Below are positions 1-41,420 of a stretch of DNA of 41,420 nt, one piece after another. The notes below the pieces were generated by a model that worked only from the letters and a program-made list of their open reading frames with translations, was not told the origin of the DNA and did not search any database. Source of the stretch: a virus (taxonomy: Duplodnaviria; Caudoviricetes); the IMG/VR virus record IMGVR_UViG_3300025270_000024, positions 1-41,420 of that record; one strand, written 5' to 3'. Each line of letters begins with the position of its first letter. The first letter of the stretch is position 1. A program made the translations under genes and the position numbers.

Positions 1-1074
1 TTGCCAGGTGGTGGAAACACTAGTAATCCCGGTATTCCCGGTCAACCAGGCATAGGGGATTTTGGTGAAACAGGGTTCCGGTCTGACAGTCTTCCGCTTT
101 ATCCACCTGAGTACCAAGATCAGTTCACATTAGAAGTGGGAAATGATCCCATTTCACAGATGCAAAACCTCGGAGTTGAGGGGTTATTGCAGGGTGGTGG
201 TCGTATCAGGACTCCCCTGAGTGCACAGACAGACCTTACGTTGTCTGACATTATGGCGTCTGGTGGTGAGTTACCACTTACTGGCGATGAGCAACAGCGT
301 CAGGACTATCTCGACCGAGTGTTATCTGAGGGTGGTATCTCTGATGCCACACCGCTTGAGGATGAAACTCAACAGATTCTCAGGGACATCATTGCCAGTG
401 GTGGACAAAAACCACTTGATGAACAGCGTCGAGCGATGGAAATTGAGTCGGCACGTTCTCCGATTGATGCGTTGAGGAGAGCGCAACTCTCTCAGGGTCA
501 AGCAGCGATGGCCGGTCGTGGCACGCTCGGTCAGGGTCCAGAAGCCGATTACATGCAGCGGGTCGAAACAAAACTGGCCCCCATGTATGCCGATGCTGCT
601 CAACAGATTGCACTGGACGAGAAGGATCGGGAAGACCAGCGATACAACACCGCAATGGCCGCGTTGAGCCAGCAAGCACAGTTCCAACGTGCGTCTGCTG
701 ACCAACGCTATGCAATGGCGCAACAGCTTCGGACGAGTATGACGCTGGATACGGCTCGTCGTCAGGACGATCGACTGGCACAAGCGATTCAGGAGTCATC
801 CAATATCACGACGCAGCAGAGTGCTAATCTGGTCAATACCATTAACGCCATGACGGGGATGCAGCAATTCAGGCAGGATGCTGCCTTTGGTGTGCTTGAT
901 AGAAATGTCCAATGGAATCAGTTCCTTGCAGAGTATGGGTTAGAGAGAGAAAAAGTGTTAAATGCGTTGGATAGTGGGAGATTCGGTGAAATACTTCCGT
1001 TACTCAATGCGTTTCTGACTGCGTTCCAGACAGGAGCCACTGGATTCAGGGAGCAACCAGCATATCGGGTCTAA
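1..1074 (+). CDS. Internal virion/ejection protein, C-terminal part (probably continues the ORF starting at 40570)
   Basis: Open from base 1; Q/A-rich helical ('AQLSQGQAAMAGRGTLGQG'); lies among ejection-protein genes. Confidence 0.6.
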   Translation: MPGGGNTSNPGIPGQPGIGDFGETGFRSDSLPLYPPEYQDQFTLEVGNDPISQMQNLGVEGLLQGGGRIRTPLSAQTDLTLSDIMASGGELPLTGDEQQRQDYLDRVLSEGGISDATPLEDETQQILRDIIASGGQKPLDEQRRAMEIESARSPIDALRRAQLSQGQAAMAGRGTLGQGPEADYMQRVETKLAPMYADAAQQIALDEKDREDQRYNTAMAALSQQAQFQRASADQRYAMAQQLRTSMTLDTARRQDDRLAQAIQESSNITTQQSANLVNTINAMTGMQQFRQDAAFGVLDRNVQWNQFLAEYGLEREKVLNALDSGRFGEILPLLNAFLTAFQTGATGFREQPAYRV

Positions 1075-1085
1075 GGTGAAACAAT

Positions 1086-1457
1086 ATGGCTATAGTCAAT
1101 AATCAACAGGGAATGCGTGGGTCGGGACCGCCGATCAATCCATTTACGGGGTCGGCTCAAACACGACCGGCTCCGATGGCAGCGCAACGTCCACAAATGG
1201 GGGCAGCACCTCCACCCACAATGACTTCTCGTCGGCGTGGAATGCCATCACTTGGACAAATGGGTCAAGGCACTCGTCGTCGGAGAGGTGGAGGGCAAGG
1301 TGGTCAGAAACCTCCTCCGGTTGCACCGCCTGGAATGTCTACGCAACCAGCCCCGATGCCACAGCAAGCACTTCCCTCTCAGTCTGATCCATTCAATCTG
1401 GATTGGGCGTTAGCTCGAAACATGGGGAATGGCGGGTATAGGAACGGAGGATACTAA
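1086..1457 (+). CDS. Low-complexity P/Q/G/M/R-rich protein, putative virion protein
   Basis: AAGGTG RBS; TAATG coupling to the next ORF. Confidence 0.5.
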   Translation: MAIVNNQQGMRGSGPPINPFTGSAQTRPAPMAAQRPQMGAAPPPTMTSRRRGMPSLGQMGQGTRRRRGGGQGGQKPPPVAPPGMSTQPAPMPQQALPSQSDPFNLDWALARNMGNGGYRNGGY

Positions 1458-1705
1458 TGAGTGTCAGGCGTAGATTCGGAGAAGGATTACAGGCGTTTGC
1501 CAGCACGGTAATGGATGCTCGGAAAAACAACGAAGACGACGATGACCTTCAGATTGAAGCTCTTATTCAGGGGTCAGTTCCGAGTAATATCCTGCGTGAT
1601 TTTGACCCGACAAAACTAAGGGAATTAGGTTCTGGCCTGTATCCTGGCAACGATATGAACTCCTTGCTTGACGGTCGGCTGCTTTCTAAGCTCCTCAGGA
1701 AATAA
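1457..1705 (+). CDS. Small putative internal virion protein
   Basis: GGAGG RBS; N-terminus resembles that of the next ORF. Confidence 0.5.
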   Translation: MSVRRRFGEGLQAFASTVMDARKNNEDDDDLQIEALIQGSVPSNILRDFDPTKLRELGSGLYPGNDMNSLLDGRLLSKLLRK

Positions 1706-1709
1706 GACT

Positions 1710-3590
1710 ATGGCTGTGGGACGACGAATCGGTAACGCAATTCTTAAGGCGATGGAAGCTGGAACTGCTGCAATGGAAATGCAGCAGAAGCAAAAAGAAT
1801 CTAAGGCTCTTGAGCGGTATAGAAATGCTCAGGCAGCGCATCTTGAGCGTCAGGGCGGTTTCCTCGATAGACTTGCTGATACCTATAATGAGGATCTTCC
1901 ATCTCGCGGTGGAATGATTTCCGATGCTCGTTTAGTGACTGGTCAACCTATAAATTTGGGCAGGTCATTGCCTTTACCGTCCATTTCGCCTCCTCAACTC
2001 AGTCATGGCGATATGATTTCACTCCAAGATCCACGCCACGGTCCTCCCTCTCTCCCGTCATTGACTCCAGTGGGGACTCCACCAGCGCAGGTTGCCCCTG
2101 CTACAAGCACAGCGGCCAGTCCAACTGGACTACCTCAAGGGCAGCAGGAATTTAGATTTATGCGGTCTGGAAGCCCTGAAGCAATGCAGATTGCCATGAA
2201 TGCGTCCGGTGATGGAACGAGTGTGGTCGGTGGACTTCCCTCGTCTACGTTCGGAGCGCAGCAACCAGATTTCCGGTCAGGTGTCACCGCGAGGTTGCCA
2301 ATCGTGCCTCAAGATTTTGAGTTACCGACTCAGTTTGACGCAACAAATGATCTGCGTAGGAGGTTTGCTTCTCTAGGAGGAGTGACTGGTGTAGATGCAG
2401 CATTTCCTAGAGATGAGACTCAAGCATGGCAGGTTCAAATGCCATTCATAGAAAAACTTACGACAGGGTTTGCAGATATGCTGACGGCTGGCCCCACAAA
2501 GATGGACTATACGAATGCTCGTGGGAACCAGGAAACCAGTTACCAGAACCTTGATCTTCTTGTTAACAGCGGAGCGGCCAGAGGGCTTTTTCGTGTCCCT
2601 CAGTTAAGAGCGATGTTTGAAGGAATGGGTATTTCTGAAGGCAATTTCCTGTCGTCGTCTGAGTTAAATACGCAACAAATGATGCAGGGTGCCACCAGCG
2701 ATCAGATTATTCAGTCAGAATCGAATCGTGCGATGGACGCACATAATCCATTGCAACGAGCAATGCTCGGCAATCCGATTGGCGGTATACAGGTATCGGA
2801 AGGCCCGTTAGGAAACGTCGTTACGACACAAACGCTTCCAGAATTTGATCGTCGCGTGCTGCAAAATATGATTCCTCTAGGGAATGTTGTGCAGAGAATC
2901 GGTGAACTTGCTACTGATCTGAATCTCGAAGAGGGTCGTTTTATCGCTGGATTAGCTGGTGTTGGTCAGAGCATAGATTCATGGTGGGGAACATCCTTCT
3001 TTACTCCTGAAGTCGAGCCGATGACGCAACAGCAAGTTAGTGAGTTATGGGACAGCATGAATCCGGGTAGTTCAGAATCGGAAAAACAGCAAGGGTTAGC
3101 AAGGATTCAATTGTTGACGAGCTTGCGTCATGCTTATGCGGGAATCTTCGCTGAACTCGGTGGGGAGCGCGGTCGAAAGACAGAGGATGATGTGAAGCGT
3201 GCCTTACGGATGGTACCGGGGGCTGGAGAAACACAAGAATATACCGTCATGCTATTGGATAATTTATTCAGGAATATGGTGAACACCTATTACGGGATTG
3301 TATCTGGTCCGATTGGTGTCTTGGGAGGTGGTCAGGGATTGACGAATCCTGAGTTTAGTACAGGTGGGATGCCGATAGGGGGAGATCGTGGTATTGCCTT
3401 ACAGGATAGTTTAATGGCTGTACCGGGCAGCATGATTGATCAGATTGAGCAAAGAACAAGGAACCCGTGGATCAATAAACCAGGGGGCGTTCCTCCTGAG
3501 GGATCTTTTTATGGTAAGCCTGTCGATGCCACGCAGGATAGCGGTCAAGGGCCGGGAAGAAGTGGCGCTCAGAGACAAGACAGGCCATAA
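1710..3590 (+). CDS. Large internal virion/ejection protein
   Basis: ATG at 1710 after AGGA; long ORF; position before the transglycosylase gene. Confidence 0.6.
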   Translation: MAVGRRIGNAILKAMEAGTAAMEMQQKQKESKALERYRNAQAAHLERQGGFLDRLADTYNEDLPSRGGMISDARLVTGQPINLGRSLPLPSISPPQLSHGDMISLQDPRHGPPSLPSLTPVGTPPAQVAPATSTAASPTGLPQGQQEFRFMRSGSPEAMQIAMNASGDGTSVVGGLPSSTFGAQQPDFRSGVTARLPIVPQDFELPTQFDATNDLRRRFASLGGVTGVDAAFPRDETQAWQVQMPFIEKLTTGFADMLTAGPTKMDYTNARGNQETSYQNLDLLVNSGAARGLFRVPQLRAMFEGMGISEGNFLSSSELNTQQMMQGATSDQIIQSESNRAMDAHNPLQRAMLGNPIGGIQVSEGPLGNVVTTQTLPEFDRRVLQNMIPLGNVVQRIGELATDLNLEEGRFIAGLAGVGQSIDSWWGTSFFTPEVEPMTQQQVSELWDSMNPGSSESEKQQGLARIQLLTSLRHAYAGIFAELGGERGRKTEDDVKRALRMVPGAGETQEYTVMLLDNLFRNMVNTYYGIVSGPIGVLGGGQGLTNPEFSTGGMPIGGDRGIALQDSLMAVPGSMIDQIEQRTRNPWINKPGGVPPEGSFYGKPVDATQDSGQGPGRSGAQRQDRP

Positions 3591-3595
3591 GTATC

Positions 3596-5809
3596 GTGTC
3601 TAGTAAGGATCAAGAGCAGTATCAGGGGTTGGTATCAAAGTATGCGGGGCAGTTTAATGTTCCGTATGACTTGGCTCTTGCGGTGCTTGAAACGGAGTCC
3701 AGTTATCGACCTGATGCGGAATCTGAGAAGGGCGCTAAGGGGTTATTTCAACTCATGCCCTTTATCATCAATACGTATGGTGTTACTGACCCCTTTGATC
3801 CTGATCAGAATGTTAGAGCGGGAGTCCAGCATCTCGGAGTGTTGTTGAGTAAGTATGAAGACCCTTCTATTGCGATTGCTGCGTATAACGCGGGAGAACC
3901 TGCGGTAAATCAGGCCGGTGGGATTCCTCCGTTTCCAGAAACGCAAAGCTACGTGCAGAAAGTAACGACCGCAAGGAATAGATTGATGCAGGGTCAGGGA
4001 GGCGGTGGGACAGTGGCTCAAGAACGAGGATATTGGGAGGAATGGATTTACCCTACGCAGCGTCTTGGAAGTGAGAACATGCGAGATGATGAAGGGAATC
4101 CGCTTCCGCAGGATCATCCAGATCGTCAGGGGATTTTAATTTCGTGGGAGGGAACGGCGAATGACGGCCCTTCTGACGATCAAATCGGTCAGATTTTCAA
4201 AGAAGTTGACCCTGAAGGCATGATTACGCGAGAGGATGCAGCCAGTATTGCTGCGCTTGGGGCATCTGTGGCACCGGGGACGGCTAAGTTTGCTGCCCGA
4301 CGCGCCCGTGACCTGAAAACACTTCTTGGTGGGGCGGCGAGAGCTACGGTTGCGGGTGGACGCATGGTGCCTGGTGTTGGGTGGGCGTTACCTGCCATAG
4401 CTGGTGTTGCTGGAGCGGGGGGCGAATACTACCGTCAGACGCAAGTGCCTAAAGAAGTGGCGGGTTTTGAGATAGAAAGCTGGCCTCGTTCTCAGTTTGG
4501 AATGCACTATGAGGGTGCGCCTGATACTCCGTGGGAGTCTGCCTACTCGATGGTCGTAAAAGGTGGTCAGGAGGCTCTCGGTGAGGGTCTTGGCGGGATG
4601 GCTGCTTCGGCAGTCAGAGGGGCTGGTCGGTGGTTAAAGGGGACAGGTTTCAATAGAAATGAGTTGCTAGGGATGGATGAGGCCAGCGCCCTACGGACTG
4701 GAGGAAGAGGAAATATAAGGAGGGAGTTAGCGGAAACAGGTACGAGTCCAACACCTGCGTCTGTTGCTAGGGCAAACAGAGCCGCATCACTTGGCAATGA
4801 GAGCGCCAGTGCGATTATAAAAGAGTCCGAAGAAGCACTTGGGCCTATTTCGATCAATACGGAGAGAATGATTGACGATGTTTATACTGATCTTGGAGGC
4901 ACGACCAATCGAGTAGAGATTAAGCGTGCGATTGAGTCGCTTAATCTTCCTCGCGCTACTGATAGGATTTTGGGTGGAATCCTTGATACTCAAACAACAA
5001 GAGGCGCTACGAGGGTCGTTAGTCCATCGCGTCTTGAGTCTCTACCACTCTCTCCAGGGAGGGCGAGTGGATACCCGTCGTTTAATGTTATTCCAGCCGT
5101 AACGGAAACAACCCCCGATGTAATAAGGAATCTCCCTCTTGGGCGGGCAAATCGGATGCGTATATCCGCAAACGAGGATGCTTTTAAGTATTACAGAGCG
5201 GCTCAGGAGGCAGGGCAGGTCAATGTTGCTGGTGATGCTGAAGTGTTTGGTTCTCTTGGTCGCGTTCTGAGAAACCATATTTACGACGCAATGAAAGAAG
5301 CGGAAAAGCGAGGCGGTTTACTGCGTCGAACAGGTCGTCGTCCAAGGAATCGTGGCCGTCGATTTGCAGATCGATGGAGTAGCCAGGTTAAAAATGCAGG
5401 TCAATGGTTACGGGTAAAGAACCTCGCTAAAGTGTCTTCGCGTTCTCCGGTAGGAGGATTGATGGCTGGAGGTTTAGCGTTTGGTGGCCCGTCTATGGTG
5501 GGAACAGCGATGGGTTCCCCCGGTGCTGGCATAGGTATGGGGGCGGCATTAGCTCAGTTGTCTCCGACAGTGAGGTCATTAGAAGGGGGCGCGTTGTATA
5601 AAGGTGCTGGTGCGATGGGAATGGCCCCAATTCAAGGGATGCGTGGGGCGAATATTGGAGGACAGTTTGACTCGAATACTCGCCAGCAAAATCCTCGTAT
5701 CAACTATGACAGCTTCGGAGTAACCCCTCCATCTTTTAACATGCAGAATTTCCCTACGGTGATAGGGTCTGGAACCGGGCCTGTCTCCCCTGTGAGAAGA
5801 AGGCGGTAG
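3596..5809 (+). CDS. Internal virion protein with N-terminal SLT lytic transglycosylase domain
   Basis: SLT motifs 'ETESSY', 'GAKGLFQLMP', 'AAYNAGE', 'FPETQSYV'; G/A-rich hydrophobic segments downstream. Confidence 0.88.
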   Translation: MSSKDQEQYQGLVSKYAGQFNVPYDLALAVLETESSYRPDAESEKGAKGLFQLMPFIINTYGVTDPFDPDQNVRAGVQHLGVLLSKYEDPSIAIAAYNAGEPAVNQAGGIPPFPETQSYVQKVTTARNRLMQGQGGGGTVAQERGYWEEWIYPTQRLGSENMRDDEGNPLPQDHPDRQGILISWEGTANDGPSDDQIGQIFKEVDPEGMITREDAASIAALGASVAPGTAKFAARRARDLKTLLGGAARATVAGGRMVPGVGWALPAIAGVAGAGGEYYRQTQVPKEVAGFEIESWPRSQFGMHYEGAPDTPWESAYSMVVKGGQEALGEGLGGMAASAVRGAGRWLKGTGFNRNELLGMDEASALRTGGRGNIRRELAETGTSPTPASVARANRAASLGNESASAIIKESEEALGPISINTERMIDDVYTDLGGTTNRVEIKRAIESLNLPRATDRILGGILDTQTTRGATRVVSPSRLESLPLSPGRASGYPSFNVIPAVTETTPDVIRNLPLGRANRMRISANEDAFKYYRAAQEAGQVNVAGDAEVFGSLGRVLRNHIYDAMKEAEKRGGLLRRTGRRPRNRGRRFADRWSSQVKNAGQWLRVKNLAKVSSRSPVGGLMAGGLAFGGPSMVGTAMGSPGAGIGMGAALAQLSPTVRSLEGGALYKGAGAMGMAPIQGMRGANIGGQFDSNTRQQNPRINYDSFGVTPPSFNMQNFPTVIGSGTGPVSPVRRRR

Positions 5810-5815
5810 GGTGCG

Positions 5816-6025
5816 ATGGCTCCTGACAATGGGTGGAATGAATACCAGCGGCATGTGTTGGCTGAGTTAAAGCGATTAGACTCCACCTTGAATCAGGTGC
5901 AGGATGATGTAGCCGAGATACGCTTGCATGTTGAGGTGCTACGGCAAAAGGCGGTCACATGGGGCGCGTTAGGCGGGTTTATTGTATGGTTGACCACGGT
6001 ACTTGGCACGGCGGTAATGCAGTAA
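5816..6025 (+). CDS. Coiled-coil protein with C-terminal TM helix (XhlA/holin-like)
   Basis: Heptad pattern followed by 'WGALGGFIVWLTTVLG'. Confidence 0.55.
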   Translation: MAPDNGWNEYQRHVLAELKRLDSTLNQVQDDVAEIRLHVEVLRQKAVTWGALGGFIVWLTTVLGTAVMQ

Positions 6026-6044
6026 CCGTAGAAAGGTGAATCCG

Positions 6045-6212
6045 ATGAAAGCATGGTGGAAATCAAAGACGTTCTGGCTCAACATTGCGACACTCGGCGT
6101 GGCCTCGGCCATAGAGCAACCCAATCCAGAAGTCCTCGGACAAGCACTGGCCGTGGCGAATATTGTGCTGCGCTTTTTCACGCGCACCTCTATCGGAGCC
6201 AGTGACGGCTAA
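6045..6212 (+). CDS. Small membrane protein, putative holin (55 aa, not in ORF track)
   Basis: MKAWWKSKTFWLNIATLGVASAIEQPNPEVLGQALAVANIVLRFFTRTSIGASDG; AAAGGTG RBS; two hydrophobic segments. Confidence 0.65.
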   Translation: MKAWWKSKTFWLNIATLGVASAIEQPNPEVLGQALAVANIVLRFFTRTSIGASDG

Positions 6213-6227
6213 TCCTGTTTCAAAATT

Positions 6228-6458
6228 TTAACCAGGGCGTTTTACCGATTGATTAGGGATACTCCATACGGCTACAGGTTCATGTGTTGGTTGACGAAAT
6301 GGTCTATCCAGTATTCCATCCCAATGAAGCCAACCGCCATCTCTATGAGGCAAAAGGTGTCCATCACATACCTTGCACTTCACTAATACATCCTTATGGT
6401 TCTTCCGAGCCTCCAGCCATCGCTCCTCTGTTGATTTTGTGCAGTCTGTAATGCTCAT
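6228..6458 (-). CDS. Hypothetical protein with CxxC motif
   Basis: ORF at the end of the leftward operon. Confidence 0.4.
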   Translation of the reverse strand: MSITDCTKSTEERWLEARKNHKDVLVKCKVCDGHLLPHRDGGWLHWDGILDRPFRQPTHEPVAVWSIPNQSVKRPG

Positions 6459-6464
6459 TATGCT

Positions 6465-6986
6465 TTACCATTCATGTCCACACTGAGGACAGGTGGTGAC
6501 TTTCTTTGTGGGAGTGCTGGAGCCTTTGACATGCTCCCGCACCTGTTCCCGTGTCCATCCATCTTCAGCCGCTTGGCGCAGGACTGACTGGCGTTCATCG
6601 CGGTTCTTAATGGGCGCGGCCTCACGATGGTGACTCCATGAGACATCAGCATTCCGTTCCTCGATAGGGTATTGCTTGGAGATATGCATCGCTTGAGTCA
6701 GGGTGCTATAGGACTTCTGCGTGAGGTCGAGAGCTTGGGTATACATTTCCCCCCAATCGCCACGGGAATCCCCGTAGGCCAGTAAGTCTCCAAGCGTCCA
6801 CATGCTGGAGTTCGCTATTGACTGGCAATTTTTCAACCCGTCACAAAATTCATCAAGCGTGATGTCCTCACTGATGACCGCTCCGGTTGGTGTCATCAGG
6901 ATACCCGCCGTTAATCTAAGTGCCTGGGCATCAGGTCGTGGCGCAACAACGCCAGTGGGGTCTGTGACCAGTGAAATCTCTGTCAT
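6465..6986 (-). CDS. LmbU-like DNA-binding/regulatory protein
   Basis: 'WTLGDLLAYG...Y..A..LT...YSTL...SWSHHREAA' pattern; C-terminal CPQCG; AAGGAG RBS. Confidence 0.7.
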   Translation of the reverse strand: MTEISLVTDPTGVVAPRPDAQALRLTAGILMTPTGAVISEDITLDEFCDGLKNCQSIANSSMWTLGDLLAYGDSRGDWGEMYTQALDLTQKSYSTLTQAMHISKQYPIEERNADVSWSHHREAAPIKNRDERQSVLRQAAEDGWTREQVREHVKGSSTPTKKVTTCPQCGHEW

Positions 6987-7059
6987 GGGTTCTCCTTAAG
7001 GGGGTGCTTATTCTTTTTTTTAACACCCTGTAAAGTGGGTTAGTTCTGATTTTCTAACC

Positions 7060-7305
7060 TTAGTTTTGATCGTTAGAGCGAGTTTCTTCTAGGGCTGGAA
7101 TCTGACCCTGTTCAATCAGCCGTTCAATTTCCGTTAATTGGATACGTACTACCCGTCCGAGTCGCACCACGCCGACTTTACGTTTAGCGATCCACGCTCG
7201 AAGCGTATGTGGCGAAAGCTGTAGAATGCGACTGGCTTGCTGAACGGTAAACAAAATACCCTGCTTGAGTTGATGCCTGTTACTTGAATCTGTATCGAGT
7301 GCCAT
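7060..7305 (-). CDS. Excisionase-like HTH_17 DNA-binding protein
   Basis: 'LFTVQQASRILQLSPHTLRAWI...VRLGRVVRI'; GGAGG before ATG 7305. Confidence 0.8.
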   Translation of the reverse strand: MALDTDSSNRHQLKQGILFTVQQASRILQLSPHTLRAWIAKRKVGVVRLGRVVRIQLTEIERLIEQGQIPALEETRSNDQN

Positions 7306-7319
7306 CTGATCCTCCAATT

Positions 7320-7646
7320 TCAGTTGTTCGTATCTATCGCCTCGGCAATGCTATGCCCAAGCTCCACATAAAATTTATCCAGTGTCTTGATCAGTTCTAC
7401 GATGTCGTCGGTGTCCCTGAGAATGACCACAGGGGTTCCCGTCCATGTGAAATGCCACTCTGTTTGCAGGGGATTGAGCCTCCCCTTCGCACTTTTTATC
7501 TCGGCCAGTATGGTGAACGAGCGATACCCGATGCAGATATCAGGAACACCCTTCCCAAGATCGGCCAAGCTGAACACCGTGACCCCTGGGATTTTCCTGA
7601 GCGCGGCAACTAGTTCTTTGTGATTTTTATCAACCCGTTTTGCCAT
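7320..7646 (-). CDS. VRR-NUC / Holliday junction resolvase-like nuclease
   Basis: 'VDKNHKELV...GKGVPDI...AEIKS..GRL.PLQ..W'. Confidence 0.8.
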   Translation of the reverse strand: MAKRVDKNHKELVAALRKIPGVTVFSLADLGKGVPDICIGYRSFTILAEIKSAKGRLNPLQTEWHFTWTGTPVVILRDTDDIVELIKTLDKFYVELGHSIAEAIDTNN

Positions 7647-7681
7647 TTGAAATTTTATGATACCCGTCTTACCGATTGATG

Positions 7682-7960
7682 CTAGGGCATTTTACTGGCG
7701 ATTCTATTGAGAGCGTCCACAATACGCTCCAGTTTTCGGTCAATCTTTTCGAGGTTCTCCAGTGAGTCCCTGACGCCTGGGTTCCACGATCCACCGTCTA
7801 GCGCGTGTTCTATGCCTTCAAGCACCCGAATCATTCGCTCTTGGTTTTCTAGGGATTGTTGCTTCTGTATAAATGCTTCTGATTCCTTGTGGATACGCTC
7901 TGCGTCCTTGTGGACACGCTCTTTAATGTCGAATACCTCTTGTGGACTCAATTTAGCCAT
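7682..7960 (-). CDS. Coiled-coil hypothetical protein
   Basis: AAAGGAG RBS; heptad-rich. Confidence 0.5.
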   Translation of the reverse strand: MAKLSPQEVFDIKERVHKDAERIHKESEAFIQKQQSLENQERMIRVLEGIEHALDGGSWNPGVRDSLENLEKIDRKLERIVDALNRIASKMP

Positions 7961-7997
7961 TGTTTCTCCTTTATGTGGTTGAGTGTTTTATGTCCAG

Positions 7998-8789
7998 TTA
8001 CGCCTCGCAGTATCCGCTACATTCTTCGCCAAATAATTCAATCTGGTCTTCCTGTAAATACACCTCATCGAGCGGTTTACAGGAGCGATGCACGTAGGGT
8101 TTCCCGTCGAGCTTGCTGAATACAAATGACTCTCTGACTTCCTTGTCGAATGCCACGACATCGTTCCATTCTTCTGGCCGCTCTCGCTTCATGTCCAAAA
8201 AATACCGATTGCTGTGATAAGGGCAACCGATACAGCTTGACTTCATGGGTAACGGAAGGTCGTGCTTTTCTATGTACCGCTTACAGGATTCCCGATTCCA
8301 CCCAAGTTCAATCAATGGATACCGATGGACAGTGTTGGTTTCCCGACTGGGTTTCATTCGTTGTGCTTCATCGGTCGAAATGCCTATCCACATTCCAATG
8401 TGGTCTTTAAGTCTTTGTTTTGGTTTATAACCCAACCGTTTTCGCAGTTCCTGACGAATGGGTTTGATTTTGTAATCGTCCGTGCATTGACGCTTGGTCA
8501 TGCCTATATCCCCTGCGTCGTCACGGGTGAACAACGGGATATCCATAGCGCCACGATTACTTCGGATTGAGCCTTTTGTGATGGTTACCACTTCAATACC
8601 ATATTTCTCAGCATACTCAGTCATAAAACGTACGTGATCTGTGACTGCAACGGGTTCCCATTGGGTGTCAGCAAAGATAGCGACATCTGGACGCATCCTA
8701 TCTGGAAGGTCGTTATGGCACGCGGCCAGTAGCAATGCGCTCGATTGAACTCCCCCTCCGTAACTCAAACACTTGTACGGTTGTGTCAT
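7998..8789 (-). CDS. PAPS-reductase-like PP-loop (adenine nucleotide alpha hydrolase) protein
   Basis: 'SYGGGVQS', 'FADTQWE', 'RQCT..YKI.PI', 'YPL', 'KSSCIGCPY', C-terminal 'CSGYC'. Confidence 0.8.
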   Translation of the reverse strand: MTQPYKCLSYGGGVQSSALLLAACHNDLPDRMRPDVAIFADTQWEPVAVTDHVRFMTEYAEKYGIEVVTITKGSIRSNRGAMDIPLFTRDDAGDIGMTKRQCTDDYKIKPIRQELRKRLGYKPKQRLKDHIGMWIGISTDEAQRMKPSRETNTVHRYPLIELGWNRESCKRYIEKHDLPLPMKSSCIGCPYHSNRYFLDMKRERPEEWNDVVAFDKEVRESFVFSKLDGKPYVHRSCKPLDEVYLQEDQIELFGEECSGYCEA

Positions 8790-9079
8790 TGTTCTATCTT
8801 AATACGATGCTCGGTCACATCACGATGGCATTTCCTGTGCAACATGACACAGTTCTCCAGACTAAAGAGTTCTTCAATCGGTCGGCCTCGCAGTTGAGCG
8901 CGGCTTTTCAGTTCGTGCATTTCAGGGGTCTGCTCTCCTGTTCCGAATATCTCCCCGCAGACACGACATCTCCTGTCACGCATTGACACCAATAGTCGTA
9001 TCTTGGCGATATGTGCCTTGCGACGAGCCTTCTGAGCCGCCTTCTCTTTTTTCCGAGGTTCTAGTTTTGGGAATTGCAT
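8786..9079 (-). CDS. Small HNH endonuclease
   Basis: 'RD..CRVCG...MHE...ENCVMLHRKCH...T'; no SD upstream of the ATG. Confidence 0.75.
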   Translation of the reverse strand: MQFPKLEPRKKEKAAQKARRKAHIAKIRLLVSMRDRRCRVCGEIFGTGEQTPEMHELKSRAQLRGRPIEELFSLENCVMLHRKCHRDVTEHRIKIEQ

Positions 9080-9088
9080 GAGATTGGT

Positions 9089-9180
9089 GGAGTACGGGGA
9101 GTACTGGGAAGGAGGTGGACTGGCGATCCACGACTGAAACCTCTCGGTTCCAGCAAACCCAGGGGGCTGCCCCGCACCCC
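9089..9180 (-). ncRNA. Putative structured sRNA (three-way junction) antisense to early-gene start motifs
   Basis: - strand fold: P1 GGGGUGCGGGG/CCCCGUACUCC (11 bp); P2 CUGGG/CCCAG; P3 CUGGAACC-GAGA-GGUUUCAG; P4 GUGGA-UCGCCAG-UCCAC; junction CUCCUU. Three G-U pairs work only on the - strand. Confidence 0.7.
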
Positions 9181-9184
9181 GAAG

Positions 9185-9754
9185 TTATTTTACATGAGTT
9201 CTGGTTCTCTTGAGTCGTGATTTTGCTCTTTCTTTCTCAAGCACTGGATTACGAGTCCAGCACTGGCAATGCTGGTAGCGTCTGTCTTGAACCTCCACCC
9301 ATCCTAAATCCCGACACGTTGGACACGCATAGGTCGGCACCTTCGGCGTGGATACCTTCATGGCGTGGTCGGCTGAGAGCGTGCGGCCAGTGAGTTTCTC
9401 CATCTGCACCACGAACTTAGCACGGGCCACCTTGATCCGCTCAACCTCGCTCCCCTCTGCATCTCTCGGTGCGTAAAGTTGCTTGAGGTCGGTGTTGGTA
9501 TCCTCGACCAGTGATTCCGCTGCAATATTGTCTGCCATGCGGAACCATGTTCCCGCATCTGGCATAAACGCGCCTGGTGTCCGTTTAAGTTCCCGTGCGG
9601 CCTGTTCAACGGCATCTATCGGCAGTTCGCCAAGCAGTTCAAAATAGGATTCATACTCAGCCTCATCATGTTCCCCTGACTTGGAAACAGCGAGGTTGTT
9701 AAATGCCTGTAGGAACCTCTGAGGCTCCCCTGACGTATAACGATGCGTCATCAC
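9185..9754 (-). CDS. Replication-associated protein (helicase-loader-like), C-terminal Zn motif
   Basis: Follows the initiator; 'YFELL.ELP...F.P.A'; CPTC...CQC. Confidence 0.55.
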   Translation of the reverse strand: MMTHRYTSGEPQRFLQAFNNLAVSKSGEHDEAEYESYFELLGELPIDAVEQAARELKRTPGAFMPDAGTWFRMADNIAAESLVEDTNTDLKQLYAPRDAEGSEVERIKVARAKFVVQMEKLTGRTLSADHAMKVSTPKVPTYACPTCRDLGWVEVQDRRYQHCQCWTRNPVLEKERAKSRLKRTRTHVK

Positions 9755-10512
9755 GATGATTCCTCCTTATGGCGCGATAAGAACCCCTCAGAGGCCGATA
9801 CGAGCGATTGTGTCTGCTTGCTGACCTTTGGGGTTGGAGTGGGTAGTTCATCCTCCCATTGCTGCTGCCGTAGCCATGTGGTCGGATGAGGGATATAGCG
9901 TTGAGCCGTTTGGTTGGCTCTCCAGTATTGGTTGTATCGCTTTGTTCCCTCGGAAATAGACTCCCATAGGTCATCGTCGGTTTCTACGTCCAGCTTATCC
10001 CATACCTTGAGAGCAGCCTGTTTCTTAGCCTTGCGGGGATATTGTCTCCACCATTCCTTAAATCTCGGATGCGTCGTTTTTTGTACTACTTGATCTTTAT
10101 TAGTACTTAATTCTTTATATAACACACCCGCCTGACGCATTCGGCTACGAGCGGTCTTTATCGTTGACGTAGTTGGCTCAGGTAGGGGTATTTTATCGTG
10201 GTAGGTAGCGACATCAATATGGCTACCCTGCACCATAATCAATTCGTACTCGTTTGGCATCCAGCCGTTCTTCTCGGTACGGTTGTGGATGACCTTCAAG
10301 CATCCCTCATCCCTAAGCGCATGTATCCACCTGTCGATGGTTTCTACCGTGACATCCATCAGGTCGGCCATCTCTGCCCTCGATAGCTCAGTGCGCTTGT
10401 TGGTATAGACCGCATGAAGATACAACCAGAGTCTAAGCGCCCCCGCTGGAATGTTTTTACTGAGAACCATCCAGAGGGGAACAACAGCTAAGGCTCCCGT
10501 CTGGAGTCTCAT
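9751..10512 (-). CDS. Phage replication initiator (N-terminal wHTH)
   Basis: 'SRAEMADLMDVTVETIDRWIHAL' HTH; 'FKEWWRQYPRK..K..A...W', 'IPHPTTWL.Q..WEDE'. Confidence 0.8.
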   Translation of the reverse strand: MRLQTGALAVVPLWMVLSKNIPAGALRLWLYLHAVYTNKRTELSRAEMADLMDVTVETIDRWIHALRDEGCLKVIHNRTEKNGWMPNEYELIMVQGSHIDVATYHDKIPLPEPTTSTIKTARSRMRQAGVLYKELSTNKDQVVQKTTHPRFKEWWRQYPRKAKKQAALKVWDKLDVETDDDLWESISEGTKRYNQYWRANQTAQRYIPHPTTWLRQQQWEDELPTPTPKVSKQTQSLVSASEGFLSRHKEESS

Positions 10513-11030
10513 CGTGTAACCAGCGTGACATCTGTCTCAACGCGACATCCTGGCATGGAGAACAAGCCACCGAATTGCTTGGCGATCTTGTTGAGCGCAG
10601 GGATATTAGGTTTTACAACATCGCTGGATACCTTGCCCTCGGCAATCGCTTTAATTAAGGCATCAACATCCTCAACAACAACACGACTAGTGGTGAGGCG
10701 ATGGTGATTGAGTTGCTCGGTGAGGGCAGCTTGATCCAGCCCGTCCTCGTTTGTGTCCTCGTATTCCTGAATCAGTACCGAGAGGCGTTCTTCTGATGGG
10801 GCCAGTTTCGCAAGGTCGGCCTTCTCCATGTCCAGTACCGTCTTACGGGTACCGTTCAGCGCATCCTTAATCGGTTTGTAGTGGCTTGTGATGGTGCGTC
10901 TCATCATCTGCACGACTGAGAGGTGTTCGCACGCCATCTGATACGTCTGCGGATCGTGAACCTCCAGCGTTACCTCGCTGATCTGGTTCAGTTGTGTCTC
11001 GACCTTCTTCGGAAGTTTCCTGATTGCCAT
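10509..11030 (-). CDS. Coiled-coil recombination-module protein (Gp157/Gam-like)
   Basis: AAGGAGG RBS before MAIRKLP; C-terminal 'N.IAK....MPGCRV'. Confidence 0.5.
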   Translation of the reverse strand: MAIRKLPKKVETQLNQISEVTLEVHDPQTYQMACEHLSVVQMMRRTITSHYKPIKDALNGTRKTVLDMEKADLAKLAPSEERLSVLIQEYEDTNEDGLDQAALTEQLNHHRLTTSRVVVEDVDALIKAIAEGKVSSDVVKPNIPALNKIAKQFGGLFSMPGCRVETDVTLVTR

Positions 11031-11562
11031 GTCTTGCCTCCTTGAGTAATTGCTGCCAGCGGTCAAAATCCCGCCTGTCATCGTAAACCTTTGTGTGCCA
11101 TGCCCCATCTGAGAGCAGGAAGATCCCTACCCTTATCACCTTCTCGAACGCCTCTGGTTTCCAACCCATTGCGTAACTCGCCAGTTGGGTGGCGATTCTG
11201 GTTTGCGCGGCCTTGCCTTTCCCTGCTCCCGTCTTCAGGTCAGCGATAACGAGGGTATCGTGGCCTCTGATGTATCCCACGCGGTCAATGAACCCGTGCC
11301 ACTCGCCGTTGTCAAACGGTTGTTCAATATGCGTCCAGCTTGGCGCGAAGGTATGACAGAACTTCTTGTATGCCTCACAGTGCCCCTCATAAGGAGATGG
11401 GGGGCGTACGGTTTCCCCCTCGTCCACCTGTTGAGTCCATCTATGCACAACCCGACCCTTGATAAGATGTTTCTCAAAACCAGGGAAATCTGGCATTGGA
11501 TAGTGGTACTGCCATACAGAACTAAACGACCACTTTGATCGCCACTTCGGAAGTTCTCTCAT
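10867..11562 (-). CDS. PD-(D/E)XK (Cas4-like) exonuclease
   Basis: 'G..VH', 'IEQPF', 'GFIDRVG', 'ADLKTG', 'QLASY'; adjacent to ERF. Confidence 0.8.
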   Translation of the reverse strand: MRELPKWRSKWSFSSVWQYHYPMPDFPGFEKHLIKGRVVHRWTQQVDEGETVRPPSPYEGHCEAYKKFCHTFAPSWTHIEQPFDNGEWHGFIDRVGYIRGHDTLVIADLKTGAGKGKAAQTRIATQLASYAMGWKPEAFEKVIRVGIFLLSDGAWHTKVYDDRRDFDRWQQLLKEARHGNQETSEEGRDTTEPDQRGNAGGSRSADVSDGVRTPLSRADDETHHHKPLQTD

Positions 11563-11566
11563 CGCC

Positions 11567-12313
11567 CTAGAACGGGATATCTTTAGCCGTAACTTCTTGC
11601 GCTTCCACGGTGAAGTTTCCCGCTTCGATCATGTTGATGATTTCCTCGTACTTCTTCCACTGGATATCTTCAAGGCCATTAAAGCCAAAGTTTTCCTTTG
11701 CATAGCCCTTAATAGACTCAACGTCAGCATCCTTGCCTTTCGCAATGGCGTACAAGCGCTTCAGTTGTTTTTCAGAGATGCACCCTGGTTTCTTATTCCC
11801 GTTCGCTTTGGGTGGAGCCGTCTGCGTTACGGGCTTGGATGGTGTTATCTCAGTCCTGTGGTTTTCTGCGTCGGGTGCTTCACCATTGCCGTTGTCGGTC
11901 ACACAGAGAAACATCTTTGCTACGAGGAATTTACTGGCTGCGGTGGTGGCCTTGTTGATGCCCTTATCGCTGGCATCTGCGCCTTCGGCACGCCACGGGA
12001 TATCAATGACTTCTCCCGTATCACCATCCATGAGTCGATAGTTCATGCTGATTGTCACAAGACCCTTCTCAGGAACACGCTCCACGCCCGTGATCGACGG
12101 GATGAGCATAATATGATTCGCCGCCATCTTGCCCCGAATGGCATCAAAGAGTTCTGGCTCCATCACATACTTATAATTGTGATGGGCGTTGTAACCCTTC
12201 ATGGGGACTTCTTCAATCTCGCCCATAATTTGAGACAGTTTAGCGACGAGTGATTTCGGTTTCCCGTTCGTTCGTTTCTTTGTTGTCTTGGGTACAGCTG
12301 CTTCTTCTACCAT
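11567..12313 (-). CDS. erf: ERF-family ssDNA annealing protein
   Basis: 'KGYN....YKYV', 'G.D.SDKG..KATTAA.K', 'ISEKQLKRLYAI'; acidic DIPF C-terminal tail. Confidence 0.85.
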   Translation of the reverse strand: MVEEAAVPKTTKKRTNGKPKSLVAKLSQIMGEIEEVPMKGYNAHHNYKYVMEPELFDAIRGKMAANHIMLIPSITGVERVPEKGLVTISMNYRLMDGDTGEVIDIPWRAEGADASDKGINKATTAASKFLVAKMFLCVTDNGNGEAPDAENHRTEITPSKPVTQTAPPKANGNKKPGCISEKQLKRLYAIAKGKDADVESIKGYAKENFGFNGLEDIQWKKYEEIINMIEAGNFTVEAQEVTAKDIPF

Positions 12314-12357
12314 GATTCCTCCTATTCAATTTTTCAACCGTTGTAATTACCGATTGA

Positions 12358-12531
12358 TTATATCCTCTTTTTCTGTTTTGTGTATGGGACGATCTCCGCA
12401 TCCAGAAAACGCTCGGCCAGTTTCTTATAAGCGTTCTCCTGGCTGGAGCCAAATGCCCCATGTAGCTCAGTCGCACCACTCGGCAGCGTTACATGAAACT
12501 GAAACTCCTTAATGTCGCTTGGCTTTGTCAT
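12358..12531 (-). CDS. Hypothetical protein (57 aa, not in ORF track)
   Basis: MTKPSDIKEFQFHVTLPSG...; ATGA overlap with the upstream ORF. Confidence 0.5.
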   Translation of the reverse strand: MTKPSDIKEFQFHVTLPSGATELHGAFGSSQENAYKKLAERFLDAEIVPYTKQKKRI

Positions 12532-12701
12532 CCTATAAACTCAGGTTGTTTTTTCAGGAAATCAATAGCCTCTTGTTTACTGGAGACACCAGTAACGATA
12601 TCGCTATAGGTCATTCCTGTCGGCAGCGTGTCGTGTTCAAGCATCGACACCAACCAGTCTCTACTCATCTTCATTGGTAATGTTTTGGGTTTTGTTGCCA
12701 T
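12528..12701 (-). CDS. Hypothetical protein (57 aa, not in ORF track)
   Basis: MATKPKTLPMKMSRDWLV...; preceded by GGAGGAACTGGCG motif. Confidence 0.6.
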   Translation of the reverse strand: MATKPKTLPMKMSRDWLVSMLEHDTLPTGMTYSDIVTGVSSKQEAIDFLKKQPEFIG

Positions 12702-12720
12702 CGCCAGTTCCTCCGTATTT

Positions 12721-12906
12721 TTACCCGTTATTTAAGTGTGGTAACAGTTTCTCTATACGCCGCAATCTGTTTTCAAGCCATTTCTCAGATACTTGATACG
12801 GTTCGCCCCAACAGTATTTCACCATGAGTTCCCCGTGGAGCCGTTCAAGCAATTCAACAAGATCACGCTTAGTAGACTTAACTGGTACTTCGCCATAACC
12901 GTGCAT
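12721..12906 (-). CDS. Hypothetical protein
   Basis: Preceded by the identical start motif and a sigma70 promoter. Confidence 0.6.
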   Translation of the reverse strand: MHGYGEVPVKSTKRDLVELLERLHGELMVKYCWGEPYQVSEKWLENRLRRIEKLLPHLNNG

Positions 12907-12948
12907 CGCCAGTTCCTCCGTATTTTTAGATAAAACAACGCTACAGTG

Positions 12949-12977
12949 ATCTTATCACAGATAGTATGGCGTGTCAA
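12949..12977 (-). promoter_or_regulatory. Sigma70-type promoter for the recombination/replication operon
   Basis: TTGACA-17 nt-TAAGAT with extended -10 TG. Confidence 0.75.
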
Positions 12978-13014
12978 TATTCGGGATTACCATTGTAATG
13001 ATTGGTTATTGGTC

Positions 13015-13335
13015 TTAATGCACTTTCAGGTCACAAGCACTCCGTAACTGCTCGTAGATATCCGCGCATAACTGCTCCTGATGTTCAGGGGCATAGCACT
13101 CAGCCATGACTTCACTGGCTACTGCGAGACAGGCCGACATGACTTGTGGCGGCGTGTAATCACCATCGCTGGCCTCACCTCGAATCGCATTGCTGAGTGT
13201 CACGATGCCCCTGACATCATCGGTGCTAATGGATAGTTCACGCGCTACCCTCCGTATGCCGGCCTCGCTCGGCTTGCCATCCTTAATCGCAAGGTTGACT
13301 GAGCCTCTCCCAAAGAACTTTTTTTTAGTCGGCAT
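13015..13335 (-). CDS. Hypothetical protein
   Basis: MPTKKKFFGRG start overlapping the upstream gene end. Confidence 0.5.
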   Translation of the reverse strand: MPTKKKFFGRGSVNLAIKDGKPSEAGIRRVARELSISTDDVRGIVTLSNAIRGEASDGDYTPPQVMSACLAVASEVMAECYAPEHQEQLCADIYEQLRSACDLKVH

Positions 13336-13690
13336 TTTTCCGTGGCCTTTCGTTCTGATCGTACTCAACGTGGATATGGTTATAGTGGCCCGGACTGTTC
13401 CAGATAACATCGTAGCCGTAACCAAGATGGGATTTGAAGTGCTTCGCCAGCGTCCCCATCGCCCTCTTGTTTGGCGTTCCGTTTTTTGTTTTTGAAAGCA
13501 CTTGGAAATCCACGGCCAAGTCGCTGTAGTGGAGACTGTTGTTGCTATGGGTATGGTCGTTTAACGAACTGATACGGATGTTATATCCGCTCTTGTTACT
13601 CCAGGCAGCAGCAGTTTTGAGGATGCGGATCAGTTCATCCGGTACTGTCTTGAGTGATAGCGCCTCGCGCAAGCCATCAAAGTCAATCAT
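13325..13690 (-). CDS. Peptidase M15-type Zn peptidoglycan hydrolase (candidate endolysin)
   Basis: 'ISSLNDH.H..NSLHY..LAVDF' and 'NHIHVEYD' (LAS/M15 motifs). Confidence 0.75.
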   Translation of the reverse strand: MIDFDGLREALSLKTVPDELIRILKTAAAWSNKSGYNIRISSLNDHTHSNNSLHYSDLAVDFQVLSKTKNGTPNKRAMGTLAKHFKSHLGYGYDVIWNSPGHYNHIHVEYDQNERPRKNAD

Positions 13691-13934
13691 TCGCAGTTCC
13701 TCCCGTGCGAAAGGGTGGCACCGCCAAACCGGAATCCCGTAGGTTATCCCGTATTGCGGCCAGCACTTCAGTCTGGTTCTGGATATCCTCCCGAATGTCG
13801 TTCAGGCTTCGTTGTGTGATGTCCTCTTGGTTCTGAGCGAACAGAACGAGCAGGAGCGCGAGTAGCGCGTAAGGTATCAGTTGGAAGACTGTTGCTTTTA
13901 GTTCTTGATAAATAAGCACGGTGTTTCCTTTCAT
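13683..13934 (-). CDS. Single-TM plus coiled-coil protein
   Basis: 'LIPYALLALLLVLFA' followed by heptads; immediately upstream of the M15 peptidase. Confidence 0.55.
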   Translation of the reverse strand: MKGNTVLIYQELKATVFQLIPYALLALLLVLFAQNQEDITQRSLNDIREDIQNQTEVLAAIRDNLRDSGLAVPPFRTGGTAND

Positions 13935-14018
13935 GTTCGAGAGTTCTTACCATGTCTTCTTCAGATTCAAGTGCTTCAATGAACTTCATGCGATTGTATT
14001 GATCGGGCGGGTATACAC

Positions 14019-14339
14019 TCACTTTGCCCTCCAGACGACAGAGCGCCGACCGTCAAGCACCCGCGTACCAGATTCTTCAATCAGATCGGCCTTGAGCAGT
14101 TCAATACGTCGTGGGCGCTCGGTATCACCGGCCATACCAGTGAGGATCTGCACCTCTTTGTCTGTGAGGCCATCAGGAGATCCCTTGATCGCCTCGTAGA
14201 CTTTTCGTTGTGATGGCCCAATGGTCGGATGTTTCTTCAGTGCGGCCTCTAAGCTCGTTCGCTTGAGTAGGTCGGACACGCCTCCATATGGGAGGCTCAG
14301 GGCATCAAATAGCTCGTCGGTATCAGGTTTCATCGTCAT
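14019..14339 (-). CDS. Winged HTH DNA-binding protein
   Basis: 'RKVYEAI...DGLTDKEV.....T.RPRR.EL...LIE..GTR.....R...VW'. Confidence 0.65.
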   Translation of the reverse strand: MTMKPDTDELFDALSLPYGGVSDLLKRTSLEAALKKHPTIGPSQRKVYEAIKGSPDGLTDKEVQILTGMAGDTERPRRIELLKADLIEESGTRVLDGRRSVVWRAK

Positions 14340-14493
14340 CATCCTCCACTTCAATAGACCAATCTTCGAGGTATGCAGCACAATACCCGCTGGTGGCAGC
14401 AAAACAGAGGGCAATGAACCACATTTCTATATCAAGCCACATAAGGGCCACGGCAATACCGCCCGATACCGCGCTACCGAGCAGGTATCGCAT
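14323..14493 (-). CDS. Small membrane protein (56 aa, not in ORF track)
   Basis: MRYLLGSAVSGGIAVALMWLDIEMWFIALCFAA...; acidic tail. Confidence 0.45.
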   Translation of the reverse strand: MRYLLGSAVSGGIAVALMWLDIEMWFIALCFAATSGYCAAYLEDWSIEVEDDDDET

Positions 14494-14659
14494 TGACTTT
14501 ATCCACCGTATCTAAGAAATCGTTCAGACACATGGTTAGTACGCTGGCCCTTGATAACTTACCAGGGCAGAGTGGCTGTTCTTTCTTGATGTAGTCATCA
14601 AGCCTGTTGATTGTGTCAATCGGGATCTTGGCCTGTAGCAGTCTCACGTTATCGTTCAT
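14474..14659 (-). CDS. Ribbon-helix-helix DNA-binding protein
   Basis: 'LLQAKIP...INRLD......SRASVL...L..FL'. Confidence 0.6.
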   Translation of the reverse strand: MNDNVRLLQAKIPIDTINRLDDYIKKEQPLCPGKLSRASVLTMCLNDFLDTVDKVNAIPAR

Positions 14660-14904
14660 TACTTCCCTCCAAACTGATTACGGATGATTTCTTCTTGATT
14701 CGGTAATGCCTCGTCAAGTTGTTTTTCTGTGCCTGGGTGCTGTTCTAATAGTTCCTTTCTCGCGCATGGTTCGCATTTCTGACCGTAGGGGTTGGTTATC
14801 CAGTGATTTAATGCCTGTACTCGGTACGTTGTCTTAAAATCATTACCGCAGCACGTACAGGGCTGTTGCATGTTCTCACGCCAACCCATGATGTAGTTAC
14901 CCAT
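14659..14904 (-). CDS. Zn-finger hypothetical protein
   Basis: CTCC...CEPC. Confidence 0.5.
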   Translation of the reverse strand: MGNYIMGWRENMQQPCTCCGNDFKTTYRVQALNHWITNPYGQKCEPCARKELLEQHPGTEKQLDEALPNQEEIIRNQFGGK

Positions 14905-15202
14905 CTTCGCCTCTTCTTACCGAGTCAACGATAAATCCTTCTTTGATGTCAGCGAAAAATCCGTTTAGAGCGCAGTACTCCTCGAAACTCTCGTCAGTGA
15001 GATTGCTTCGCCGTTGACTCGCCAGCCACGACTGGTAATCTTCTGTCTCGGAAATCTCCTGAAAAAACTCACGTTCTACAGACTCGGCTGTTGAGATATC
15101 AGGGCAATACGTCACTTCCGTATCAGTCGGGCATCTCCGCTCGTAATCGGTAAATCCCCCGTTCTCGTCTGTTAACGTGACAATGTATATTTTTTGTGCC
15201 AT
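14897..15202 (-). CDS. Acidic hypothetical early protein
   Basis: GGGAG RBS. Confidence 0.55.
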   Translation of the reverse strand: MAQKIYIVTLTDENGGFTDYERRCPTDTEVTYCPDISTAESVEREFFQEISETEDYQSWLASQRRSNLTDESFEEYCALNGFFADIKEGFIVDSVRRGEDG

Positions 15203-15213
15203 AGTTTCTCCCT

Positions 15214-15228
15214 TTTCAACTGTTGAAA
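15214..15228. promoter_or_regulatory. Palindromic operator TTTCAAC-N-GTTGAAA (also 15826-15840 and 17167-17181; degenerate at 12332-12346 and 18209)
   Basis: Perfect 7-bp inverted repeat recurring in intergenic or gene-end positions. Confidence 0.65.
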
Positions 15229-15287
15229 GATTAGGTCAATCGACCTACCGTGCTGCTAAGTTCGCTACAGATGCACGTTTTTAGCAC

Positions 15288-15611
15288 TTATCGCACCTGT
15301 TTGGACGTTTTACACTCGACCTTCCACGTATCCAGGTCAATCACGACAGAGGCTCTCCCATCGCCTCCATACTCATCTTCACAGTCCGGAGAGAACATCA
15401 CGCCGCTTCCCGTTTCGCTATCTCTCGAATGACTGGTGAGTATTAAGTGATCGAGTATTCTCCGAAGCGCATAAGAGTGATCGTCCTTCCGAGGGAGCGC
15501 AAGCCTCAAGGCGTCCTTCGCATCCTCTGGTAACTGATGGCCGTACCAGTGTGTATAGAAGTACAGTGACTTACCCTCTGTCTTGATCTGAGCCATTCTT
15601 CTGTCACCCAT
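15288..15611 (-). CDS. Hypothetical early protein
   Basis: 'MGDRR....LYFYTHWYG' start; GGAGG RBS. Confidence 0.6.
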   Translation of the reverse strand: MGDRRMAQIKTEGKSLYFYTHWYGHQLPEDAKDALRLALPRKDDHSYALRRILDHLILTSHSRDSETGSGVMFSPDCEDEYGGDGRASVVIDLDTWKVECKTSKQVR

Positions 15612-15788
15612 TTACTTGTCCTCCGTAATACCAAGTTCGTTGTTGATGAGGGTATCAAGCTGTTTCTTGACTTCTGGTTTATCGTCAAGCCCCATGATGA
15701 CAATGTGATCGTCTTTCCAGTGTTTTAAGCGATCTTGTCGGAAAGACTCCACGACACTATCCGTTGCGTTTTCTGTTTTGTTTTTCAT
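15612..15788 (-). CDS. Hypothetical protein (58 aa, not in ORF track)
   Basis: MKNKTENATDSVVESF...; start motif AAGGAGTAACTGGCGATG. Confidence 0.6.
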   Translation of the reverse strand: MKNKTENATDSVVESFRQDRLKHWKDDHIVIMGLDDKPEVKKQLDTLINNELGITEDK

Positions 15789-15827
15789 CGCCAGTTACTC
15801 CTTTTGCTTGTTTATTATAGTGTATTT

Positions 15828-16067
15828 TCAACTGTTGAAAGGTTTAGATAGCTTATTGAACTCTGCCATTGCTTTAGCTGCAGCTTCGGCGCTCCCTTCT
15901 TCGGACTCTCCTGTAGCAGTAACCATTTGACGCATACTGCCATCCATCATGCGGTGATACCGACCGCTACGAATAGCTGCAACAAATGTTTTTGTATCGT
16001 GGTCAAATACTACTTCTATATTTCTGGTGTTAAAATTCCAGTCCCGCATTTCAAAGTTTTCAGTCAT
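15828..16067 (-). CDS. Hypothetical early protein
   Basis: Start motif AAGGAGTAACTGGCGATG. Confidence 0.6.
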   Translation of the reverse strand: MTENFEMRDWNFNTRNIEVVFDHDTKTFVAAIRSGRYHRMMDGSMRQMVTATGESEEGSAEAAAKAMAEFNKLSKPFNS

Positions 16068-16081
16068 CGCCAGTTACTCCT

Positions 16082-16423
16082 TTAATGGTTTAGTTCTCTG
16101 CGTTCTCGTGCAGCTGTACCGCGTACATGCTTCTCTTCTCGGATTCGTTCGTAGTCCTTCGGATACACCAGGACGGTGCAGGTCGGGTAGACATTTCTAC
16201 CTTTTCTTCTGATCGTGTTCTTTTCAAGTACCGCGTCTGCTTCTACGCCGTCAGCAGAAGAGACTTTGATGGTAAAGGTATGTTGGCCTGTTTTCTGGCC
16301 GTACGATTCTTTGACAATCAACCCTTCAATCGTGCGCTCGCCCTCATACACGGCATTCGGGTATCTGCCGCTGTAGACGTTTTCTCTGAATTTGATTGTG
16401 CAGCCAGTTGTCAGATCCTTCAT
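16082..16423 (-). CDS. Hypothetical early protein
   Basis: 'VKESYG..TGQHTFT', 'RKGRNVY', 'EKH.RG..AR'. Confidence 0.6.
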   Translation of the reverse strand: MKDLTTGCTIKFRENVYSGRYPNAVYEGERTIEGLIVKESYGQKTGQHTFTIKVSSADGVEADAVLEKNTIRRKGRNVYPTCTVLVYPKDYERIREEKHVRGTAARERRELNH

Positions 16424-16773
16424 GCGTTACACCCGCACTTTGCCCACTGGTGAGGCTCTGTAAACGTCTTAACATCGCTACATGTCGGGCAATGCCGAAA
16501 GCTATTCTTGGTATTGTAAATATGTAAGTGATCGTCCTGGCCGAGTCTCGGCTTGTAGCTCGACCCGTAAGCAAAACGTATACGCTTCATCTCGCTACGG
16601 TTGCCGAGTACCGTTTCTACCCATTCCTGATCTTTATCGCTTGTGACAGGTACCGCCACAATAGACTTGCCTGGTGCATCTCCCCAGCCTGACATGAAAC
16701 TGTCAGTTGCTACAACGAATCCTATCGTGTTCTGTACTTCTTCTGCTGTTCTATCGTCTTTTATGATTGCCAT
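16420..16773 (-). CDS. Hypothetical early protein
   Basis: AAGGAG RBS; 'TDSFMSGWG.A'. Confidence 0.6.
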   Translation of the reverse strand: MAIIKDDRTAEEVQNTIGFVVATDSFMSGWGDAPGKSIVAVPVTSDKDQEWVETVLGNRSEMKRIRFAYGSSYKPRLGQDDHLHIYNTKNSFRHCPTCSDVKTFTEPHQWAKCGCNA

Positions 16774-17009
16774 AACTTCTCCTTACGATTTCGTTTCCAT
16801 TGCAACCGATCACCACGATATCCAGCGACAATAACTGCTTCTTCGTAAAGCCGATCAGCGGTAGCTTCTGTATCATCGGAGGAAATACCGTTTGACACTG
16901 ATGCGAGGTTCCAGGCGATATCCATTAGTGCGGCTTTGGATAAACCGTCTAGGTCTGGCTCAATGTCTTTTGGTACGAAGATCGGTCGTTTAGTTCCAAG
17001 TCTCGCCAT
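16761..17009 (-). CDS. Hypothetical early protein
   Basis: AGGAGG RBS before MARLGTK; candidate promoter TTGACG-18-TACCCT at 17028-17057. Confidence 0.55.
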   Translation of the reverse strand: MARLGTKRPIFVPKDIEPDLDGLSKAALMDIAWNLASVSNGISSDDTEATADRLYEEAVIVAGYRGDRLQWKRNRKEKLWQS

Positions 17010-17134
17010 AATTGCCTCCTGAGTAAGAGGGTACACTGAAAGTCCATACTACGTCAATGACACGAGCAGTAGACTTCCATACTTCGATCAGACTTTCCAT
17101 ACAACCATAAGTCTCGAATATTACGAGCGTACAC

Positions 17135-17161
17135 AAAAAAGGGTACCTTGACGGTACCCTT
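17135..17161 (-). terminator. Rho-independent terminator
   Basis: AAGGGTACC-GTCAA-GGTACCCTT followed by a T-run on the - strand. Confidence 0.75.
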
Positions 17162-17184
17162 AAGTGTTTCAACGGTTGAAAGTG

Positions 17185-17682
17185 TTATACAACTGACCAA
17201 CACTCAGTCCATGTATCGCCATCACGTGACCAGAGCGTACAGTTACCGTGGTCGTTGACTGCTAAGTAATGCGTATATTCGGCTGGAACGTGTTCTTCTA
17301 CGCTGTTAGTCTCAATCGTTGACGTAAAGACAAAACCATCAAAACCGCCTTGCCTGGTATCCTCAAATAATTCAGGTTCTGGCCATACGCCAAAATCAGC
17401 GCCATCGCCTTGGTGCATACCTAGATAGCAATAATCGGGAGTGTAGTTATCTGCTATCTCTTTGGTCTCATCAAAGATGTATTCGAGCTTTTCTGAATAC
17501 TCTTCTTCAGATTCTTCCAAGCGTTCTATTTCTTCTGAGAATTCCCTTTTGAGTTTCTTAAGGGTATTCAGATCGTTTGTATCAAGATCAAGCCTGTCCA
17601 TATGCCAGATCAAGTTATTCCCGATATCTTCGGTTTTGAGGGTACCCTCACTAATCGTGCCTAAATCAAATTGTGTCTGCAT
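17185..17682 (-). CDS. Very acidic early protein
   Basis: Start motif; 'G.H.GDGADFGVW', 'VNDHGN'. Confidence 0.65.
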   Translation of the reverse strand: MQTQFDLGTISEGTLKTEDIGNNLIWHMDRLDLDTNDLNTLKKLKREFSEEIERLEESEEEYSEKLEYIFDETKEIADNYTPDYCYLGMHQGDGADFGVWPEPELFEDTRQGGFDGFVFTSTIETNSVEEHVPAEYTHYLAVNDHGNCTLWSRDGDTWTECWSVV

Positions 17683-17715
17683 TGCCAGTTATCTCCTATC
17701 TAAAGTGTATGGTTC

Positions 17716-17748
17716 ACTGTACTTGAATAAGGTATTGATAGTCAATAC
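17716..17748 (-). promoter_or_regulatory. Sigma70-type promoter overlapped by palindrome GTATTGA-TAG-TCAATAC
   Basis: TTGACT-18-TACAGT; inverted repeat at 17732-17748. Confidence 0.55.
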
Positions 17749-17843
17749 TAAAGTATGTCGGAATAGTCGATCAGACTTTTGATCAGACTTTCCAGGCATT
17801 CGAGCCTTCGAGACTGTTACGCTTACGTTACGAGCGTACATAG

Positions 17844-17868
17844 AAAAAGGCACCTGTTACAGTGCCTT
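17844..17868 (-). terminator. Rho-independent terminator
   Basis: AAGGCAC...GTGCCTT followed by a T-run on the - strand. Confidence 0.65.
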
Positions 17869-17884
17869 GTTTCGTTGTTTTGTT

Positions 17885-18184
17885 TTAGCTGAGATCGTCC
17901 ACAACTGACCATAAACCCCAGTCACCAAAAGTATCAGACGTACCCCAGTAGCAGTTGTCTACACCGTAATGCTCATTCATGTAGTCGGTAGATCCGTCCC
18001 AATACTCGCCACTATTAGGACACATAGATAAAGTGTGATCGTCTAGCTGTTGACACTCATGCTTGATGTTGGCCCCGTGATCGTTCGCAATCTCGACGAT
18101 CCGATCAACCATATAGATTCCGTGGACGTTATCCACATAGCAACCAACATCTGTTGGTGTGTATGTTGTGGTTTTGTTTTTCAT
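17885..18184 (-). CDS. Hypothetical early protein
   Basis: Start MKNKTTT after AGGAGTACTGGCG. Confidence 0.6.
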   Translation of the reverse strand: MKNKTTTYTPTDVGCYVDNVHGIYMVDRIVEIANDHGANIKHECQQLDDHTLSMCPNSGEYWDGSTDYMNEHYGVDNCYWGTSDTFGDWGLWSVVDDLS

Positions 18185-18236
18185 CGCCAGTACTCCTATG
18201 TTTAATTGTTTCAACGGTTTGCGTGTTCTAGACTGC

Positions 18237-18605
18237 CTAGTCTCGGATCAGATCAAGCGCATCGTCTATCAATTCTACCGTCAGCCGTTCCAGGTCAGGC
18301 TTACTAAATGCTGACGTTATCGCTTTTTGCGCGGTAGAGTAGTGACAGCTGTATTCTTTGGCTATGTACGACGTAAAACGCATAATAAGAAAAGAGCGTA
18401 GGCGTTTTGGCTTGTTTTCGTTTTCTCGCAGGTACTCGCAGTTTTGCGTGTAGTCGTCTTGATTATCATAACTACCGTCAAGGTAGCATCTAAAGAGCCT
18501 ACGCATGACATGATTAGAATCGTTGATCATATCTGGTACAGTATCGTCTGGCCATCCTGTACTTAATGATTGTAGATCACGGCGTATCTGTTCTTTAATG
18601 GTCAT
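18237..18605 (-). CDS. Hypothetical early protein
   Basis: Start motif AAGGAGATAACTGGTAATG. Confidence 0.6.
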   Translation of the reverse strand: MTIKEQIRRDLQSLSTGWPDDTVPDMINDSNHVMRRLFRCYLDGSYDNQDDYTQNCEYLRENENKPKRLRSFLIMRFTSYIAKEYSCHYSTAQKAITSAFSKPDLERLTVELIDDALDLIRD

Positions 18606-18686
18606 TACCAGTTATCTCCTTATGAATAGTGCCAAGTATGCACTAGCAGGAGCATAGCATCGCGCTATGCTCTAGCCACTACAGAC

Positions 18687-18878
18687 TTATGTGTGCGAAT
18701 ACCCGTCCGATTCTACGCCGACAAACATACCGCACCATTGAATGCCTAGAACGGTATCACCTTGACTAAAACCAAACAGCGTGGCCCTACGTCTAAACTC
18801 TAAATAACTGTTCGATCCGTCGCTGTTTCGGCAGTAGAGCCTATGCAGCGATTCTATCTGCGCTCGTGTTATCTTCAT
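18687..18878 (-). CDS. Small conserved-looking phage protein
   Basis: 'YL.FRR....WCGMFVGVESDGYSHT'; start motif. Confidence 0.65.
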   Translation of the reverse strand: MKITRAQIESLHRLYCRNSDGSNSYLEFRRRATLFGFSQGDTVLGIQWCGMFVGVESDGYSHT

Positions 18879-18908
18879 TACCAGTTTCTCCTTGTGTAGT
18901 CGTGTTGT

Positions 18909-19139
18909 TTACCAGTCAAACGCGGTACAGACAGGGCCACATCCGCATTGCTCACAACTGTGCTTCCGGATATCCGCCATACGTTGAGCTTCTTGGCGCT
19001 TCAATCGCTTAATCGCTTCGTACCGTGGGCTTGTCCTAGCTGGAGCGCCGTTCACCAGTTGCTTACATCGTTCACACGTATCCGGTTCATAGCGACCGAA
19101 AGCCCCATTGTTGCGGCAGTTGTGTCTTACAAACTCCAT
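18909..19139 (-). CDS. Cys/His-rich small protein
   Basis: 'H.C....FG.....C.RC..L..G.PAR...H.C....CGPVCTAFDW'; start motif. Confidence 0.65.
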   Translation of the reverse strand: MEFVRHNCRNNGAFGRYEPDTCERCKQLVNGAPARTSPRYEAIKRLKRQEAQRMADIRKHSCEQCGCGPVCTAFDW

Positions 19140-19296
19140 TGCCAGTTATCTCCTTGTGTAGTGCGTAGCCATTTACGCTCCGACTGATACTGTCATATTA
19201 CAGTACGAAAGCATGACAACGCAATACCTAATATATATAGATACATGCTCATAGGTTAGGGTAATCGACCAAACTACCAATATCAATGTAGCTAGT

Positions 19297-19400
19297 TTTA
19301 GGTCAAATGACCCAGGTTCGTTTAGGTCAAACAACCGAAGTAGGTCATATGCCCGAAAGAATCCAGGTCACATGCCCTAAAGCGTTTAGGTCAAATGCCC
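19297..19400 (+). repeat. Five AGGTCA(N)ATG(C/A)CC direct repeats
   Basis: AGGTCA at 19300, 19324, 19342, 19365 and 19388 (spacing 24/18/23/23). Confidence 0.8.
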
Positions 19401-19536
19401 TAACGTCGAAACGAGCGCGTGCGTGCATAGGGGGGGGGAGGGGGGTTTTTACATTTACTATTACTGTTATATTCCCATTTACAAAATTGAGGACATCGGG
19501 ATGACTGATTGATGATGTGCTACACTGACTTACATC

Positions 19537-19995
19537 ATGCGGAGAGTTAGAATGTCAGTATCGTCCCGTCGTTCTGCGGAGACGGGGAGTCCTGGGTCGA
19601 GGGTGTTGCGGTATCCGGTGTCGTCTGAGGGGTTTGGGGAGTTATTGGATGAGATGCGGATGCGAGCGGGGTTATCGGTCCATGAGATTGCGCGGTTATG
19701 GAATGTGAAGCCGAATGCGTTATATCAGTATTTCCATAAGAAGCGTGGGCGTGGGGGGACGGGGACATTGCGGTGGTTTTTGCGATTTGCGTCGTCGTGT
19801 GGGTGTGAGGTGACGGTGACGTTTCCGAGGACGAGTCGTGGGCAGGAGAAGGTGGTGTTGTCGTATGGAGAGGAAGCTGAACAAGCGGGAAGCGACGGAA
19901 CTGGCGTCGATGATTCTGTCGGGCGCACCCATCGCGGAGGCGGTCAGGTATTTTTGGGACGAGGAGATGCCCGAAGAGGTGTTGATCGGGTGTGA
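19537..19995 (+). CDS. XRE-type HTH protein
   Basis: 'MRMRAGLSVHEIARLWNVKPNALYQY...TL....RFA...GC'; C-terminus overlaps the next ORF. Confidence 0.6.
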   Translation: MRRVRMSVSSRRSAETGSPGSRVLRYPVSSEGFGELLDEMRMRAGLSVHEIARLWNVKPNALYQYFHKKRGRGGTGTLRWFLRFASSCGCEVTVTFPRTSRGQEKVVLSYGEEAEQAGSDGTGVDDSVGRTHRGGGQVFLGRGDARRGVDRV

Positions 19996-20302
19996 GGAAA
20001 CGTGGCCCATGCAACCGGAGGTCTTATCGGCGTTAGAGGAGCAATCTGGTGGGATGCCGTGGCATCGGTTGGGGGACGACCAGCGCATGGATGTCTCGCT
20101 CAGGAAGCATTACAACGAGATGGCGTATTTTTTGTGGACGACGAATTATACGGAGTGTGATGGGGCGGCGAAATTGAAAGCGGATACCTGTCGGCAGTCG
20201 ATTGAGGCGAAAGTGGCGGGCATGGCGGGGAAAGAGTCTCCGTTGGCGTCGTTTTACCATGATTTACTGCAACGGTATGAGCAGCAGGGGAAAGCGAACT
20301 AA
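19865..20302 (+). CDS. Putative terminase small subunit
   Basis: Helical ~145 aa protein upstream of terL; position only. Confidence 0.4.
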   Translation: MERKLNKREATELASMILSGAPIAEAVRYFWDEEMPEEVLIGCEETWPMQPEVLSALEEQSGGMPWHRLGDDQRMDVSLRKHYNEMAYFLWTTNYTECDGAAKLKADTCRQSIEAKVAGMAGKESPLASFYHDLLQRYEQQGKAN

Positions 20303-20359
20303 TGGCGAATGACGAGTGTCAGTGTGCGGCGTGTCGGGCAGCGGAAGTGATTTTACGCG

Positions 20360-20647
20360 GTGGTCGATGACGAGGGGTATCGAAAATTAGCGTTGCATGT
20401 CGTGGCGAGGGCGGTGAAGGATTGCGAACGTCGTGTTTCTGTTGACCAGAAGTATGATTCAACGGGATCATTGACAGATCATACGCTGCACACGGCGCAA
20501 GCGTTTTTATTGGATGCACAGAATGAGCGATTGTCGCTCTGGTGTGCCTGGTTAGGAGTCGATCCGAGGCGTGTCTGTCGAATATACTCAGCAACCTTCG
20601 CTGTGGGGCGAAGACCCCCTCCGTCGAAAAACAAACAGGGCAAATGA
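20360..20647 (+). CDS. Hypothetical protein
   Basis: 'LA..VV.RAVKD...A.AFL......WC..LG.DP'. Confidence 0.55.
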   Translation: MVDDEGYRKLALHVVARAVKDCERRVSVDQKYDSTGSLTDHTLHTAQAFLLDAQNERLSLWCAWLGVDPRRVCRIYSATFAVGRRPPPSKNKQGK

Positions 20648-20658
20648 GATTCTGCTAG

Positions 20659-22239
20659 ATGGCCGATAGAGGGGTACCTCCTGCGCTTCGTGATCGCTTA
20701 ATGACCGAATTTCGGTTGTTTTTGTGCGATAAAATCGACTTTGTGCCGTTCGAGCATCAGGCGGCATGGTGGGCGACCACCGATGGGTATGAGTTAACGG
20801 ACGTGGAGGCTGATCCGCACGGCAAAGAACCGTGTGCGAAGATGCGTCTGCCTGATGGGACGATTACGTATCGCCTGTTGACGCCCCGTGAGCAGGGACG
20901 CGCCAAAGTGGTCGCAGAACTCGGAGCCTACAAGTCAGGCAAATCTGCCGGGGCAGGAATCTGGGCCGCAGCATTCGCGGCGGTCCCCCATGCGACGGTG
21001 TATCTGGTCGGGAACGAATACGATATGACGGCTCCTGAATTTGACTATCTGCTGGAGGCGATTTGCTCTGAACGCGGATTGAACCAGAAATATAAATCCC
21101 TCCAGAACCGTCCGAAGGATGGACGCCTCTGGCTGGAACTCGACAACGGATGCCGGTTCGAGGCACGGTCGTGGGAACGGTCTGAATCACTCAAGGGGAA
21201 GGAAGTGGACGCCTATATCTATTGTGAGGCGTATCAACTCCCTGGCATTGAGTGTTTTACCTCCATCGCACAGAATCTTCGGGTCAGGCAGGGGTATGCG
21301 GTCTTTCCGACCACCCCTGACCGCCCGTGGGTGCAGGTATTTCACGAACACGGGCATGGACACCCCGATTTTCCAGATTGGGTCTGCAAATGCGGGATTC
21401 CCGCGACGGTCAACCCGTATAGTTTCGATCAGGCGGCAATGGACCGTGATCGGCAACTGCTGACGCGGGAAAAGTTCTCGATTGCGTATCTTGGGAAACT
21501 CGGCAATTACGTCGGGCGTGTGTATAACTATCAGCGCGGAGATCGCCTGATTTCGTTGCAGGATCATCCACGCCTCTGGAAACGGCAGGAAGCGGGACTG
21601 ACTCGTGAGAATTTCAGACTGCCGAATGACTGGCACATTGAAATCGGGGCCGATACCGGCACCTACTGTGCAGCGGTCGTCGTGGGCGTGTCTCCAGAGG
21701 GACAGGCGTATATTCTCGACGAATTAACCAATTATCGCTATGTGGCGAACACGACAGAGCTTGATCAGGAGAGTTCCATTGTCAGTTGGTGTCAGAGCCT
21801 TGAAAAAATGGCGGCATTGTGGAAAACGCGCCCGATAGCCTGGGTGGATAGCAATAGTCAGTTCAAACAGGAGTGTTTGCACCACGGTATCCATTTACTG
21901 GCAAATCGGCAGGGACGAGAGGTCAGAACCGAGGCCGCACGGCAATATTTCCAGCATGACCAGATTGCGCTGGCTCCGTGGCTCTCGATTGTGCCGTATG
22001 AGCTTGAATACGCGCAATGGCCTGATAAAACGAGTGCCGCAGGGAAATACGAGCGATTCAAGGTGAATGATCATGCGTTGGATTGCGTAGAGCATGTGTT
22101 ATCTCGTCATCCCCGTGCGAAAGGGTCACTTGGTCCCCCGGCCATGCAGCCACCACCGGGAAGTGTGCAATGGATGGGATCACCGTTGAGAAAAAAGAAA
22201 AAACATCATGCCGCAGATAGTCATTTAGGAGGGTTATAA
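20659..22239 (+). CDS. terL: Terminase large subunit
   Basis: 'PFEHQ' Q-motif, Walker A 'GAYKSGKS', 'LKG..VD', 'TTP', RNase H-like 'IGADTG' and 'NDHALD'. Confidence 0.88.
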   Translation: MADRGVPPALRDRLMTEFRLFLCDKIDFVPFEHQAAWWATTDGYELTDVEADPHGKEPCAKMRLPDGTITYRLLTPREQGRAKVVAELGAYKSGKSAGAGIWAAAFAAVPHATVYLVGNEYDMTAPEFDYLLEAICSERGLNQKYKSLQNRPKDGRLWLELDNGCRFEARSWERSESLKGKEVDAYIYCEAYQLPGIECFTSIAQNLRVRQGYAVFPTTPDRPWVQVFHEHGHGHPDFPDWVCKCGIPATVNPYSFDQAAMDRDRQLLTREKFSIAYLGKLGNYVGRVYNYQRGDRLISLQDHPRLWKRQEAGLTRENFRLPNDWHIEIGADTGTYCAAVVVGVSPEGQAYILDELTNYRYVANTTELDQESSIVSWCQSLEKMAALWKTRPIAWVDSNSQFKQECLHHGIHLLANRQGREVRTEAARQYFQHDQIALAPWLSIVPYELEYAQWPDKTSAAGKYERFKVNDHALDCVEHVLSRHPRAKGSLGPPAMQPPPGSVQWMGSPLRKKKKHHAADSHLGGL

Positions 22240-22241
22240 GC

Positions 22242-22571
22242 GTGACCACTGACGAACGATTAGACATAATAGAAAAGAAACTGTACTTCGTGATGCAAAC
22301 CTTGTCGTTGACACAACAAACGCCTAATGGACAAACTGACTCTCGTTCCTTGACGGCGCTATTCGAGGAGATGCACAATCATGCTGGAACAGATCCGCAG
22401 ACGTTTGCTGATGTGGCTAAACGTGCCTTCGGAAAGTCGGGAACCGGAAGTCAGCCACCACGACCTCAAAGCGCTGATGGACCGGATGGATTCCCTGGAG
22501 AGAATGGTGATGACACAGGTGCAACGGCCAGACGAGGGAACCGGGATAGTTCCATCATCATCGAAGGATGA
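22242..22571 (+). CDS. Hypothetical protein
   Basis: GGAGG RBS, GTG start; overlaps 22381-22611. Confidence 0.4.
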   Translation: MTTDERLDIIEKKLYFVMQTLSLTQQTPNGQTDSRSLTALFEEMHNHAGTDPQTFADVAKRAFGKSGTGSQPPRPQSADGPDGFPGENGDDTGATARRGNRDSSIIIEG

Positions 22572-22611
22572 GTTGTCCGTCTTGCCTGACGCCCATTTAG
22601 GAGCGCAATAA
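22381..22611 (+). CDS. Hypothetical protein
   Basis: GAGGAG RBS; ends 'DAHLGAQ', like the TerL C-terminus. Confidence 0.5.
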   Translation: MLEQIRRRLLMWLNVPSESREPEVSHHDLKALMDRMDSLERMVMTQVQRPDEGTGIVPSSSKDELSVLPDAHLGAQ

Positions 22612-22612
22612 G

Positions 22613-23116
22613 ATGCCTGAAGGATATGGATACGACAAAGAGGGAATCATTCAATTCCTGATTGATAAATTTGCTGGAGCGCCAGATGTTCAGGCTCCTC
22701 CAAGTCAGGTGCAGAATCCGTTGAATCGTTTTGGGGAACTACGTCGTCCTCAACGTGGACTCGGTGGTCCGAGAAATTCTGAAAATCTGCCGAATGACTG
22801 GCACCCAGAGGGGCAACGCAGCACCAGACGACGCACCCGTGGGACGATTGACCACTCGAAGCGATTGCCTGATATTCCCGGTGAGGGGATTCAGGGATTC
22901 TTGAAAATGCTGCAAGCGAATCCCCAAGATCCGATGAACCGTCGTTCCGCTGCAACGTTGGCTGGACTAGATCCGTCTCTACTTAGTGGTTTAGATGGTT
23001 TAGGTGGGGCAGTCGGCGGTCGTCTTACCGAATCTGATATTCGTAGTGCTGAGAGAAAACTCCCACAAAGGCGTGGCCCCGCTCCTGTTGGATATGCAAA
23101 TCCTCGCACTAGATAG
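22613..23116 (+). CDS. Low-complexity hypothetical protein
   Basis: AGGAG RBS; located between terL and portal. Confidence 0.5.
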   Translation: MPEGYGYDKEGIIQFLIDKFAGAPDVQAPPSQVQNPLNRFGELRRPQRGLGGPRNSENLPNDWHPEGQRSTRRRTRGTIDHSKRLPDIPGEGIQGFLKMLQANPQDPMNRRSAATLAGLDPSLLSGLDGLGGAVGGRLTESDIRSAERKLPQRRGPAPVGYANPRTR

Positions 23117-23121
23117 CAATC

Positions 23122-25326
23122 ATGGCCGACAAAGAGAAGAATCTCGCTGATTACACCGACGATTACGACCGTCTTCGCGCTCAGAAGGCCCGAAATGTCG
23201 GTTCTGTCGAATTACGGATTCTGACGAATCTGTCCTTTGCGTCTGGTGAGCATTGGGTCGGCACGCAGAATCGGGTGCTATTTACGCGGAAACGCGATCC
23301 AAACAAGCTGTATCTGGTGTTTAATCTCGCCGCACAGATGCTCTACAAGATGATGGGGCGTCTGAGCAGCATTGCGCCGGTCTTCAAGGCCAGAGCCGAC
23401 AAACAAGACCCGAAATCCATTGCGGCGTCCGATGTCGTGAACAAACTCGTTCGCGCTCTTGACGAAAAGCTGGATCAGCCTTCACGCACCTGGGAAATCC
23501 TCTGGTGGATGTCCATTGGCGGCGTGGCGTTTGAATATGTGCCGTGGGTCAAAGACGCCACGATGGAACCGATGCCGCAGTTCGATCCCGAAACCAATGA
23601 ACTGCAATGGACTGATGCACTGACGGGTCAGGTCGTGCCTGAGTCTGAACGGCAACTGATGTTGTCGCAGGGGCGCAATCCAGAGGAATTTCAGGTCATT
23701 GAGGATATGGTGCTGGCTGGAGATGTGGGTAGCGAGATATTAAGTCCGTTACAAGTGTTTATTGATGCTTCTGTGCGGTCGATTGACGATCTGGCTCCTG
23801 ATCAGGCGGTCTATATCGCCAAAATACGCACCTTGGGGTGGATTGAAGCCAATTACGATGTAAGTAAAGATTCTATTCAAAATATTAAAGATGCGACGGA
23901 TGTGCGGATTCTCAGCACCGATATTAAGCAATTCGGTGATCCGACCGGATCGGTGCATCTCCAAGACCTGATTCCACGGATTCAGGGGAGTCGTACGCAG
24001 AATGACCCCGATATGGCGGTGGTGGTTGAGCGATTCCAGCCTATTTCCGAGAAAAACCCCCGTGGGAAATACAGCGCCTTTATTCCCGGTGAACAGATCC
24101 TTCACGATGGGGATAACCCCTACGAATCCATCCCACTGGTCGATTTCCACTGGAGTCCGACCACAACAAGTTTCTGGAACAATGATTACGTCAGTGACCT
24201 CATTGCTCCGCAACGCTTCCTCAATAAGCGACTGTCGCAGCTTGGGGAACAGGCCAATGCGTCAATTTATGCCGACGAACTGCTTGGACCGACCTTAAAG
24301 CGGGACGATATTCCGTCTGATTACCCTGCTCCGATTGAAGGGGGATTAACAGATGGTGGCGTCAAAATGGTGCAACGGCGTGATCCTCCGCAATTACCAG
24401 CGTGGTTTATGCAATCAGTGGAACTGACACTGAAATTGATGCGAGAAATCGCTGGTGGCGTGGATTTATTCTCAGAGTCGAAGTTTCCTGGTCAAATGCG
24501 TGGTCCGATGGCGGTCCCCATGCTTCAGGAGATTATTGATACCCAATGGGGGAATCTCTATCAGCATTTGGGTCAGCGACTCGGCAAAGTCAAGGAAATG
24601 CGGATTAACCGTGTGAAACAGTATTATCCTCCGTTTCGGACGCTGCATTACACCGATAACAGCATGAAAGATGAAGTATTTATCTTTCAGACCTCAGATA
24701 TTCTGCGTTCTGGCACGGATTACTCTATTACCGTTGAGCGAGGGAGTCTGATTCCAGAGCTTCGAGCTTTACGGGAAGCCCGTATTCGTGAGCATTTACA
24801 GTCACCATTGAGTGTGCTGTATATCGACGAGCGTACAGGGCGTATTGACAAGGAAAAGATTGCGGCTGACCTGAGTATGGGCGATATTGGTCGAGAAGAT
24901 GAAGAATCTCGCTATCGGAAGCTCGCCATGCACCTTGTCGAGCGTCTGTGGCAGGGTGAACAGCTTCCAGAGCATATTCCCATGCCCTTCTGGAACCTGA
25001 AAGTCATTATGGATGAATTGGAGTCCGAAATGGCTACGACAGAATGGTTGTCAGCCAGTCCTCCGATTCAACAGGGATTTGTGCAATTCTGGAATAAATG
25101 TCGTCAATTCCTTGTCGATTCTGCGAAACAGCGACAGGAAGGGATGCAGGATCAGCAGATTCAGGGCGCGGTGGCACAGGCCGCACAACAAGCCGCAGCA
25201 AAAGCCGCAGCCGAAGCGATTGATATGGCAATGGATCAATTCAAAGCCAGTTCAGAGATTGCGCCTCAAGCCCCTCAAGCCTTAGCTCAGGCCATGTCAG
25301 AACAGAATCAGCAAGGACCGCAGTAA
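23122..25326 (+). CDS. Portal protein (P22-like, large)
   Basis: 734 aa after terL; 'F..GEHW', 'VFNL', 'SPLQVFID', 'DLI.PQ..LNK..S'; Q/A-rich C-terminal barrel. Confidence 0.8.
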   Translation: MADKEKNLADYTDDYDRLRAQKARNVGSVELRILTNLSFASGEHWVGTQNRVLFTRKRDPNKLYLVFNLAAQMLYKMMGRLSSIAPVFKARADKQDPKSIAASDVVNKLVRALDEKLDQPSRTWEILWWMSIGGVAFEYVPWVKDATMEPMPQFDPETNELQWTDALTGQVVPESERQLMLSQGRNPEEFQVIEDMVLAGDVGSEILSPLQVFIDASVRSIDDLAPDQAVYIAKIRTLGWIEANYDVSKDSIQNIKDATDVRILSTDIKQFGDPTGSVHLQDLIPRIQGSRTQNDPDMAVVVERFQPISEKNPRGKYSAFIPGEQILHDGDNPYESIPLVDFHWSPTTTSFWNNDYVSDLIAPQRFLNKRLSQLGEQANASIYADELLGPTLKRDDIPSDYPAPIEGGLTDGGVKMVQRRDPPQLPAWFMQSVELTLKLMREIAGGVDLFSESKFPGQMRGPMAVPMLQEIIDTQWGNLYQHLGQRLGKVKEMRINRVKQYYPPFRTLHYTDNSMKDEVFIFQTSDILRSGTDYSITVERGSLIPELRALREARIREHLQSPLSVLYIDERTGRIDKEKIAADLSMGDIGREDEESRYRKLAMHLVERLWQGEQLPEHIPMPFWNLKVIMDELESEMATTEWLSASPPIQQGFVQFWNKCRQFLVDSAKQRQEGMQDQQIQGAVAQAAQQAAAKAAAEAIDMAMDQFKASSEIAPQAPQALAQAMSEQNQQGPQ

Positions 25327-25466
25327 TGGCGGTGAATCGGAAGCGTCTTCAGGGCAATATGAAGATGATGATGAAGGAATATAAAGACAATCCCAAAAAA
25401 TTCAACGGTGGAAAAAAGCAAGCGATGGCGATTGCCTATTCCAAAACTCGTCGTCGTAAAACTTGA
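25326..25466 (+). CDS. Small basic protein (46 aa, not in ORF track)
   Basis: MAVNRK...MMKEYK...KQAMAIAYSK; TAATG coupling. Confidence 0.6.
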   Translation: MAVNRKRLQGNMKMMMKEYKDNPKKFNGGKKQAMAIAYSKTRRRKT

Positions 25467-25492
25467 CACTAGCAATTATTGATTCTTATACT
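25463..25492 (+). promoter_or_regulatory. Sigma70-type promoter for scaffold/capsid genes
   Basis: TTGACA-18-TATACT. Confidence 0.7.
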
Positions 25493-25610
25493 GCAAAAGA
25501 CTGCACGATTCGCCTAGAGCGAACAAGGCACGCGAACACGCGGTTTGGGACTCCCCGGCAGGGGAATAACCTATTCGGCACTCGCAGACCACTCGACTGA
25601 GGAGAGTTTG

Positions 25611-26429
25611 ATGGCAGAAGATGATGTCAATGTCGCACCGGAACAAACAGAGTCTAGTGCGGCACCAGAAAACACTGAAACAGGAGGCGATACCTCATCA
25701 TCCGGTTCCTGGCCCGCAGAGGCTCAAGCCGAATACACGAGGAAAACACAAGCTCTTGCCGACGAACGCAAACAGTGGGACTCTGAGCGTTCCCAACAAA
25801 CGCAGCAGCTACAGCAATATGCACAGCAGTTGCAGCAGCAGCAATATGCGAGACAGGCACAGCAACAATCGCAACAGTCACAGCAATCAAACAACACGAT
25901 GCTGGATCAGTTACGAACGATGCCGTATCTGGATGGGAACACCGCCGCCCAACTGATGGAGCGCATGGTCAATGAGGGAATTAACCCTCTGAATAATGCG
26001 CTCAAACAGCGTGATCAAGCACTGGCGGCGTTGTATAAGGATTACAAGTCCTTAAAAGACAGTGTTGGTGCTTCTCAAGGCAAGCAAGCGGAAAAAGACC
26101 TCGAACATCGGTTTACGAAAATCCGTGAGGAACAGGGACTCCCTGACAATGAGATAGTGAACGAACTGATGCGGGATGTGTATTACTCGCATGAGGGAGA
26201 TACACTGGATCAGGAATACCCCGATATGCTGCGAAAGCGGTGGGAGGGGATTCAAAAAGCGGTCAGGGACGGAGATCGGGCTGCGGCAAAAAAGGCGAAG
26301 GAATCACCGTTTCCCTCACAAGGGGGACAGATTTCTCCGACGAGCGGCAAGACTGGTGGCTACAAGACGCCTGAAGAACGGGCGAATGAATTGTGGCCGA
26401 TGATCAGTCCCGGTCAATCGGGTGAATAG
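25611..26429 (+). CDS. Capsid scaffolding protein
   Basis: GAGGAG RBS; acidic N-terminus; 'YTRKTQALA.ERK'; coiled coil; precedes capsid. Confidence 0.75.
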   Translation: MAEDDVNVAPEQTESSAAPENTETGGDTSSSGSWPAEAQAEYTRKTQALADERKQWDSERSQQTQQLQQYAQQLQQQQYARQAQQQSQQSQQSNNTMLDQLRTMPYLDGNTAAQLMERMVNEGINPLNNALKQRDQALAALYKDYKSLKDSVGASQGKQAEKDLEHRFTKIREEQGLPDNEIVNELMRDVYYSHEGDTLDQEYPDMLRKRWEGIQKAVRDGDRAAAKKAKESPFPSQGGQISPTSGKTGGYKTPEERANELWPMISPGQSGE

Positions 26430-26458
26430 ATATCGACCTCAGAAGGAGTTGATTACTC

Positions 26459-27748
26459 ATGGCGAGTACAACTGATGTCGTTGAAGCCTTGAAATACACC
26501 TATGGTGTGGATCAAGTCTCGTACTTGGTCAACCAGGAGGTTGTCTGCTGGAATATGTTCCAGAAGGCGAAAAAACCTGTTGGTGGTCGAGGGCAATTCT
26601 TGATGCCCATTATGGTGAAAAACCCCGGTTCGTGGACAGGTCTTGCGGAAGGTGGTTCGTTGCCGTCTAACCTCAATCCCGATACGACCGAGGCATCCTT
26701 CAGTCTGGAAGAATTTGCCGGACTGTACAACATGTCGTGGAAACTCCTCCAAGACGCACGGAACTCAAAGTTTGCGTTTCAGACGGCGTTGAAAATGATG
26801 GAGGCGGGTTTCCGTCGTCGTGTCCTCAAGCTCCTCAATGCCGACCTCTTGTCTGATGGTCTTGGCAAACTGGCCGTGATGCCAGCCGCCGATAACCAGA
26901 CGACGATTACCGTCGATGCTCTACCGAGTCTCGATGTCGGCATGGTCGTTGACTTGATGGATGCGTCGGACAACAACGCGAAGTTAGCTGACTCTGCAAC
27001 GGTCACAGCGATAGATGCGCCAAATCGTACTGTTACGATTAGCGGTTCTGCGCCAAGTGGCACCGCCGCAGGTGACTACTTCGTCATTCAAGACACGGTG
27101 TCGTCAAGCACCTCATACCATACCAATGGTTTGTTGGGCATTATTGACAACGATGATCCGCCAACACCGAAGGGTGACTTTGGTGGGATCGACCGTGGTA
27201 CCGCAGGGAACGAATTTTGGGAATCTGTGGTCTTGGCTAATGGTGGCACTAACCGCGCACTGACAGAAGACCTGCTGATGCAGCTAGAAGATTCTGTCCG
27301 TGAAAAAGGTGGGGCCAAGTTGAACTCCTACATCTCCAACCTGCCGATTATTCGCCGGTATCACGAACTTCTCCGCGAAGATGCGTTCTTTGCGATGAGT
27401 TCACCGAAGGCGTTTGATGGTGGGTCTGGTGTGGGGCGTGATGGTGGGGCGCAGCAAAAAGGTAAAGATGGTGGCGATGGCCGCACGATTTACCGTTTTA
27501 GCGGCAATCCGTGGCACGCAGAGCCGTATTTTGCGGCGAATACGATTATCGGTCTGGATACCAAGCATTTCTTCATCGGTCACGGTGAAAATGCGGTGCC
27601 TCGTCCGGTATCGGAAATCTTCGATGGAACACCGTTCTTCCGTCAGACTTCCAACTCCACTTTTGAGGTGGCGTGGTACTGGCAGGGTGAGTTGCTGAGT
27701 GATAATCCAGCGGCAGGTGCGAAGATTGAAGACGTAGCAGAGTCGTAA
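26459..27748 (+). CDS. Major capsid protein
   Basis: 429 aa after scaffold; 'AEGG.LP', 'DG.G.LA', 'GIDR....FW'. Confidence 0.8.
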   Translation: MASTTDVVEALKYTYGVDQVSYLVNQEVVCWNMFQKAKKPVGGRGQFLMPIMVKNPGSWTGLAEGGSLPSNLNPDTTEASFSLEEFAGLYNMSWKLLQDARNSKFAFQTALKMMEAGFRRRVLKLLNADLLSDGLGKLAVMPAADNQTTITVDALPSLDVGMVVDLMDASDNNAKLADSATVTAIDAPNRTVTISGSAPSGTAAGDYFVIQDTVSSSTSYHTNGLLGIIDNDDPPTPKGDFGGIDRGTAGNEFWESVVLANGGTNRALTEDLLMQLEDSVREKGGAKLNSYISNLPIIRRYHELLREDAFFAMSSPKAFDGGSGVGRDGGAQQKGKDGGDGRTIYRFSGNPWHAEPYFAANTIIGLDTKHFFIGHGENAVPRPVSEIFDGTPFFRQTSNSTFEVAWYWQGELLSDNPAAGAKIEDVAES

Positions 27749-27828
27749 ACTGAGTAGGTGCGGGGGGATGGAGTCTTACTGGAGAGTCAACTCTGTCCCC
27801 CTGTTACTTCGCCAGAAAGTAGGTAACT

Positions 27829-28230
27829 ATGGGTATTAAAGCAATCGCTCGACTTGCGCCGGTTCATGTGGTCTATACCATTTCAGCAGGAGAAGCTGCT
27901 GATACGGGGATCTTTGTCGCAGACCAGGATTACGAAATCATGGATGTGCGCGAGGTTCACAGCACGGCTGGAGCCAGTAGCACGACGTTAGATGTTGGTG
28001 TGGCTGCATCGGGGACGGCCCCGGCGAGTCTGACCACCGCAATAAGTTCAGCATTGGCGTTGGATAGTACGGCAAATACGCCAGTGCAATCGACCCTGAC
28101 ATCGACGCTTGCTAATCGTAAGCTCGATAAAGGGGAGCAACTGTCGTTGAATTACACCGGAACGGTGACAGCCTACGAAGGATCTGTGCATGTGGTGTTG
28201 AAGCCGGTCCGTACGAATACAACGTATTAA
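27829..28230 (+). CDS. Putative capsid decoration protein
   Basis: T/A/S-rich beta-type protein directly after the capsid gene. Confidence 0.5.
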   Translation: MGIKAIARLAPVHVVYTISAGEAADTGIFVADQDYEIMDVREVHSTAGASSTTLDVGVAASGTAPASLTTAISSALALDSTANTPVQSTLTSTLANRKLDKGEQLSLNYTGTVTAYEGSVHVVLKPVRTNTTY

Positions 28231-28238
28231 GGAGGCGT

Positions 28239-28883
28239 ATGGAGGTCTTTGATCCTGTTCGGTACTCGCTAGAGGAAAACAAGTTTTTCCTGTCACATTT
28301 AGGTGAATCTCCTGTTTCGGCTCTTCAGGAAACACTCCCAAATGGGGTGAATCCAGTTGCGGTGCAAGAAGTTCTCGGCCAGTTATATGAACTGGAAGAA
28401 CTGAACAAGCATCGTGGGATTGCATGGGCAGGAAAAGAGGCGATTTCTGACACCATTGGCAAGTATTTACATGAGCATGAGCGGTGGAGTGAAATGTCCA
28501 CTCGTGGTGCGCCCCGGTTTCCAACGATGCACGCCTGGGATGGTCGTGGTCGTCCACATCGGGGTGGCATCACTTCTGATGCTGGTTCAGTCAGTACGTA
28601 TTTTGATGAAAATGGTGAGCGAGTCTCGTTTCGGGTTTCCTTGAGAGATGCGGCGTCTGAAGTATTTCAGGCACCGTGGGCAAAAAAGGCAGAACCCGTA
28701 CCGGATGCGTTGATTGAAGATACTGAGAATGGCTCATTAAAGTGTCCCGTCGATGGATGGGTGGCAAACTTTAAGCCAGAATCTCGCCAGTCCTACAACA
28801 TGGCCCGTGCGCGTATGTCGAAACACTGTAAAACGAGCAAGGATGATCGTGTTCGTGAGTTCGGTATGAAGGTTTTCGGATGA
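28239..28883 (+). CDS. Hypothetical protein (C-terminal C..H Zn-like motif)
   Basis: AAGGAGG RBS. Confidence 0.6.
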   Translation: MEVFDPVRYSLEENKFFLSHLGESPVSALQETLPNGVNPVAVQEVLGQLYELEELNKHRGIAWAGKEAISDTIGKYLHEHERWSEMSTRGAPRFPTMHAWDGRGRPHRGGITSDAGSVSTYFDENGERVSFRVSLRDAASEVFQAPWAKKAEPVPDALIEDTENGSLKCPVDGWVANFKPESRQSYNMARARMSKHCKTSKDDRVREFGMKVFG

Positions 28884-29365
28884 TAGACACCCCACCGATT
28901 GAGGAAAGTCCTCAGTTTTGGCATCCTAATCGGTTTGGGGTTCAGTTTGCACCGGAGTCCTTTCGACAGCAGCTTCGGGGTATACATCACGATTTGGAGG
29001 CCACATGGCATCCTCTTCGTGAGCGTTGGTTGGTCTGGTACAAGCGTCCTCGTATACAACACCATCGGTCTAAAGGATGGCTGTTGTTGTTTGTGGTGGA
29101 AGACTCTAGTGGTCAATATGTCCCACTGGACACCCGCGCACTTGCCGCCTGTTATGAACAGAGCGGTTTTAAGTGGGGGTCTGGTAAGAAATATTGGGCT
29201 AGGGTTGAAGAAGAGTCACAGCGAGAGCAAATGGAACGCGATGCTGACCGAGAGCAAGAGCTTTCGGACGTAGGGTCTGATCGATGGGATCATACGAAAA
29301 TACAGGTCAGTATGCGTGGTCATTCCTCTGGCAGTAAATTTGTGAATCACCATGCGGGGGATTAA
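28880..29365 (+). CDS. Hypothetical protein
   Basis: ATGA coupling. Confidence 0.6.
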   Translation: MIDTPPIEESPQFWHPNRFGVQFAPESFRQQLRGIHHDLEATWHPLRERWLVWYKRPRIQHHRSKGWLLLFVVEDSSGQYVPLDTRALAACYEQSGFKWGSGKKYWARVEEESQREQMERDADREQELSDVGSDRWDHTKIQVSMRGHSSGSKFVNHHAGD

Positions 29366-29370
29366 GTCTT

Positions 29371-30048
29371 ATGGCTACAGGCCAATCGCTGTTGGACACG
29401 ATGGAAGTGATGGATCGTGGTCTTCAGCTTCAGTCAGGTGAAACGGGTGTCACGCTCGGTCTTCGTGCCTTAAATTCAGCCCAAGACCACTTTGAGTCCA
29501 TGATGGCATTACAGACGAATGTCATGGCTTCGAGTATCGGCACTCTCACGACATCGGCCAGCACGGAATCGACAGCTTTTCCTACAGGATTGATCCGCCT
29601 GGATCGCTTGCAGTTTATTGATCCGACGACAAGTCGTCCTTCGTGGGACTTAGAGCGTGTGGGATATACCGGAGATCACTACACTTCGCGTACGTTCTAT
29701 CCGTCAGTGCAATTCAATGCCACGACGACGGGTCGTCCTGTGCGATACTGGACAAATGGAAGTCACATCTATTGGGATCCGCTTCCTGATGCGACACATA
29801 CAGTGCGGTATTACGGGATGAAGGCCGCTGATGATATTACGGCAAGTGGGACATTTTCGTATCCAGATATTGTGATGCTGCCGATTGCCCAGTTTGCTGT
29901 TCGGATGCTGCGTGTTGGAAAAGATGACGAGGCGGGTCCGGTGATTGACTTAGGGAATCAGATTTTTGGTCCGGTGATACAAACACTGGCACGGTTTAAT
30001 CGGGATCGTGCGCCTGGTTACGATTATCGGTATACACATACAGAATAG
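29371..30048 (+). CDS. Head-tail adaptor / tail tubular protein A-like
   Basis: 'ALNSAQ', 'GRPVRY....IYWDPLPD....VRYY'. Confidence 0.65.
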   Translation: MATGQSLLDTMEVMDRGLQLQSGETGVTLGLRALNSAQDHFESMMALQTNVMASSIGTLTTSASTESTAFPTGLIRLDRLQFIDPTTSRPSWDLERVGYTGDHYTSRTFYPSVQFNATTTGRPVRYWTNGSHIYWDPLPDATHTVRYYGMKAADDITASGTFSYPDIVMLPIAQFAVRMLRVGKDDEAGPVIDLGNQIFGPVIQTLARFNRDRAPGYDYRYTHTE

Positions 30049-30057
30049 GAGTGCCTG

Positions 30058-30411
30058 ATGGCGTTCATTCAGGAAGATTTTCAGGATATCAGAGATACAC
30101 AACTCATTAAACGCGCCAAGATTGACGCGGCGAGTAGTGGTGACAATACCCTTGTTGCGGCAGTCACGGGAAAGAAGATTCGTGTCTTGGCCGCATTCTT
30201 CACCATGACTGGTACAGCCGTCACTATTCGATTTGAGGATGGTGCTGGCGGGACCGCTCTCACCGGACAGATGGGACCGACTGCGGGACAGACGATTGTC
30301 CTGCCGTTTAATCCGGTCGGCTGGTTTGAAACGTCTGATGCCACGCTACTGAATATGGAACTTGGTGGGTCACAGTCGGTTGATGGCGCGTTAGTCTATA
30401 TCGAGGCGTAA
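30058..30411 (+). CDS. Small virion beta-sandwich protein
   Basis: AGGAG RBS; 'LVAAVTGKKIRV'. Confidence 0.55.
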   Translation: MAFIQEDFQDIRDTQLIKRAKIDAASSGDNTLVAAVTGKKIRVLAAFFTMTGTAVTIRFEDGAGGTALTGQMGPTAGQTIVLPFNPVGWFETSDATLLNMELGGSQSVDGALVYIEA

Positions 30412-32256
30412 ATGGCTGATATTCAAGTCACGAATACCGATGCTGATCTTTCCGACAATACCTTACTGACGGAAGAGAACGCGTACACGATTACCGGATT
30501 ACATACCTTTAGTCGCAGCACCAATGCGCCGTTTGCGGTGAACTCTGGTGCAGCAGTGGTGGCGAATCTGGATGCCGATAAGCTCGATGGGATCGAGGCC
30601 ACAGGGTTTGTGAAGGCGAATGGCACCGTGGCTCTGACGGCGAATTGGGATGCTGGAGCGTATGAAATCCGCGCCCAAACCCTAGAGGCTGATGTCTCCA
30701 CAGGTACAGCTCCTCTGACGATTGCGTCTACGACCAAAGTTGACAACCTCAACGCTGACAAACTCGATGATCAGGAAGGCACTTATTACCTTGATCCGGG
30801 GAATCTGAGTAGTGCGGTTGCCGTCAATAAAGGGGGAACGGGTGCAACATCCCTCACAGATGGCGGTGTGCTACTCGGAAGCGGGACTAGCGCAATCACC
30901 GCGATGGCTGTGCTTACTGACGGACAAATGATTGTCGGTGACGGATCTGGTGATCCTGTTGCTGAAAGTGGCGCAACCCTCAGAACCAGTGTTGGTGTCG
31001 GGACAGGGGACAGTCCTCAGTTCACAGGTATTGAACTCGGCCATGCGACTGATACGACACTCACTAAAGCAAGTTCTGGCGATGTCAACATCGAGGGCAA
31101 CATTATTTACCGTGCTGGAGGCACCGATGTTCCTGTCGCTGACGGAGGCACAGGTGTTGGCACCCTCACCGATGGGGGTGTGTTGTTAGGGAGCGGCACC
31201 GGAGCTATTACTCCGATGGCGGTCCTAGCTGACAGTGAGATGATTGTTGGCGATGGGTCGGGAGATCCTGTAGCCGAGAGCGGAGCCACATTACGCACCA
31301 GTATCGGCGTCGGTACCGGAGACAGTCCAACCTTTACAGCCGTCACAGTTGGTCAAGCTGACATTACGGCTGAAGGTGACTTGCGCTTACAGGATGCGTC
31401 CGGTGGACAATATGTAGGACTTGATGCTCCTGCCACCGTATCTTCCTCCTATACCTTAACGCTGCCAGCAGCGATTGGTTCCGTGAACCAGTTCCTGTCT
31501 ATCAACAATACCGATGGCACCCTCCAATGGGCATCTGCCTCGGCAGCAACGACCGCTGCGGGATCAGACACCCAAGTCCAATACAACGATGGCGGGACGA
31601 ACTTTGGGGGTGATGCAGGACTGGTCTACAACGACAGCACGGATCTCTTAACGTCAGGCAAGCTCGCCACAACAGATACATCTGCAACCAGCATTGATGT
31701 GGCTGGCGGGATTACGGCTGGTACCGGCAACGTCGCTATTGTGAATGCGGCAGGGAAAATCCCTGAACTCTCATCAACGTACTTGGCAGATTTAAGCGGA
31801 GCCAACCTCACCGGAGTTAGTGCTGGAAAGGTTCTCCAAGTACAGAGCTTCAACTACACCGCGCAGGTCGGATCGACCTCATCGACGTTCGCCACAACAA
31901 ATGTCCTCGACAAAATTACGTTGGCAGACTCAAATAACAAGGTTCTGGTGATCGTGACTATCGGTGGTGTTGGCAAGTCTGGAGCCACTGGCGTTAATAT
32001 CCGCGTTCGACGAGCGATCTCAGGTGGCGCAACCAGTACGATGAGCGGTGGAAACATCGAACACAACATGGCATATACCGCGTCATCGGCAACAAACTAT
32101 GCCGGTGCCTCTTCGTTTACGTATTTTGATAACCCGACAACGACATCGGAGTTGACGTACACGGTTGAATTTGCGAATGCTGCCAATGCGTCCAACACCT
32201 ACGTCATGCTTAGTAATGGTCGGGGATCAATCACGCTGTTGGAGATAGAAGTATGA
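30412..32256 (+). CDS. Tail fibre protein with internal repeats
   Basis: 'NL.ADKLD' x2, 'GGTG' repeats, G/T/S-rich; C-terminal 'GKVLQV...SITLLEI'. Confidence 0.8.
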   Translation: MADIQVTNTDADLSDNTLLTEENAYTITGLHTFSRSTNAPFAVNSGAAVVANLDADKLDGIEATGFVKANGTVALTANWDAGAYEIRAQTLEADVSTGTAPLTIASTTKVDNLNADKLDDQEGTYYLDPGNLSSAVAVNKGGTGATSLTDGGVLLGSGTSAITAMAVLTDGQMIVGDGSGDPVAESGATLRTSVGVGTGDSPQFTGIELGHATDTTLTKASSGDVNIEGNIIYRAGGTDVPVADGGTGVGTLTDGGVLLGSGTGAITPMAVLADSEMIVGDGSGDPVAESGATLRTSIGVGTGDSPTFTAVTVGQADITAEGDLRLQDASGGQYVGLDAPATVSSSYTLTLPAAIGSVNQFLSINNTDGTLQWASASAATTAAGSDTQVQYNDGGTNFGGDAGLVYNDSTDLLTSGKLATTDTSATSIDVAGGITAGTGNVAIVNAAGKIPELSSTYLADLSGANLTGVSAGKVLQVQSFNYTAQVGSTSSTFATTNVLDKITLADSNNKVLVIVTIGGVGKSGATGVNIRVRRAISGGATSTMSGGNIEHNMAYTASSATNYAGASSFTYFDNPTTTSELTYTVEFANAANASNTYVMLSNGRGSITLLEIEV

Positions 32257-32609
32257 TTCACTTAAATGAATTGTTCCATAACACGTTGAATGTGATTGTC
32301 TGGAAAGTTCCCGGTGCGAAGTGTGTCGTTGACGGGCCGGGGATGGATGGGGTGTTACGAGAAGGGTCATGGGAAGGGCCGGGAGATCCCCCATCAACAG
32401 AAACGATTGAAGGATGGATACAGGAATTCATTGACGAGGAAATCAGTATCGACCTCGACGCTGAGAATCGAGTGACTGAGGAATCCTTAGCTGCAAGCTA
32501 CGCCGTGTTTGAAGTCACGACTGGTTCACCTCCGACTGACGCTGAAAAACAGAGCCTCCATGACTCGATGGTCGAGAACATGAAACAGAGTCTCCATGAA
32601 GAAGCCTGA
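32253..32609 (+). CDS. Putative tail fibre chaperone/assembly protein
   Basis: Follows the fibre; 'W......P' pattern. Confidence 0.4.
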   Translation: MIHLNELFHNTLNVIVWKVPGAKCVVDGPGMDGVLREGSWEGPGDPPSTETIEGWIQEFIDEEISIDLDAENRVTEESLAASYAVFEVTTGSPPTDAEKQSLHDSMVENMKQSLHEEA

Positions 32610-34059
32610 CTACGACTGGTGGATTCAGCATTCGCATACGGATAGCGCGTTTCTCCTGCTGGCTGATTCGCCTGAACTCTTTGAACAATCAATTTTGTCG
32701 CGGTTGAAAAAAGTCAAGCGCAAACCAGACCAGGGTGTCATCAATCAAGCGACGTATCGAGCGATTCACGAACAGGATCGGTTCGGGTCGATGTCGTCGA
32801 TCCTTGATGCTATTCAGCCTGAGCCAGAGGTGGTTTCCTCTCGCCCTTTTATGGGGAGTTTACGGACTGACCGACACGCTTTACGTGACGATCAGGGTTC
32901 ATTTCCAGCCGTAGGTGTCAGTGCGTTCTGGTCCCCGTGGGCGGTCAAATACAATCCCGGTCAACTGGAACGCCTTGCGGAATGGGCGAGTGGATGTGGG
33001 ATGACGTATGTGCGGTGGTTTGGCGCACATGACTGGCCGGGAGGTATCAATCCTTACAACGGACACAGTGTCGATCCGTCCTACTTCTCACTCATGCAAC
33101 AGACGATTGACTCTCTTGCAGAATATGGTCTGCGCTCTCAGATTACGATGTTTACCAGGCGTAAGATGATCAAGGATGCCGAATCATTGGCGCGAGGATG
33201 GGCCGACCTCGTGAAAGAGAATAGGGATAAGGTCTGCCTCGTTGAGTGTGTGAATGAATGGAACCATACACATAATGATTGGTCGGATAATGAGGTCCGG
33301 TCGGCGTCTGCGGCATTTCAGGAGCGTTGTGATGTTCCATTTGCTTTATCTGCGACTTCCGCTGAGACATGGGAGGACATGAAAGAGCGGTTAACGCATC
33401 TCTATACCGGCTCATCGGCTTCAGCGACAACGATTCATTTCCCTCGTTATCAATCTACACATGAAGGAGCATGGAGATGGGTTCGGCAACCGTGGCATGG
33501 ACGCTGGCCGATTGAAGGATGCCCTGAATTTGTGGTCGATAACGAACACCAACGATGGGATAAAAGCTCTAGCGGAAGAGAAGTCGCGGTGGCTGCGGCG
33601 GCTCCGCTCAATGCCTTTATTGCGGGTTGTGGGATGTCTACACACCATGATGTCTTTGGGGTTCACATCAAAAACGGCGAGTACAGCTCAGACTTGGCCT
33701 CTCAGCGACTCCAGAAGGTCTTATCGAAGGTTATCCCTCTCTTGCCACCTGATGTCGCTAATTGGCAGTCTACGCGGGTTGGTGAGGGTGGTGGCCCACA
33801 TCCATTTCCCTCCCTGTTGAACCAGCAATGGAGTACGGAAGATACGGATACTGGCGTGTCACGCTCATTTGCAGCCGTTCGTGGTGATGATTTTGTCATG
33901 TGCCTGAACGGAGTTCGTGGCTCAGTCACACTCCATGAGTCACATCCCAAAAAATTTCGCGTGATTTCTTTGGACGATGGCGTCACAATTCACGAAGGGC
34001 ATGGGCCGACCATATTAAGCGAGGTTAATGGTCAAGCATTCTACGTAGGGACGATGTAA
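32596..34059 (+). CDS. TIM-barrel glycoside-hydrolase-like protein (clan GH-A type)
   Basis: 'G.TYVRWF', 'A.YGL....T.F', 'ECVNEW', 'TIHFPR', 'VVDNE'. Confidence 0.6.
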   Translation: MKKPDYDWWIQHSHTDSAFLLLADSPELFEQSILSRLKKVKRKPDQGVINQATYRAIHEQDRFGSMSSILDAIQPEPEVVSSRPFMGSLRTDRHALRDDQGSFPAVGVSAFWSPWAVKYNPGQLERLAEWASGCGMTYVRWFGAHDWPGGINPYNGHSVDPSYFSLMQQTIDSLAEYGLRSQITMFTRRKMIKDAESLARGWADLVKENRDKVCLVECVNEWNHTHNDWSDNEVRSASAAFQERCDVPFALSATSAETWEDMKERLTHLYTGSSASATTIHFPRYQSTHEGAWRWVRQPWHGRWPIEGCPEFVVDNEHQRWDKSSSGREVAVAAAAPLNAFIAGCGMSTHHDVFGVHIKNGEYSSDLASQRLQKVLSKVIPLLPPDVANWQSTRVGEGGGPHPFPSLLNQQWSTEDTDTGVSRSFAAVRGDDFVMCLNGVRGSVTLHESHPKKFRVISLDDGVTIHEGHGPTILSEVNGQAFYVGTM

Positions 34060-36113
34060 TGCCCTATCCAATACAGACTCAGGTTTTCAGCGTCTTCATG
34101 GGAACACAGGAGGGGATTCATTCTGTGGCGCTCCCTGCGATCTATTCATCCAGCGGTTCTCGGAATCTCTGGATTGATAAGTTGGGTCGGGCAAAGAAGA
34201 TCCTCGGATACAGCAAACAGAATAGTTCTGCGGTCACAACCAATACCGGGAGTGCAGCCACGCGGTTGCGTGCGCTGAGAGCCTACCGACAAACTGGTGC
34301 GACATTTACTCGCCAGCTTCTCGGTGTGTTTGAAGCCGCTTCAAGCGAGTATGAACTCTGGTATTCGACCAATGATGGTGATTCATGGACGTTTATTGAA
34401 GACTTAGGGAGTGGGTCCGTGGGGTCTATCCCCGATTTTGCTCAAGTCGATAACACATTGTTCTTTACGAATGGCGTTGTAGCCCCTCAGTCGTGGAACG
34501 GCTCATCGCTGTCCACTGCTGGTCCCGGCTCAAAGTCCCCGACTCCTACTGCTGCCATTCCAGATCCGGTAGTTGTGGGTCAATTAAATGGCGGGTATAG
34601 CTGGAAACTTGTGAGTGTTGACGCCTCAGAAACACGGTCAGCGGGGTCTACGACCTCAAACATTATCCAGTTACAGGATGAACAGGCCAATCTTTCGTGG
34701 TTAGCTGATGCCGATACTGATATTACGGGATATGAGCTATACCGGACGACTGGCACAGGCGCGACATTCTATTTTGTCACGTATATTGACGGTCGAACGA
34801 CACTTGCTTATACCGACAACGCCTCAGACCTTGATATTTTAGAGAATCGGTCACTTCAGGAGCATGGCGATGCTCCACCAACCGGGAGTTATTTCTGTGA
34901 GCCACACAAACAACGCCTCTGGTGGGGACGAACCAATACCAATCCTCGACGAGTCGCATGGTCAGATCCAGGTTTACCCGATCAGGTGGGAGCGAATAAC
35001 TACCTTGATTTCACAGACCAGAGTACCGTCGGGGATGTCGTCACAGGGTTGGTGGGGGATTTCGAGGGTATGCTGGTCGTGTTCTGTGAGCGTTCCATCT
35101 GGACGGTCACTGGCACTGGTCAAATAGTCTCAGACATTATGGACTGGACCCGCACGAAGTCAAATGCGGTGACAGGGTGTGTCTCGCATCGTTCTGTGAT
35201 TCGTGTGCCGGCAGGAGCCGTCTATACGGATTCAAGCGGAAATCAGGTATCCACAAGTCGTGTGATGTTGTCCTATATGACTCCCCTCGGAGACATTCGA
35301 TTATTCGACGGCAACAACGATATTGTTATTAGCACACCAGTGAAAGAAACTCTTAAAGATTTTCTGTATACCCAACACAAAAAGGTTCACGCGGTTCACG
35401 ACATTGAAAACGCGCATGTGGTCTATTTCTGGCCGGGAACGACACCCTCTGGAGAAGATGCGGAATGCAACAAAGCCGTTGTCTGGAACTATCGGTGGGG
35501 TGTCTGGTATGTCTGGCCTGATATGCCGATGTCGGCATCTACCACGATTGAAACCAGCACAGATACCCAAATTGTCCTGACTGGAGAAGCGCAGACAAGC
35601 AAGGGCGGGTTCTGCTACCAATTTTTCAACGGGGATAGTTTTGATGGCTCAAACATTCCATCCAGGTGGATGACGAAGGTCATATACGGCACTGACAATA
35701 GCTGGAGTACTCGCACGCCTCAAGCTCAGATGGCGTATATCAAGCGATATCGCTGGCTGGATGTAATTGCTGAAGCAGATGCCGATGTGACGCTCAATAT
35801 TGAATGGATGGGTGGATCGGCGTCCGATGAAGCTGTGGCGAGAGGTGGGGCAAGTCAATCACTTGAACCGTTGTCCATGCAGTTGATTACCTCAGACGGC
35901 AATGGGATACAGACGGTCGCAGAAAGTAATATCGTGCTGCCGGTGGACTCTGTGCAAAGTATTATTAATCTTGAAGGCACGAATGGCGATTACATTCAGG
36001 ATGTCGGGTGTCGAATCCGTATTAGTGACGATTCTCAAAATGGGTCGTGGAGTCTTGAGGGGATGACTCTAGGGTATCAGTTGTTACCAGGAGCCACGCG
36101 GAGGTTACAGTGA
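34059..36113 (+). CDS. Tail nozzle / DNA stabilisation protein (P22 gp10-like)
   Basis: Beta-rich 684 aa; 'RL.W', 'V.WSD...P', 'VTGL...LVVF.ERSIW', 'YR...W'. Confidence 0.75.
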   Translation: MPYPIQTQVFSVFMGTQEGIHSVALPAIYSSSGSRNLWIDKLGRAKKILGYSKQNSSAVTTNTGSAATRLRALRAYRQTGATFTRQLLGVFEAASSEYELWYSTNDGDSWTFIEDLGSGSVGSIPDFAQVDNTLFFTNGVVAPQSWNGSSLSTAGPGSKSPTPTAAIPDPVVVGQLNGGYSWKLVSVDASETRSAGSTTSNIIQLQDEQANLSWLADADTDITGYELYRTTGTGATFYFVTYIDGRTTLAYTDNASDLDILENRSLQEHGDAPPTGSYFCEPHKQRLWWGRTNTNPRRVAWSDPGLPDQVGANNYLDFTDQSTVGDVVTGLVGDFEGMLVVFCERSIWTVTGTGQIVSDIMDWTRTKSNAVTGCVSHRSVIRVPAGAVYTDSSGNQVSTSRVMLSYMTPLGDIRLFDGNNDIVISTPVKETLKDFLYTQHKKVHAVHDIENAHVVYFWPGTTPSGEDAECNKAVVWNYRWGVWYVWPDMPMSASTTIETSTDTQIVLTGEAQTSKGGFCYQFFNGDSFDGSNIPSRWMTKVIYGTDNSWSTRTPQAQMAYIKRYRWLDVIAEADADVTLNIEWMGGSASDEAVARGGASQSLEPLSMQLITSDGNGIQTVAESNIVLPVDSVQSIINLEGTNGDYIQDVGCRIRISDDSQNGSWSLEGMTLGYQLLPGATRRLQ

Positions 36114-36137
36114 TGGTAATGTCCCGCTCTCAAGCCT

Positions 36138-37304
36138 ATGTCAAAACGAATTTGCCCTATATGTAAGAAAAATCCACTTATTCATCCAAAAGCCAAGCGT
36201 TGTGGGGAGTGTTATCACAAACGGATTGGTATTAAATCTACAGCGAAACAGTGGAATTGCTTAAACTGTAAGAAGAAGTGCGCCAAGCACTCGACGCTCT
36301 GTTCTAAGTGCCACCGGAGTAGAGGGCCGTACACAGAAAATAGTCGCGTCCTGCGAAGACAAAAAAACGAACTCCTTAAAGAACTCGCCCAAGAAACTAT
36401 TCGGCAACCGCTCAGAACTTTTGAGGAGTCATGGAAGAAGTGGCAGGAAACTATTGGCATGATGAAGGATCGCTATCGCGGTCCTGCCAAGCTGAGAAAG
36501 AAGAATTCAAACAGGAAGCGTATTCTCGTCATCCCTGACCTCCATATTCCTTTCCATGACCCTGAGATGGTGGCGGCAATGCTGGCAAAAGAGGCAGGTC
36601 ATGTCGATCTTGCTATTTGTATTGGTGATATTGGGGATGCTTATAGTCACTCTCGGTTTGCGAAGTATGAGAATGTTCCGTATTCGCATGAATGGGCTGA
36701 AGTCACGGCTCTGATGCAGACATTCTCTGAGTCATTCCCGAAGGTCAAGGTCATTGTCGGCAACCATGATGCGAGATTGCGGAAAGCGATTGCTACTCAC
36801 CTGACCGTTGATATGGTTGAGGCTATTTCGTCCATGACAGGAGGAACACTATGTCCTATTACGGCCTTATCGAAGAAATTCCCCAATATCGAGGTCGCAA
36901 AGCATGAGGTTCCCAATACCAGCCACTCTATTGATTGGCTTTTGGTGGAGGGCGATGCGCTCCTTGCTCATCCCGAAAAATACAGCCGTGTGCCGGGAAG
37001 TGCGCTGCGATTTTTTCAAGAATGGGCAGCGGATAACTCAGCAGCGATAGGACTAGACGCTATTCGGCTCGTGGTGATGGGGCATACGCATACGATGGCG
37101 GTGTTTCCGTGGCGATCTGACTCATTACTGGTCGAATGTGGGTGTTTGTGTAAGACGCAGGGATATATGACTGGCGCACGGATTGGTGGCCGTCCACAAC
37201 GACGGGGTTATATTTGGTTTGAGCAGGAAAATGGGGTTACTGACTTAAATAGTGTTGGATGGAGATGGTTTGATGTCGAAGACGGGCCGTGGCGCAAAAA
37301 ATAA
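36138..37304 (+). CDS. Calcineurin-like metallophosphoesterase with N-terminal Cys-rich Zn domain
   Basis: 'PDLHIP', 'GDIGD', 'GNHD', 'AH', 'GHTH', 'GCLC'; four CxxC pairs at the N-terminus. Confidence 0.88.
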   Translation: MSKRICPICKKNPLIHPKAKRCGECYHKRIGIKSTAKQWNCLNCKKKCAKHSTLCSKCHRSRGPYTENSRVLRRQKNELLKELAQETIRQPLRTFEESWKKWQETIGMMKDRYRGPAKLRKKNSNRKRILVIPDLHIPFHDPEMVAAMLAKEAGHVDLAICIGDIGDAYSHSRFAKYENVPYSHEWAEVTALMQTFSESFPKVKVIVGNHDARLRKAIATHLTVDMVEAISSMTGGTLCPITALSKKFPNIEVAKHEVPNTSHSIDWLLVEGDALLAHPEKYSRVPGSALRFFQEWAADNSAAIGLDAIRLVVMGHTHTMAVFPWRSDSLLVECGCLCKTQGYMTGARIGGRPQRRGYIWFEQENGVTDLNSVGWRWFDVEDGPWRKK

Positions 37305-37614
37305 GAATTTGTGGTTGCGTCTCTGTGTTGAGCTAGGAGCCGCACCGATTACCGAAGCCTACTTGTCCTCTGATTACGAGTATGTAGATGGTATGTGTGA
37401 GGACGACTCTATTACGATTGCTCCTCACAACCATATTGTAGATACAGTGATCCATGAGCTACTGCATCGCTTATATCCGAAGCGATCTGAGCGTTCGATA
37501 CGCAGAACAACGAGTATGTTGCGAAAAACACTTACAGATGAAGAGGTGCAATGGTTCTATGACGAATACCAGCGCAGAAAACAGACCGGAAAAGCCAGGA
37601 ATGCCGACATTTAA
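37273..37614 (+). CDS. Small HEXXH Zn-metallopeptidase-like protein
   Basis: 'G.C....I.I......T.IHELLH....SE'. Confidence 0.65.
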   Translation: MSKTGRGAKNKNLWLRLCVELGAAPITEAYLSSDYEYVDGMCEDDSITIAPHNHIVDTVIHELLHRLYPKRSERSIRRTTSMLRKTLTDEEVQWFYDEYQRRKQTGKARNADI

Positions 37615-37888
37615 CGGCATTGCTACACCAAAAGAGCATATTTCGAGCATTCTTGGATGGCTCTCAGGTGTGATGACAGGAAAATACCATCGAGGCCAGA
37701 AAGAACATGGTGGGAGTCTCTGGCAAAAACCAGGCGCACTAGCAAACCTCGAAGAAGAGATTATGGATCTACCGGTGTATTACAAGACGGCAAAAGACCA
37801 GCTTCGTCAGATGGCGATAGAAGGTCGAAGCGCGGCAGAAGCCTACGAGTGGTTATACGGAGAACTACCAACGAGTAATAGAGAATGA
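37601..37888 (+). CDS. All-alpha NTP pyrophosphatase/MazG-superfamily-like small protein
   Basis: 'KY..G..EHG..L......LEEEI.DL.VY'. Confidence 0.5.
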   Translation: MPTFNGIATPKEHISSILGWLSGVMTGKYHRGQKEHGGSLWQKPGALANLEEEIMDLPVYYKTAKDQLRQMAIEGRSAAEAYEWLYGELPTSNRE

Positions 37889-38127
37889 GGGAGTTTTTTG
37901 ATATTTTCTGTCGTGGGTTCCTGATTGTGGCCTTAATTTCCCTGAATACCATTCAGTTATCACAGGGGAGTTGGGCTGCTCCGTTTGTGGGGTTTTGTAT
38001 TGCGGTGGTCTGGTGGGTTAATGCGAGGACAGCCAGTAAAGTTGATGGTATTCTTGCAGTTATGGCCTACGCATCTGGTTCAGCTTGTGGAACAGCGATG
38101 GGACTCTGGCTTGGTGGGATGGGGTGA
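37885..38127 (+). CDS. Small 3-TM membrane protein
   Basis: Hydrophobic; 'YA.G...GT..G.WL'. Confidence 0.6.
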   Translation: MREFFDIFCRGFLIVALISLNTIQLSQGSWAAPFVGFCIAVVWWVNARTASKVDGILAVMAYASGSACGTAMGLWLGGMG

Positions 38128-38130
38128 TTT

Positions 38131-38877
38131 ATGTCGGATACGGACTTTGATCGTTTTAATATCTCTCGCCCTCCACAGCGGAGGGGGTTAACAGAAAGAC
38201 AAATACAAGAGCTTTTAAGTTCTGAACCAGTGGATGAGGCTGGAATGCCTCTCGGTCCAGGCACGATTGTTAATTTGTTGAGGTTAGGGAAAAGTGTCCC
38301 CGGTGTATTCCGCAGACTCAGAGGTATGTTTTCTGGACGACCGCAATCGACTGCTCCATCAAATACTCTCAGGGATGTTGTACTTAGCGATAAACCAGTA
38401 AATCTAAGCCGTCGCGGATTTTTTACGAAACCTGTCCAGACCGCTGTTGATATACCACAGGCATTACGAGAAATAGGCATTTCAGAGGAATCCATCCGTA
38501 GTGGAGATGAAGTTGGCGTGTGGCCTGAACCTGGTTCTATGTTGGAGAAACTGGATCATAAGGCACTGGATACGGCGATGAAATCAGATATCGACGATTA
38601 CGATACTGGGCCTGATGCTAGCGATAGACTGCGAGAAGTAATTGAAAAGAAGATTGTAAGGACTGGGTATAGGCCTAAAAGTTACGAGGGGCCAGGTGGC
38701 CTTATCCGTGATTTTGAGACAATGATGAGAGTTTATAGGGATCAGGCTCTTAAAGAAGCAGCGGAGAAGGCTGGTCGATCATTAGAGGAGCAGATAAAAA
38801 TCGAGTTAGAGGAGGCAGATAAGCCGGGAGTGGTGGCTAAAGCTGCCGATGAGATCCGTCGGAGATATAAGCGATAA
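38131..38877 (+). CDS. Hypothetical protein
   Basis: 248 aa ORF, TAATG-coupled to the next gene. Confidence 0.55.
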   Translation: MSDTDFDRFNISRPPQRRGLTERQIQELLSSEPVDEAGMPLGPGTIVNLLRLGKSVPGVFRRLRGMFSGRPQSTAPSNTLRDVVLSDKPVNLSRRGFFTKPVQTAVDIPQALREIGISEESIRSGDEVGVWPEPGSMLEKLDHKALDTAMKSDIDDYDTGPDASDRLREVIEKKIVRTGYRPKSYEGPGGLIRDFETMMRVYRDQALKEAAEKAGRSLEEQIKIELEEADKPGVVAKAADEIRRRYKR

Positions 38878-39410
38878 TGGCACGTTCTAATATCCCGCTC
38901 GATTTCCCTGTTCCAGATTTCGCCCGTATTCGTGAGGAAACAGGTGTGGTCACGGAACAGGCCATGCGTGCCATGTATTTCAATGCGATTGATACCCGTC
39001 GCAGGGTGCAACGGATTCAGCAGGAGCTAGGATGGCACAGCGCACCGTTCGCAGCAGGGAATTTCACAGCAAATTCAGGCACATGGACCGTCGAGGCGGC
39101 AGATCAGAAACTCTTGCAATACATCAAGGTCGGCCAGTTCGTGACGATCAACTTCTTTCTGGAAGACACGACAACCGGCTCAGGGATGGGGAACGAACTG
39201 AGGATACAGATTCCGAAGGGGTTGAAGGCCACCGCCACGACGTTTACGGGACCGCTCATTATCAAAGGGTCGGTCGATACGGAAGGCTATATTACCACCG
39301 GGGGAACCGATAAGCTCTATTGCTATCGGACGGATCATAGTTCCTGGCCGTCCAGTATTACGAATAATGTTGACATTCGAGGAATGATTAGCTTCCAGAC
39401 ATCTCAGTAG
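38877..39410 (+). CDS. Putative tail-associated protein
   Basis: 'Y.K.G..V...F', 'L.I..P' beta motifs typical of fibre C-termini. Confidence 0.5.
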   Translation: MARSNIPLDFPVPDFARIREETGVVTEQAMRAMYFNAIDTRRRVQRIQQELGWHSAPFAAGNFTANSGTWTVEAADQKLLQYIKVGQFVTINFFLEDTTTGSGMGNELRIQIPKGLKATATTFTGPLIIKGSVDTEGYITTGGTDKLYCYRTDHSSWPSSITNNVDIRGMISFQTSQ

Positions 39411-39430
39411 GTATACTCGTAAACGGAGCA

Positions 39431-39889
39431 ATGTCAGATATTCTCCTTCGGTCTTATGGTGTCGGTGATCCACCACGGATTGTAAAGTGGTATGCCAAAG
39501 ACCGAAAAGGGTTCGAGTCGTTTATGGGGCAGGTCGTTCCAGATGAACTGGCTTGCACGATGGCGATTACATCGTTATTGAATGCGGTGAACAACAATGT
39601 GGCCTTGTTTTACATGATAGATCACGGGGACCAGACGATTGGGTTTACAGGGTTGACGAATATCACGCCAAGTCGTGATTTCGGGCAACCGCACATTTAT
39701 ATTGAACCTGATTCGCGTCGGTATAGTTTGCAAGCAGCTCACGCTGCTGAAAATCATGCTGTGCAAATAGGGATTAAGCACTTTATGATTTCAGTAGATT
39801 ACGACAATAAACGAGGGTTGGCGTTAGCGAAAAAGCTCGGCTTTAATGAAGTCCAGCGAAAAGCCTTCCTCAAGGAGTTACACGTATGA
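39431..39889 (+). CDS. GNAT-fold protein
   Basis: 'IGF.GL', 'V..DN.....L..KLGF'. Confidence 0.75.
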   Translation: MSDILLRSYGVGDPPRIVKWYAKDRKGFESFMGQVVPDELACTMAITSLLNAVNNNVALFYMIDHGDQTIGFTGLTNITPSRDFGQPHIYIEPDSRRYSLQAAHAAENHAVQIGIKHFMISVDYDNKRGLALAKKLGFNEVQRKAFLKELHV

Positions 39890-40560
39890 GTGGCACAGAA
39901 TCAGCGTGGTTTCCGTGGGTTATGGGTGGCGCGAGAGGCGTCGGGGGGTATTTAGCCGGTGGTGGTGACGATGACAAGATCGTCGGGATGCCATTGCGAG
40001 GGACTCCCTATTATGCTCCAGAACTTTACCAACGAATGATGGGGGATCTTGGTACTGTTGGCGCTGTCGGCGCACAACGGGCTTCAAGAGATGTGTCCTT
40101 ACCAAGCGCAGTTGTGCAGCAACCCCCAATGATAAAGGGACCGTTATTTGCTGATGTGGGTCTGACGGGAATGGACCCTGCGTTACGTCGTCCAGAGTTA
40201 TTGCGTCGGAGTGGCGTTGATTGGGGAGACAACCCCCCATTCGGGCAGGAAGTCAGCGGTGATACGGTCTATAAGACTGCGACACAAGAGAATCCTCCAC
40301 AACCGATGCTCGGAGGAGGGTTTCAGGAGATTGAAGACGCGCTTGGATTGATTGGTGTCACACGAGATGCGAATAATATGCTGACATTTGCAACAAATCA
40401 GTTCGATCCCACTCCTGCACAGTTGAGCTTGGAGAGAAAGAGAACTGGAAAGCGTCGAGGCGGCGGTAGTCAGGGACAGAATGAAGGCCAATATCCTTCA
40501 GGCGAAAATCCAGGCGATCAGGGAGAATCTGGTGGTTCCACCAGCGGTATATATAGTTAA
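39886..40560 (+). CDS. Putative internal virion protein
   Basis: Gly-rich N-terminus; follows GNAT, as in T7/P22-like ejection modules. Confidence 0.5.
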   Translation: MSGTESAWFPWVMGGARGVGGYLAGGGDDDKIVGMPLRGTPYYAPELYQRMMGDLGTVGAVGAQRASRDVSLPSAVVQQPPMIKGPLFADVGLTGMDPALRRPELLRRSGVDWGDNPPFGQEVSGDTVYKTATQENPPQPMLGGGFQEIEDALGLIGVTRDANNMLTFATNQFDPTPAQLSLERKRTGKRRGGGSQGQNEGQYPSGENPGDQGESGGSTSGIYS

Positions 40561-40569
40561 GGCATAGCT

Positions 40570-41420
40570 ATGGCGAATGGAAAATACGACTACCAAGACT
40601 ACCTTACCAATCTTGACGAAGTAATCGCTGATTATGATTACGAGGGGCAGGGTATAGCTCCAGGGACATATGACGAAGGTTCTCCTTTTTGGGATGACAT
40701 TGTTGGCGCTTATCAAGCTGGCAATACGGCACCAATGCCTTCTGATGCCGATATTGGTCACGGATATTACAATGTGTTGGCTGAAGGCAAGGACATTGGT
40801 GATATTTGGGGGGTTCAGACACCTGATACTGGTGGTGGTGCTAGAAGATATAAACCAGGTTTAGATCCACGACAGGCTGGATACGATGAGTGGTTGAATC
40901 CAGAGAGCGGGATAGATCAACGGTCCTTACAAGACTACGGGTTCGTAGACAAAAACAGGACTTTTGGTGGCATAACTCAGGAATTAGGCGAGCAATATCA
41001 AGCTCAACACGGTAGAGAAGCCGGTGAACGTGATATCTGGCATGGACTTTATGGTCATCTGATGGAGGATTACCCTCTTCAGGGGATTTACAGTCCAGAC
41101 AGGACTCGCGGTAGTGGCGGTGGTGGGGGGATGTATGACCTCACGCCAGAGAACATCAGCTTTCTTGAGCAAAATACTCCACTCGATGCAGGGTGGGGGA
41201 GTGGGTTTCAGCGTATTGCTGAGAATTACGACCCAAATCGTGCTGGTTTCGCTGAGTTTTTAGCAGATATGACCGGTGCGGGTCTTCCGTATACCGAATC
41301 AGGCGGTTCTGGCTCCCTTCAGTTTGGTGGCGGTGGGCCAATCATCGACATTATGCGGAACTACGGAACAGGTGGGGACGCATGGCAGTATCTCTTGCCA
41401 GAAACCACTCCTCCCGGCGG
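40570..41420 (+). CDS. Internal virion protein, N-terminal part (runs off the window end; not in ORF track)
   Basis: MANGKYDYQDYLTNLDE... open for 283 codons with no stop. Confidence 0.65.
   Translation, partial: MANGKYDYQDYLTNLDEVIADYDYEGQGIAPGTYDEGSPFWDDIVGAYQAGNTAPMPSDADIGHGYYNVLAEGKDIGDIWGVQTPDTGGGARRYKPGLDPRQAGYDEWLNPESGIDQRSLQDYGFVDKNRTFGGITQELGEQYQAQHGREAGERDIWHGLYGHLMEDYPLQGIYSPDRTRGSGGGGGMYDLTPENISFLEQNTPLDAGWGSGFQRIAENYDPNRAGFAEFLADMTGAGLPYTESGGSGSLQFGGGGPIIDIMRNYGTGGDAWQYLLPETTPPG

Follow-up and report, generated by a model that had tools for sequence, protein, structure and literature searches.

A 92-base RNA element, encoded on the minus strand just behind gA in the replication operon of this phage, is reasonably likely to be a c4/CI-like trans-acting antisense RNA that would be made with that operon and block translation of early genes, as judged from comparative sequence analysis. 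Its loop and the starts of its presumed targets changed together in two lineages, and it is therefore likely that one RNA switches off a block of early genes. That a selected RNA structure is present at this site seems, on the same comparisons, close to settled. Throughout, "the window" denotes the whole virus record analysed (41,420 bases; 99% complete by its record).

Genome setting

The plus strand of the window carries the terminase, portal and capsid genes (PHROG and Pfam), and the minus strand a block of small unknown ORFs from 19139 down to 12358 (PHROG, Pfam). These are followed on the minus strand by ERF, exonuclease, g10509, the replication initiator, gA, the element itself, a small HNH-like gene and a PAPS-reductase-like gene. 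The features around and within the element are:

9751-10512, minus strand: replication initiator, the next gene up from gA
9185..9751, minus strand: gA, 188 aa; the RNA begins 4 nt past the gA stop
9089..9180, minus strand: candidate RNA, 92 bases; a stalk closing two hairpins and a junction
9180-9170 with 9099-9089, minus strand: stalk P1 (predicted fold)
9162-9158 with 9108-9104, minus strand: P2 (predicted fold)
9133..9154, minus strand: P3, a GAGA-tetraloop hairpin, varying freely in length and sequence among relatives
9115..9131, minus strand: P4, hairpin GUGGA/UCCAC with loop UCGCCAG (9126-9120), the predicted seed
9109..9114, minus strand: unpaired junction CUCCUU, an anti-Shine-Dalgarno sequence
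9085..9088, minus strand: ACCA directly 3' of the stalk, a possible RNase P-type end
8786..9079, minus strand: small HNH-like gene downstream of the RNA, with no SD in front
12949..12977, minus strand: sigma-70-like promoter match TTGACA-17-TAAGAT, with TG; a consensus match only

The promoter-like site precedes the tagged genes starting at 12906 and 12701 and may mark the beginning of the operon containing the RNA; promoter-like matches in the region number 13, against 17.8 expected by chance. No Pfam or PHROG match was found for gA. Neither tyrosine nor serine recombinase (PF00589, PF07508) was matched in the window and four relatives (5/5 records, 3 of them at least 90% complete), the tRNA search found none, and searches of genome contigs returned no prophage and no host for the window phage. 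Among cultured phages there was no DNA or gA match to the window and only two weak capsid matches, as against 80-100% identity of the major capsid protein (26459-27748, plus strand) in 80 viral loci kept of 124 found, which points to a large uncultured phage group.

Several other features of the region deserve mention. A PAPS-reductase-like gene (7998-8789, minus strand) lies behind the HNH gene and is absent at that place in the close relatives L125 and L126; judging by this gene order, it is an exchangeable insert. The palindrome TTTCAACNGTTGAAA recurs between early genes at 12332, 15214, 15826 and 17167, more weakly at 8366 and 25400, and in L121 at about 3648; it is operator-like, and an HTH gene is present at 19537-19995 (plus strand). 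The early block is split by two strong terminator-like hairpins (17847-17868 and 17139-17161, minus strand), each followed by a similar TTTT..TGTACGCTCGTAA stretch.

A stable fold on the operon strand

The original prediction had described a closed minus-strand fold in a 105-nt gap between a replication gene and the HNH gene. The gap (9080-9184) is indeed 105 nt long and the fold is as described; the HNH side of the placement holds, but the gene directly upstream is gA, with the initiator one gene further. The minus strand of 9089-9180 folds at -46.9 kcal/mol (z -4.05, with none of 200 shuffles equally stable), as compared to a z of 0.04 for the plus strand, confirming the predicted strand preference. 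Opening the 7-nt loop costs 1.9 kcal/mol, the junction 0.01 kcal/mol and both together 1.9 kcal/mol; melting P4 costs 7.9 kcal/mol. Loop and junction are thus cheap to open. The original description of the loop needs one correction, in that its last G is predicted to be paired, in a weak closing pair.

The window RNA begins with 5' GG and ends with 3' ACCA. The latter suggests RNase P processing in the window, a feature that would not be general across the family: NCCA follows the stalk also in L125 and L121, not in most relatives. Rfam gave no gathering-level match in the window and no fitting family at E<=5 in 15 loci, and the C4 model (RF01695) found no match at E<=10, either in 8900-9400 or in any of five genomes. 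An antisense ORF on the plus strand was also considered, as some GCCAU versions of the element read SD-AUG backwards; this reading was rejected because the window's version has no AUG at that place.

Conservation in related loci

An alignment of gA homologues fetched 33 loci, one of which (L124) is near-identical to the window and not independent. A similar fold lies right after the gA stop in 28 of the 33, three of these being clipped by contig ends. In L134 and L136 the RNA is absent from the site and the gA and HNH genes abut; L145 and L146 carry another gene there, with the RNA of L145 found further down, behind a different gene; and the L153 sequence ends at the gA stop. Alignments of the HNH, DUF1016-like and endonuclease genes added L155, L159, L163, L256 and L292-294, bringing the distinct RNA sequences to 23 by our own count.

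What is conserved in these RNAs is the part predicted to touch the targets. GCCA is kept in the P4 loop of 22 of the 23 distinct sequences and CUC(C/U) follows P4 in the homologues inspected (partly inside a stem in L256); the stalk and P3 vary widely. Among the nine distinct GCCAU rows, 92.6% of P4 cells are paired, five of six pairs show two-sided changes and the loop GCCAU is invariant. Slid controls reach 28-52% paired versus 93% for P4, and none of 500 shuffles attained the covariation score, a test that relatedness of the rows can inflate. Between the window and L125, all 32 pairs are kept with three compensatory changes, and loop and junction are the same. The operon (sense) strand is the more stable one by z in 19/19 homologous loci folded, duplicates included. 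Conservation of the structure in related phages, which had been put forward as a check, is thereby supported by both its recurrence and its compensatory stem changes.

More generic searches were less productive. Owing to a poor alignment, the covariance model R1 contained no base pairs, and it served just to locate RNAs; RNAalifold on mixed homologues gave no useful consensus. The exact RNA core pattern had no matches in viral contigs. A tag-pattern scan returned 119 loci; those with multiple matches turned out to be in-frame repeats at 81-nt spacing, and tblastn linked none of them to the window. A search for gA in 22 larger viral records found it in one. A weak profile match in L202 lies in a virion-gene region and was not counted.

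Individual loci add detail. L121, whose RNA is weak, is sister to the RNA-less L134 on the gA tree, and decay followed by loss of the RNA is therefore suggested. Between its weak RNA and the HNH start (L121:10663-10725) lie tandem repeats of about 22 nt with CTCCACC, which is anti-SD-like, and its early genes share a different leader motif, GGA(C/A/T)TAGA(C/T). L137 (4587-5069), L138 and L143 (2881-3339) have the ATG of the HNH frame ahead of the RNA, and the frame stays open across the entire structure; L151 and L144 have a short ORF that spans the RNA and stops beside the HNH start.

Start tags complementary to loop and junction

The motif GGAG-N1-3-ACTGGY(G/A)ATG occurs at nine starts, all on the minus strand, and its one inverted copy (9111-9126) lies inside the element:

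12699..12714, minus strand: tag GGAGGAACTGGCGATG, gene 12528-12701 (ATG 12701), presumably in the same operon as the RNA
12904..12919, minus strand: tag GGAGGAACTGGCGATG, gene 12721-12906 (ATG 12906), the first gene past the promoter-like site
15786..15801, minus strand: tag GGAGTAACTGGCGATG, gene 15612-15788 (ATG 15788)
16065..16080, minus strand: tag GGAGTAACTGGCGATG, gene 15828-16067 (ATG 16067)
17680..17696, minus strand: tag GGAGATAACTGGCAATG, gene 17185-17682 (ATG 17682)
18182..18196, minus strand: tag GGAGTACTGGCGATG, gene 17885-18184 (ATG 18184)
18603..18619, minus strand: tag GGAGATAACTGGTAATG, gene 18237-18605 (ATG 18605)
18876..18891, minus strand: tag GGAGAAACTGGTAATG, gene 18687-18878 (ATG 18878)
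19137..19153, minus strand: tag GGAGATAACTGGCAATG, gene 18909-19139 (ATG 19139)

A strict form of the pattern has six matches in the window—five tags and, on the opposite strand, the RNA itself—versus 0.08 expected. The spacer between GGAG and ACTGG measures 1-3 nt in the tags and 4 nt in the RNA gene. Complementarity in two blocks had been claimed for all nine starts; all nine tags are present, but only five of them pair fully with AUCGCCAGU. Two of the other four have a C.A mismatch (CTGGCAA) and two a G.U pair plus a C.A mismatch (CTGGTAA). The G.U in CTGGTAA agrees with the claim that C-to-U variants keep a wobble; not all tag variants are wobble-safe, however, because four of the nine carry the C.A mismatch.

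Do the tagged starts stand out from the rest? Under a two-block model with target accessibility they rank 1-5, 8, 9, 10 and 19 of 55 starts (as called by a simple SD-based caller). Under a single-duplex model their mean rank is 9.6, which none of 300 shuffles of the seed side reaches. The ranking proposed as a check thus favours the tags, although some circularity enters both tests, complementarity having been the basis on which the tags were chosen. If the 21-nt segment is left unconstrained, the scores of the tags are equalled by many GA-rich sites away from starts. The tag occurs at 9/23 upstream same-strand starts versus 1/27 opposite-strand starts of the window (p 0.003). A near-tag, GGAGGAACTGCGAATG, is found at 13690 (minus strand; gene 13325-13690), ranks 14 in the single-duplex model and is a possible tenth, degenerate target.

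A further segment of the RNA, CCAGUACUCC, had been proposed as a second pairing site on the strength of its match to the 18184 start. The match exists, but the segment lies within P2/P1, costs 8.2 kcal/mol to open and is changed in L125, even though the protein upstream is 94% identical there. We rejected CCAGUACUCC as a pairing site, being both paired and unconserved, and its match is probably a coincidence.

Loop and gene starts change together

The loop of most relatives is (C/U)GCCAU, which is complementary to AUG-GC, and GGAG-N-AUG-GC is found at the starts of many upstream genes. The ancestral address was likely, on this comparison, an SD plus AUG-GC read by a GCCAU loop. Two genes of the window are likely targets of that ancestral type, the second of them through a G.U wobble:

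10509..11030, minus strand: g10509, conserved unknown gene; start GGAG-N7-AUG-GCA, rank 13 of 55
11567..12313, minus strand: ERF-like single-strand annealing gene; start AUG-GUA, rank 14 of 55

Against this background, two lineage-specific co-changes of loop and start motif, the kind of covariation called for as a check, are found. In the window lineage the loop is GCCAG, having lost the U, and the tag CUGGC stands ahead of the AUG; with that loss, the address would have become the separate tag. CTGGY precedes upstream starts in 9/23 cases in the window, 3/17 in L126 and 3/18 in L129, as compared to 0/154 in the other eleven sets. The second case is G005 (locus L159), whose loop is CUAGUCA (AGUCA): AUG-ACU opens 9/19 of its upstream genes versus 9/193 in 13 other sets, with a p value of 1.5e-6 that is overstated because related genomes were pooled. 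In G005, AUG-GC occurs at 0/19 upstream genes and AUG-ACU at 0/8 opposite-strand starts, and its annealing-protein and g10509 genes open with AUG-ACU where most GCCA relatives have (A/G)UG-GC. This switch is seen in one 19-kb fragment on a long branch, several early leaders of which look duplicated, and g10509 opens with AUG-AC in two GCCAU phages as well (L139 and G006).

When five loops were tried on the upstream genes of each set, a phage's own class scored best in 8 of 11 RNA-bearing sets; the loop of G002 itself was not among the five. Some starts of G002 take the form GGAG-N-AUGGCA-AUG and are possible intermediates on what would be a plausible route from start codon to separate tag, as far as their sequence goes. 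G006 showed no preference for its own class, and the loop of the weak-stemmed RNA of G001 (L121) scored worst on the phage's own early genes, which share another motif. In G001, where P4 is weak, and L136, which lacks the RNA at the site, upstream AUG-GC occurs at 1/29 starts taken together, versus 54/164. Tags also switch from one close relative to the next; at the 17682 gene, for instance, the CTGGCA of the window is AAGGCA in L126.

In GCCAU phages, AUG-GC is about equally frequent at upstream starts (24/57) and at opposite-strand, virion-gene starts (25/69; p 0.58). The ancestral address alone can therefore not separate early from late genes; such discrimination would need timing, spacer geometry or mRNA structure, or else late and host mRNAs would be hit too. 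Most late genes lack the CUGGC tag.

Alternative explanations

The equal frequency of AUG-GC in early and late genes of GCCAU phages invites the reading that the RNA does pair with starts, but mainly with those of generic SD plus AUG-GC mRNAs—from the host, the late genes or a co-infecting relative—and so acts in host shut-off, late-gene delay or exclusion, with the early tags a side effect. The junction is a generic anti-SD, ranks 6 and 7 of 55 fall to two opposite-strand starts (20054 and 30058), and the capsid start can pair with the loop over 6 nt. Yet the switched loops track the phage's own early starts (CUGGC at 9/23 versus 1/27; AUG-ACU at 9/19 versus 0/8 in G005), and a loop tuned to the host would not be expected to drop the U facing the A of AUG; we regard generic targeting as rather unlikely. 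A cis role is in our estimate unlikely, too: here, the fold would be a processing site, or a hairpin that couples translation by placing the gA stop beside the HNH start, which has no SD, with the complementarity being secondary. Long stalks could be RNase III sites, the element always sits between a stop and an SD-less start, gA and HNH genes abut where it is missing (L134, L136), and the HNH frame runs through it in L137, L138 and L143. However, neither coupling nor processing calls for an unchanging loop seed and junction set in a stalk that itself varies, and a hairpin serving either would not follow start sequences 3.5-10 kb away; moreover, coupling in L134 and L136 does without the element, which in L145 is found behind a different gene.

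It is quite improbable that the tags are instead bound by a protein, be it RegA-like on RNA or at a DNA operator, or were left behind by recombination of leader cassettes, the inverted copy then being a plus-strand decoy or a chance insertion. Such an origin would fit several early leaders that share more than the tag, such as two AAAAATACGGAGGAACTGGCG leaders, as well as G001 with its shared leaders and no matching RNA, and on the plus strand the tag itself would sit in a hairpin loop. But the fold favours the operon strand in all 19 loci, with the window's plus strand unstructured, the variable GGAG-ACTGG spacer (1-3 nt in tags, 4 nt in the RNA gene) differs from what a rigid DNA site would show, G.U pairing accommodates the C-to-U tag variants, and the CUGGC tag has a narrower distribution than the RNA family.

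Relation to known phage systems

The closest precedent is the c4 RNA of phages P1 and P7 (RF01695; PMC5320573, listed in PMC2864571), described as a three-stem antisense RNA cut from a longer transcript and pairing in trans via its loops a' and b', a' lying upstream of the RBS (PMC5320573). Three stems closed by a stalk are found in the window RNA and its relatives as well, and the candidate is predicted to share with c4, as portrayed there, action in trans through two short single-stranded segments, one over the ribosome-binding site, and shifts in specificity by co-change of loop and target. By the same account, c4 differs in using two loops, with the specificity loop upstream of the RBS, rather than a junction on the SD and a loop downstream, at or before the AUG. 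The P3 loop of the phage RNA is unconserved, leaving one loop plus the junction. Further, c4 is described there as a system of temperate-phage immunity; here, nine or more scattered genes would be addressed, and no integrase was found. Because the C4 model fails and the pairing would be by loop and junction, the phage RNA is not a C4 member.

The CI RNA of satellite phage P4 has a layout similar to that of the phage element, namely a stalk, two hairpins and a bulge or single-stranded junction. According to PMC4825925, CI is processed from the operon it regulates and pairs with two target sequences in trans, acting by transcription termination at the flanking seqA and seqC; the complements of the present element, in contrast, are translation starts up to 10 kb away. 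As to function, PMC3014915 has the T4 endoribonuclease RegB and the repressor RegA shut off early mRNAs at the GGAG SD (RegB) or the AUG region (RegA). These are likewise phage-made agents acting on many early mRNAs and easing the early-to-later transition, but on that account they are proteins with loose sequence rules, unlike the predicted RNA reader, whose seed could be re-addressed by base changes.

Tags resembling those of the window are known as SAS in Cluster K mycobacteriophages. In the available part of PMC3203893, SAS is a 13-mer ending 3-7 nt before the start; a lone copy in reverse orientation lies apart from any start, and the authors allow for either RNA or protein as the partner. 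An asymmetric, SD-containing tag at non-structural gene starts, in one orientation and with a single inverted copy, is found here too. As far as that source goes, the differences are that SAS is a fixed 13-mer, as opposed to two blocks with a variable spacer reaching into the AUG; that the 13-bp Cluster K consensus is absent from the window tags, which share just the AGGAG core; and that no partner is named for SAS, whereas here there is a candidate partner with covariation. In Anaya (JF704106), the region 28000-60835 holds 16 forward SAS sites versus one inverted, the latter in the gp96-gp97 gap (L348:31860-31890), where a hairpin presents the anti-SAS CUCCUAUCCC in a 10-nt loop on the transcribed strand. 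This inverted-SAS region is common to 148 records. The lead is partial because, in the five other Cluster K records inspected (L349-L353), the loop is kept in Niklas, a CU-rich variant in DarthP, and absent in Marshawn, Hurricane and Pixie.

The original prediction knew of no described system of this kind. The combination of an RNA with a tagged regulon was indeed not found in print, though c4, CI and SAS are precedents for its parts. Our search of the open-access literature turned up no phage RNA directed at a set of early genes marked by tags, and neither did the portion of a 2025 review (PMC12197685) at hand. Four core strings are absent from the six supplement files of PMC10690425 that the search covered; the RNA could still be among its 10,006 unnamed candidates.

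A proposed mechanism and its implications

What might such an RNA do during infection? As predicted earlier, apart from the discarded second segment, we favour a trans-acting RNA with a loop seed and an anti-SD, a reading to which the conserved fold, seed and junction and the co-change lend support. The RNA would be transcribed with the delayed-early replication operon, might be freed from the transcript by cleavage of the stalk, and could persist either processed or embedded in the mRNA. Docking would involve two short helices, the junction on the SD and the loop on the tag, with P4 staying unmelted. With SD and start region hidden from the ribosome, repression would set in once the RNA accumulates, resulting in a timed, delayed shut-off of early genes as replication begins and in feedback on the first genes of the RNA's own operon.

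More tentatively, these phages may possess an RNA "postcode" system, in which one RNA reads the SD of every gene of the early regulon together with a short tag in or next to its start codon, the address being re-keyed between lineages (AUGGC, CUGGC, AUGACU) and individual genes acquiring or losing their tags; such a system would explain the Cluster K SAS tags as well. If so, this would give a concrete answer to what SAS-type start tags bind, including in culturable mycobacteriophages, and the inverted-SAS hairpin of Anaya would make such a design accessible to testing in culture. A compact two-block anti-start RNA could also be a scaffold for multi-gene knockdown. Early-gene shut-off in lytic phages is known mainly through proteins such as T4 RegB and RegA. 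An RNA that silences a tagged gene set, its seed re-keyed along with the tags, would, if true, represent a different regulatory layer, and the tags would mark which of the unknown ORFs share one regulon.

What the first reader, a model, noticed from the sequence alone, without database searches (positions are those of the whole stretch)
9109..9153. The sRNA resembles the 16S rRNA 3' end (helix 45 plus anti-SD) with an 8-nt insert
Established: bacterial 16S rRNA ends in the GGAA-tetraloop helix 45 followed by GGAUCACCUCCUU. Seen: the RNA has a GNRA (GAGA) hairpin followed by GU-GGAUC-[GCCAGUCC]-ACCUCCUU, i.e. the 16S tail split by 8 nt. The insert carries most of the complementarity to the early-gene motif. 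Inference: it is an anti-SD mimic that outcompetes 30S on tagged mRNAs. It might instead titrate host SD sequences broadly, or act as an adaptor that promotes initiation.
Basis: partly seen in the sequence, partly recalled or inferred. Interest (0 to 1): 0.75.

Follow-up and report, generated by a model that had tools for sequence, protein, structure and literature searches.

The report
Phage RNA clamp on translation starts
A family of uncultured phages carries a conserved stretch predicted to fold into a three-armed RNA whose two exposed patches match the ribosome-binding site and start region of the phage's own early genes and change together with them, so it likely switches those genes off by base-pairing rather than by copying the ribosome's RNA tail.

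Summary
The quoted letters are there (minus strand, 9109-9153), but the "16S tail plus insert" reading fails. They sit in a 92-nt predicted three-way-junction RNA (9089-9180) with covarying stems, found in 18 distinct homologs. GGAUC and ACCUCCUU each occur in 2 of 18, and the GAGA hairpin is hypervariable. The supposed insert is the conserved part: a GCCA loop (17 of 18) followed by single-stranded CUCC (16 of 18). Together these match GGAG...UGGC at starts of the phage's own genes. Nine early genes here carry GGAG-N2-6-CUGGY (shuffles 0.24). In one relative the loop became GUCA; there 9 of 16 early starts carry GACU, none UGGC, and two orthologous genes switched AUGGC to AUGACU while the late scaffold gene did not. 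Best reading: a two-handed antisense RNA that likely blocks translation of early genes, working like phage P1 C4 RNA but unmatched in Rfam and aimed at a whole regulon. Pairing is well supported (about 0.85). Repression is inferred, because late genes often start AUGGC too, and no expression data or host were found.

The parts
9089..9180 (-). Predicted three-way-junction RNA, whole element, between the stop codon of the 189-aa ORF and the HNH ORF
   Evidence: Fold z -3.65; pairing probabilities; 18 distinct homologs
9158..9180 (-). 5' strand of basal stem P1 (9180-9170 and 9162-9158)
   Evidence: compensatory CUGGG/CCCAG to CUGAG/CUCAG in L220
9089..9108 (-). 3' strand of basal stem P1 (9108-9104 and 9101-9089)
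9133..9154 (-).
   Evidence: 12-40 nt with unrelated loops in homologs
9115..9131 (-). P3 hairpin presenting the conserved GCCA loop (9124-9121): the hand that matches UGGC at or just before start codons
   Evidence: GCCA in 17 of 18, GUCA in 1; each of the five stem positions shows 2 to 5 pair types; loop co-varies with targets
9109..9114 (-). Single-stranded junction CUCCUU: the anti-Shine-Dalgarno hand
   Evidence: Unpaired probability 0.99-1.0; CUCC in 16 of 18
19137..19153 (-). Tagged start GGAG-N5-CUGGCA-AUG, first early gene
18876..18891 (-). Tagged start, CUGGU wobble variant
18603..18619 (-). Tagged start, CUGGU wobble variant
18182..18196 (-). Tagged start with a 9-bp match to the loop region
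17680..17696 (-). Tagged start
16065..16080 (-). Tagged start with a 9-bp match
15786..15801 (-). Tagged start with a 9-bp match
12904..12919 (-). Tagged start with a 9-bp match
12699..12714 (-). Tagged start with a 9-bp match
10509..11030 (-). 173-aa gene whose start (GGAG...AUGGC) tracks the loop across phages; in this phage only a 4-bp match
   Evidence: AUGGC in 12 of 13 GCCA-loop loci with a hit, AUGACU in G025
11567..12313 (-). Erf-family ssDNA annealing gene; its start tracks the loop across phages (AUGGU here)
17847..17868 (-). Terminator-like hairpin separating four tagged genes from the RNA
   Evidence: consensus match only
17139..17161 (-). Second terminator-like hairpin, separating a fifth tagged gene from the RNA
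   Evidence: consensus match only
9185..9754 (-). 189-aa ORF after the replication initiator gene; the RNA follows its stop codon in most homologs
8786..9079 (-). Small HNH endonuclease gene without a Shine-Dalgarno sequence, usually directly 3' of the RNA; not shown to be part of the system

Best explanation
The element is a conserved, predicted three-way-junction RNA in the phage's replication operon whose GCCA loop and single-stranded CUCC match UGGC and GGAG at the translation starts of the phage's own early genes, and it likely pairs with those starts in trans and would block ribosome loading to shut early genes off. Shown from sequence: the covarying fold, the two conserved exposed patches, the repeated target tag, and the joint change of loop and targets in relatives. 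Inferred: (1) it is transcribed with the early/replication operon, because no promoter or terminator of its own was found; (2) it acts either within that transcript or after being cut out at the long basal stem; (3) the loop pairs with UGGC, which is either the start codon plus two bases (AUG-GC, the widespread GCCAU loop, which carries the initiator anticodon CAU) or a tag placed between SD and AUG (CUGGC, this lineage), while CUCC pairs with the SD and the P3 stem spans the spacer; (4) covering SD and start region blocks 30S binding, as C4 RNA does, so host-takeover and recombination genes fall silent once replication genes are on.
For: Fold and conservation. A descriptor that leaves the loop sequence free finds the junction in 15 of 18 family loci (14 GCCA, 1 GUCA) and in 0 of 79 unrelated loci (216,647 bases). 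The coding strand folds better against shuffles than the opposite strand in 16 of 18. Targets in the window: 9 tags vs shuffle mean 0.24; GGAG plus at least 6 bp to the loop at 10 of 34 early/middle starts vs 1 of 25 late starts; two of nine tags carry the C-to-U change that keeps a G-U pair. Covariation: G025 has loop GUCA; GACU at 9 of 16 early SD-led starts vs 11 of 161 in 15 other phages, UGGC at 0 of 16 vs 69 of 161; G025 also has the tag as a spacer copy before AUG in 3 genes. Orthologous starts: the 173-aa gene begins AUGGC in 12 of 13 GCCA-loop loci with a hit and AUGACU in G025; the Erf-position gene begins AUGGC in 9, AUGGU in 2, AUGGA in 1 of 12, and AUGACU in G025; the late scaffold gene keeps AUGGCA in G025. 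CUGGY tags: 12 of 64 starts in five GCCAG-loop phages vs 0 of 89 in eight GCCAU-loop phages. Correlated decay: G014 has an irregular P3 and UGGC at only 2 of 7 early starts, and its sister L229 lacks the RNA at this site. Five of nine tagged genes lie beyond predicted terminators, which needs action in trans.
Against: Late SD-led genes carry UGGC as often as early ones when phages are pooled (49 of 93 vs 69 of 161; unrelated viral background 20 of 91). Capsid (7 of 7) and scaffold genes start AUGGC, so in GCCAU-loop phages the RNA would fit them too; pooled matches of at least 6 bp do not differ between early and late (28 of 110 vs 17 of 92, P 0.31). Positions flanking the 4-nt core track poorly: the cognate loop is best or tied-best in only 6 of 12 phages. 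All 12 CUGGY tags come from two related phages (window 9, L224 3); G006, G014 and L231 have none. The GUCA switch is one evolutionary event, and its P values count genes as if independent. Only 4 late SD-led genes could be called in the G025 fragment. The sign of the effect is not shown, and the gene starts come from my own simple caller.
Confidence: 0.6

Rival explanations
1. Same pairing, other purpose: the RNA represses early and late lytic genes alike to hold a carrier or plasmid-like state or to exclude related phages, as C4 and CI do for P1 and P4.
For: Capsid and scaffold starts fit GCCAU loops. In the window the starts of the replication initiator and the 189-aa gene, read just before the RNA, lack UGGC. 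C4 and CI are immunity RNAs (passages).
Against: No tyrosine integrase or serine recombinase in 5 of 5 records searched. Late genes did not follow the loop in G025 (scaffold) or in the window (CUGGY at 0 of 15 late SD-led starts).
Confidence: 0.12
2. Same pairing, opposite sign: the RNA is an adaptor that favours translation or stability of tagged phage mRNAs over host mRNAs.
For: The phage enriches the site on its own genes, including highly needed capsid and scaffold genes.
Against: Pairing covers the SD and in most lineages the AUG itself, the sites that 16S rRNA and initiator tRNA need (established knowledge). The scaffold gene, an obvious beneficiary, did not switch in G025. No conserved third patch that could bind a ribosome was seen; P2 is hypervariable.
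Confidence: 0.1
3. The RNA guides the neighbouring HNH protein to cut tagged mRNAs or the corresponding DNA: an RNA-guided counterpart of T4 RegB.
For: The HNH gene directly follows the RNA in most homologs and has no SD in the window. It has a long basic N-terminal helix (residues 9-34).
Against: L233 has another gene after the RNA; L229, L248 and L249 have the HNH gene without the RNA in front of it. The protein is a plain PF01844 HNH (8 of 13 members) with no structural match at E 0.001 or better.
Confidence: 0.06
4. The tags are binding sites for a phage protein (RegA- or RegB-like, or a DNA-binding repressor), and the element works from the opposite strand as a decoy that displays GGAG and UGGC.
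For: The plus strand of the element reads like a tag, and covariation alone cannot tell complement from copy.
Against: The coding strand folds better in 16 of 18 homologs, strongly so in the window (z -3.7 vs +0.3). No plus-strand promoter-like site was found near it. A GGC-to-GAC switch would need the protein to change as well.
Confidence: 0.06
5. One reading: a structural mimic of the 16S 3' end that titrates Shine-Dalgarno sequences generally, host ones included.
For: CUCC is conserved and exposed.
Against: GGAUC and ACCUCCUU each in 2 of 18, GNRA hairpin not conserved; no rRNA model match; the phage's own genes are enriched, not depleted, for the site.
Confidence: 0.03
6. A cis-acting leader or processing signal for the downstream SD-less gene, with the match to early starts secondary.
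For: Fixed position 30-60 nt before the HNH start in most homologs; long basal stems could be RNase sites (inference).
Against: It does not explain why loop and distant gene starts change together. The window's HNH start has no GGAG or UGGC to pair with.
Confidence: 0.04

Closest known systems
C4 antisense RNA of phages P1/P7 (Rfam RF01695) and CI RNA of P4
   Same: Three stem-loops; two short separated antisense patches, one giving specificity and one partly covering the ribosome-binding site; embedded in a longer transcript (passages of PMC5320573; PMC4825925).
   Different: No model match. In C4 the specificity patch binds upstream of the RBS, here downstream, at or just before AUG. C4 and CI serve immunity at a few sites of one operon in temperate phages; here about 9-16 dispersed early starts are tagged and no integrase was found.
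T4 RegB endoribonuclease and RegA repressor
   Same: Early mRNAs are singled out by GGAG plus a downstream element and inactivated at their translation starts; RegA covers the AUG region of about 30 mRNAs (passages of PMC3014915).
   Different: Those are proteins.
Start Associated Sequences (SAS) of cluster K mycobacteriophages
   Same: A repeated SD-containing motif before non-structural genes, with extra conserved bases that cannot pair with 16S rRNA and a single reversed copy not at a gene start; partner unknown, 'either RNA or protein' (passages of PMC3203893).
   Different: Different sequence and phage group; no partner has been shown for SAS. Here the reversed copy lies in a covarying RNA whose loop tracks the tags.
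3' end of 16S rRNA (helix 45 and anti-SD)
   Same: Exposes CUCC, which pairs with GGAG (helix 45 description recalled and taken from the finding).
   Different: Nothing beyond the 4-nt core is conserved. In most homologs the second patch resembles the initiator-tRNA anticodon CAU (recalled), not rRNA.

Membership tests
16S rRNA 3'-end mimic | Conserved GGAUC and ACCUCCUU | tested here: not met
   2 of 18 each
16S rRNA 3'-end mimic | Conserved GNRA-capped helix of fixed length before the tail | tested here: not met
   P2 12-40 nt with unrelated loops
16S rRNA 3'-end mimic | Exposed anti-SD core CUCC | tested here: met
   16 of 18; unpaired in the window
C4 antisense RNA (RF01695) | Match to the covariance model | tested here: not met
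   No C4 hit in cmscan of the region at E up to 10 or of 15 homolog loci at E up to 1; 0 of 5 records, where no positive control rang
C4 antisense RNA (RF01695) | Three stem-loops with two separated antisense patches, one over the RBS | tested here: met
   Predicted junction in 17 of 18 under a constraint that kept loop and junction open; two-handed complementarity
C4 antisense RNA (RF01695) | Processing from a precursor by RNase P | not testable with these tools
   No raw RNA reads available
C4 antisense RNA (RF01695) | Role in lysogeny and immunity of a temperate phage | tested here: inconclusive
   No integrase or serine recombinase in 5 of 5 records; a plasmid-like state is not excluded
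Trans-acting base-pairing sRNA | Seed co-varies with targets | tested here: met
Trans-acting base-pairing sRNA | Expressed as RNA and changes target translation | not testable with these tools
   No RNA holder listed
HNH-associated guide RNAs (IscB/omega type) | Partner with RuvC and HNH domains, strictly linked to the RNA | tested here: not met
   97-aa stand-alone HNH; linkage broken in L233 and L229

The most novel reading that the evidence does not exclude
A phage-encoded RNA that imitates both RNA-RNA contacts of the translation initiation complex at once (anti-SD and initiator anticodon) and acts as a reprogrammable master switch: the phage tags a whole regulon at its start codons, and a one-base change in the loop re-addresses it. 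The same logic may explain start-associated repeats in other phages, such as the SAS of cluster K mycobacteriophages, whose single reversed copy sits in the loop of a conserved intergenic hairpin.
Probability: 0.45. Interest if true: 0.9.

Novelty: new variant of a known kind. Interest (0 to 1): 0.8.

Why it matters
Early-gene shut-off at the level of translation is known from T4 proteins (RegB, RegA), and two-handed antisense RNAs are known from temperate-phage immunity. An RNA that addresses a dispersed set of early genes through tags at their starts would join the two. The natural GCCA/GUCA pair supplies a ready orthogonal test and a possible programmable translational repressor. It also makes the open question of what reads start-associated repeats in cultured phages directly testable.

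Tried and rejected
Rfam scans of the window (gathering), the region (E up to 10) and 15 homolog loci (E up to 1): nothing relevant. BLASTN of the region against annotated phages: only 36-nt chance hits. BLASTN of the element against 24 related records: 0 of 24, although three of them (G001, G003, G006) were later shown to carry it by structure. An exact-pattern scan of viral contigs gave 119 loci, none of which looked like the element by eye. Host search failed: no relatives in GTDB genomes, only distant capsid hits and no terminase hit in annotated phages, no informative names. A covariance model from a MAFFT alignment got no base pairs because loop registers differ, and it was not used. No RNA holder listed, and the one RNA run laid gave no contig; this is no evidence on expression. 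A CCA after the basal stem (possible RNase P signal) was noticed and dropped, since the 3' strand is C-rich and several homologs lack it. No second RNA matching the early starts of G014 was found by short patterns. The HNH model gave only weak generic HNH matches. Literature searches listed no paper on this RNA; the supplementary motif lists of PMC2864571, PMC5737381 and PMC8040213 were not opened and could hold it.

Full report
Setting. The window is a near-complete 41-kb tailed-phage record (CheckV 99%). Structural genes lie on the plus strand; an early/replication block lies on the minus strand from about 19.1 kb down to 6.2 kb, with Erf, an exonuclease, a replication initiator, an HNH protein and a PAPS-reductase-like protein. 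No tRNA and no Rfam family reach threshold. No host could be assigned. Some relatives carry TARA contig names, which suggests marine samples.

Observation. The minus strand at 9153-9109 has the letters described. They lie in the 105-nt gap between the stop of a 189-aa ORF (9185) and an HNH ORF without SD (9079). The gap folds into a three-way junction (z -3.65): basal stem P1 (9180-9158 with 9108-9089), hairpin P2 with the GAGA loop (9154-9133), hairpin P3 (9131-9115) and a single-stranded CUCCUU (9114-9109).

Homologs. Relatives were collected through the flanking proteins and the capsid protein. Sequence search does not find the element in distant relatives (0 of 24), but structure does. In 18 distinct copies GCCA is present in 17 and CUCC in 16, whereas GGAUC and ACCUCCUU are present in 2 each, the window and its closest relative L220. 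P2 runs from 12 to 40 nt. The five P3 positions show 2 to 5 pair types each, counted from the junction on folds constrained to keep loop and junction open. A descriptor derived from these copies but blind to the loop sequence finds the junction within 3 kb of the initiator gene in 15 of 18 family loci (missed: L232, whose junction reads CUCG, and L229 and L241, which lack it there) and in 0 of 79 unrelated loci. Run over 22 whole records it gave the 8 cognate copies and 10 other places, none with a GCCA or GUCA loop. The coding strand scores better than its complement against shuffles in 16 of 18.

Targets in this phage. Nine early genes have GGAG-N2-6-CUGG(C/U) just before AUG (shuffle mean 0.24, maximum 3 in 200). 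Five match the loop region over 9 bp, and two have the C-to-U change that keeps a wobble pair. With hand-picked starts, GGAG plus at least 6 bp to the loop occurs at 10 of 34 early/middle genes and 1 of 25 late genes, the capsid gene. RNA order (loop, then CUCC) is antiparallel to target order (GGAG, then UGGC). Predicted duplex energies are -8 to -15 kcal/mol for the loop and -7 to -10 for the junction, without the cost of opening structure. Two terminator-like hairpins separate five tagged genes from the RNA, so pairing would be in trans.

Covariation with targets. Many relatives (8 of the 18 copies) have the loop GCCAU, the complement of AUG-GC, and their early genes often start GGAG...AUGGC. 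G025 has the loop CUAGUCA. Of its 16 early SD-led starts 9 contain GACU and none UGGC, against 11 and 69 of 161 in 15 other phages (L221 left out as a near copy of the window; Fisher P 3e-6 and 3e-4, genes counted as independent). It has both tag forms, at the start codon and as a spacer copy before AUG. Orthologs agree: the 173-aa gene starts AUGGC in 12 of 13 GCCA-loop loci with a hit (no SD-led start found in L232) and AUGACU in G025; the gene at the Erf position starts AUGGC, AUGGU or AUGGA in 9, 2 and 1 of 12, and AUGACU in G025; the scaffold gene of G025 keeps AUGGCA. CUGGY spacer tags occur at 12 of 64 starts in five GCCAG-loop phages and 0 of 89 in eight GCCAU-loop phages, but all 12 come from the window and L224; in G006 the fifth base is paired in the stem. 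Protein trees place G025 beside a GCCAU phage (99/100), G006 beside another, and the window's GCCAG group together with moderate support (85/84), so the two loop/tag shifts arose separately. G014 has an irregular P3 and few tags, and its sister L229 lacks the RNA at this site, which looks like joint decay.

Results against. Met-Ala starts are common throughout these genomes: UGGC follows the SD in 49 of 93 late genes, against 20 of 91 in unrelated viral loci, and capsid and scaffold genes begin AUGGC. Pooled, long matches are not more frequent in early than in late genes (28 of 110 vs 17 of 92, P 0.31; one late hit was the RNA's own opposite strand). The cognate loop is best or tied-best in 6 of 12 phages. 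So in GCCAU phages sequence alone does not say how late genes would escape; excess late mRNA or decay of the RNA are untested guesses. One reading is that this conflict favoured the two shifts that do separate early from late genes (inference). Gene starts come from a simple caller of mine and include errors. No RNA data were found.

Mechanism. Most likely (0.6) the RNA is made with the replication operon, clamps SD and start region with two short helices, and blocks 30S loading on early and recombination genes. Pairing with the phage's own starts, whatever the sign, I put at about 0.85. Rivals: general repression for a carrier state or exclusion (0.12; no integrase found), activation (0.1), guide for the HNH protein (0.06), opposite-strand decoy for a protein (0.06), cis leader (0.04), generic 16S mimic (0.03).

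Comparison with known systems. It works like C4 RNA of P1/P7: three stem-loops, one patch for specificity and one over the RBS (passages of PMC5320573), and like CI of P4 in being embedded in a longer transcript (passages of PMC4825925). It is not a member of RF01695 (accession from passages of PMC2864571; no match, the last without a positive control). In purpose it would parallel T4 RegB and RegA (passages of PMC3014915). The first sixth of a 2025 review of phage sRNAs (PMC12197685) described no such case; I did not read the rest. Searches listed no paper on this RNA; motif supplements of the comparative-genomics papers were not opened. Earlier AI notes of this scan describe a similar anti-start junction RNA in a soil phage; that is a lead and not support.

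Side test on SAS. In the right half of Anaya I found 15 forward copies and 1 reversed copy; the reversed one lies in an intergenic stretch and is predicted to sit in a hairpin loop. The stretch is shared by 150 mycobacteriophage records. The loop keeps the anti-SAS core in Anaya, Murucutumbu and Amelie, reads as a plain anti-SD in Amohnition, and differs in Keshu, SirPhilip and Pixie; Pixie has 18 forward copies and no reversed one in the stretch read. This is suggestive for 3 of 7 phages and not a general answer.

Verdict. A real, uncatalogued structured RNA family with unusually direct comparative evidence for base-pairing to many start sites of its own phage. It is not a copy of the 16S tail. 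New variant of a known kind; interest 0.8.

Noticed in passing
L293:29835-29910 (phage Anaya, record JF704106) and L295-L299: The single reversed SAS copy of cluster K1 mycobacteriophages lies in the predicted loop of a conserved intergenic hairpin shared by 150 records; anti-SAS loop in 3 of 7 phages aligned, anti-SD in 1, different in 3.
   Followed up: partly
L218:10670-10730 (G014): Tandem CU-rich repeats containing CUCCAC follow the irregular RNA copy. Early genes of this phage use AGGA-type starts with a repeated element such as AGGACUAGAC and mostly lack the tag.
   Followed up: partly
window plus-strand genes 19552-40560 and relatives: Met-Ala (AUGGC) starts are unusually frequent in structural genes of this phage family (49 of 93 SD-led late starts vs 20 of 91 in unrelated viral loci), and many late genes have no SD.
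   Followed up: partly
window 19190-19420: Several short repeats of the form TTTGACCTA/TGTGACCT on the minus strand in the gap between the early and late blocks, next to a long C run; possibly origin or packaging iterons.
   Followed up: no
window 17847-17868 and 17139-17161: Two terminator-like hairpins on the minus strand are each followed by similar sequence (TGTACGCTCGTAA, then AAAGTCTGATC) before a promoter-like site, suggesting repeated early cassettes.
   Followed up: no
window 7998-8789: A PAPS-reductase-family gene that moves between positions in relatives (after the HNH gene here, directly after the RNA in L233, before the 189-aa gene in L232) or is absent.
   Followed up: no
G002, G007, G012 (for example G002 minus 9645): A second predicted junction with an A-rich loop and a pyrimidine-rich junction recurs in three records near the structural genes.
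   Followed up: no
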